From positions 965,147 to 1,029,146 of the forward strand of contig JALDTO010000155.1 of NCBI GenBank assembly GCA_023515725.1: 64,000 nt of DNA, given 5' to 3'. The position numbers and the translations under genes were made by a program. Shown one piece after another: positions 1-64,000 of this stretch. Each line of letters starts with the position of its first letter. Positions within the stretch are counted from its first letter, which is position 1. The notes beneath the pieces were generated by a model. The model made no database searches and was not told the origin of the DNA. It saw only the letters and a program-made list of their open reading frames with translations. The DNA comes from Amoeboaphelidium protococcarum X5 (lineage: Eukaryota; Fungi; Aphelidiomycota).

Positions 1-1544
1 TACAGCAAAGATTCATCAATGTTGAAATTGTCCTTAGTAAATAAGCTGGGTCTTCTTCTCTACTTACTTGACGGTTCTGGCCTCTTGAAAGCTTTTGCCT
101 GTTTGTCTTCTTTAACTTTATCACCATCAGATTGTGCCTTTTCACTGTCCTTTGTGGTCGACGATGATTTAAATGATAACCGCTTTAACCCTTTTAGCAA
201 TAAAGATGGTTCTTCTAAGATCTTTTCTAACTCAGACTCCCAACCATCATCTTTGACAGAATCATCGTTAGTATGCTCACTCTTAGTTACAACGCGCTAG
301 TGAATCTAACTTTGAACTTTTGGAGAGCTCGAACTCTCACCGAACAGAATTCGCAGCTGTGATTACCTAAAGTCCTATCCAACTATAATATGCTCCACAC
401 TAACTTTTTCTTAATCCAAGTGATCTTTTAACATTGCTTAAAGATAATATCTATTAGATTTTGGCAGCTAACTCAAATCTTTACCAGATTGTAAATACTC
501 ACCAGATGACTTGTATATATTGATATCATTCAAGTGAACAGCATAATCGTACATTTTAGGAAGTCGCGATAACGCAATAGAGCACGCAGCCTTTATCAAT
601 AAACTTTTCACATCCAATTCTTCAAATAGAAATTAGTACTACATTTATGAGCTTAATTCGTCCCAAAATGAAGTAGCATGTTCACGCGCATAATTAAAGT
701 ATTAATTCAACAACAGAGCACTGAAGTACACGCCGGAAACCAGGGAAGGACTATGCGCATACCGAAGACCATGCGCCACCTTGCCAGTAACGGCATTAAT
801 GTACACGGTACCAAGGGATGAACGACACTCATAATATGGAATGAATATGTCATTAGAGGACACGGTTCCGTCAGACTTTTTAGACATTTGTAGATGCCTT
901 ATCTTCTTAACTCCATTGATACTTGCGAGCCATTATATTACATCACGTCGATACCTCTAGGCAGTAACGTCATTCAAAGCGCGTCTCAATAGAATACTTG
1001 TGTCAAAGTGACTCTCCCTGAAATTGTAGTAGCAGCTCAATTAATCCGAACTTTCACTCTTATTCTCCCCATCATTATCATCATACAAATCTATCGCTTG
1101 TAAAGGAACAGTACCGCCAGCCTATTACGCAATCTATATCATAGCGAGCATATCGTCAACGTCATTAAGTTTACGGCGAACGGAGCTACCATCAGATATT
1201 ATCAGCATCGGAAAGTTGAACTACCGTTGGAAACTATATCTTACAAGCATTTCTTCTTTAGTATTCTTCATCAACAACATATTAGGTGGAATGTCCACTT
1301 TCTAATCCCAGAGAAGTATACCATTCATGTTAGAGGTGAACTAGACGCGTGTATAAATGTATGGGATGTATTTCAGCGTGATTTTGGGCTAAGAGTATTC
1401 AAGTTTAAAGACAGTATGCTTACTTAAAGCATCGGCATGAATTTAACGCGCCTAATCCTCTGATATCTAAACAGTAAATCGATAAATCTTGTTCCTTTCC
1501 AAATTAACAGAATAAAGCCTAGTTCTACAAAGTCGTAAGATCAT
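1..1544 (-). CDS. Hypothetical protein, 3' end outside the window; Arg-rich N-terminus suggests mitochondrial targeting
   Basis: With TAR=Gln one frame is open from ATG 1544 (MILRLCRTRLYSVNLERNK) through ORF-track fragment 702-887 to the window edge without TGA. Confidence 0.7.
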
Positions 1545-1854
1545 AATAAGGATTGTCTCTTGATATTTTACGAGATAATGATAAATTTCACAGATGGAAA
1601 TAATAAAAACGCGTCAAGATTCTTTTGCTCAACGTCAGAACGAATTTCTTTTCTATTTCAACCGCGTGGCTTTCAGTGAGCGCCGTTACAATCAGCCTGA
1701 TTTGTTTGATATCCTGTTGTCACGTTGTTGTTACTGCGGTCCTTATATATTTACAAGCTGTATATCTTTAAAGCAAATTAATTATTTTTGAATAAATAAT
1801 TGTAGTCTCGCTGCTTAGTCTCGTTAATACATCGAACCATTAAATTTCCGTAGT

Positions 1855-2574
1855 ATGAGAGTATTGATCGATAAGGAGCATATTCTTGATCCGACCTGTC
1901 GCAAGCGATCTGGTGATGTAAAGAGAGAACGTAGATACTAATCATCAGAGTAGTTGTATGATATTCCTCCTCGCCGATCATCTTTACCTGACATCTCCGC
2001 TCTATATGTTAATACTGATGTTGCATTGAATTCTAATTTGGAGTTTTAGTCAACTTCAGAAGTTTAGAGTTCTTAAAGGGAGGAGCAAGTGTCGTCCAGA
2101 GAGAATGCTGATTGCGAGATCTCAAAGTTGAATGCTATAATTGACTAGTAGAAGAAGCTGATTGACTCGCTTAAACAATTATGCAAAACAGTTGATGAAA
2201 CTTAGTATTTGCAGTCGTATGTCAAGGTACCAATTGTATAGCTGCCTCTGGTAAATTAGACAATGCTCTTTGAGAACGACAAGTTAATCTAACGGCTGCA
2301 AGATAAAATACGGCAATGCTACGCGTATATGGAACGCCACGATAGCAAAGATTCAATCTGCTCACTTGCACATGAAATTCCTATTATAAATCACGCAAGC
2401 ATAATTGAATGGGTAAATTAATTTGGAATAAATCACAACTCTGGTCTTGCTAGTATACTTAATAATACGTAGCTTCAAGAGTCTCATGTTTATAGAATGA
2501 CTTCTATGTGTTCTAATCACTCCAATACAAGATTAAGTTTTGATCCTAGATTGATCCATCATAATCCTTTATGA
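1855..2574 (+). CDS. Hypothetical protein (239 aa) with a coiled-coil-like segment
   Basis: ATG 1855 (MRVLIDKEHILDPTCRKRS) to TGA 2572-2574, open only with TAR=Gln; heptad-like ISKLNAIIDQQKKLIDSLKQLC. Confidence 0.55.
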
Positions 2575-2672
2575 ATTAATAATGATAATAATAAAGCGCG
2601 CTCTTATCTCTATGTACATACTCTATTCAATATAACTTTACAAACTTTCTGTAACACAATGCAGTGATAAGT

Positions 2673-3932
2673 TCATGATAATTCATGATTAAGCATGTAC
2701 TCGCGCTCTTCATGCGATATCATTCTGATTTCATAACCTTCACTTCCTCGTCTAACGCGTGGATTTCCAATCTGTATTTACTGTGACGGACTTTCATATC
2801 CACCTACAACATTACCACTATTTAGTATAGTCTAATTGTCGGTGTCACTGATTATCAACTCTCCATCATCAGAATCGTAATCATCATCATACGCAGCGGA
2901 TGGATAATATTCCCGATATTCAGCCGGTGGCCAGTGTGAGCCATCCGAATCCCATCTACGCTCTTTATTAATGATAATTGGAAATGAGAGGCCGTCATAC
3001 TTTCTATTTACTCCTTAAAATGGATATAACCATAGTAGAATATTATCACCGAGAACTTGCCGAATATTCTCAATCAATCCCACATTATACGGGAAGTGAT
3101 AGTGTGGAATCTTCTTGCGTAATACCAAATTCCTCACTCGATCCTTCTCAAAAGTTTCCAGTGTGGTGGTATTCGTACATATATACCAAGTCTGATATAT
3201 CCATAGCATTCCCACCATCAGTAGAACCAGACTGATCATGAAAATATCGATACAAGCCAGGAATAGAGACACCATATTGACAGGATTCTCGCGTAAACCA
3301 CTCCGAACTAAATGAGCAACTTTAGCGTATTCATTCAGCTGATCATAGAACCAGTACATAATGCTCCACCACAAGAATGAACAAGTAAGAACAACATATA
3401 CAAGAAATCGATAGAAATGTGCCTGATTATGGAATCCAACACAATTGTTGATCCACACACAGTCATGGTCCATTTTGAGTACACAGCGGCGGCACGTTGA
3501 ACAATGATGAGCTCTAGGAGGCTTAAAATTGCGGCATCGATGACAATATCGGTCTTTAAGCTGATCTTATTACTATTTCTGATTAACGAGATGTTATAAT
3601 GCAACGTCATCATCCTGATCATTACCATTATCTCGTTTACTCTAGCAATCATTCGAGCTAACATTCAAAAACATAGGAGACCAATTCTTGGGCACTGAGC
3701 CAGGATCTGTAGAGCATGCCAAATAATAACAAAGATAAATCATTAGACATCCCATATTGAACAATACAGGCCATCCGTAAATCACATAATACGACTTTGC
3801 ATGATAGTGAAGGAATGGAACGATATAAAACTAGCTAGTAATATGAGGGAATGCTATGAGAAAGAGGACAAAAATTTAATAATTTCCATTAGGACCTCTA
3901 CTTGCCTTCTTAATCCAGTCAGACCAGAACAT
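2673..3932 (-). CDS. PFA4: DHHC palmitoyltransferase, PFA4/ZDHHC6-like
   Basis: TDPG, CHRCRNFKPPRAHHC, MDHDCVWINNCVG (DHHC is DHDC here), NTTTLE, FPYNVG and C-terminal RVRRGSEGYE; 420 codons ATG to TGA. Confidence 0.9.
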
Positions 3933-4360
3933 TTTGGATCTATCTATCCACACTTTTTCAAAAGTGGAAAGAGAAAATACTGTAAAGACAGACTGACAGA
4001 AAGTTTTAGAAAAAGCGATGAAACTAGAAATGTTTTTGATTTCGATGTTGGAGATCGTTCTCAGGATGGTTCTTAGCGAATCTGCCTGTCACTCCAAATC
4101 GATATCCGTATTATACTTGTTTTTCAAGCATATACCAGCATTTCTTAACTTACATCTTAATGCTGATGTTAAATAGAAAGATTAATAATTTACTTATAAC
4201 TTGTGATTCCGGGGTGATAAAGCTATCTGCAGTAGTTACGCGTTTGGGTCATAAGGCTCACAACTCAATCATTACTCACTTTATAGCACTGCAGTTGAAT
4301 TCCTGAAACAAGATTAACGATATCCGTCAAAATTTAATCATTTTCAATATCAAAATATAA

Positions 4361-4603
4361 TCATTCTTCAGGCTGCAACTCAGATCCCTTCTTGATCACT
4401 GGATTGTTGGAGCGGTTGTTGGAGAGGACATAGGCAGGATTGTCATAGTCTCCTTTGCGCGTGATATCATGGCCTTTACTCTTGATAGTCTTCTCGCCTT
4501 CAACCTTCTCCTAAACTTCACCGTGCACTTTACCACGACCCCATTTCCACTGGACTTGATCGCCTTCTTCAAACTAATTTTGGTCACTTTACTTTTCAGA
4601 CAT
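4361..4603 (-). CDS. DUF2945/Hva1-like small Tudor-type protein (80 aa)
   Basis: MSEKQSDQNQFEEGDQVQWKWGRGKVHGEVQE...ITRKGDYDNPAYVL...VIKKGSEL*; the GD.V.W.WG and R.G..DNPAY pattern fits DUF2945; absent from the ORF track. Confidence 0.8.
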
Positions 4604-5107
4604 TCTTAATCTCACTGAACGAAGGTAAATGTATACTATTGATCTTGGTAGAAAAGAGACTACTATTGAAGCTACTGTGGTAATAAGGGAAAAGGCAATG
4701 TGGAAAGATACGTCACAACAATGACAATAACGTGTGACATCAGATGTTGTGAATCAGACAGTCATCGTTTTGCAATCTCAATCTGTAAAACAAAGAGAAT
4801 TTAAAGTAGCAGTTGAGAAGTATTGTGCGCTTAGCAATAAACTCTATTAAAAGAAGATATTTTGTGTTGACTATGAACTAGACTATGCGCTATAGACTGA
4901 GAATGGTTTATCTCGAAAATTAAGGAAATGCAGCTATGAGGACCATCTGTTCGCATGTTGATCAACACACTGACCGTTTGCGAACAAGTCATTTCTTTGA
5001 AGTGTCACGAATATGTAAACACTTTGTCAGTAGTTTTACTTTATTTTTACCAAATCAAACCAACTTATTACAATTTATTACAATATCATAATGAAAATAG
5101 CTGTCAG

Positions 5108-6826
5108 TCACAAATCGTACTCATGAGAAGGCTAGTAAGGCCTCGGATGATGATGGACCAAATTTTCATCGCTAGTAGACTGTGACACGTTATTGCTCAT
5201 GGCTATTGCTTCAGCGTCGCCATCACCAGATCCAGAGTGGTCTACAATCTCAGAAGACTTTCTGACGTGATCACCAGATATATTATCCACTTATTTTCTT
5301 AGTTTTGACTATCGATAACCAAAGAATGCATAGTATAAAAGCCCAACACCTAGCCATATTACGAACCGTATTAATGAATTGTGATTCGCTGCAATAAGAA
5401 GCATTACACATGATGAAGCACCAAGCATCGGCACTAGGTAAGGGCCACCAGGAACTTTAAACTTTCGCGGAAGATTAGGCTATTTAACGCGAAGTATGGT
5501 GACACCAACGCACACGAGAAGGAAGGCGAACAGAGTACCGACAGAGGTCAACTCTCCCAGTACGTCTATAGGAAATAGTCCACTGAGCAGCGTACAAACG
5601 AGACCCACACATATCGTGGTCTTGTACGGTGTCTAGAATCGAGGGTGGATGTGAGAAAATATTGCCGGCATTAAACCATCATTGGCCATTGCATAAAATA
5701 CTCTAGACTATCCCAAGAGCTCCACTATCAGCACAGAGCTCAATCCACAAACTGCTCCAAATTCAATGATGGCCGCGAGCCATTTAATACCAATCTAATC
5801 GATAGCAACAGCCATTGGATGAGGTACATTTAGAAGGGTATAATTGGCAACTCCAGTCAACACGAAACTTACAAGCACGTAAACAGTGGTGCAAACAAGT
5901 AGCGATACCATAATTCCAATAGGAAGATCTCGCTGTGGGTTCTTACACTCTTACGACGTTGTGGACACTGCATCGAACCCGATATATGCAAAGAACACCA
6001 GCGTAGCGCCTTAAAACACACCACTGACACCAAACTTACCAAACTATCCTTCATTTGGAGGTATGAATGGCGATAGATTGTCCTTACTAATGTGTGGTAT
6101 AGCAGCAGCGAAAAATATGAATATTACAAGCAATTTAAGGGCTACCGCAATGGCATTTACTCTAGCAGACTCTTTCATTCCGATTACAAGCAATGTAGAT
6201 GCAGCAACGACAGATACCATCGCCGGAATGTTCAATATTGCACCAGAAGACACCAGAGATCCAGTCGCAGGATCCACTTTAATGGGAGGTTGGACCCACG
6301 ATTGATCTACTTAAACATTAAAAGCATCTTGGAAGAATGATACAATGTAACCGGACCAGCCAACTGCCACAGTCGCTGCTCCAAAACAATACTCCAAGAT
6401 CAGATCCCATCCAATGATAAATGCCACAACTTCACCCAACGTATGATACGTATATGAGTAACAAGAACCGCTGACAGGAATTAGTGAGGCAAGCTCGCTG
6501 TAACAAAGTGCCGCCAGAGATGCTACACATCCAGCGATAATGTATGATAGTACAACTGCAGGTCCACTGAACTGTGAAGCAGCTAATCCAGTAAGTACAA
6601 ATAAGCCAGTTCCAATGGTTCCTCCAATGCCAATCAAAATTAAATCCCAGGCGGTAAGAGTTCTAGCCAATTGTTGATGTGAATTCTCCGAAGCTTGCAG
6701 GATGGCACTGACAGACTTGCGACGCAGTAAATCTTTGCCTAATCGACTTAGCCAATTCTAATCTTTATTAGTCAACTGTCCAGTCCTAAGCTATACCACA
6801 TCCCCATACAGTTAGTCATTGTCCAT
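5108..6826 (-). CDS. APC-family (CAT/YhdG-like) amino acid permease
   Basis: LRRKS, GIGGTIGTG, YSELAS.IPVSGS, GWDLILEY, FFAYIGFDAVST, HPRFQTP, ELTSVGTL; 573 codons. Confidence 0.92.
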
Positions 6827-7074
6827 CTTACGGAGAAAGTTAAAATTTGGTCAATTCAAAATCCTTTTAAACTAAACAATAAAGCTCTAAGCACGGAAAA
6901 ATTAGATCAAATTCGAGACTGGAGCATTTCTCTCCTCTTTCTCACTCTACATCTCTCTCAGCGCGCGTTGACTATGAGCTTTAAACTGCCAGAGCGAGAT
7001 GGAAGATTATTTCCATTAGATAATTTTTTACAATTCATCCAACGAAATATACACGACATATTATAAATTGCCAA

Positions 7075-7524
7075 ATGATGATATCTCGATAAGCTCTCAG
7101 AATAAATACAAATATTCGATATATTAATTATTCGCGAATATTGCGACACAAGAAAATATCTACTGAAGGACCGTTGCGGGTATCATTCAAAACTTCAGAT
7201 GGAGATGTGGTGGAGTGTCGTGCTAATGAAGGTGATAATCTGTTGGACATTGCTCACGCTAATCACGTAGATTTAGAGGGTGCATGTGAAGGTTCACTTG
7301 CCTGTTCAACGTGTCATGTCATTATGGATCAAGAGGATTATGAGAAGTTGGATGAGCCATCCGATGAAGAGAATGATATGTTAGATCTGGCGTTTGGTCT
7401 CACGGAAACGTCGCGTCTGGGATGTCAAGTTAAAATGTCCAAGGCGTTGGATGGAATGACAGTCCAAATCCCTTCAATGACGCGTAATCTCGCCGTAGAT
7501 GGTTTCAAGCCAAAACCTCATTGA
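7075..7524 (+). CDS. YAH1: Mitochondrial [2Fe-2S] ferredoxin (adrenodoxin type)
   Basis: LEGACEGSLACSTCHV and SRLGCQ; Arg-rich presequence MMISRQALRINTNIRY once TAA is read as Gln. Confidence 0.95.
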
Positions 7525-7726
7525 CTTTATGAACTCATAATTTAAATAAATAGATTCCATCTCCTCTAGACTTGCACTTTGACTTTATTGTTTTGACGCA
7601 AAGTGCGTTTAAGTTTTTTTAAAATCGGCTGGCCTGGATTTTGTTATTGATTCAAATTCTTATCGAATACCGTTTAGGTTGACTCAATAGAAGCATTCTA
7701 ATAGTAACAACACCATTAGCAGTAAT

Positions 7727-8425
7727 ATGCCTGGAGCATCTTTAATATTTAGATAATTATTTTGCTCAGAGAGTAGTACTTTTACTTACATTCTCGGATG
7801 TGTCAAGACTAGAGAATCTGTTATTATAGACCCGGTGGTGGAACATGTCGAACGTGACTTGCAGTTTGTCAAAGAATTGAATCTAAGTCTGAAGTACGCC
7901 ATGAACACTCACTGTCATGCTGACCATATAACCGGGACTGGAGCTATCAAGCAGCGATTGTAGCAGGTCAAGTCTGTGATTTCTCGCGCTAGTCAGGCTC
8001 AGGCTGATTTGCATCTTGATCATGGAGACAGTGTGCAGTTTGGGGATCACGTACTGGAAGCAATATCAACGCCAGGTCACACTGATGGTTGTATGTGCTT
8101 TTATCTCAAGTCATAAGGACTTCTATTCACAGGAGATACTCTGTTGATTAGAGGCTGTGGTAGAACGGATTTCTAACAAGGCAATGCTGGTAATTTATAC
8201 GATAATGTTCACAAGAAGTTAATGTCGCTGCCTGAAGACACCCTTGTCTATCCGGCGCATGATTATAAAGGCCGTACGTGTTCTAGTATACGTGAAGAAC
8301 GTTAGTTTAATCCACGCTTTACACTGTCCAGAGATGATTTTATCAAATTCATGGCCAATTTGAACCTGCCGTATCCCAAGAAGATTGACACTGCTCTCCC
8401 AGCTAATCTTCGCTGTGGTTTATGA
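7727..8425 (+). CDS. ETHE1: Persulfide dioxygenase, ETHE1-like (metallo-beta-lactamase fold)
   Basis: [47 protein letters not shown]; conserved Gln encoded by TAA; missing from the ORF track. Confidence 0.93.
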
Positions 8426-8620
8426 TTTTTTCGTGCTATTGCCGTTGGAAATAAGTAGTAATTTAATATGAATTGTCTATTCTAATAATTTCTCGCGTCG
8501 TTTCTCCATTGTATTTGGAATTTCCAACCATTTCGTCGTTGAAACAATTTTACTTTTTCTCTCTCTCTGCTATGCTTAGAGCTCAGTTTTCATCACGCTT
8601 TAGTTCTGACGTTTAATCGG

Positions 8621-11600
8621 ATGGGAATCAAAGGATTATGGTAGTTGTTGGAGCCAGTATGTGTTTTATTATCATATATTTGTAAACCAAATATCTTATT
8701 TATCTAAATGTGTAGACTTCAACTCCGGTGAGATTGGAGGCGTTGTCAAATTAAATTGTGGCTATTGATGCATCAATATGGTTGTACCAGGCAATTAAAG
8801 TGCAGAAGGATGGAATGATCAATCATCACATTAATCTATTCCTCAAGCGATTATGTAAACTGCTCTACTATGATATTCGTCCCGTCTTTGTATTTGATGG
8901 CCCAAATGTTCCCGAGGTGAAGAAGCAAGTACTCTAGTTGCGTCGTAATAAAGAGCACGCTGAGGCTGAGAAGATTGAACTGTAAAGGTCGCGCGTAGTC
9001 AACGCGAAATTGAGAGATTATGCTCAAAAGGTGGTTGAAGGGAAGGCTACTGTTGATAATGATATCTAATCAGGTGCTAACGATAAAAAGTTGACAAATA
9101 CTACGGATGATAAAGACTTTATTTTTGATAGCAGCTCTAATGAAAGTGAAAGTGGTGAAGAGGATGAAGAGTTTGTGTATGATCTGCCTTCGTTGTATGA
9201 ACGAATTTAAAGATTATGTGATAGACATTAGTTGGAGAAACTCACAAAATATGAGCTTGAGATGATTGATATAGATTCTGTTGAGTTTTAGAGATTGAAT
9301 GCTTAAGATTAGATGGCTGTATTGCAGGAGCTTCGGAGTAGATTATGGCATAAGCCCTTCCATGATATCTATGCTGGAGATGATGAAGATTAGGACGGTA
9401 CTAGTTCTAGTGCAGTTGGTAGTAAAAGCATTGGTGGCTCCATAGATTTCACTGATGTCCGATTTAGTAAGCGCCAGGTTGAGGGTATAGTCAAGAGGAG
9501 TCGGTTGACTAGGAAGATGCACAGCTTGTCCAACATCAATGATCGTTATGTCAAAAAGAGTCGAATTGCATCAAATCAAGATAAAGAGTACATTTTAGTT
9601 AAGAATATCAACAATTCTACGTGGACCATGTAGCCTAAAGTTTCCTAGATATAAAGTGTGGACACAAGTAATAAGAGTAGTGTTGGCAAGAGGCTTTAAG
9701 CTGCCACAATTGATTTTAATGATGAATTTAATAATAATGATGCGGACAGAGATGATAGAGCGACTGAGATTAGAACTCATATGGGTAATGATGACAAGTT
9801 GATATCAATTTACTAAGAACTAATGTTGAATCTTCCAGATAATACCACTGATGATGATGAATAGTTTATACAGGATGCTTTGTATACGTGGAGTTAGTCG
9901 GAGCTTTAGCGTTAATATACTCAGCTAAAGACGAGGCTTCAAGATAATTAAGATTAAACGGATTCTTAGGAGAAGCAATTGAAATAGTTTCTATGTGATG
10001 CACTTCTCTAGATTGCATTTGCCAAGGATGTTATTCTTAATGAGCCCCGTCGATAGAGTAGATAAGTAGAGAGTAGGCCGTAGAGCAGCGCTCTTTTTGA
10101 AAGTGTCGATTACGATCTGCCGGATATTAGTCAATTTCTTGGTATTGAACAAGAGAAATCCATTACAAAAGATCAGCCTTCGGTTCAATCTGATAATGGC
10201 TAATAGTTTCATGTAGAATCTTAAGATCAAAGGCTGAATGTTGATGATTTTGTAGAGATTAAAGATAAAGAGGTAGAAGATAATTTTGGCTTTTAATAAG
10301 AGCATAGTATGGATATTCCGGGTGATGCTGATTTTGCATTGAGGTCGAGTTTGTCTGACGATATTGATGATGAAGAGTTTAGTGTACCTGCAACGTCCAC
10401 TTTGTAATATACAGAGGCTCGTGGTGTTGATACTATTTAGAAGAATGATCTCTTCATGGAGTAAATGGTATAGAATGGGAAAATATAAATGATTAAAATA
10501 CCGGATGAGAATTTATTATAATAATCTCATCCTGCAATCTAATAATCCTCTTCAAGTATCGATGCGCTTTTGATTGACAGATAAAAGTAGTCCATCAACA
10601 CATAGACCTCAGTTACTAGCGATATGGTTGTAGAAGTTTAGGAATTGCTTAATCTCTTTGGTGTGCCATTCTTAATTGCTCCAGGTGAAGCTGAGGCATA
10701 GTGTGTGCAGTTGCAAAAGATTGGCCTTGTCGATGGTATCATCAGTGATGACTCTGATGTGTTTGCATTTGGTGCGACTAAAGTATACAGGAACTTTTAT
10801 AATCAGGCAAAGTTTCTTGAATACTTCAGCAAGGATGATATTGAGCGGCATCTATGTCTCACAGTGGAGCGGATTATATTTCTGGCCTACCTGCTCGGTT
10901 GCGATTACACTGATGGTGTCGGAGGCATTGGAGTGGTTGGAGCAATGGAGGTACTTGCAGAATTTGATTCCTCTGATATGATTGGTAATCTGGCTATATT
11001 TTAAAGTATATGTACAGGTGAAAGGGATGTACCTGCTGAGTATCAGGTGGTTATTGACTCCATGGGTAAGGCTGCAATGTAAAAGTATCAGTTTCCTCCT
11101 AGATTTCCAGACCGTCGTGTACTGGACGCGTATCTGCATCCTGAAGTTGATAATTCTAGTCAGGAATTTTAATGGCAATTTCCGAAATTAGATAAGCTGA
11201 GGCATTTCCTTACTCATAAACTTCTATGGACTGTGGATAAAGTCGACTCTATCGTAGTGCCAGTTTTGAAATCAATGTCTGCCAAGAAGTCAATTTAGAC
11301 GAATTTGAATCAGTATATTATATCATCCCCTAGTCATTCTTCTTCATTGAAATTGAAGCCCAGAATTTAGAAAGCCGTGGATAGATTATCCAGTCACAAT
11401 GATGTTGATAAAGATGATGATAGTAAGTAGTCGAGCTCTTTAAATAAAGATAAAGAGTCTGGGCAGAGTGTTTAACCTGAAGATAGTACTAGCACTGAAG
11501 ATGAGACAATTAGGCCGTAGAAGAAAGGCAATGTAAGAGGACAGTCTAAAAGTGTCTATAAGAGAAGGCGGAAATCTACAAATGGACGTAAAAAGAAGAT

Positions 11601-11661
11601 GGCTGCACCTATCAAGTCTTTGAAAGAGCTTCGAGATGAGGCATCAAAGAGAAATAGTTGA
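8621..11661 (+). CDS. RAD2: XPG/Rad2 nucleotide-excision-repair endonuclease (2 exons)
   Basis: MGIKGLWQLLEP, intron, then VAIDASIWLYQ, PVFVFDG, long acidic spacer, APGEAEAQC, SDDSDVF.FG, LLGCDYT; TGA 11659-11661. Confidence 0.92.
8657..8715 (+). other. Spliceosomal intron (59 nt) in RAD2
   Basis: GTATGT...TGTGTAG; removal joins LLEP to TSTPVRLEAL in frame. Confidence 0.85.
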
Positions 11662-11715
11662 TAATGTCATACATTTAACATGGAAAATAGCATTGATTTT
11701 TTAGAACACTATTAA

Positions 11716-12423
<708 letters not shown>

Positions 12424-12671
12424 AATAACTATTTTAATCTTCCCTCTCGTATATAATTAATCTTCTTAACTCCCAAAAAGGATATAAACGAGATTGAAGG
12501 AAAACGATCGACAACAATTTAATCTTGTTGAGCCAATCAATGGAAACAAATTCTTCTCTTCTTCTCTTTCTCTTGATCATTAGGATATATTCTGTGAGCA
12601 ATTTTCATTGGTGATCCGCTATTGTCCACTACTCTTTAGCTAAGGACATCTATATATATTAAGCTTGAAAT

Positions 12672-13832
12672 ATGACAGCGAATACAGCAACTAGATTGTG
12701 TGAGGGAATTGGATGTGATAAGGCTGGCGTGATGCAATGTCCCACTTGTAAAAAGCTGGGTAATATTAGTGTATTTTGCACTCAAGACTGCTTCAAGAAG
12801 AACTGGGGATAGCACAAGTTTAAGCACACCGCTCCGCCCGCTGAAGGAAATCCATGGCCAACATATTCTTATACGGGAGATCTGAGACCTCATTATCCGC
12901 TATCATCTCGCCGACCTGTACCTGAGCATATTCCTAGGCCTGATTACCACCTGGACGGAATCCCGAAATCTGAATAGACTCTGAAAGCGGCGCAAATCGT
13001 TCAGCTTACTGATTCCAAAGATTTATTGAAGATGAGATTGGCTGGTGCTCTGGGAAGATTAGTGCTGGATCATGCAGCATCTCTGATTCGTGTTGGTATA
13101 ACTACTGATGAAATAGATGCTGCCGTACACGATATCTGCATCAGGTATGGTGCCTATCCATCGCCGCTAAATTATCGCAACTTTCCCAAAAGTGTATGCA
13201 TATCAGTGAATGAGGTGATCTGCCATGGTATTCCAGACAAGCGTCCACTCCAGGATGGTGATATTGTCAATTTGGATGTCACAGTTTACTATAACGGGTT
13301 CCATGGTGATTTGAATGAGACGTATCTTGTCAGTAGAGAAGGTGCAGATCTTGATGATCCCAAGTATGCAGACGCTATCAAGTTGATCAACTCAGCGCGT
13401 ACTTGTATGGAGGAGGGGACCAAGATTTGTCGTCCTGGTGTGCGATTTAGAGAGATTGGTAATGTGATTAGTAAAGTTGCCTAGTAGAATGGACACTCTG
13501 TTGTCAGGACTTATTGCGGTCATGGCATACATAGACTATTCCACTGTGTGCCTAACATTCCGCATTATGCTAATAATAAAGCCATCGGTACAATGAAGGT
13601 TGGTAATACGTTCACCATTGAGCCGATGATCAACGCTGGTTCATGGCACGATGTCACCTGGCCGGATAATTGGACATCATGTACAAAGGATGGTAAGTGG
13701 AGTGCGTAATTTGAACAAGGTATCCTCATCACTCACGATGGCTATGAGATTTTGACTAGAAAGGGAGCGGATAAGATTTATTTTGACGAGAATGGACTTA
13801 AAGAAGAGTATCGACTATAATTATAATAGTGA
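12672..13832 (+). CDS. MAP1: Methionine aminopeptidase 1 with N-terminal zinc finger
   Basis: QCPTC...[53 protein letters not shown] (Q encoded by TAA). Confidence 0.95.
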
Positions 13833-13911
13833 ATTTTGGTGGTATTAACACGGTTAATTCAATGCAGTTGACAATATTGATTTTACAATTACGTATCAAG
13901 CTATGAATATA

Positions 13912-15765
13912 TCAGTCTTCGAGGTTATCATCTTGCTCTTCAGGTCCATCAATATCAACAATACCATACTCGTCTTCATTGTATGATGGAAAATCAGAAT
14001 TCTCATCATCGCCAAGTAAGTCATAATCTGAGCCTTCAAAATCTTCGTTATTCAATTGATGACCCAGCTCATAGTCATAGACATCGGCGTCATCATCATC
14101 AGTATTGCTATTATTGACAAAGTTGGGATCTAACTGCTTCATTAGAGCGTCCACCTATTGATTCAGGAAATTCTCACGTCTTTGCCCGGTAGTTGTCATT
14201 AAAAGCTCAGTTATAGACTTTGGTTATTATAGAGATAACAGATTGGTCTATCCACTCGATGCCTAACTATTATCTAAAAAAGTCAACTACTAAGTATCAG
14301 CATCCACGATACTATGACTTGATGATTATTACTGATGAACCTCCCGAGATTAATCGCCATCATCATTATCATCATCATCATGGTGCTTATGAGAACGCGT
14401 TGAACTCTAAGCAAGAGAAGCCAAAGACTTTTCTAACAGTGCATCCAGCATCTCATCATCTATGAGAGAGTATGTAGACTGAGACTCGGCCGTGGATACG
14501 ATACTAAGTGTAAATCGCCTCAGTATTGTGAGCATTCGCTGAGTAAAAAATCCAGTATGAACATCAGCAGTTTCCCGTAAACAGTTTCCACTCTGAGATA
14601 GGAGCTGCAGAAATTGAGGTATTCTCACATCAACCATCTGCATAAGTCGTCCACAGAGCTAACGGGGTTGATATGGTATTTGGTCCAATAGATGCTCAGG
14701 CAGAGATACTGGTAGATTATTCACGTATGTTCTGAACTCATCAGCAAAATGCATATCAATATTTCGCACTCGCAATTCTATCAGCTACAGATATCTTGCC
14801 GTACTATCTAAGCGCGGATCATATCCAAATTGGGCCCAACAGAAGCGCCATGGTCCATTCTTGAATCGATACGCAATTTGACCTACGGCATTCTTCAAAG
14901 TCTCCGCTGATACATTCGGTAAAGTCTTTTTGACTTCGCCATGCAATTAATAGAATAACCATAGTGGGCGAGTTTTATCAAATAAAGATTGCACGGTGGA
15001 CATTAACTGTTCGTCCACATGATGTGAACTAGAGGGATCATTATTATTAATGCCATAGGCAGCTGGAGGATTCTGAGGCACGGAAGTGTTATCGTCATAC
15101 TGATACTAAACAAACTTATAGCTATGAGACGCAGAGACATTTTACCGCTATTCGCCTGAATCTTCAGCGTATCTCTCTGAGTAAAGACCATTATGATCAG
15201 CTGTATCAATTGAGGTGGATGAGATATTTCCGTGCTACTTGTACTTGTAATCATATGGCACTTTGACGCGAGAGAATTAGACGGGTATAGGTAGAAGGGA
15301 GCCGTTTTTATGATATTTGGACGCGAAATCTAAATCTTTATCACCTGTGAGTACTTTATCAATAACATCAGTATCACCATCGCCAACAGCCAGCATGAGT
15401 TTGTGAAAATCATCGCCAGCATCCACAGAGTGATACTGAAAATCGGGCATTTCACGAAATCTAACCATCTTCCCTATACTGCCAAGCAGCTCATAACCAT
15501 CGCCCTAATCAGCAGATAGTTTTATCAAATATTAATTGTTGGTAGTCACAGTTTATCCAGCAATTGGATGCGCGCTTATACTGGAAAGTCTCAATCGCAA
15601 ATCCACCTGATGACCATGTTACACCCTTTGATACAGCTCTTACATGCCGCCAAGCATTCGCTCTGCCTTACTAATATTTATGACGTGTCCAGGATATTCT
15701 ACAGCCCATAATTCTGATGAAGGTTCTTCCTAAACGCTTACAATATCATCTTAATCTTCTTCCAT
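13912..15765 (-). CDS. TFC1: TFIIIC subunit Tau95 (TFC1/GTF3C5)
   Basis: VEYPG, FREMPDFQY, YRFKNGPWR.CW..FGYDPR, CSSYL..GNC region and acidic C-terminal tail; 618 codons. Confidence 0.8.
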
Positions 15766-16050
15766 CTCGGTGTTTTGATCGCGATGAAAATTCTAAAAGT
15801 TTTAGTTTAAAGGGGAAAGGAGGGGTTGGCCTTCGTACTTGGATTGCATGCACAATGGTCCGCGAATTCACAAAAGCACGTATAAAATCTACTTCTGTAA
15901 ATACACAACTTAAAAATATATATTTATTCCTAAACTTTCAATCATCAAATCTTTCTAATTAATTTCAGAAAGTCCACTTTGTCTTTTCAATTAATGTGCA
16001 AATGCGAGCCAGTGTGCATTTAATCGTGCGTTCAAACAGTCCAAACTAAC

Positions 16051-17655
16051 TCATAATGATTAATGCTTTTGCAAATTGCGCCCATCAGACGTGGACGCGG
16101 ATGATTATTATTACCATTCATCTTCATCTTCTTGCTGATGATGAAATTATTATTATTATTATCGCGGGTCCACGATTTACCTAAAATGTGCTCCATGACC
16201 TTCTTCTCTCTCTTTTAACTTAATCTGTGACTCTGGAGATGTGCGTTCACTTACCAACTCAGACCCTTCCTCCTCCTCAAATTGCTCTTCCATCTCTGAT
16301 GAGGCTGAAGATTGGCGACGATTCTACAGCTCCTAATCACCAGCAGTGCCGTCATGAATCCGAAAATGTCGACGCAGATTACTCAAAATGCTAAACTTCT
16401 TGCTACAGCCAGGATAAGAACAGACAAACGGCTTCTCACCAGTATGCGCTCTCATATGCTGCGTCAGAGATGATGGTCGAGCAAATCGCTTACCACACAC
16501 ATCACATATATACCGCTTCTTTTCATCAGAATCTTCATAATACATCTACTGTGATACTTGTTACGGAGTTTTGCTATAAGGCCTGCCTGGGATATTGTAC
16601 ACTGCCCAATTACTATTAGATCCCGATTATGCAACATAAGGTGCAGAAGAAGGATAATGTTGTTGTTGATGATGATGATAATGAGCGTAAGGATGAAAGC
16701 CAGCAGGTACGTGAGGGGCAGCATAAGGATGCCAATGTCTGACTGAGTGCATAGCAGGCCTCCATGCAACAGGAGCATTGAAGGGTCCATGAGAATACTG
16801 TGGATTTCCCTACATCGGATGACTATAAGGATGACCGGGATACAGAGGAGGCGCGGTTTGCTAATAATATCCGCCATTACTTTGTATAGGGGCCTGAGGA
16901 GCAGCAACAGGATGCTAGTAAGACGGAAAGGATTACTCATGAAAAGGAAAATCAGCGGGACGACTCAAGATATCGCGAGCATGTTAGCTATAACTTTGAC
17001 TGTCAACTACTCTAATGCCGGGCAGAGAGGGACTACTAACTGACGACTCTTCTCTCTTTAAAGGCTGAGACATATGCGAAGACCCGCTCGCATTCAAATA
17101 CTTTCTACTCATAGGAGAAGCGGGTAGAGACTAAGCAGTAGGAGCATTCCTATCCATCAATTCTGATTAATCAGGCGCATCACAGAATGAAGAATGCTCA
17201 TCAATGTCCCCCAACTTGGACACACTGATGTAAGATTTTTACAAACTTCTTCTAGTATACGAAAGTCTCTACAGAGCCAACTCCAAAGGACTATTCTGAT
17301 CATCATCCAGCAGCGCCCTGATAGAAGTCTTGTCAGAATTAACCAAAGATTGAGCCGATGAATCAGCTTCCTGCACCAAATTACCGGAATTTGTACTGGT
17401 ATTAAGAGAGTCATCAGCGACGGCAACCGAGCTCTAGCTAGTCTCGAGACTTGATCCAGTTGCAGCAGAAGCGGCCTGTCTATACCGATAACTCTCGCTA
17501 GACTCTCTTTGCTCCAAACTGTCCTGATGATCCTGATGATGATGATGATTAACCGATGACTAAGAGAATCGTTGCTAATCTTCCACAGATTGCTGCTCCT
17601 TCATCATCATAGATTGATTAGCAAAAGCCACTAAATTCAATGCATCCATGTTCAT
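16051..17655 (-). CDS. Two-finger C2H2 zinc-finger transcription factor with Q/H/P-rich low-complexity regions
   Basis: [51 protein letters not shown]; frame open from ATG 17655 to TGA 16051; TAA-encoded polyQ. Confidence 0.85.
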
Positions 17656-18522
17656 TCGATCGGTAGAAGTGGTGCGCTAATACACAAGTCCTTCTTTGTG
17701 GCTACTGTTGTTATGTGACAATCCAACAGCACCGTTCAGTTATTCCTAATACTAATGTTGACGTTGCTCTTGTTGCAACTGAGATTAAATGCTCCCTTAA
17801 TTAATGACCATAAGGAATTATTTATTGACGCTGTATATAAATATGCTTAAATTAGATTATAATGGCTCTTCTTGATTCAACAATGTGCGGATATCTTCAA
17901 ATTCAATATACTATGATTAATCAATGTGCGAGCAAAGGGAAAAGCACTTTAACTTAATTCCTACAGCAGCGTAATCGCACAGTTTACGTAAAATCTAATC
18001 CAAAGATTCTTTGACTAAAATAAATGTGTGTGTGTGAACTAGTAGCAATGACGTCGCCAAAATATGCCTTCTTAGCTAATCAAATAGGAGTCCAATCGGC
18101 AATCGGCAATGACGATGATCTTTATGATGATTTTCAAGGAGTCACGTGCAGGTCGCTCGCTCTTCGGTCGCAGTGTAAAATTGCTGAGTACTGTAAAAGA
18201 AAGAAGAAGAAGAGAAGGAAAAAGACTGTGGGCCGAAAAGATTCGTAAGGGGAGGGAGATCATAGTCTAGACTTGTTTGACGATCGATTTTCTCAGATCG
18301 CTCGATTGACTTCACATTCCGTTTTAAACCATTGCCTTTGTTAGTCATCGTCACTAACCATCTGGTTATGAGCAACCAGCAGTGTGACTGTTTGTCAATC
18401 AAATGCTTGTTCAATGTAAATGCTCTTGTGAATCGGATGATGTGAACTTGTTTAAATAAGTTTAAAAAGCAATTTGAAAGCCAATATTAATCGTGCAATA
18501 AAATAATCAATACATTTTTATT

Positions 18523-20979
18523 TCAAAATTAATTCTCAAGACCAAGAGATTTCAAACTTGATTTGTCATGATACTTTGACAGAACCAAATCTAACTCATA
18601 CTTTACAAATGGCTTGGCAATAAAGTCGTCAATACCAGATTGTAGAATCGCCTCCTTGTCTCCAGACATACAGTTGGCAGTGCAGGCAATAATGTACGGT
18701 CTTTAGAACAACTGATACGGTAAGTTGACATGAATAGAGCGCGCCACTTCCATTCCACTGATTCCCGGCAGTCCAATATCAAGCAAGACAAGATCATATC
18801 TCTTACTTTTCGCCAACTATAATGCGCTTTCACCATCATAAGCCATATCGTACTTGTATCCGCTCTTTTACAGCATTTTTGTGATAAGTCTCATGTTGAC
18901 CATATTGTCTTCAACCACTAAAACTGAAGTGTTATCAATCTACTCTTTATCGCTCTGTGATTATCGAGCAGTGATTATTCGCTGAGCTTCACAAAGCCGC
19001 ACCGGGATCTAACAAGACACTTTTGATCCTTTCCCGTATTTTGATTCAACATCCATCTGGCCACCCAAGCGCGCAACAATCTTCTAGCAAACGACGAGGC
19101 CCAGGCCAACAGTCTATTCGTCTTAGCTTAGATTCACTTCGGCGCTTGAATTCCCATTATCACTCGCTTCAACGAGCACTCTGTTTATAAGATCTTCGTC
19201 CATACCGAGACCAGTGTCTGTGACCGTGAGACTAAGGCTATACTTTTTCTCAGTCTCAGTAACCACTTCAGTTACGATAGCTTTTAGAGCAATTTTACCG
19301 GCATCAGTAAACTTCAGAGCATTAGACAACAGATTAACAATGATCTACCGCAGTTTTGATTCATCTGATATCAGAAACAGGTACTAGAGTGCCTTTGACG
19401 GATCAGATGCAAACACACATGAGGCACTTAGCTCCATGTCTTTATGGAGGTTAATCCTAAACATACGAACTATGGATTCAAACAGCGCCACTAAATCAAA
19501 CCGAGTTTCATTAATCACAACATGGCCGTGTCCTCTAGTGTCAATATCGGACTCAATTTTGGCCAATTCCAAAATATCTCCAAGAAGCTCCGCAAGGTAG
19601 CCGCTACTTTCAACAATCTCTTTGACCAACTCTTGCTAGTCTTCATTCAGCTCAGTGTCCTTCAACAGACACGCATTCCCAAGAATTCCATTTAACGGAG
19701 TTCTGATCTCATGCGAAGCACTAGTAAAAAAGTTGGATCTTGCGCGTGATGCCCTTTCGCATTGCTACAATGCAAGCTCCAGCTCTTGATTTCTCTTGGT
19801 GAGCTGTTCTTCCATTTCCTGTTCCTAAGTGACATCAACCATGAAACCATAACAAGACGTGGGATTAAGAGAAGCTTTAGACATTCTGTACTTGATAATT
19901 ATATCTTTGCCGTAACCGCTTTTAACCTACATTTTTCGCTCATAGATACCACCATCCAGCAATGCGGTTTTATAACTCTCAACCTGAGCATCTAATTCAG
20001 GCACACTTTTCCAGCAGCGAACCCAACCCATGCCAGCCAACTCTTCAAATTTATAGCCCAGCAATTTAAGATAAGCTTCATTTCCCCACAGAAGAGCACC
20101 ATCTAAAGTAGTCTCAAGTAGAGCCAGTGGAGATTCATCAACAAGCGCAATAAGACGATTATACTCGTTAAGTAAATCATCATTCTCGACTTCAAAAAAA
20201 CCGCCAACATACAAAACACCATGTTAACTCCTCTCATATACTTCCAGTTTCAACTGACAGGAGCGATGATATCCATTCGGCAACGCGAAATTGCAGAATA
20301 GATTCAGTGGAGTATCGAACTCTTGCAGGTTGTGCATAGCTTTCCGATATTAATGTACAAAACCCTTGTCGATCAGCTGCTCTAAATTCTGCAATGATTG
20401 AAAAACATTACCAGCGTCACAGTATAGATAATCTAAGACCTTGTCATTTCCCCAAGCATACCCAGTCTAGAAGTTCACCTCAAAATAGCCGCCCTAAGAA
20501 AATGCTTCCACCCTTGCAAGTCTGTCATGGTTACGACGGAGATCAGTCGCGTCACAAATTTAGTATTAAAAACAAAGCGAAGTAACACCTTACGCAAAAA
20601 TATCAGCAATTTTCTTCATCGTGATGATCCAAAACATATTCCGACTGTCCGTCCAGGTTTCGATCTACATCTCGCTGTGATGATTCACACTGGCAGCCCT
20701 GCGCAAAATTCGGATAAGCTTTGGCTTCGAAATATGAGTCAGCAGCCCGTGGGGATCCCTTCCACTGGTGCCGCTTGTAATAGCCATGTCATCGGCTTTA
20801 GCATACGAAATACTATCATACCATTTCAAATCCTCAACATTTAATACCTCCGCACTAGTGTTGTCATTCTATGGTGAAGATGTCAATGTCAGATATCCAG
20901 ATGATTCATAATGGAAAGACTCTTCGGCAGAAACCAAGCACCTTATCTCAAATGAATCTTGATTTACTTCAATCATCAT
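18523..20979 (-). CDS. Hybrid sensor histidine kinase (PAS-like x2, HisKA, HATPase, REC)
   Basis: [13 protein letters not shown] (H box), [10 protein letters not shown] (N box), DTGLGM (G1), GLGLVVC (G2), receiver VLVVEDN, LLDIGLP, KP; start codon is the first in-frame ATG. Confidence 0.9.
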
Positions 20980-21420
20980 CAATACTCTAATTTCTACAGC
21001 AATGTGTGCTAAATTAGCGAATCCTATCAGTAATTGTATACGAATAAGCAGATTATCGAATGTTGTGTCTCTTATCAGTTTGCAAATGACAGCGGTGGTC
21101 GCTTCGGTTTGTGTGCGATCAACTAAAATGATGATGTTCAGGAGATCAGCCGGTCCCAGAATCTGTAAATTTTGTAACTTCACTTGTAAACGAGCTAAAA
21201 GATTGCTGAAAATTGGAAGGTATATTTAATTGCTTGAATAGACATCGCTGATATTAGTTTAAAGTCTAAATTCTTTCGCCTGACAAACTAATTGGCGGTT
21301 AAAGTTTACAGACCAGGGGCCAGATCAGATCGATCGTTCCCTGGTCCGCGAGACTCACAGCGATGACAAGCGGCCGGTCCAAAAAGTCTGAGAAACGAAA
21401 ATTCGGTCACATCAAACAGA

Positions 21421-22350
21421 TCACTTCATTGTATTTGAGACACCAACTCTGTTCTAATAACACTGCCAAGCTATTGTATTATATTACGCTGCTCTTTCTT
21501 TAATCTTTTCATACTCGGCCATTTTTTCATCCTCTGAGGTCATATCTTGAATGCGCCCAATAATCCCTCTACCCACTATAATAAGATCACTTTTCAACTC
21601 ATTGATTACGTTTTCAGGAGTGTTGTACTATTAGCCCAATTTGTCATTGGAGGCCTAAATTTAGACTCCAGGAGTCATTACGATCATGTCTACAAACTGC
21701 TCATCAATCTGCTGAGGGCGAGCACCTGCTATGAATCCAATTATAAAGTCTGATCTTTTGCACGCCATCTCAACACACTTCTCAGAGTAGACGCCATTAG
21801 CCAGAGATCCCTTTGAACTCATTTGAGATATCATTAAACATCCGCGCAGATTTTTATCACAGTCAGATGTCGATGGCTATAAGGCTGATTTAAGGCCATC
21901 TACAATTCCATCTCCAGGTACACCGTGAACGTTAATGATGTGAGCCCAGGAGCTGATTCTGTATATTCCATAGCCATACTACATCTTTACCGTGTTTCCA
22001 ATGTCTGCAAACTTGCGATCTTCGAAAATGTAAAACTAGTGCTTCTATGCCAGCGCATTAAGCTTATCAATGAAGGAGTTATGGTTCTAAGAGTCCCATT
22101 GTGGAAAATCCTCAACGATATCAATGTGCAATTTCACCAGAACCACATAAGGACCAACAATGTCCGCAATCCTGAGGATATCTTCGCACCTGGTCACGTC
22201 CAAAGATACGCATAAATTGCTCTTCTTCTGCTCCATCAATTTCAAAAGCGCAATTGCCAGCTTAACCGCTCCATTTGACGGGATTTTATCTAGCAGTGGC
22301 TACCAATACTTGTCAATTCTTTGTGAAAATGTTAAATTTGCAAAGCCCAT
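21421..22350 (-). CDS. URA3: Orotidine-5'-phosphate decarboxylase
   Basis: [41 protein letters not shown] (QQ encoded by TAA TAG), IIVGRG; absent from the ORF track. Confidence 0.95.
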
Positions 22351-22399
22351 AATATTTAAATTAGAAAAGAACTTTATACTGAATATTGTTTATTGAAAT

Positions 22400-23293
22400 T
22401 CAGACCCGCTGAAGAATCAAATTGTCAATTAGACGCGTTTGGCCGAGCTTTATTGCGCCGCTCAAGACGTAGCGCTCACCGCTGATCAAATTTTAGGTTA
22501 CGCTCTACAGAGTATCAGCATTTGAGAGATTAACATACTAAATCTCAATTCCAGACTAAGATTGAAGATACTTCTACACAACAGCCAGTAAATCACTGGT
22601 ACTAGATGCCCCATTCATGAATGCTTCCTGACCAGAGATTAAGGCACGATACAGAACGGGAGCAATTTCACGCTCCTCTGCACTGAGATACTTGTTACGG
22701 GAAGACATTGCGAGTCCATCTTACTCTCTCTCAGTCTCAACACAATTCACCTTGATCTTATCATCCAGTAACAAGTCGCGCACCATATTCTTAACCACTA
22801 GGAATTGTTGATAGTCTTTCTGGCCAAGATACAGATTGTCTGGTTGATCAACAGCATTGAGTAACTTCATGACAACAGTAGCAACTCCACGGAAAAAGTG
22901 CGGTCTCACAGCCCCCTCTTGACCATCTTGAACACCCAAAACTTCAATAAAGGTGCCAACTTGTTCTTGTCGCCGCAGAGAGATGCCTGAAGGATAAATG
23001 TCAGTGATCGGAGGGATCAACACTAAATCACAGCCAGCCTTCTGCAACATTGCAAGATCTGTATCCAAAGTTCGCGGATACTTATCCAAGTCTTCATGAG
23101 GAGCAAATTGTGAGGGATTCACAAATATAGAACTGATGGTGATGTCATTCTCCTCGCGGCTTTTATTGATCAGTTTGATGTGACCCTGGTGAAGAGCGCC
23201 CATAGTGGGAGCAAATCCACGTCTCTTTGTGCGTGACGGATCCATCCTCTTCAAGTACCCTCTGAGCTCTGTCACTGATCTTGCAGCGATCAT
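22400..23293 (-). CDS. PAN6: Pantoate-beta-alanine ligase
   Basis: PTMGALHQGH, FVNPSQF, RPHFFRGVATVV, GQKDYQQ, DGLAMSSRN, TRLIDN. Confidence 0.95.
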
Positions 23294-23734
23294 TTAGCTT
23301 TAAAATCTATATTAATGTGTAAATAACAGTTGTCTGAACTAGGTCGACATTTCAAACAGTTTAAGGATGGTAAGGTCAATCAATGGTGCTGCACATAAGT
23401 GATCACAAGGACGAGGAAAGAGTTTATACGATTCTTTTAAGAGAAACAAAGCGTTGACGTAATTGCTATAAGTATCACACTTTTTCAAACTTTAAAGCGA
23501 CTCTGATATAGCTTAATTGATGCAGTAATAATGCGATTTGTCAGCGGGTGAGTGTATTTTTAGCAACATCATCCTTACTACCTCCAAAGAGTGTTGCTAT
23601 ATTAGGAACGATTTACTCACGCGCGATCAGCTTACTAGAAACGCCCCAATTTTGTCTTTCCTCTTTCGTTTCTGAAATTGCATCACTTTATAAAATTTAA
23701 TATATATACCTCTCTTATAAATCCTCCTAAATCC

Positions 23735-25162
23735 ATGTACTTTACAACTCTATTTCTGTCAATCTTCTATCTGGTATATCAAGCGGGCAAAGGCACATTT
23801 AGAGATTCAGTTTTTAAGCCTTTTGCCCATGACACATTACTGCAGGCTGAGGACGTAGAGACTGGCGCGCCCCTTCGAGCCCTGGATGACGTGTAAATGC
23901 CAATGACCACACAAGGTCGCTGGATAATAGATTAGACTGGTAAACGCGTCAAATTGGCCTGTGTTAATTTTGCTAGTCATATGGAGGCTCTGATTCCAGA
24001 GGGCATGGGAGACCAGCCGCTGCATGTACTGATTGAGAAAATGGCAGAGATGGGCTTTAATTGCGTCAGATTCACAATGAGTGTGGAGATGATTGAGAAA
24101 TTCGATCATCCTATTGATTTGCGCCTGTAGAAATATCTCTCCTCGTAGACTCGTGAGAAACTGTATCAGTTGCATCCAGAGTTTGTGAACGCGACTGTTT
24201 ATGATGTATTTAAGGCAACCATGGATTTACTGAAATAGAACAATCTGATGGTAGTGCTGGATAATCATGTTAGTCGTGCTACTTGGTGCTGTGGTCTGCT
24301 GGATGATAACCGTTGGTGGGACCGTGAATCTTTGAATCTGATTTAATTCTCCTCCGCACCTTCCGCCAGTATTAAATCACGATTCTCTTTATAAGGCAAT
24401 TCTGAGTAATAGGTAATGTTTCCAGCTAATCCTTGGCTTCTATCACTTATCTAAATGGCTGAAGAGGCATCACGTCCAGAGTGGAATCATATCATTGGTA
24501 TTGGTTTAAGAAATGAGGTGCATTCATTTAAATTTGGAAAATCTTAGGAATAGGATTGGTTCAAGTATATGAGGCTAGCTGCTTAGGCTGTTCAACAAGT
24601 CAATCCTGATTTGCTCATAGTTGTCGGTGGATTGTCATCTGCATCATACCTTAAAAATTTGAAGGACTAGGCGTTATTCACAATTGACAATCCGATCAGG
24701 AAGTAGATAGTTTACGAGTTTCATTATTACAACTAGATTTACATATATCCTCTATGGAGGTTGTTTGGCTATAAGCTCACGTGTCATTACATGCACTGGT
24801 TCTTGAACAGTCGTGTTGGCTTCATTATTGATGAACCTAATGATCAGTATACCAATCCTATTTGGCTGTCTGAGTTTGGCGTTCATGTTGAAAAATTGGA
24901 TATTAACAAGCCCAATTCTCCAGATATTTCTTGGTTAAAGTGTCTCTCTGGCTGGATGAATGAACGCGACGTTGATTTCGGTTATTGGGTGTTAAATGGA
25001 CACTATTACGTTAGAGAAGACAAGCTAGATTTTGAAGAATAGTGGGGTCTGTTGAATAGTCCTCATGATGCACACCGAAATGTGGATCTACTTCGTATAT
25101 TACAGTCTTTTATGCGGATTAATCAAGGACCTGGTCTCAACAATGTAACTGTTTAAGCGTGA
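23735..25162 (+). CDS. Secreted glycoside hydrolase family 5, resembling subfamily GH5_11
   Basis: Hydrophobic N-terminus; RWIID..GKRVKLACVN.ASH.E..IPEG, LDNHVSRATWCC, LRNE (acid/base), LSEFG (nucleophile), QGPG end. Confidence 0.88.
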
Positions 25163-25796
25163 ATTGAATATGTGAGTTTGTATATTGATTGGTAGTAACT
25201 TGATTTGTACTTATTCGTCTCTTCATTACTTTTTAATGTCATAAAATACCGTGATGAGCGCTGTTAGTAGAACTTCTTTCCAAAGCACTTCATTCTCGCG
25301 TTGAGTCATGTTAACCAGGGACGCGTTCTCAAGACTATGAAGATTTTCTGAAACCAACTATATACATACCGGCCATACACCCCTGCCCAATCTGACACTG
25401 TAATCAATATGGTATTAGTACTCCTTGATATATCTTTGGAGTTTTATAGCACATTAATCTCACACTATCATGGACGAACTTCTATTGAGCTTCCATCGCT
25501 AAATGTACCTGGAACGCGATTATTTTGTACTTACAGCGCGTTGAATCTGTCACCATGTGTCCAGCTGTGGATTCTGCAGAGGACTTTTAAAAATGAATGC
25601 TTAAAGAGAGTTCAATGAAGTTTATGATATTGGTGGAGGTACTCCCACTGTATATATATGGTCTTTGAAGCAGATGTCTCGGCAGATACAATTTTTGAAA
25701 CCCATCATAGCAAAGCTTTATTCATTCATGTTTGGGATCGTTTCATTCTTTCTTTCTACACGAAGCAACGCGCTATCTCATTTTACAACACTGAAA

Positions 25797-26456
25797 ATGG
25801 CTGAAAATCTACCAGTGCGCTATACCTCTAATATTCCTGCTTTGAACATTGATGGAGTAGATGCTGCAAATCCCATAGTGTAGGGAGATGTTGTTCAAAC
25901 TCAGGACGCCATTGATGCCTCCAATGATGTGAAAGCCGTGAAATTGAAGAGACACATGGGAGAAGTTGATGAAAACGCGGTCATTTAGTCCAAAGTACGA
26001 GCCCATTTAGTTGAGCATGAAGTTGCAAGAATGCTATATCCTGCTGCGAATCCCAATGTTGCCATAGCTCCAGAGTGGGCCGTCCCTTTACTGTAATTGC
26101 CTCGTCAAATGCAAGCCGTCTAGGAATAAGTCCAAGTATCTGAAACGAATTTGAAACGTTAAATCGGCGAAGTGATCATTTCTCAGAAACAGCTCACGAA
26201 TAGTACGCGCGGTGATGGAGCTTTAGTTGCGTTTGTTGAAGTTCCAAAAGTGGATGCAGCTAATGAAAACGCTTTGGTAGTCCCATCTCAACGCAATCTT
26301 CGTGCAATTACTAGCCTAGCTGTGGTAAATGATTTGAGTCGCGATTCACTTATCGCGTACTTGGACTTTTATGGAATGCCCGTACCGAATCAGGGCACTG
26401 TTATTTAGTTCAAGAGAATGCTGCTGTCTCATGTTGGTAGTTCTGTCTCATTATGA
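25797..26456 (+). CDS. Mug135-like protein (coiled coil plus Mug135-like C-terminal domain)
   Basis: APEWA, coiled coil, NSTRGDG...F.EVP...L.AITSL..VNDL....LIAYLDFYG pattern; ATG to TGA, 219 aa. Confidence 0.6.
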
Positions 26457-26811
26457 GGTTCCTCTGATCGTACCTCTCGCTCTCACTCTCTAAGGAAACA
26501 CAGTCAATCATACGGTATAATCTAATCAAAAGTTTAAAAGCAATTTATAGTCCTTTTTTACTTACTTTCAAGTAATTAGAAATAATTTATTATTACAAAA
26601 TTTTACAAAGTGATGGCTCTTACACTAGCCATACGATAAAAGACAAGCAGCAGCTACACTTAATCAAGATGAGGGGAAACCCAACAGTAAGAGAGCTTCG
26701 GTTAGCGAAACGATCGCGAGAAAATTCATCAATTTCTCTCCTCTGCCATTGTTCCTCCCACCTTGTCATATTTTGATATACTGTATTTTTATTACCTGTT
26801 GGAAGTGGAAT

Positions 26812-29800
26812 ATGCTATCGTCTCAGTCAGCTGGAATTAATAGTCAAAATATGCAACATTCAGTGGCTTAATTATTTTAGCTTAGTATATCACCGTAGAA
26901 TCAGGAGAGAATTTAGGCGGAGATTCAGTTGAAAGAATGCTCTTAGTAATCTGGATTTCCATCCCAAGTCTTGTAGTTGATATCTTAGAGTGACTTGGAT
27001 TTTGGGACGCGTTAGTCGGCTGCTGTCTGGTTCAAAAATTGGGTGAAGAAATGCTGGGATTTGGCTGGGGATTAGCCAGGTTAGTTTGATAATGACAAGT
27101 AGATTATCAAGGAGTCCTTATTGAATGTGATTGTTCAGTCTCCTCCTCAGATGCAAAGTTAATTGTGTCAGGCTCTTGGCTTTATTGTGGAGGAAGATTA
27201 TCCCGAGAAGTATGATGTTCTATTGCATCAGGCTGGCAGTTTATTGATGAATAATGCATCGGATTAGCGATGTGTTCACGCGGCTCTTCTTGCCATTCAA
27301 TAGATTGCTCGCAAATATCGCTGGTGTAGTAAGGAGAAGCGTTTCCCTTTGAACTAGCTGGTTAAGACTGCATTCTAGCCTTTGCTGTAATTGGCACAAT
27401 AGCTAGTTGGCCAGTAGAGTACCGAAGCGGCTGTCATGCTAAAGATTGTGCTCAAGACTTATTTCATGGCAATTTAGTATGATTATCCAAAGGCATTACA
27501 AGAAGATCAATCCATTTCTTAGTGGCTCACTTTATTCATTACCGTGATTGATAAGTAAATTCCACCACCTGGCAGTAATGATAAAGAAGATTTGAGACAG
27601 TATCCTTGGTTCAAGGCTCAGAAATGGGCGTATCATTGTATATCAAAGATCTACTCTAGGTATTGTAATGTCATGCCTTCATCGCATACTGATAACAAGG
27701 CGTATCGCGCTTTTAGCAAAAGATTGATGGAGAAGTATGTACCTGGGATGATACAGGCTGTTATCAAGCAAGCCTTTGCAATGACCCCTCATTTCAATGT
27801 TCCTGATCGAATTCTGTTTTTGGTGCTCAATCTACTGGCTGATTGCATAAAACCAGCAACAACGTGGAATATTCTCAAAGACAGCGTGGATCGTCTGATG
27901 ACTGAATTTGTTTTCCCTCAGACGTGCTTTAAATCCTCAGACGCTGAGCTACTTGAAGACGAGCCTGTGGAATTTATCACCAAAAAGCTTGATGCCATGG
28001 AGGATTATAATAATCCATCTAATGCTGCGGTGTAGTTCATTGCCAGTCTATGCAAAGACCGCAAACAGATCTTCCCATCCGTTTTGCAATTTATCAATCA
28101 TATTCTAAGTAACTAGGCTGGTGCATCCCAACAGATTTATGGTGCGTTGGCAATACTTGCGGCGTTGAACAAGCTATTACTGACAAAAAAGTCGCCTGTA
28201 CCTGCTGATTAGTTGTCCCAAGTATTGTCTTCTTTTGTTGTTCCCCTACTGGAGTCTAATGAGGTTCATTTGAAGCTACAGGCGGCGTCAGTGCTTAGAG
28301 ATTTTGCAGAGGTGGATCAGAATGAAGTGCTTAAGATTGTGGCACCTGGTTAGAGCGAGTTGAGTGGTTGGTTCTTGATCCTACAAAAGTCTGTACATTT
28401 GATGGATCAACAGTAGGCTTTGCCGGTACGTGTTTGTGCGTCCCTCCTCATGGGAATGACTATTGAGCGCGGGGATGTACGTGACCACGCCGCGCAATTT
28501 GTGGGACACATCATGCAATCCTTACTGTAGCTGACTAACGAGGTTGATCTTGAGGTGCTGACTGCCATTCTTGAGAGATTGGTGGAGATTTATCCTGAAC
28601 AGGTGACTCCGTTCTCTGTTCAACTGTGCCAATAGCTGTCTTAAACTTTTATCCGTATGATGGAAGAGACGATGCAAGAACGTGAGGCATCAGCTGGCAA
28701 AGAGGACGATGATAAGGATTTCCTGACTGATATGTTCTCTGAGCGTGTGATGGCAGCTATGGGTGTACTTAAGACCATCTCCACCCTGGTACTATCTGTT
28801 CAGATTAAGCAGGAAGATGCGCAATTGCATGAAAAGTAGTTGTAGCTACTGAACAGCCTGGAGCTGGCATGTATTCCATGTCTGGCATTTGTTTTGCAAA
28901 AGGAGGTTGTGGAAATGTATGATGACGCGTTTGAACTGTTCGACTCTCTGCAGTATTAGCAGAAATCGATATCGTAGAATTTGTGGTAGTTATTTGATGG
29001 TGTGGTTGGTGTTTTGAAACTCTCTGGCTCAGATTTTAGTGAAGAGATCTATCCAGTGTTGGACAATTACGTATCGTATGGTAGTAGTGTTGTGATGTCC
29101 CATCCTCAGCTACAGGAGCAATTGGTAGATTTGGGTCAATTTATGATCACTCAACTAGATATGGAAGATGAACGTGTGCATGGCTTTAGACTATTCGAGT
29201 CTTTGTTGATGCATTGTCGCGGTGCTCTGGACCGTTTTGTGCCTTAAATCCTGTAGTTGTCATTCCAACAATTGAGCAATCCTTGCGGACTAGCTTATAA
29301 GATTCACGCATTGGAAGGTGTAGTCAACTGCTTGTGGTATAATCCGCAGTTGACTACACAATTATTGGCTCAAGAGAATCAGGTGGAAAATTTCTTGCAG
29401 TTGTGGATCCAGATGGGCGGTAAACTGACGCGTGTTCATGATAAGAAGCTCACCATCATGTCTTTGTTGGAGTGCTTGAATAACCCGGTCAGCTGTCAAG
29501 TGTTGTGCTCTAACGCATAGATATCTAGCTAGTTGATGAAGTTGTTGTTGTAGTGCTTCAAGACTTTGCCAGAGGCTTTGAAATTAAGACAATAACTGGA
29601 GGATGAGTTTGTGAATGACGGCGGATATGACTAAGATTATTCGGAAGGTGACGATGACGAAGATGATGAGGATGATGCAGATTTCCATCCTTAATCAGAA
29701 TATGTTGACTTTGATGAAGATGGCGATGTGGATGACGAGGATGGATCGAATTACCTTTAGTACTTAGCACAGAAACAAGCTGGTGATAACGATCTTGATG

Positions 29801-30033
29801 ATTTGGATGAGGATTGGAGCTAGTAGCTGGGTGAAGACGCGTTCTTTTCTACCCCTCTGGATGATGTGAATGTGCATGAGAAGTTTAAGAATACCATGCT
29901 CACTCTATCATCATCATAATCTGGTTAGTAGTAATAGTACTATGCAGCAATGACTTCCGCTCTCACCGCTGAAGAGTAGTAGCTGGCTCAACAGATCATC
30001 AACATTGCAAACGGAGTAGAACAGCAATCGTGA
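26812..30033 (+). CDS. NMD5: Importin-7/8-like karyopherin (Nmd5/Sxm1)
   Basis: IBN_N (AEIQLKE...RQSAAVWFKN), YPWFKAQKWA, EDEPVEFI, RVHDKKL, acidic tail, FSTPLD; about 1073 aa. Confidence 0.9.
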
Positions 30034-30202
30034 CATTTTTAAAAAGAGAAATAAATATATATTTTAAAAGATAAATTTCAATCGAGTATTTTTTAAATCG
30101 ATTGTAATGAGTTTAAAAACTTGTTTTGAGTTCCGATTGCCATACCTTTTTACTGAGGAGTTGATCATTTATACCGCATTACAGCTAAAAGAAGAAGGCT
30201 TA

Positions 30203-31257
30203 ATGATACCGCAACAAATATTGGGAAATTCCGCTAGAAGACTAATGAGCTCATCAGCTAAAGTTCCAGCGCTGGTATCTACTTAGTGGTGCAAGTCAAA
30301 TTTAACCAAGATCATCCCTGTGGATGCAACATGGAGAATGCCAATGGTGCAGGCGCCTTCAGCCTTTCAAGACTATTTGGATTGCCACTTGCCTGTAATC
30401 TGTTATTTCAACGATTGTTATATACCCGATTATGCACGTTTCACGTGATCTATATGTATGTGTGTGTAGAATGCAAGATTCTTCGACGTGGAAGAGGTGA
30501 GTGACCATAACAATCCGCTGCCTCATATGCTCCCACCTGCTGACCAGTTTAGCGAAGAAATGTCTCAACTTGGTATTGGAAATGATGATCATGTAGTTTT
30601 ATATGATAATTCTGGAGTGTTCAGTTCATACAGAGTATATTGGACCTTTAAAGTATTCGGCCACGAGCGTGTATCTATTCTTGATGGTGGTATACTGAAG
30701 TGGCTGAAAGATGGCGGTCAGGCGGAAAGTAGTGTCGATGAGCCACAGTATACACGCACTCAGTATAAGGCAACGTTCAATCCTCAATTAGTCAAAGATT
30801 ACTCGCAGATTGCCGCCATGATCAAAGATGGACGCGAGGGGAAGCAGAAGATTCAGCTGCTTGATGCCAGAGCCTAAGCGCGGTTCAACGGAGATGTTGT
30901 AGAACCTAGACCTGGTATGAAGAGTGGACATATCCCACTATCCAAGAATTTACCATACATTGAACTGTTCAATGAATAAGATCGAACCTTGAAATCTGTG
31001 GAGCAACTCAACGAGTACTGGTCCAAGTTACAATTTGACAAGCGATTACCCACCACCATGACTTGCGGTATTCTATTTCATTATTTAAGCTTTTTAATAC
31101 ATTAAAGCGATGAATTAATAAGTCAAATCGTGTAGGAAGTGGCGTAACTGCTGCAGTGTTGTATGTGGCCGCTCAGCTATCCGGATTTGAAAACTTGTCT
31201 TTGTACGATGGCAGTTGGTCTGAGTGGGGCCAGAAATCTGACGACATTGAGAAATGA
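30203..31257 (+). CDS. TUM1: 3-mercaptopyruvate/thiosulfate sulfurtransferase, tandem rhodanese (3 exons)
   Basis: LVSTQW, PHMLP, VVLYD, LDGG..KW, DAR...RF.G...EPR, GHIP, CGSGVTA, LYDGSWSEW; presequence-like N-terminus. Confidence 0.92.
30395..30469 (+). other. Intron 1 (75 nt) of the sulfurtransferase
   Basis: GTAATC...TGTGTAG; contains an in-frame TGA; removal gives HLP-NARFFD. Confidence 0.85.
31068..31135 (+). other. Intron 2 (68 nt) of the sulfurtransferase
   Basis: GTATTC...CGTGTAG; removal restores the catalytic CGSGVTA. Confidence 0.88.
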
Positions 31258-31393
31258 TCTTTAAAGAACCTAATACTGTCTATCGTAAGCAATACAAGTA
31301 TCTCTTATAGTGAATCTCTAAACTTAATCTTTATTCGATTACATTCTAATCATTGATGCGATACACCACCACTAATCTAATGAGTGGAATCGA

Positions 31394-32197
31394 TCAAGAG
31401 GAAAATGCAATTTGATAAATGGCACTACCAATACCAGCGAAAGCACCTAATACACCGCCAGTTCTCAGAGCCACAGGCATACCAGAAGAGCTTTTGTATA
31501 AAACACCAGCCACGACTCCACTGATGGTATTATTCAAGATTTGCGCGTTTCCACCTTCACCGAATAGCATCTTACCTAGCAAATGCTCACTCATAGTGAA
31601 CATCAGAGTCAGAACACCAGCCTGATTTCCAAGCTGCGGTCCACGTCGCGTTACGCAATTCAGTACCGTGTTCAACTTGAGCTTACTGGACATTGGTGGT
31701 GATGCAGCAGATGAAGCAGATTGAGCCATTGTGGCAGACGCGATACCTCCAACATTCTAGCCGCCATTCTTTAGCAATTACTTGACGCCTTCATATGCGC
31801 CCCATGCACCACCTGCAGTGAGACCGACCCCATACAGAGTACCAGTGTTATAACAAAGCTTCTCATTGAATCCTCGCTCACCGCGCTTCTTGTGCTCATC
31901 CATGAATAGATAATCCACGCCACCGTAACTACTCACTGGAGTCATTGCAGTGTTTGGCGAAGATATTCCAGATACTCCCTATGCTGATGATGATGATTAT
32001 CCGACGCGATTAGCATTTGCCAGCACCGATGATATGGTGTACGGTGTATACTCCTAATCATAATCTTTCTGTTCATTAGATCCGTACGAGCTTTCATCAG
32101 GCTAATACTCTGGCACTTTCATTTCCATGAAATCTCCACTATCTTCATCGCCCAGGTGAGCGGTGTCGTATTTATCCTAGCTATCATTTGAATTCAT
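31394..32197 (-). CDS. TIM23: Mitochondrial inner-membrane translocase Tim23
   Basis: DYLF, LCYNTGTLY..GL..GGAWG..EG, KLKLNTVLNCVTRRGP.LGN.AG, LYKSSSG. Confidence 0.9.
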
Positions 32198-32507
32198 ATT
32201 TAAATAATCTGCAGACATTTGACGTGTTTTGCTATTACCACTAGGAATATGAGGTGTTTCCGTAATCTATCGCGCGCGCTCTGAAAAGAATGAAAATTTC
32301 TTGATGATGATAAAAAGGGAAATCCAAGAGAGAGAGAAGTTTGCGAACGTTTACCGCGTCCTAAAGGACTTTTTCTTTCAATTCTCATCAAAGGCTGGCC
32401 GATCCTGCAATTTTTCGGCTGTCAGGGCGGTGAACACTTTATTTCAAATTCTGTAAATTGATCAACATATAGTGAAATTATAAAACGCGGCGTACTTAAA
32501 AAGACGA

Positions 32508-33722
32508 ATGATGAGTGGTAGTGATGAGTAGGATATGGACGCCTTGCTTGAAAATGCATTGAATGAATTCTAGAGTGAGCAGCAGAAGGTTGACTCGCAT
32601 CTTTCGGAGAATGCTGAAGTTCAGGCTGATGTTCAGAGTGCCGATTAAGCCAGTGCCAATCTTAAGAGTGATTAAGCTGATGCGTTTATGGCTAAAATAT
32701 TAGAGTAAATGCACTTATTGAGCGGCTAAAGCGGATAGGACCGTCTGGACATGGAAACGCTAATCTCAACTCAGATGGAGGAGTATTTGAACAAGTACTC
32801 TGATGCATTTGGTGCCTCTGATGGTCAATCTCCCGCGGATATTAACAAATTGATTGAATAAGATCTGTCTCCAGAGGAAGCGGCGGCTGTTGAGAAACTT
32901 ACTCAGGAACTTGTTGAGGAGTTTAATCAAATCTCTCACAGCTAATCATAATCTAAGCGGAGAAAGTCCAAGAACGCGTAAAAGTCTTCAACCAAGTAGA
33001 CGGTCAAGGAGTAGAGTGTCAAAGCTTCTTAGAATGCTTAAAGCTAGCCATCATCTTCATCATTTAGTTCAAAAGTTGAGGAGACTATGGAACGATTGAA
33101 GTAATCATCTCAAAAGGTTGAAGCGGATGTGACTTCCAATCTTAAATAGTCCAGTAACGGTTTGGGTGGATTAAGTGAAGACGCGTTAATGGCAGAGATG
33201 ATGAAGTAGTTCACGTAGTCGCAGTCTGTGGGTGGTGGAGACGGAGATGATGCGACTGCTGGCCTAGGTGATGGATCACTTGAAGGCTTAGACGGCGCAT
33301 TCAATGACATTGTATCTTCCATGATGGACACTTTGATGAGCAAGGAAGTTTTATATGATCCTTTGAAGGAGCTGGCCAACAAGTATCCATCCTACCTACA
33401 GGAAAATAAAGAAAAAATCCCCGCTAATGATTATCAGAGATATGAAAAGTAAATGAAGTGTTGTGTGAACATTGTGCAAGAGTATGAAAAGACAAAGTAC
33501 AATCAGGAGCGAATAGCGCAATTGATGAATGAGATGCAAGAATGCGGCTCTCCGCCGGCGGATTTATTAAAGGAACTTGCACCAGATATTGAACTGGATG
33601 CAGACGGTATGCCAAAGCTGCCTAATGACGCGTCTGCCGCTGGTTCTGCCGAAGGATTGTAGTTCTTGTAGAGTTTAGGCGGTGGTGGTTCCGGTGAGGA
33701 GCAGAAATGTCCCGTAATGTGA
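32508..33722 (+). CDS. PEX19: Peroxisomal import receptor Pex19
   Basis: N-terminal DMDALLENALNEF, LMSKEVLYDPLKEL..KYP, MQECGSPP, C-terminal CaaX CPVM directly before TGA. Confidence 0.93.
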
Positions 33723-33977
33723 TATTTAAATATTTGCAACATATTATTACCTAATTATTGAAGCCGTAATTTTCTAATACTTTAAATCAGAGTTTCTTAA
33801 TTTAGTTACATCTTGCTTAAGTAATTCGGATCCTATTTTCAGTGCCGTGTTTCCGATTCAGGCCGATCTGTATCCTGAAATAGATTCATGAGGCAGTATT
33901 TAAAGTGATTCAGGCCTACTTTAACTCTCTTCTTCACTTCAAACAACAATATCGAAAATAATCGAAACAAAATAAAG

Positions 33978-34616
33978 ATGAAATACCAACTACTTACCGC
34001 TGCGTTCGCAATGCTAGCTATGGCTTAGAAAGCCGCTGTTGGTGATTTTGCCTTTGAGAATCCCCCAAGAGCTACTCTAGTCACCAAAGTGCCAGTTATC
34101 AGAGCCGGCTCAACGTTTCATATCAAGTGGCGCACTGATCCAGTCAGATTGGGAAATCCTGAAACTATTACTCTTGAGTATCGCGTCGGCGTGTATCCAA
34201 ATCAGTCTGATTTCATGGCATTGATTACTAACGTTCCCAACTAGAATTCATATGACTGGTAAGTGCCTGCCGATACTGCTGAAAATATCTTCATGTTCAG
34301 AATTAGCTCAACTCAAACCAATCCTCTGATCCGTGCTCGTATCAGTTCCCCTATTAGAATTATCCCTGCCAATGCAACTGGTGTTTCAGACCTCAATCCT
34401 ATTGTTTATGATGATCCGTCAATGGCTGATGGTGGTGATTAGGTACCATTGGACGGTTAGAGTGGTGGTGAGTAGTAACCACTGAATGATAAGAATAACA
34501 TAAATAACACCAGTTCTACTGAAGATAAAGGCACTGCAAACTCGGCTGTCGATGGTATCTCTCAAAATGTTCTGAGCGTGGTGTTAGTTGGTTTCGCGTC
34601 TCTAATTCTCGCTTGA
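33978..34616 (+). CDS. Putative GPI-anchored surface protein with Kre9/KNH-like N-terminal Ig-like domain
   Basis: Signal peptide MKYQLLTAAFAMLAMA, AGSTFHIKW...N.NSYDW.VP, polar linker, NSA plus hydrophobic C-terminus VLSVVLVGFASLILA*. Confidence 0.75.
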
Positions 34617-35207
34617 AGTTTCAACTGAAGAACGCGGTGTGTGGTTTCTCTCATGGATGATATACAAATAAGTACAATGAATTTTCAAAAATAAATGAAC
34701 AACAATAAATAAATTTAAAAGAATTTCAATCATAATCCTAATGCCTTACCATGACTTATCGATTTCAAACTAAAAAGAATCGACAGCCTTCTTTTAGTGT
34801 CAAACTTTGGCCACCATGCAAATGCAAAAGGTAGATTTACTGAGTAAGCCACGAGTCAATAAGCTAATAGTAAAACGTAGTTTATTTAATTAATTGATTA
34901 TGTAAGCTTGCTCAGTGTGTTTCAGATAAGAAGAGCTTCAAGTCAGTGACTAAATTACGTCATCGTACAGGATGTAACGGCCTTCCCGATGGCCGGCTAA
35001 AGTAAATCGGAAATTCACGCCCGGCCTGAAAGCTTCAGAAATAGATCGGCTTTCCTCTTTTTCCCTCTTCTGTTACCAAGGAGGATTTATATTTATCCAT
35101 TGCACATCGATCTCATCCTTGTTTTCATCCTCTCTAACATATTCTGTTTGTAACTCTTTAGTGGTTTAATTGTATATATTCATCTTTCCGTATTGAAACA
35201 ACTAGTT

Positions 35208-38200
35208 ATGGCTGATCAAGTTGAAACCGCTGTTGCTGCTGAGAATGCTGCTCTGCATGAACAAGCTGAATAGGCAGCACCTGTAGGGGAGCAGTCTGAT
35301 ACAAAGGTGGATGATGCCACTACTGGTAAGGATAAGTCGTCTACGTCTCCGGATTCAGCTGCTAAAGATACAAGTATGATTTCGTATATTGGGCTATTCA
35401 GGTATGCTGATACTCTGGACAAGTTTTTGATATTCGGTGGCTCTCTGTCTGGTGTTGCGTATGGTGTCATCTAACCATTGATCAGTGTCTTTTTGGGTGG
35501 TGTTGTCAATGCTCTGCTTGAATATGCGCAGGTCAAGTATTTGGTGAGTATCGGTGTCCCTGTGCCTTAGCAGTAAATTGATGATTCCAGCTCTAAGGCT
35601 AGATCTGAGATTGTGTACAATGTTTTGCTGTTCATCTATGTATCCATTGGAGCGCTGGTGTCTGTTTATTGTATGTAAGCCTGCTGGGTGGTCGCCGGTT
35701 AAAGATAAGCTAATCGTGTCAGACGTCTGTTCTTGAAATCTATTCTGTCGCAGGATGTTTAATTCTTTGATGAGCACGAGGTTGGAGAGCTGACTACACG
35801 TCTAAGTTCAGATACCACTCTGTTTTAGGAAGGTATCAGTGAGAAGTGGGCTCTTGTATTTGCATATGGTACAACATTCTTTGCTGGCTTTATCATTGCT
35901 TTCATCAAGAGTTGGCGATTGACTTTAGTTCTTGTCGCCGCATTGCCATTAATTCTTGCCTCTGGTGGCTTTGTTGGTATTGCAATCTCGGATGGTATCA
36001 AGAACTCACAGGAGTCCTATGCAAAAGCTGGTGCTGTGGCCTAAGAAACTTTGACTAACATCAGAACAGTTACCGCGTTCAATGCCTAGGAGAGATCTAT
36101 TAAGAAATTTAGCTCCATGTTGGATATTGCTCTGAAAACAGGTGTTACCAAATCTTGGAAGACAGGTGTTGGTTTTGGTCTGTTCTTTGGTATGTTGTTT
36201 GGTATCTACTCTCTTGCTTTCTGGTACGGCAGTATTCTAGTTGAATAAGGTCAGATCTAAGGTGGTGATGTGCTGAATGTTTTGTTCGCAGTTATCATTG
36301 GTGCTTTTTCGGTGATCAACATTGGTCCGGCGCTATAGGCTATTAACAAAGGTCGCGGTGTTGCGACAAAGCTGTTCGAAGTGATTGAATCCAAGCCATC
36401 TATTCGAAATTCTGACGATGTCGGTTAATTAACTGGTAAAGAGCCTCAGTAGATTAAGGGTGAGATTGAGTTTAAATCTGTCACATTTAGCTATCCTTCA
36501 AGAAAGAACCAGGTGGTGTTGAAAGATTACAGCTTGAAGGTTGATGCTGGTAAGACTGTCGCTCTGGTTGGCTTTAGTGGCTCCGGTAAGAGTACCATCA
36601 TCCAGTTGCTCGAGAGATTTTACGACGTATTTGAGGGAGGTGTCTATGTTGATGGTGTTAATGTCAAGGACTTGAATCTCTCTTGGTTGCGTAATAATAT
36701 TGCTCTCGTGTCTCAAGAGCCAATCCTGTTCGATTTGACCATTGAAGAGAATGTCCGTCTAGGTGCATTGAAGGACTAGAAAATCAGTGAAGAGGATGTA
36801 ATATCTGCATGTAAGTCTGCTAATTGTCACGATTTTATCATGAAGTTGCCTTAGAAGTATTAGACTCGTGTCGGTGAGAAAGGGTCTCTTCTCAGTGGTG
36901 GCTAGAGACAGAGAATCTGTATTGCGAGAAGTATCATTAAGAAGCCAAAGATTTTGTTGGCTGATGAAGCCACCTCTGCCCTGGATACGGAGAGTGAGCG
37001 TATTATTCAGGCTGCTCTGGAAAAAGTGTCTGAACACTGTACCACCATCATTATTGCTCACAGATTAAGCACTATCAAGAATGCTGATCAGATCGTGGTC
37101 ATGGAATCTGGCAAGATTGTGGAGACTGGTACTCACAACGATCTGATTTAGTCTGACGGCAAGTACGCTGCTCTTGTTAAAGCTTAAGAGTTGAAGACTA
37201 AAAAGGGTGACCGTGCTACTGCTGAAAACGATTAGGATGTGATTGTTGCAGAGGGTTCTGTAGCAGCTCAATAAGGCGATGCTGTAATTGCTATTGAGCA
37301 ACAAGACGGCAGTAAAGGCGCGGATGTTGTAAAGGAGCTCACAGATGAAGAGAAAGAGAAAAAGGAGATTGCCAAGGTATTGAAGGAGAACAAAACTCCA
37401 CTTTGGAGCGTTCTTAAAATGCAAAAGGACGATTGGCCGTTTGTTCTTGGAGGTATCGTATCTGCTGGTATCAACGGAGCCCTGTTGCCACTTTTCGGAC
37501 TCATCATGGGTGAAGTGCTGACAGTTTTCAGTAAGACTGGGCAAGAGCTCAGAGATGGTGCGAATCTGTGGAGTTTAGTGTTTGCATGTCTTATGGTTGC
37601 GCAGTTCTTTGCCAACTTTGGTCAGTTCGCTTGCTTTGGTATTGCTGGCGAGAGACTGACGAAGAAGGTGAGATTGATGACATTTCGCGCCATGTTGAGA
37701 CAAGAAATCGCGTTCTTTGATGACAAAATGAATGGCTCTGGTGCTTTGACTGCCAGACTGAGTGAATAAGCAGACAAAATTGCAGGTTTGACTGGCCCAA
37801 CTTTCGGTAATGTATTTCAAATGCTCGTCGCTGTTGGTGTCGCATTTGGAGCATCCTTCTACTTTTCTTGGAAAATGACACTGATTGTGACGGCGTTCAT
37901 TCCTGTGCTTATCTTTGCTAGTATTCTGGAGAATAGAGTCTCGTTCGCTGGTGGAGCTGGTGGAGAAAAAGTCAAGAAGGCCTATGCTTCTGCCAGTTAG
38001 ACTGCGTGTGAAGCGATCTAGAACATTCGTACAGTGAAGAGTTTGCTGCGCGAGGAGACGTTTGTCAATGACTATATGACTGCCATAGACATTCCGTACA
38101 AAGCTGGTCTGAAGAAGGGGTATATCGACTCTATTGGATTTGCTTTCTCTTAGGCCACTTAGTTTTGGTTATATTCGCTGACGTTCTACTTTGGGTTCCT

Positions 38201-39146
38201 GCTGGTGGAAGCAAATTAGTTGGATGCTGGACAATTGCTTAAAGTCTTGTTCACCATTATTTTTGGTGCCATTGCAATCAGTTCCACATTTACCTTTGGT
38301 CCTGACATTAGTAAGGCTAGATTTGCATCTATTCAATTCTTCCAATTGCTTGATCGTCAGCCTATTATTGATTAGTTTTCTGCTGAGGGAGACAAGATTA
38401 CTGATGTTTAAGGTGAAGTCAAGTTGCAAGATGTTGACTTTACTTATCCTGAACGTCCGGAGTAGTAGATTCTGAAGAAGGTGTCTTTGAGTATCGCGGC
38501 TGGATAGAATATTGGTATCTGTGGCAGTAGTGGGTCTGGAAAGTCAACAATCTTCCAGTTGATTGAGCGTTTCTATGATCCTCAGGCCGGTGTCGTATCT
38601 GTCGAACGCCTTGATGTTAAGAAGTGGATCATTGGAGACTTGAGACGATAGATTTCCATTGTCAGCCAGGAACCAATACTGTTCATTGGAACTATTGCTG
38701 AGAATATTGCCTATGGTAGACCGGATGCCTCCAAGGAAGAGATCATTTAGGTTGCTAAATAGGCCAACATTCACGATTTTATCTCCAGTCTACCGGATCA
38801 ATATGAGACTGAAGTTACAAATTCACAGATGAGTGGTGGTTAGAAGCAGCGTATCTGTATTGCCAGAGCGCTGCTGTGTCAACCTAAAATTCTTATTCTG
38901 GATGAGTCTACATCTGCATTGGATTCAGAATCTGAAAAGTTGGTGCAATAGGCTTTGAACGAAGCCAGTGTCGGCAGAACTTGTATTGCTATTGCTCATC
39001 GTCTATCCACTATTTAAAATTGCGATCTGATCTTGGTCATGCGTGATGGTGAGATTATCGAGAGCGGAACTCATTTTGAACTCCTAGAGCAGAATGGACT
39101 TTACGCGACTTTGGTTAATAAACAAATGCTAAATGGTTCAAACTGA
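35208..39146 (+). CDS. Full-length ABCB1/MDR P-glycoprotein-like ABC transporter
   Basis: TMD-NBD-TMD-NBD; Walker [10 protein letters not shown] and GSSGSGKST, signatures LSGGQ and MSGGQ (Q encoded by TAG), DEATSALD and DESTSALD; 1312 aa. Confidence 0.95.
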
Positions 39147-39253
39147 TCTTATAAATTGTCTAGGTGAATGAAATTCGTATATAAATGCTTTGAATTGAAT
39201 ATTTCCAGATTTCCCTTTTTATCCTCGCATTAGTTTATTCATTTCATATTGGT

Positions 39254-40399
39254 ATGGAAATTGTATTTGATATGGAACGGTAATTGTATGAACAGATAAA
39301 GAACAATCTATAGTAAGCAGAAACAATTGTATAAGATGGGGTAGATATTAAGAGAATTTTAGAGTTTATGAGAGAAGATGTTATGTCCGAAGATGGCCGG
39401 ACGGATAATCGACTACTCGCAAAGCTTGAATTGGAGCATAGGATTCCTGACTCCTCTAATAATATGTCACTGTCTGAAGACACTAAGAGAGCACCTAAAT
39501 ATATATGCACAGTTCTCAAGTATGTACTTCATTATGTCAATAAAGCAGAAGAGTTACGCGCTAACCTGTCATTAATTATTCCACCATTATTACGCGTATT
39601 GGACGATTTTCATCAAATGTCAATGGCTGAAGAGACTTTACAATTGTTTCTCAATAAAGTTATCAATTTAGGTGAAGATTCTGACTATGGAATGCTATTA
39701 TTAAAATCTATTTCACAGTGGAGACTACAGAATCTGTTAGCTGACACGGTTGTTTAACATCTAATGAGCTGTTAGAATGATGATCGTGATACTCTCAATG
39801 TACTGCTCTAAAATATCGCGTCTCTTATGCATCTTGCGAATGTTATGGATGAAAATCAACTCTATCAAGAGTCTCCGCATTAACGCAAGAAGCTTGTGGA
39901 TTTAACTTAATATTAGGATCCAAGGAGTCAATTGAATATGTTGAGGTAGAAGCTTTTTGAAGCGGTTATTGGAAAGTTGCAATACATGACGATATCAAGT
40001 GCTTAGTCAAGGTGCATGTTGATGTAACATTTTAGTGTTATAGTACGTGATCATTTAAAAGAGGATGTGCTGTACTTTATTGATGAGATTGTTCAAGTGA
40101 GTTTGGATTTCATGCTGCATGAATAGAGTAAGGCCGTGTCTATTAAACTGCTCAGTTGGCTAATTGAGACTTATCATCAGAGTATTTAGAGTAAACTGGA
40201 TTAGATTCTTATAGGTATTGCCTAGTCTATACAGGCCATTTCGGATGACAGCGACTCTCAAGAACTGCTTGAATTGTTAAAGATCCTCGTGAATAGTGCT
40301 CAGAACTAAAGCCAAGTGCATGACAATATTAGAGCTATCGGCGAGGTTCTACCAATATTAAATGGTGCACTCAAAGATGTTTCAGGTAAAGAACAATGA
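39254..40399 (+). CDS. Helical-repeat protein, possibly Tti2 (TTT complex)
   Basis: Open frame ATG to TGA, 381 aa; NLSLIIPPLLRVLDDF resembles the conserved Tti2 IPP...LDD motif. Confidence 0.55.
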
Positions 40400-40635
40400 T
40401 TATAGTACACTATTAAGTACTCTGTTGATAAAGTTTCGGGGCCAAGCCTTCCTTTTTCGTAAGCTTTTCTGATTGCGACCGTTTCAAGATTTTCCTGATT
40501 TGGATTTGAAATGAGCACCGCCAAAGTTTCTATGAAATCTATCTGAAACAACAAACATTGAATTGTCTTCTTTAATCGTAATCTTCTATAGCTTTATTAC
40601 TGATTAAAGGGGAAATTAGAAAGAAATATAATAGT

Positions 40636-41556
40636 ATGCCGTCCACTGTGAAGACAATCAAGTTGAAACTAGCTGATCGCTACAGAGCCTTGTTCTTTTC
40701 CATCTGTTACGTCTCTGTGGTGAATGCCATCTTCTTTGGTCTGGGGATGACTTCGGATCCTGATGATAGATTTTATGGTTATCTGTTTCTACTTGCTATT
40801 ATCGTGGTTGCATCGATGTACGTTACTGGTAAGCTGCACGCATAAGGCCTAGTTCTGCGTCATATTTCAGGGAGAGATGGTGCCTGGATATTCGTGGCCA
40901 CCATCATGATCTCCACAATCACTCCGCTGATCCTGTGGCTAATCGGTTCCAATATTCATAATGTGAACACTGGTTACAACTTCGTGGGCAATTACACTGA
41001 ATTCATCAATGAAGTATAGAAGCCGTCTGCTGCTGATGATATTCGCCGCTTCACTATTCTATATCCTGCGGGACTTCCTAACAATATGACGCTGAGAGCA
41101 GAACAGGATTTAGCGCAGAATGGTGTCTACTGGATTACTCCTATCGTCAGTGACCGCAATAACCCCGTGATTGATTAGACAAATATCGCCTGGGCTTGTG
41201 ACCTCTCCACCTCGTACTTTAATGGAGTGTATTCGCAGCCGCCATCATGGTAGTCTAAGGACAATAACATTATGGCTTAGCGAGTCGCCCCTAGATGGAT
41301 GCATCCGGATCCTGACTATTTCTGTATGTAGACGTTTTAACGCAGCCAGGAGTACTTTAAATCTGTGACTGGACTATAAGAGTTTAAAGAGCCTGTGTTC
41401 TATCACGTATTTGAGTACGGACCGTATATACAGTCTCAGCTGAATTATGCTCTCATGTGTTTCCTTATTCCTATTGGAATTCTGTTGATTTTGCCTCTAT
41501 TACTGATCAGATGGAACCAGCGTGTGATTAGAGAGGCGCCTAGTAAATAGATATGA
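40636..41556 (+). CDS. Hypothetical 4-TM membrane protein with a large extracytoplasmic loop
   Basis: Three N-terminal hydrophobic segments, about 170-aa loop with NYT/NMT sequons and 2 Cys, C-terminal TM segment; ends in tandem TGA. Confidence 0.7.
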
Positions 41557-41651
41557 TGATGATGATGATAGTGACAAAGAATTCTTATTTTGAAATATAC
41601 TTTAGTCTATTTATTCTCAAACAATCATGAAAGTTGACGATAGCAATGTTA

Positions 41652-44555
41652 TCATTAGCTAAAAAGTATATCGGCAACGTCCTTGTACGAGTCTACAAAG
41701 TGCACTTCAACACCATGCTTCACGGTATCATCCAACACGGCCCAATCGGCAGCATTATCCTTCGGAAGCAACACGGTCTTTATGTTATCTCTCTTGGCTG
41801 CGATAATCTTCTCTTTTACACCACCAATCTTCAACACCTTACCTGTCAGAGTCAGTTCTCCAGTCATGGCAACATCAGTAGGGATTGGTTTACCTGTGGC
41901 TAGTGATAGCAGCGCCGAGCACATTGTAATTCCAGCACTAGGACCATCTTTCTTGATCGCACCTTCAGGTACGTGTAAATGGATCTGTGCCTTATCAAAA
42001 AATAAGTTCTGCGGTTCTCGGTCGTGGATATACTTTTGCGCGTATGAATATGCAATCTGTGCAGACTCCTTCATCACATCACCAAGTTGTCCAGTTAATT
42101 TGATGAAGGCAGAACTTCGGCCATTCCTATTGTTATTACTTTCTACATTGGAGTTATTGCGTACAGGTAACGCTTTATCAAGACACTCTATGGTGAGCGT
42201 GTCACCACCCATACCGGTCCAAGCAAGTCCAGTCACTACACCGACATTGCTGGCTCCAGGTACTGATTGCTTTCTCTAGAATACCGGATTACCAACAAAA
42301 GACTTCAAGTTTTACGCATCCACCTTCACCATTTCCTCTCCTTGAACAATACGCAAAGCAGACTTTCTAACCACTTTCTCCAGGTGCTTCTTCAGATTCC
42401 TTACACCACTCTCTCGGCAGTATTAATCCATAAGTGTACGCAAAGCATCCTCTCCAACCTGAACTCGATCCTCAGACACACCATTCTACTTCAAAATTTG
42501 AGGTATTAGATACTTCTATGCAATCTACATCTTCTCCTCAGCGATATACCCACTTAGCTGTATAACTTCCATTCTATCTAATAGAGGACCGGGAATAGTG
42601 TCCATCACATTAGCAGTACACACGAACAAGACTTTAGACAAGTCTAATGGCATATCCATGTAATGATCCATGAACGTAGTATTCTGCTCTGGATCCAACA
42701 CTTCGAGTAAAGCACTAGCAGGATCGCCCTGACTTCCACCATGACCAACTTTATCTATTTCGTCAATGAGAATAAGCGGGTTTTCAGTCTACACCTTCTT
42801 AAGAGCCTATACCAACTTGCCAGGCATAGCACCAACATACGTTCGTCGATGTCCCTTAATCTCAGCAACATCGTACAAACCACCGACACTGAACCGATAA
42901 AACTGACGATCCAAAGCTCTGGCGATACTCTTTGCAATCGAAGTCTTTCCAACACCAGGCGGTCCTTGCATACAGATAATCTTGCCTTCGATGCTGTGCC
43001 TCAGTTTGGCAACGGCAACAAATTCCAAAATCCGATCTTTAACATCCTTCAATCCATAGTGATCTTCATCCAATACCTGCTGGGCGCGACTGATTGAATA
43101 GGAATCTTTACCACTTTTACCCCATGGAATTGATGTGATCCAATCCAAGTAATTATTAGTCAGATTATACTCTTGAGCGGACGGTTTAAGTACATTCAAC
43201 TTGCCCATTTCCTCTTCAAATACCTTCTTGGCATAATCAGGCATATTCAGAGCCTCAACTCTCTTTCGGTACTTGTTCATAATCTTATCTCTGCTCTGAG
43301 ACTCCACACCCAGCTCTTTCTGAATATTTCTCAGCCTCTTGTTAAGAAATGCCTGTCGATCACTGTCACTGATCAATTGTTCTAAATCTGCAGATATTTT
43401 ACTTTGCAACTCTGCATTCCTCATCTCCTTTCTTATGGCGTTATAGGACAATTCCAATTTCTATTTGACATTAGTAGTCTCCAGAATCTATTGCAACTAC
43501 TCACCAGGAACATCAGACATGGCCGCGGCAAAATCTGCAAGTTTAGATGGATGTTGAGTCAACTGAATATTGGGATCATCTGACTTTAACGAGTCATCCT
43601 CATTAAATACACCAGCCAAGTTGCTATTACCGTCGCCATCCACTCCCCCGTTCGATTTGAAAGAGCCACTGACAGACATACCACGTACAAATTCGGAAAC
43701 TTGATCACGTACAAGAGGATTCAACTTGGCCATTTCATTCAGAGTGGCCACTATATCTCTGCTCAATTACTAGATCTCAGAGTCTTTTGTATCAAATGGC
43801 TCGTCTTTTAATTCTAGAGCAACGACTTTGGCACAACTTGTCTTAAATTTGCTATTCAGCGCTTTAACGTCAGTGGCCGGAGATTGGTCGTCTTCCTTCT
43901 GATCACTTACTGCTGATGATAATTCAGCTGAACTCTTTAAAGGACGCTGCGGTGAGATAAACTTTTCCATCTTGACGCGCTTCATAGGATATAACAATAG
44001 AGTCATTGAGCCACTTGGTTCAGCAAGAACATTGAATATCTGTGCCACAACACCCACGGGATGGATATCATCGATGGACTTTATCACATCACTTGACCTA
44101 ATTTCCGAACTGCCTTTCACAGTTGATCGCGACCCATTAACTTCCTTCTAATCCCCTTGTTTATATTGTTACTATGATGATGAAGATGATTAGTCTTGGT
44201 CTTAATTCATCTACTGCTCAGCTAGAGTACGAGTGAGAAAGACAGACACGTACGGATTATTCGCCTTCAAATTATCCTGGACACATTTAATAAGACCCTT
44301 ATCTTTTATGCTTATAGCTTTAAAAAATTCTGGGAATAGAGGTCTGTTGTGGACAGGAAGAGCCAGTAGTTCACGCGGTAATTTACTCTTGCCACCTGCA
44401 CCACCATTAACATTCGTCACTGCATTCTCAATTATCGATAAAGCTTTCTAAATACCATCGTTCCCAGACTTGGACCTCCTTGCATTATAACTAGCAATTT
44501 AAGGAACTGCTCTACGACCAAGTGTAATAATATTCTAACGTTAGAGTATCATCAT
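41652..44555 (-). CDS. PIM1: Mitochondrial Lon protease
   Basis: Lon N-domain [64 protein letters not shown]. Confidence 0.95.
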
Positions 44556-44771
44556 GATGTTCTTCGCAGCACTAAATTTACTAGTGAGAGAGAGAGAACG
44601 AAAAAAATTTAAAGAGGATATGGATGACGCGCTTTTTGCCATTGTGGACGAGATGTAAACTGCGAAAAGAGTAACCATAAAATTATGAGTAGGGTAAGAG
44701 TATATTAATCAAATTATTCTTTAAGATTCAAGTCTTATTGTAGATGTAACTAATAATAATAATGGAAATAT

Positions 44772-46007
44772 TCAGTCGCTATGGATTGTAGTAAGGAATG
44801 GGTGTTGTAGAGCAGTTTCAGCCGTGAGTCTGTCTTAAGGCTTCAATTTCAGGCACCTGCTAATAAAGTCCACCATTTAGGCAAAGCTGGCATCATTCAG
44901 ATATTGCCCTGTAGGATCCAGTATCTCTTCAATAGACGCTTGCAAATAAGGGTCGCCGGCCACTTGTTCGTATATCAAGGCAAACTGCTCTTCAGAAAGA
45001 CTATAATCTTTTTTGAAACGAACCTGCAGCTTATGTTGATATTCATCAAATTCCTGATCATTGAGATCTTTTGTTATCAGAGGGAACGCGATCATTCGCT
45101 GTATATCAGTTGGGTAGGACTTGAGCAAAAGTTTACCACTGAAGAGCTAGAAAAGCGTCATACCCAGAGACCACATGTCGCTCTAAATCGATCCTTGACG
45201 ATTAAGTAGGACTTCTGGAGCTTCGAATTCCTGTGTGGACCGGTGCCATTGTTCCCCAGGCCAGTCCAGAGAGTTGCCATGCGAGAGTCCAAAATCTGCT
45301 AGTGCAAAGAAATCTATTCGCGCTCTGTTTTAACCAACTCGCAGAAGGATATTGTCAGGCTTCACATCATTGTGCGCGACACCACCCAGATGCATCGGTT
45401 GAAGACATTGAAGGATTTGATGGGCCACATCGCGTACTTCTTACACCGTCGCTAAATCTTGATGTCGATTTAACCATCTCATTGCAATCATGTTCTACAA
45501 ACTTCCATCAAAGAGAGGAAATACGATAGCGTAGTAAGATACAAACAAGTAGCTCTTTAGTGATCCAGCACAGTGTTAAGACAGGGTGGTGGCGAATGCA
45601 GCATACTTGAATTCCCGCAAACCATACCAAAAATTAGCGTCCATATACAAAGTATGATCATAACGCGTCAATTACTCTTTAATTGACTAATCTTTCACCC
45701 GTGGGAACACTTTCAGCGCAACCAGCGTGCCAGTGCAATGATCAAATGCCTTGACGATAACGGCATGAGGTCTTACAGCAATCACTTATGTAATCTAGTA
45801 GCGATAAGCTATAGATTCTTCAGGCCTGATGAAAGTTTGTACCAAGTCAGAGTGATAGCAGATATTCAGTGGACTTTCTACCTGTGTCTATTCAAGCTGC
45901 GACAGGCCTTGGAAAATTCTCATTCGCTCGTCATTGTCAGAAATTTGTCTAGCAAACAAGACGTATTAAAACGCGTTAATGAGACCAAACAACACGTATA
46001 GCTTCAT
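44772..46007 (-). CDS. Signal-peptide-bearing DYRK-derived protein kinase K1 (Gly-rich loop degenerate)
   Basis: MKLYVLFGLINAFQYVLFA, IAYRYQ, DHCTG.LVALK, HNDVKPDN, DFGLS, EAPE, SDMWSLG, HPF; 411 aa. Confidence 0.85.
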
Positions 46008-46241
46008 TTTATAGGACCTCCACTGCATTATTGAAAAGATTATTCAACTAATAAATGGCGTTGCAACCTAATAACATGCGTGCGTCATTAACGCGGACTT
46101 TAAAATTTTGTGCCTCCGACGCCACACGCAAACACATGGCCGGAGTGCAGCCCCTGGTGAATTCGAGTTTAATATTTGTTTAGTTAGTAAAAAAATGATT
46201 TTGGTGTCTCTAAATCTATTATATTATTGTTATGAAATCTT

Positions 46242-47480
46242 TCATTAGTATTCTGAATTCTAAATCATCTAACCATCTGCATAATGTTAATTCTAATTGT
46301 TCTAAAGCGGGGAATCGGGTAACAGAAACGAGTGAATACTAAGTTCAACAGCACTTTGCCTGAAGTAATGATTAAACTCCAGACATTCCTATACAAAACT
46401 GAGCAGATCGTCAAATGGAGCATCACGACATTGATCACGCTCCTGTCTATACATTGCCTTTTTCAACGGTCGCGCCAAGTAATGATTAAGAGCCTGAGGG
46501 CGCAAGTTCCTTTATTAAGCTAAAGCTAGAAGCTCCTAATTATCAGTTTACTGATTTAAAATGGATTCCAGAGTAATTGAGTGATCAGTCAGGAATGCAT
46601 CAGCTAATAATTAAAATTTATCAGGCAAAACTAATGAAAATACAGGCTTAGATCTATAAAGTTCAGCCACAATCATTCCCAGTGACCAAATGTCGCTGCG
46701 ATCATTACCTCTACCCGTTTAAATGATTTCTGGAGCTTCGTACCACGGGGTGACTCTATGCCAGCCACATTAATCTTCAGTGCAAGACAGCCCAAAATCA
46801 GTTACTCCTATTGTAGGATTATCAATTGGACCAGTGATCAGAATGTTCTGAGGTTTCAAATCATTATGAACAATGCCGCTTGCATGCAATGACACCAAAC
46901 AATCCAAAATTTGACTCGTCACTGATTGAATAATTTTAAATGTATCATCACAGCTCATTTTTGAGAGGAAATTTCTATTATAAGTCATCAAATCTGTACT
47001 ATACAGAGGATATGTGATAGCGTAGAAATCTTCAAACCAGTAATTATCAAATGCCGCCACACAATAACTACTGCTTCTTACAGCAATACTGGATGCAATT
47101 TTATACTCATCCTGACCATCTTTTAAATAGAAATATGGCTCACGCGTGCTTTTACCTTTGAGTCGATCTCTCAATATTTTCAAAGCTACCCACTACCCAG
47201 TGCAATGGTCAATCGCGCGATAAACCTGACCATATGACCCAGAGGATAAGAGCTACACAGTTTCATATCGGAAGGCAATTTATTCATGCAGCTTTTCGAA
47301 TGTTGGGTGTTGATCAACGTAATAGCAGATATTGGCATGATTTTTCACCTGAGATTAGTAGTGAGGAGTAAGAGTTGTATAAATTCTCATTTTCATCTCT
47401 TCTGCGAAAACAGCCGTACCAGCATTAGCCACGTACGGCCACAGTAGCATCAGTATCAAGACTAACGCGTGACAATCCAT
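46242..47480 (-). CDS. Signal-peptide-bearing DYRK-derived protein kinase K2
   Basis: MDCHALVLILMLLWPYVANA, IAFRYE, SGSYGQV, DHCTG..VALK, HNDLKPQN, DFGLSC, WYEAPE, SDIWSLG; 412 aa. Confidence 0.88.
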
Positions 47481-47778
47481 CCGTGATATCAGCAGAATAA
47501 AATTTAATAATCGAGATAAATTATCTAGTCGCGTAAAAATGAGAAAAGCCATCGGCGATCAGTCGGCAAGAGACGCAAGTATTGTTCCCCCTTATTCAGG
47601 CCTCAAATCACATGCGCCCAACGATACATCTTGCTGTGATTTCGTTTTGTATGTAACAGAGAAAATATGGTAAAAAAATCAGATTAAAAGTAAGATCTTG
47701 CATTTAAAAGTATAAAAAATTCTTCACTGCATTCATGGTGTTGGTATAGCTATTAATATCGAATGACCAATCGTTTAA

Positions 47779-48969
47779 TCAAAAGTCCAGAAATGGGTTC
47801 TCCAATGCTGCCTGTGCATTTAAGCGCAGCTGTGGTTAAAACTTCAGGCAGCCTTCCACGAAAGCATGCATCTACTCATATAATTGATCGTGACAGAGCT
47901 GTGCTTCTTTTCGATAAAGCACTCGATCTAGTCCACGCTGCATGTATCCAATAGGATCCACCCCATAGGCTTGTGCAAACTACATGCGTTTTTGCGGAGG
48001 CACTCGCAACTGATTTCCAATTCTACCTTTCATCAGAAAATCATTTGATAAGCAAGCAACGGCATACAGATGTGAGAGATCATTCAATTTGATACTGAAT
48101 ACTGGCTTAGTCCGAAACAATTCAGCCACTATCACCCCCAGCGACCATATATCACTCTGAACATTTCCACGCCCATACTAAATAATCTCAGGAGCCTCAT
48201 ACCAAGGAGTAACGCGTTTCCATTCACAGTCTTACGTGTAACAAGAAATTCCAAAGTCTGTCACTGCGACAAAAGGATTGTAAGGATCTCCAGAAATGAG
48301 TACATTGCCAGGTTTCAAATCGTTGTGGACAAGACCACGATCATGGATATGTTTCAAGCATTACAAGATCTGGCGCGTCACTGATTTTATAAGTCTATAC
48401 GCATCATCGCAATCCAACGTACTCAGGAAATTCTTGTTATAACTGCTTAAGCTTGTGTCGAACAAAGGATAAGTGATGGCAAAGTAATCAGAGAACTCAT
48501 ACGCATTTAGAGCATGAACACAGTGTGGATTTCCTGCCACCAAATCGCTACCTGCAATATTATATTCCCTCCATCCTTCTTTGACGTACTCTGGAAATTT
48601 GAGACCTTGTGGGGAGTCTAGGGTAAAATCCAAGATATCGTCTTGGTCTCGATTCCTGAAAATCTTGAGCGCGATCAGTTCCCCTGTGCAATAATCTTTC
48701 GCCTTGAAAACTTCGCCATACGCGCCTTCAGATATTTTCTCAAGAGTTTCATATCGATAAGCCACTTGCTCCTTGATTCCCATGAACGTCGGTCCAAATG
48801 CAGTATACAGACAAATATTTTCTGGATTCTTTACTTGATCTCTATCTTTTTAGCTCAGATTATTGAATATGGTCAATTTCTCATCCATTGATGTAATCTC
48901 GCGACCACACACCACAGACACGCCAACCGCTAACGCAACAACGAATACCCTTTACAATGCCGAAATCAT
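47779..48969 (-). CDS. Signal-peptide-bearing DYRK-derived protein kinase K3
   Basis: MISALQRVFVVALAVGVSVVCG, VAYRYE, EGAYGEV, DYCTG..IALK, QILQCL, HNDLKPGN, DFGISCY, WYEAPE; 396 aa. Confidence 0.88.
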
Positions 48970-49577
48970 GTTCTTCAGACTTTTGACAGCTAAAAAGCGT
49001 GAGAAAATCAGATGCTGAGAAAATATGAGGATATCAAATGGAAGCAAGTAAAGAGAGACGCTTCTCCGATTTCATCGATGTTATCCAGTATGCCCCGAGT
49101 CTCGGAGTTCCCCGTAAATCGTGAACGCTGCATAGCCACATCTCGGAAATATCTGGTCTGGCCAAGACATGCTTTATCCGAGATTCGGGATTGTTTATGT
49201 GAACGATTTTAATAGTGATATCGTAAACTCAAATTTTTTAGTTCACTGTTACTATTATGTATTGGAGCATTCACTTGCTAATGGCACTCACTAATTAGAA
49301 GGATTTAGTTGTCGCATCATGAACATATCGTATTGATTCTTTGTATACTGGTCAGTCAATGAGCTAATCTCATTGAATTTTTGACGTACTTTACAGCCGT
49401 GCATAGTGCAAAAATTTATCAATTATTGATTCTCTATGGAGTACTATAGTCTCCTGCTGCTTGTTAGTGACAAAAGTCTTTTAATGCTTCGAATGAACGC
49501 GCGCTCTGAATTTTCTTGCAGCGTTTAGATCGCACATAGTAAAAGCAACACTTTAACATACCACTAGCAAAAGCGAT

Positions 49578-50507
49578 ATGCCTATCAGAAAGAGTTATAT
49601 AGATCGAGGATTGATTATTTAATCTCACAACAAGTACAACTTGTACAATCTGTTCAGCAACGCGTATTAACCATCGCTGTAGAATTAGAACAACTTGCGA
49701 AAGACTGCCTTCTAATTGCAATGGAGTGCTAAGCGCCAGCTGGTGCCATATTACGCGTCAATGTCCAAAATGCGCGTTCTTAGAAAGACTATCACTAGGA
49801 CACTGCCTATCTAGTAGCGACTGTATGCTGACCGTAGAAATAATATGCAGCTTACTCTTATCAATGCTGGAGATCAGGCGAAGAACAAGACGCGTCAAAT
49901 TATGCTGCCGTACCCGCCTACTACCATGCTCACGTTCGCCTTTATGGAGAGGCAGTTGCAGACGATATTATTTCGCGCGTGTTTTGTAACTTCAGTGAAT
50001 GAGGCACGTCACTTGATTAGAACTGGTATGGTTAGCGTCAACGGGCGCGTGGTAAAGTATCCGTCATACATTTGTGAGGATGGTGATATCGCTCAAGTTT
50101 TACGTCCTGAAAAGTTATAGCTGTTAAATGGATAATTCAAGGGATTAGATATGGAAGATGATGCGGCATCAGACGCTGAGTAAAGTGCTGACTCTGATGA
50201 ATCCACTTCCGAATAGGAGGCTAATGGCGACCAAGAAGGCGGTGAGGAGACTGTTAGTAAAAAGTATTAGAAATATCTCTAGTCTGTACCAAAATCCACG
50301 CAAGATCACGGACTGCATGCTCCGCCAATGATGGCTCCATGGGTGTTTGTTCCCAACTATCTAGAGGTGAATTACAAGAACCTTAGCGTGTGCTTCCTCA
50401 GATCACCAATGCTGTGGCCGGGCAGATGCGAAATTCCATCCCCTTACGACGACACTGTTCACCAGAAAACTTATGAGTACTTTGTCAGTAATAAACGGCC
50501 ATTTTGA
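49578..50507 (+). CDS. NAM9: Mitochondrial ribosomal protein uS4m
   Basis: NKYNLYNL, FQLQWSAKR, MERQL..ILFRACFVTSV.EARHLI..G.V.VNG (S4 domain), PNYLEVNY, EIPSPY. Confidence 0.85.
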
Positions 50508-50756
50508 TTCCCAATATTATATTATTTCTTAGATTTTAATCTTGGAAAAGGAATATTAATTAAGTCACTTATACTCATTTCTAGTTGCCATTGCTTACAT
50601 TTAAAGTTGTATCGCCGTTCCTCCACGGTACAGGTATCAAGCGCGCGAAAGTTTTCTGCTCAAGCAGTACTGTAACTCAACTAGGAAGATAAGAAACCGC
50701 ATTGAATTACATTAGAGTAAAGTATCTAATAAATTTAATAATACAGCTAGCACAAT

Positions 50757-51410
50757 ATGACAAAAGAGACTCTTACATAGAGAATTTAGAGAAGGGAGGA
50801 TATAAATATAAGTGAGGAAGAGAGAGACAGGTTAATTTAGTAATCTGGTATATTGGAGAGAATGAATGCTGTACCCACGATAAGTAATAGATGGACTCGT
50901 AGTAATGTTGCAATGACTGCGTTGTACTCTATTGTGGTGGCTGCAATATTCGTACTTATGAATGCCATCGCTCTGTAAACGTTCTAACCTGTAAGATATC
51001 GTGGTTCATCACTGCTGGATGTTATCGCTGAGCAGTTTCAAGATGAAGACTACAAGTATCGCCTGCTGAGTAGCGCACCTGCTCTAGTAGTTATAGTGTA
51101 CTTGGTACAGAGACACGCTACTAAACGCTGGATGTAGTAAATGCTGCTCGCGTCTGCCGTGCTAATGGGTCTCAAGTCTTTACAGATAATGACTGGTCAT
51201 CAGAACTTTACACTCGCCGGTTGGTTATAGCGAAATGGTAATAGTTCTAGTTCATTGTACTCACCACCGACTCTGAATGATATCCGCCCTATTCCTGGTC
51301 TTGCTGCACTGTGGGCTTACGCGTTGATGCAACTGGATCTCCTTCTAGCAACTACCTCCATATTTCTTGTACTACTTATTCATCTTTTGTTGTAAATGAC
51401 TGTATACTGA
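50757..51410 (+). CDS. Conserved fungal-type hypothetical membrane protein
   Basis: ISEEERDRLIQQSGIL, several TM segments and PGLAALWAYALMQLDL, a pattern recalled from fungal DUF7719-like proteins. Confidence 0.65.
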
Positions 51411-51604
51411 ATATATTGATGTTCTTTGAATATCAATTCACTCAAGTGATGTATATGCCCATTCTGAGTATAATGTTTCGCATTTGTCCGGCAGTTATTC
51501 GCAGCGATCAAGTCGCGTCGATTCGTTCTTGCACTCACACACATACGGTGTACGAGACAGTCTTTTTGTCAATATAGGTAGTGGTCTAAGGACTAGGGGT
51601 GAAT

Positions 51605-53587
51605 ATGAGTGCTTCAACGTCGCCTAATAATAATAATATTCTTAATAATAGCAATAGTTTAAGGAGTAATCCATTTGAATATATTAGTAATTTACAAAGT
51701 GACAATGAAGATGGCGGTAGTCAGAGCGATTCTTCTCACTAGTCAAATGGATTATCTGCCGAAGAGGTGATAGACCAGTTGGATGATGATTTATTCCACA
51801 TGGACGATACTTAACATGCAGTGCTGGATGATGAATTATTTTTTGGACCTCCACACATTGATAGGTCCTTCAATGGAGACAGAGCGGACGATGATGATGA
51901 TGATCATGATGAAGAGTACGACTATGAAGAGAATTTTACTGCACTTGGTTCTATGCTATAAAGAGCTGCCCTGAGATCAGATTCATTATAATAAAGTATA
52001 TAGTCTAATCGGCGGTCTAGCGAGTCTCTTTAGAGTGGTAGTGTAACTCGCACCACTCCGACTATTAGTACCGAAAATGGATCGTCTCTGGATAGTATTA
52101 GCCAGGCTCTGAGTAATAGTAATAGAACATCCTAATAAGGTATCGATAATGTTGATACAGTGGTAGAACGCGATAATGCTAACAGTAATAATAACACGGC
52201 GCAGTTGCAAATGATATAACTAGAGACTGATACAGATCAAGATCTTATATAACCTTCATCGCGGTTCACAGATCTGATACTGGCAGATAGTAAAGAAGTG
52301 ACATGGTAAGATCATTATTAGGATGGGCGCGATGTTCAAGGTATAAACTGGTCAGTACTGCCCATCACCAGATAGAGGTATAGAGATTATAGGAACAAGA
52401 ATTATACCAACCATACTACACTTAATAATCATCATTCTCATTCTGATCTGATATCCCAGTTGTCTCCGTGCAAAGATGATGGCAAGTTTTATCGATTTCA
52501 CTATACCCGGCTGATGGAGAAGAGTTTTATCATCCATTTCTAGCTGCGGCATTTAGCATCCAGTCCGTCTAAGCATGAATTGTACTTCTCACAACATTGG
52601 ACCGTGCGCAAGTGGAATGCTATCACCAGATCATCTGTGCAAGTTGTCGACTTTCATGCGTAAGACTTTGATGGTGCCAATCTGTTTAGAATCACTTCCC
52701 TCTGTTCGAGATAAGATTTACTCGCAGTTGGTGGATTCTCTGGTGAAGTGTGTTTTCTAAATACTGGACAAGGTGATGGACAGGGATCATTTCCTTCAGC
52801 ACTGGTGAATGGTGATGATGAATAGTAGAAAGTTCATTGTGTTAAAGTGTCTCAAGATCCGTATGGTATAACTAACCACGTTGCCATCGACCATTCAGTT
52901 AGTGGACGTCGCATTATTATCGCATCCAATAATGATTAATATGCACGCATTGTTGACGTTGAGTACCATAAAGTGGATCAGGAATTTTAAATGCCATGGG
53001 CTGTCAATTGCTCCGCTCTAGATCCGGATAGTAGAAGGATTTTGGCGTGCGTGGGTGACAGTTCCGCTGGCTGGCTATTGGACCCTCTGTCTGGTGATAA
53101 GATTGCGCAGGTTGGCGGCTTTCTGGATTACTCATTCTGTTGTGCTTGGTCACCTAATGGCATTCAATTAGCTGTGGGCAATCAGGACAAGACTGTGCGG
53201 ATATTCGATAAGAGGCGGCTGGATGTAGCTCTGAAAGTACTTCCTGCCCGGATGGCAGCTATCAGATCGTGTTAATATTCTCCATGTGGAAACTTCCTTA
53301 TGGCCGCAGAACCAGCAGATTATGTCCATTTGTACGATGTCAAATAGAATTACAAGCGGTAGTAGATTATTGACTTTTTTGGAGAGATATCTGGCTGCAC
53401 TTTTGCTGATTCATCTGGTGGTTCTGACAACAAATAGTCTTATGACGTGGGAAATGATGATGGTGATTTGAACCACCAAGATGGTGGCGGTGGAAACTTG
53501 TTTATAGTTAATGCAGATACAATATATGGCGGAATATATCAGTATAAGGCTATAAAGTATCAAGATTATGTTTAAAATCGCTATTGA
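51605..53587 (+). CDS. WD40-repeat protein (DUF2415-type) with acidic disordered N-terminus
   Basis: GRDVQGINW, IHFQLRHL, LAVGGFSGE, ITNHV, SNND, WAVNC, DYSFCCAW, GNQDKT, AEPADYVH, FFGEISG. Confidence 0.88.
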
Positions 53588-53646
53588 TGAACTGATGATG
53601 ATGCGAACATACTCAAATTGTGTAAATAAAATACAATTCATTTCAT

Positions 53647-54798
53647 TCATATCCTCACTCTCTTCTGACAACATTCACATTACCATATCTGACCGTCATT
53701 GTCAGATAAGCTTTCACTTTAATGATCCGCTTTATTTACCGGTAAACCATCAACAGAAATGGGAAGCAGAGAACCGTAGCAGGAAGTGTCGGGACATAAG
53801 CTACGAGGGCGACAGTCACTATCACTGCCTGCTGTACCCATAGCACACCTCTAGCATGAGCACTCGAACAGAAATACATCCTTCAACTCTTGTTAACGCT
53901 CAGCGCGGCTCTTACGGATATCAATGTACGAGATGGTCAACTCTTCGCCAGCCCATATTCTACGATTAGCATAAAACACCTGACAACTTCCCTACGTTGT
54001 ATGAGAGACATTAGGATCACAAGAGTGATTAAAAAAGACTGCCAGTGGATACAAGGCAAGTCCGTAGCACTGCTTTGGCTTCCCCGTCTCTGTAAATGTG
54101 TACAGGCCAAATGAATTGCACTCCTCCTTACAAATGAGCTAAAGCAGCTCTGATTTATCCAGTGGAGGCGACTGTAAATCTCGCTGTAAATCCTGCAATA
54201 GGTCCGCTATAACCATAAACTCTCCTTCAACTCTATCCTGGGTGAAAGTATCCATATTACTCACCAGCGATTCAACATCTTGGAATGTCACATCGTTCTT
54301 GAATTGTTTAGTGTGGCACTAATCACCTTGTAACTCAAGATCGCGGTTGATTAAACAGCGAGCCAGAAGCCATAGATACTCTTGACAGTAGCTGCTCAGC
54401 TCTTGGTATACGGGATTACTTTACAAACGCTACAGAAATTCAGATTCCAATTTGTAAAACTTTAAATGTGCCAATTTGCATTACTTGCTGCAGTAAAACA
54501 CCATCTGCAGGCCGTCATCTGTGCCATAGGATAACTTATAGTCCGACGCTGCAACATGATCTATATTGAAGCAATACCCACACACCTTCATGCGATTATT
54601 ATTGTCCACGATTAAGGCATACGGTTTAGCGCTGAGGACCATCTGACCACACTCTATCGTCTACTTGGCCATGAAGCATCGACCTTTGTGTTCATCGCTC
54701 ACTACTTCTAACAGCGAAACATCTCTATCATTGCTCTCATGCGAGTTGTTGAATCGATCAGATAGTTCTTGGACAACCTTCAATTTTCGTGGTGACAT
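53647..54798 (-). CDS. SET/MYND (SMYD/Set6-like) lysine methyltransferase
   Basis: KGRCFMA, CGYCF...YCSKQC, NSFG, FNHSCDPN, GEELTISY, FECSCQRC. Confidence 0.88.
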
Positions 54799-55080
54799 TG
54801 TTACGGAAATAGTGGTCTTTGAGTCGGTCAGTATTTTCCAGTAAAGAAGCGTTTATGAAACGGGAAAGCTTAAAATGAAAAGTTTAACGAAAATTTAGTT
54901 TGTCGCTTCCCTCCATTGCTGTAGGACGCGCCTTAACGTTCTTGTCTTAGATAGATGTGGCGCATTAGAGTACATTTAATCTTGATGCATTAGAACATGA
55001 AAAGTAGAAGGCGATTATACTGTCAAAAGCGCTAGATAAAATGTTATAAAAATTAAGCCAATTATGTATTTCAATAGAAA

Positions 55081-58000
55081 TCATCGCTACTTTCTACCTA
55101 GATCTGATGCTCCTTAATTCTACTTTTTGGAGAAAAGACCAGAGATCTCAGTGAGAGACTTTTGCTACTGAGCAGCGTCCAAGCCATCTTTCCATTTGTC
55201 ATTAAATAACGCGATAGACCGTTGAGGCTTTGCGCCAGTATCCATCTGATGACTTGCGGACCTACGTCGATAAAACACATCCTCAGTGTTGGCAACAAAA
55301 GACATTTTATAAGTGTTCACTGAGATCTTGCACTCCAATCCAGTTTTGACTACAACCGCGCGTTCCGTTGACTATTACTGCTGCTTCTTCTACAGCTACT
55401 GCTACTACTTTAGCTATTGCGCAGTTACAATTCTTTGCAAAAACACTTTAGACTTGACAGGATCAAGCTGGATAGTAGGCTCCGCTTTCACATACTTGTC
55501 AATGTAATCGGACCACTTGACTTCAGTGTCCACGGCCATAGCTTCATCTCCGTACGTATTCTGCTCATCATTGCCCAGGAGTTGAAAGGTGAGCACTTTG
55601 TCCTTCAGAGACATCTCAATCTTGTACATGTTCTCCTCTTCTGCCAGTAGTTCATCAGCTTTCTATCGATAGATAAACTCAGATCTCTAAGACATCTACT
55701 GTCCCTTCTAAGCAGCTGCTGTGCCATACTTTTCAAACAAAACAAAAAGCTTAATGCACTTCTTCTCGCTTACAATCACCTGCAACTATTTCACAATGCT
55801 CTAGAATAATCTATCAAGGGTGTAAGTGACAAAAGCCGAAGTGCCATACCAAAATCGGGCCTGCTCTTCATAGGCGGCAGAGTCAATTTTGTTCTCGAAT
55901 AGCAACTTGAGCATGTCCAGTACTGCCTAGTAAATGTTGCCATCTTTAACTTGCACTGGAATACCATCACGTTTAGCTAATAGATCCAATTCTTATGCCA
56001 CAGACTGACTGCCAACCTTGCCGTATCCAACAGTGACAGAGCCATTCTTAATATTCAAGGAAGTCTATCTCAATTTATATAGTCTAGCGTAGGCCAACTA
56101 GAATAACCTGACAAAGAGGTAATAATTATCATCGGCAAACAATGTACTTTTACCAGAAGTATTACCAGTCACCTAGAGTACGCCTGTACTCTTACCTTAT
56201 AAGCTCTATTCAGACTGACCGAGTAAGAGAGTATTAAACTTTTAGACAAACTGCTTGATACGCTCACCTTCTTCGCGATTCAAATTGGACATTGAATTCA
56301 AATACGCTACTATCACATCACTGACATCGCTGATTACAGCCGAATCCTATAGCTTATACTGCAGCTGGAAAGCAGGCAGTGTCGGATCATTCCTCTCAAA
56401 TCGCTCACGATACAAAGCCTCAATCTCCTATAGCAAAGTCTTACTGGAAACAACCTTCTTATCAATGTTCTTGAAAGACACTCCCTAATGATCGAGAGAC
56501 TTATAAAAATTCTTACCATCAATCTCGCGCCAAATCTTATTCCACTCACGTTAACTTCTGCGCCACTCTTCATCTTTCTGCTTAAGCCTTTTCAATATGA
56601 TGGGCACCGCAACAAATGGATGTTCATGCAGTGCTTGAACCACCTCTTTACCACGGTCCTAACCATAAATCTTCTCCAGTATGCGCACATACATCACCTT
56701 AGACATTCCATCACCAAGACCCTCATCTGGCTTGCACTTGAAAGCCTTCTTCTCTTCAGCAGTTTTACACTCTTCATCGATACGTCTCATCAGCTACTCA
56801 AGACGCTGGATAGTGACCTTGTTAATATCAATGTTGAGATCAAACTCATAACGCTCCTCCTCACAGCGGTACATGGCTTCCTCATACTGATTCTTCTTAT
56901 GAGCAACGAATCCTCCATCTTCACTGGCCCACGTTGGATGACACACCCAAGTATCGTTCAGCACTTCGTACGACAAAGAGTCACGACCACCACATGGAGC
57001 TTACACATAAGTTACAGGGAGCATTCTATAGCTAGCACCAGATCGCTTTGACTCACTCAAATCTCTAGGCTGGCCTTGACTATTGTGAGGAGTAACCAAC
57101 AGCTCAGTCTCCTCTCCATGACCGACATAGTAACGGAACCAATCATACAATTCCTGATGCTTGCCAATAAAAGGCTCCACTTTGTCAATCAGAGTCTTGG
57201 CATTAATGATATCCTGATTATACAAATTAATAACCTTCAAAAACTCGACATACGTCGTCTTGTTGTTCAGAGCACGCTTTACACGGTCGAAGAACTCCAA
57301 CTCTTGAGCAGTATTTGGCTGATTAATTCGATTCTTTGCATCAAGCGCACTTCCTTTCAAGAAGGGATTATTAGGAGGCTTCTTAAACTTGCCTAAGCCA
57401 AGCGATGATCGAGAAGCCTTCTTAGAGCCAATGGAATACGCATTTGAAACTGAAGGAGGAGCCACGACACTCACACTGCCGGCCTGGTTCTGTAGTTGTG
57501 ACTATGATCTACTGCCAGACGCAAGTTATTTACCTGGCACCTAATTATGAACTGAACCAATGGACACCGAATTATCTGGCAGAAATTGCTTAAACTCATC
57601 CAGCAGATCTGGCGAATTCTTAAACAGCACATGCACTTGTGCATACACCTCTGCTATGGGCTTGGCATCATTCTGATAATTACGAAGAATCTCCAGAAAT
57701 TATCTGTAAATCTCTGGGTCATTGGCATACCTATTCTTGATCTTGTTGACATAATTTATCGCATGATTAAACTCAACGGGCTTCTTACCTAAAGCTTACT
57801 GCTACTACTACTAAGGCTGATGCTATTGCTATTGAGGCTAAATCTGCTATAACATTTACTATTACTGCTAAGCCAGCATTTGCATTGAGCCAGAGCGGGA
57901 TGGAGCTGGCATTAAAGCTGGCTGAGATGCTTGCTATTACGACGGCTACTTCTGCTGCTACTATTACTACTATTGCTACTACTGCTGCTGCATGACTTGC

Positions 58001-59188
58001 TACGACACTTAACCACCAAGGTTCTATCTAGTTCCATTATCAGGCGTTGACGTTGTGACGGTATAGAAACCTGGCTATCCATTCCCACCAACAGAGACCT
58101 CAATCTTATATCCAGGAGGCAAGAACGTATTAAAGCCCACGATAAGATTAGGATGACCCTGGAACAACTAACTAACACGATCAATGACACCAGGCGTATC
58201 GATAGCCTAAGATTTGAAGTCCTTCATAATGTCAAGAAACTTGTTATAAACATCCGGCTACTCATTGAACTGCAACTTGACTTGATCCAGGTAAGACAAG
58301 GCATCCCTAACATTTAACTACCGATAACCGCTGTTATCCTAAGCAGGAGCAGGAGCAGAACTTTGTGCAACTTGCTATTATGGAGGAGCTTTTGGTTGCA
58401 TAGGCATGACATATTGCTATTACTATGGATGAGGCTGATGTTAACCAGGTGCAACAGGTCGATAATGGTGTGGCATCTAACCTGGATAATGACCAAGCGC
58501 CTACGGATGCTACTATTACTACTATTAAGCTTGCGGCGGACGAGCATAATGCTACTACGCCTATTACTGCTGATGAGGCATCATCTAGTGTGGATGAACA
58601 GCACTTCTACATTATTCACAAATAGGGATTACAATAACATTAAATATGAGAAGACGGTGTGAAATCTTACGGATGATACACGGGGACACTAGGACCGTGC
58701 ATTTGCTACTAGACGTGCTTTGGAGGAGCAGCAGCAGATGAACCCGGTCCAGAAGCCATAGACTGATGCTACTATAAATGACCATGTGCCGGATGCTGTG
58801 GCCCTGCACCACCGATCGCCGCCGTCTAATGATGAGGAGGCGGCGCTTGCTTCATCGGAGGCAGTTGCACGCTACTTTTAGGCATAGATTATTACTATTA
58901 CTACTACGGCATCTACTACGGTTGAGCGGCGGACAAAGCATTTGCGCTGACTGAACCACTTGACTATGCACTAACGGGCTATTGTGCAGAAGCATTATCG
59001 GGATAAGGCTACTGCTGAGCGCCACCAGAGTTCTATCTGCTCACGACCGACTGTTTCTCACTAGGCGCAGAACTACCAGCAGAACTCATTTATACATCCA
59101 TCGTATCTGGATTACCAGAATTCTCCGACACCACCTGCTGCTGTTAATTACTATTGTTATTACTACTATTATTACTACCGCCTTCCAT
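55081..59188 (-). CDS. SIN3: Sin3 transcriptional corepressor (2 exons)
   Basis: PAH1 [10 protein letters not shown]...[12 protein letters not shown]2 [17 protein letters not shown]3, HID ([30 protein letters not shown]), SLDHQG; polyQ N-terminus. Confidence 0.93.
58607..58670 (-). other. Intron (64 nt) in SIN3
   Basis: GTAAGA...AATGTAG on the minus strand; its length exactly reconciles the frame of ATG 59188 with the PAH frame. Confidence 0.8.
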
Positions 59189-59290
59189 ATATCGCCGCAA
59201 CCTTATCGTTCGTTCGTTTCAAGACAATGAGAGAAAAGAGAGAGAAAGAGAACAGAGAGCGGGCGAGAAAACACTGCTGTTTGGTTGAAT

Positions 59291-59310
59291 AGAGAGAGAG
59301 AGAGAGAGAG
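59291..59310. repeat. (AG)10 microsatellite within a CT-rich tract upstream of SIN3
   Basis: agagagagagagagagagag; shorter CT runs also precede RAD2 (~8558) and Lon (~44587). Confidence 0.8.
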
Positions 59311-59588
59311 ACAGTAGCGAAAGAGAGAACGACGTATCGCTCGCTGTCTTCAGAACAGACGCGCGATCTGTAGTGGGGCTCTTGTGCAAGGAAAGAGAGA
59401 GACGATTCGCAAAAGAGTAAAAGACGATTTAACGATGACCGAACGTTGAGAGTAAAATTCTCTGGCGGGAAGGAATATACGCGGCAGAGAGAGATGAGAG
59501 AAGCGCGCCGCCAAGAACCAAAGACGGTTAAGGTTACAGATGGAAATGCTCTCAGACCTGTAAGAACCACACTCATTTAAATGGATAT

Positions 59589-60239
59589 TCATTTAATCAT
59601 TACATAGAGAAAGTACTCTATAATTCCACCTTGTTGTTTATTATCATCAGCGAGAGTGAGTGCTTACACGGATGACCACGGCTGACTCTGTAGAATGGGC
59701 AATCGGAAATGTTTCTGCCCGAATGTGATGTACAGAAACACTGCGCCCCGTTTCAGAATTCGATAAACCTCGGCAATCTCACCGTGAGCCTTCTCCAACT
59801 TATCCTTTGGGGGATTCCATGGGTCATATTTGCCACAGAGCATCGCGTCCAGTGTTCCCTTGTCAATTGCCACGTCGAATGTCGCGTCATCGTAGCACTT
59901 CATCTGAGTAACATCAGCCTATTCAAACGAGCATATAGCATCTGGGTGTTTATCTAACACGAGTTAATTGTATTTCTGTTGCATTTAATCGATTACATTA
60001 GCGGCATAATCAACGTTAACAATGTGTGTATACCCATCCTCTATCATATCATACCCAAGTGTGGAATTGCCACATCCCAGGATAATGATACGCGATTGCT
60101 TGTCCTTGATGAATTCACCTAGACTGTCTTTTATATCATCATAAGTTTTGAACCAGTCGAAAGATTGTTCAGTATCTTCCTCTTCATATCGTCGCTCCCA
60201 ATACTCTTTTTACCCATAAAGCTCATTCGATTCTGCCAT
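59589..60239 (-). CDS. EEF1AKMT4-like SAM-dependent methyltransferase
   Basis: YG.KEYWERRY, FDWF, LGCGNS, DVAIDKGTLDAM, DPWNP, YITFGQ.HFR. Confidence 0.9.
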
Positions 60240-60318
60240 CTATATTAATTACTGATCTGACTCTGATTACTCCTTATCTGTCTATGAACAAGTAAAAAGT
60301 GTAAAATCTTGTTTGATC

Positions 60319-61833
60319 ATGATAAAGCCAATGTGTTACATAATGAATATCAGAGCTAGTTAACGACTTAATAGCACCATCAAGTCCTCTTTCAAGAATT
60401 AGAATCCTCATGAATGGAAAAAGGCTAGGGAGACTGCGCAGATTGGCGGTGATGTCCATGCTGATTAAATGTCAAAATTGCTTGGTTTACCACCTCGGAT
60501 CACATAGAAGAAACTGGTGAAGACATTTGCTCCTGCTGTCTATCCATAGCGATACCAATCTATATAGCCTTCGGTGTACAGTCCCTCTAGTATCTTTGAA
60601 CTCAAGACGCGTAATATCGATTCGAGTAAGACATATGATAATGAACTCACACATTCAGTGGCTATACTTGGACTTCCTAATTGTGGAAAGTCGACACTTT
60701 TCAATCGTCTTGTCGGTCCTAAATTGAGTGCTACTAGTATTTTGAAATACACCACTAAAGATGTAATGACTGCATATAGGAACAGGTATACTGTATAGCG
60801 TGGCGATATTGATATGTAGCATACAAGTAGTGGAAGAGAATTGATCAATCAGCTCATTGTAAAAGATTTACCTCCTATCACAGATCAAAATAGGAAGGAT
60901 TAACAGCATAGACCATCTCATATACTTGAGAATGGCCTGAGTAAAAATACGTGGGATATTCTGTAAAATGATGTGGATACGATTTTGCTCATGGTTGACG
61001 CGTCGTAATAGATTGTTGATAGTAGTAGTGGTGCCGTTGTGTTGAGCGATGATACGGTGTACTTGTTAAAGCTGATCAAGAAGTTGCGACATGAACTGGA
61101 GCACGTCGATATTCAGTTGGTCTTCAATAAATGCTCTAGCTTTGCGCATAAAGTGGAGAAGTCGGGTTAGACTGCAGATCTGATCGCGTTATAGCAGGCT
61201 TGTCAGAAAGTTGGTCGACTGTTCGAGAGTGCTCATTTTATTGATGCCAATAGTTAGCAGGACACTGCTATAACAGAATTATTGAACAATCTTTATGAAC
61301 GTAGCAAGCCACGGCCTAATATGTACGAGTCAAGGCTGGATGGCGGTTTGGATGAGAAGTACACCGTGAACTCGCTCCCTGCGTTTATGCTCACAACCAC
61401 CAAGGCAAACAAACTGGCTGCTGACGTTATAAGGGAGAAGATTTTCTAGTAGGCTTACTCAGGAGTACCGATGTATCTGGCGTATACTATTGATGTGAAA
61501 GTGGATTATTTTACTCTTTTGAAGAGGTAAAGTTTGGCTGATCTGGTTAGCGTTGATAATACTACAGAGTAATAATCAGCACCATCGTTCCGCGACTGTG
61601 ATGCTATTAGAATCGATGCGACAGTAATCACTAAGTCTGTCAGTGATTATGAAAAGCTGTGTGGGCAGCCATCGTAGCCATAACAATAGAAATAGGGCCG
61701 ATCTGCACTTAATGGAGAGTCTCACATCAAAACACCTGTCATGGAAATTGTCAGATCTCGCGCACAGGGTGTCATGACAAAGATCTTCGATCGACCCGTG
61801 TATCTCTTTCTATCTGTCTAACCCAAAGCTTGA
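60319..61833 (+). CDS. Divergent Era/ERAL1-like GTPase, probably mitochondrial
   Basis: VAILGLPNCGKSTLFN.LVG, KYTT, LMVDAS, LVFNK, IREKIF, C-terminal FDRPVYLFLSV; presequence-like N-terminus. Confidence 0.7.
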
Positions 61834-61919
61834 ATCTATATGATACTAAGTTATAGAGTATATTAAGTATTCAAATGTTGATAAATAATAATCTCCATTT
61901 ATACCACTTCAATTCAAGT

Positions 61920-63827
61920 TCAGTGTCTCAATTTGGTTAATGCGTCCAAATAACCCGCAGCGATATCACCAACTAGCCTCTTATCGGGGATACTTGCAGC
62001 CATTCCGTAAATTGCAGCATTGCCCTCCTCTTGGCTCTGCTTTCCATCACCATGAGCTATCGCCTTCAGCGTTTTAATTCTCACCTACTCAACAGCATCC
62101 TTTAAATCAGCGATAAATTGGCCATAGGAATTAACAGTAGGCAACGTGCAGCAAATATGGATGGCAGCCGGATGCTGCAAAGTATTCAAATTCCACCCTT
62201 TGGCCGTCATCGTATCACCAATAGAGTAGATGTTGTACTTTTAACTAGTAAAGGCGATAACCATGGCCAACGGGTCTCCACACACTTCAATGCCCTCAAT
62301 AGATTTAACGCCTTCTTTAATAGCTCTAGCCGCAGTGACAATCTTCTTTGTGCTCTCAATGTATCCACTCTCCCCCATGTGCAGAAGTGCTGCATAACAA
62401 GAGGCAACCAAAGCACCACTTCTACTCCCAGCAATCGATGGAGAAGCATAGATGCCGCCGGACCATTCTGGAAACACAAAATATTAATACTTTCTCACCT
62501 CAGCACTTCTGTACATGATAACAGACGATCCTTTAGGTGCAAATCCAAACTTGTGAGTATCACAAGAGATTGAAGTCACACCAGGCACACGGAAATCAAA
62601 CGGCCTTATACCTTCACCGAATCCAGCCTTGACCAAAAAGGGAACAATAAATGATCCTAGGCAGCAGTCAACATGCAAACCAATATTAAAACTCTACGCC
62701 AACTTGCCCAACTACTCGATATCGTCAAATATTCCATGCGGATAATTTGGCGAACTACCGACAATCATTATGGTATTGCTTGTGATAGCACGGCGCATCT
62801 TCTTCATATCCACTCTCCACCCATTCTTCTTATCAATGTCAACGTGAGTCACCTTCACCATGAAATAAGCCGCAGCCTTATCGAAAGCGGCATGAGCAGT
62901 AATTGGAATGACAATCTCAGGCTCAGTGATGCCCTTTGTATGGAAAGCCCAATCCCTATGCGCTTTCACACTCATCAAGATACTCTCCGTACCTCCGCTA
63001 GTGATATTACCACAGGGACTTCCTGCCGCGGAATCATCGCCCTTCTTATCACCTCCATGCTTCATGGGAGCATTAAACATGTTCAAAAGCATAGAGACCA
63101 CCTCAGCCTCCATCAGTCTTGTACTCGGAAACACGTCAGGATGAAGTGGATTAGAATGAGAGAACATGGAATAAGTCTCCACAAGCAGCTCTGACAACTC
63201 TTTCCCGCCATGATACACCGTGCCTGACACCTTTCCACCACGCCAGTCTACATGTTCTAACTCCTTGTGTCGCTTCAAGATATCCTGAATCTACTCATTG
63301 GACATGGACTTTGCAGGCAGCTTGGCCAGGGGTTTGATCTTATGCGTGCTCTCCACTTTAAACAACTTGTCCTCGACATCATCCAGCACCTTGCCCAGCT
63401 CTAATTATATTGTACGCCGCACCGATGGAATTAACTTGAGCAAATTGAACACTGTATGGATGCAGGTAGTCTTTATAACTTTCCAGTGTTGGCACAGAGT
63501 ACGAGAGCGAGCCCATTTCAACAACTTGAACACTGAATACAACAGCACGGTATAGAACACAATGCTCTTGACGTCATACTCAAAAGTGCTCCAAAATTAA
63601 TAAAACTAATTCTAAAGAGGTTAAATAAAGCTCCTACTGACGTACTTAACCGGTGACTAGTTGAGAAAACTCTGATACTTTGGATACACTTTCGTGTAGT
63701 ACAGCATCTCCCACTAGTACAAAGCTCGTTAGACATTCTAGTTGCCAAACAGAAAGCTGTTTATCTACCGACCCCACTGACTATGAGGAACTTACGGACC
63801 AAAAATAAAGTCGTACCAGTAGCCCAT
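61920..63827 (-). CDS. DPL1: Sphingosine-1-phosphate lyase
   Basis: [64 protein letters not shown]. Confidence 0.95.
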
Positions 63828-64000
63828 GTTGACCGATAATTTAAACTTTCGTACGATACTACACAATGAGGTGAAAGGAAGAAAGCGAGGAAGAAAATCG
63901 CGTGCGGGTCTCCAAATCAAAGGGACGATTAACAGTGTACTGTACAGACCTCTTTTAGTTTTTGATATTTATTGGAATGCTATGAGCCATCCTTAACAGA

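Follow-up and report, generated by a model that had tools for sequence, protein, structure and literature searches.

Does the tandem array of three protein kinase genes at positions 44772–48969 of the window (the whole 64,000-nucleotide stretch of DNA analysed) encode secreted kinases of DYRK2 ancestry, and if so, on what would such kinases act? Public proteins matching the three genes, here K1, K2 and K3, come from Amoeboaphelidium protococcarum, an aphelid with a published UAR-to-Gln code (PMC5304391), and the ORFs were read with translation table 6. K1 (44772–46028, minus strand; 418 aa, or 411 aa from a second ATG at 46007, the start chosen in the first-pass annotation), K2 (46242–47480, minus strand; 412 aa with a 20-aa leader) and K3 (47779–48969, minus strand; 396 aa with a 22-aa leader) are uninterrupted ORFs with Pkinase matches (E = 6e-38 for K3). 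The catalytic residues are intact in K2, and K1 has the catalytic Lys, Glu and Asp together with a degenerate Gly-rich loop. The array is therefore as first described, three same-strand, intronless kinases of about 400 aa that are separated by 298 bp (K3–K2) and 234 bp (K2–K1; 213 bp if K1 starts at its upstream ATG). The K2 start was also chosen correctly, as frameshifts in the homeologue led to rejection of the alternative upstream ATG (47552).

In-frame TAA or TAG codons lie within almost all kinase matches of the 23.6-Mb genome, which come as near-identical pairs; together with the published code, this rules out a stop read-through artefact. Because TAA and TAG stand for Gln in A. protococcarum, the kinase genes are intact and not broken. 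The expectation that automated annotation could easily miss them did not hold: each of the three has an NCBI entry as a "hypothetical protein" (MIR68_007006-8 for the homeologues; in the other strain MP228_000194-6 and 004031/36/37).

The DYRK2-class origin claimed for the array was supported by profile, tree, N-terminal module and fold tests. Against PDB, a profile of K2 and K3 scored 122 bits with DYRK2, 107 with DYRK3, 95 with CDK4 and 80 with HIPK3, and the class-2 HMM gave 118–152 bits as against 75–108 bits for class-1/YAK and 85–119 bits for CDK/MAPK, the groups being of unequal size. In a 63-sequence tree, K1–K3 and a fourth paralogue, K4, formed one clade (100/98) within DYRK/CLK/HIPK (99/95) on a long basal branch, which is a CMGC placement. 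Canonical class-2 DYRKs are still present in the A. protococcarum genome. A clade with one of them (L066, the sole aphelid class-2 DYRK tested) was rejected (AU P-value = 0.017), so the parent may have been another paralogue, or the tree placement may be distorted.

Judged from these comparisons, the class-2 signal sits in the N-terminus. When five proteins were searched with a NAPA1 position-specific scoring matrix (PSSM) built from 82 class-2 DYRKs, the best window of each lay where the mature protein begins (P < 0.001 for K4, P = 0.014 for K2). The NAPA1-derived module, two short helices and a strand, was placed at 48808–48885 in K3 (minus strand; PSSM and fold), where it ends in a family Cys (IC), at 47322–47399 in K2 (minus strand; PSSM and model alignment) and at 45855–45932 in K1 (minus strand), where it is the best PSSM window, which alone is not significant. 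Profile–profile comparison of the module alone was weak (E = 0.076) and gave no PDB match. NAPA2 is retained as A[YF]RY. An AlphaFold model of the K2 homeologue (pLDDT 91.6) aligned with DYRK2 and DYRK3 over 321–338 residues from model residues 1–8 onwards, and with CLK and DYRK1A only from residues 32–45; the alignment behind this model is rich in DYRK2s, which makes the match to DYRK2 partly circular. In a poor DYRK-free model (7 sequences, pLDDT 47), the DYRK2/3 alignment began at residues 20–23, the earliest among the kinases listed.

With class-2 DYRKs (human DYRK2/3/4, fungal Pom1-type) the family shares the fold, the NAPA1 helices, the AYRY of NAPA2, DFGxSC, QILxCL, DxWSLG and a non-RD catalytic loop, and it differs from them in its signal peptide and new Cys positions, at about 25% identity. 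The motif list given in the first-pass annotation stood in part, since QILQCL (QILDCL in K2) and DFG.SC (DFGLSH in K1) are not common to all three kinases. In DYRKs, Arg325 and Arg328 bind the phosphotyrosine of YxY, and the Cys of HCD lies near the Cys following DFG (PMC3677093). YxY and both phosphotyrosine-binding arginines are absent from K1–K4, and the DH box (DDxxGxY) is mostly deleted, the linker being about 25 aa shorter and without a DD..Y motif. HCD of the catalytic loop is replaced by HND in all copies (in K3 HNDLKP, 48311–48327, minus strand). The activation segments of K3 (48187–48258, minus strand) and K2 (46728–46799, minus strand) lack YxY and carry Cys-x4-Cys, the second loop Cys being extra in these two; Trp and Thr of the loop are invariant in K1–K4, and YEAPE replaces YRAPE in K3. 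With YxY, the DH box and HCD lost, K1–K4 are, on their sequences, DYRK2-derived but not DYRKs.

The catalytic residues of K3 are complete (K102, E135, D217, K219, N222, D238, APE, D273, R382), and every paralogue has the catalytic Lys, the Glu, the catalytic Asp, the loop Lys and the Mg-binding Asp in place, at identities of 25–45% between paralogues. In K1, AVRPHA stands for the GxGxxG of the Gly loop (45762–45779, minus strand), identically in the homeologue; in K4, DYS replaces DFG and one allele lacks the catalytic-loop Asn. Together with the long branches in the tree, these losses are what could be expected of secreted pseudokinases with a mainly non-catalytic binding or scaffold role, like ROP5. 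The invariance of five catalytic residues at such low identity makes this very improbable. K2 and K3 are probably active kinases, while K1, without a Gly loop, may be a weak kinase or a partner. Five Cys are invariant in K1–K4, two of them ancestral, and the number of Cys is odd in mature K1 and in mature K2. From the rewired core we infer phosphorylation-independent activity, altered substrate specificity and possibly stabilisation by disulfides.

Hydropathy bore out a signal-like N-terminal leader without a second transmembrane segment on each kinase of the array. The predicted signal peptides, all on the minus strand, span 48904–48969 in K3 (cleavage after V-C-G; the same amino acids in both subgenomes), 47421–47480 in K2 (cleavage after A-N-A; Met1 in three aligned alleles) and 45951–46028 in K1, where the peptide is the weakest in the family. 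The best 12-mer within the first 32 aa reached a hydropathy of 2.5–3.1 in K2–K4 and 1.6–2.2 in K1, whereas 119 HCD-type DYRKs averaged 0.22 and did not exceed 1.47; by this measure leaders are carried by all four paralogues (13 alleles) and by none of the 119. The best internal 19-mer in K1–K3 did not exceed 1.3, giving no second transmembrane segment, and no KDEL/HDEL retention signal was found in the array kinases. N-glycan sequons are almost absent from the kinases. The predicted cleavage sites, small-residue motifs directly after the h-regions, immediately precede the conserved N-terminal module. From hydropathy and cleavage motif, K1–K4 are predicted to be secreted, with a signal-like peptide on a soluble kinase as in exported parasite kinases. 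The re-routing to secretion proposed in the first-pass annotation is supported, as a prediction, by sequence anatomy and conservation.

In contigs of four public 2021 runs from one study, the ORFs of K1–K3 were covered and the spacers had a coverage of about zero, with differences by gene and by run. This pattern fits RNA and thereby indicates transcription of K1–K3; the record of the runs does not say RNA, and starts and levels are not readable from contigs. On K1 and K3, the contigs reach 10–40 nt upstream of the start codon, whereas those on K2 end 18 nt inside the ORF (16 nt in the contig of an older run). Transcripts starting downstream of the ATGs, a concern of the first-pass annotation, are made less likely for K1 and K3; for K2, contigs ending inside the ORF make a leaderless start at Met11 possible for some alleles. 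Uncleaved anchors or such downstream starts would leave divergent cytosolic or membrane-tethered kinases that are not secreted, and the NCBI models of two K2 alleles, which begin at Met11 and lose the leader, agree with this together with the K2 contigs. However, one K2 allele has Ile in place of Met11, the leader is found on four of four paralogues with small-residue cleavage motifs right after the h-regions, and the K1 and K3 contigs run upstream of their ATGs. We therefore regard non-secreted kinases as improbable and retain the prediction of secretion.

The whole array has a homeologue on contig C205, which is 90% identical, and a second strain carries two copies of it. Between subgenomes, dN/dS was 0.16–0.25 for K1–K3 and 0.33 for K4 (0.10 for the neighbouring Lon protease), and between strains it was 0.09–0.19. 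Selection on the array kinases is purifying, not diversifying. A pseudogene reading was ruled out by the dN/dS values and the intact alleles.

K4, which has a strong leader, is located on C249 and its homeologue on C98. Additional matches to the N-terminal profile, across the full length from NAPA1 to strand 3, were found at C155:623k, C146:480k and C298:57k, and for the first of these the position and the DYRK2-like N-terminus were confirmed. Weaker matches included another set of three tandem HND kinases, on C57/C249. The DYRK2-class copy has therefore been amplified, as first proposed, on a modest scale: four paralogues in each of two subgenomes are confirmed, plus a few candidates. Close relatives outside A. 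protococcarum were not found in searches of low sensitivity (one missed K1 and several missed K4) that used protein pieces or public protein ids for TAA/TAG-containing proteins. A viral origin, suggested by an Atlas feature match to giant-virus kinases, was rejected, as no related viral contig was found.

A metagenome scan yielded leader-bearing DYRK2-like kinases from tunicates (Oikopleura dioica CBY07823.1; related Styela clava XP_039267860), on which no paper was found in the literature searched. Like K1–K4, they are of class-2 DYRK type and carry a hydrophobic leader, an HND catalytic loop (HTD in Styela) and two activation-loop Cys; unlike K1–K4, they have kept the DH box and YR[S/A]PE and have a longer N-terminus. 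The best tree separates the tunicate group from K1–K4, and a joint clade was not rejected (AU P-value = 0.27); convergence appears the simpler reading because of the wide taxonomic gap. As these tunicates are free-living, parasitism cannot be concluded from the presence of a leader on a DYRK.

The tunicate group, with its signal anchor, HND and activation-loop Cys pair, also fits kinases that act in the lumen or outside the cell on the parasite's own secreted proteins, such as those of the cyst wall, the infection tube or surface receptors. Fam20C and VLK play this role in animals, and purifying selection, the conservation of the new cysteines and the many receptor-like HND kinases of the genome agree with it. 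However, the kinases have neither a transmembrane anchor nor a retention signal to hold them in the ER or Golgi, and a housekeeping kinase would be expected elsewhere, whereas our searches, of limited sensitivity, gave no relatives in other lineages. We consider a role on own proteins rather unlikely. Fam20A/B/C, VLK, POMK and Fj have a signal peptide or anchor and belong to oxidising lumens, as predicted for K1–K4; the portions consulted of a source on them (PMC7948968) describe atypical or basal kinases and note none as CMGC-derived. K1–K3 are not of this type, given their full-length Pkinase match and CMGC placement.

Among parasite kinases, the Toxoplasma ROPKs (PMC3682881) share with K1–K4 that they are a parasite-specific, soluble ePK family with a signal peptide, an N-terminal helical extension, conserved Cys and both active-looking and degenerate members. 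The K family differs in being CMGC/DYRK-derived and small and in having no rhoptry, and its secretion is predicted and its host action hypothetical. No ROP was among the best 60 PDB profile matches or the best 50 fold matches, and the ROPK alphaF WC motif is absent from the aligned K1–K4. Kinases exported into the host cell are also known from Plasmodium (FIKK). A precedent for delivery of a kinase into a host cell is Phytophthora CRN8 (PMC3426532). K1–K4 have neither a CRN translocation domain nor the FIKK motif and are of other kinase ancestry.

We propose, with a probability of about one half, that the array encodes secreted DYRK2-derived kinases directed at the algal host. An aphelid class-2 DYRK gene would have gained an N-terminal signal peptide and been duplicated into four or more paralogues, of which the tandem array contains three. 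The products would enter the ER and be cleaved to soluble kinases of about 375–390 aa, possibly disulfide-stabilised, which would be active without autophosphorylation. Released by the intracellular amoeba into the algal cytoplasm, where ATP is available, they would have host Ser/Thr proteins as their substrates, and their specificity would no longer be DYRK-like. Because the trophont lives as an amoeba within the algal cell and engulfs its cytoplasm (PMC3975115), a soluble kinase that it secretes could come into contact with ATP and substrates of the host. Such an action would resemble that of the Toxoplasma ROP kinases, from a different ancestor. Observations that speak against this reading include the lack of the diversifying selection seen in many effectors, the weak K1 leader, the K2 contigs that end inside the ORF and the leaders of the free-living tunicates.

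Proteins with a signal peptide can also enter lysosome-like compartments, and the kinases might be delivered with hydrolases to food vacuoles or the central digestive vacuole, acting there on engulfed cytoplasm or on vacuolar proteins. Aphelids do feed by phagocytosis and have a central digestive vacuole (PMC3975115), but kinases would be ill suited to acidic proteolytic lumens and the near absence of N-glycan sequons does not favour this destination, which we consider quite unlikely compared to release towards the host.

To our knowledge, known secreted protein kinases are either atypical (Fam20, VLK) or members of lineage-specific apicomplexan or oomycete families. No description of a secreted DYRK- or CMGC-derived kinase family was found in the literature searched, a scope outside which the kinome analysis of Mikhailov et al. 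2022 lies, and the passages and supplements searched of the dual RNA-seq paper name no such kinase. We tentatively suggest, at somewhat less than even odds, that K1–K4 are the first CMGC/DYRK-derived host-directed effector kinases, from an algal parasitoid that is sister to fungi, and that their rewiring (the leader, the change of HCD to HND, the loss of the phosphotyrosine switch and the new Cys pairs), being paralleled in tunicates, marks a repeatable route from a cytosolic DYRK into the secretory pathway. Aphelids crash algal mass cultures, and the K kinases are concrete, soluble and easily expressed candidate effectors by which algal cells might be subdued. They also provide a natural experiment on DYRK activation, since NAPA1 is kept and the tyrosine that it helps to autophosphorylate is gone.

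Two features of the rewired core have a wider distribution. HND is weakened as a mark of secretion by 17 other HND-x-KP sites in the genome and by its presence in receptor-like kinases of this organism; the Cys of DHCT is weakened as a novelty of secretion by its presence in 3 of 109 class-2 DYRKs. Within the array, the K3–K2 spacer contains an insertion site (47598–47616), at which the other strain has, in one of its alleles, about 7 kb encoding a PIF1 helicase, an A22-type resolvase and two ORFs of unknown function.

Canonical DYRK-family genes are kept in the A. protococcarum genome as a class-2 DYRK pair with an intact activation-loop YxY (contig positions C164:179k/C136:133k), a YAK1-like pair (C207:562k/C233:143k) and a putative third DYRK pair (C146:867k/C36:34k). 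The HND catalytic loop of the leader-bearing kinases, which is HCD in DYRKs, also occurs in many receptor-like kinases of this genome (loci L021, L023, L024, L028, L029, L035, L039 and L040).

DYRK2-type N-termini at three further loci (C155:623187-623477, C146:480182-480472 and C298:57203-57487) matched the family N-terminal profile over its full length, from the NAPA1 module to strand 3. We regard these loci as candidates for a less-derived family member or the parent lineage. Motif and profile matches place HND-x-KP kinases in another tandem triple at C57:300193-303486 and C249:419828-423126, at intervals of 1.5-1.7 kb; its matches to the N-terminal profile were weak.

Class-2 DYRK-like kinases of the tunicates Oikopleura dioica and Styela clava (locus L081:1228-2764; proteins P0290-P0296 and P0370) have a predicted N-terminal signal peptide or anchor, an HND or HTD loop and a Cys pair in the activation loop. 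Our literature search found no paper on these leader-bearing kinases, and they are candidate animal secretory-pathway CMGC kinases.

In one allele of the other strain (GCA_023515745.1), the spacer between K3 and K2 carries an insertion of ~7 kb (L049:2904-9865), placing the insertion site at window 47598-47616. The insertion encodes a PIF1 helicase and a Pox_A22-type resolvase, along with two unknown ORFs; each of these uses the host code (TAR = Gln). A possible 5-bp duplication (TGATT) lies on both flanks of the insertion. We observe it as a polymorphic element, putatively mobile or virus-derived. Directly downstream of K1, a Lon protease gene (41652-44678, minus strand) served as the control for dN/dS.

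The sequence TTCAGGCC appeared weakly over-represented in the window, with five copies (33857, 33909, 35023, 45819 and 47595) versus 1.4 expected (2 of 100 shuffles reached five); one copy lies upstream of K2 and another within the K1 ORF. The identical 15-mer ATTGCTTATCGTTAT was found at about 25 places in the genome, spread over many contigs, which suggests that it belongs to a dispersed repeat or to a family of RNA genes with no relation to the kinases.
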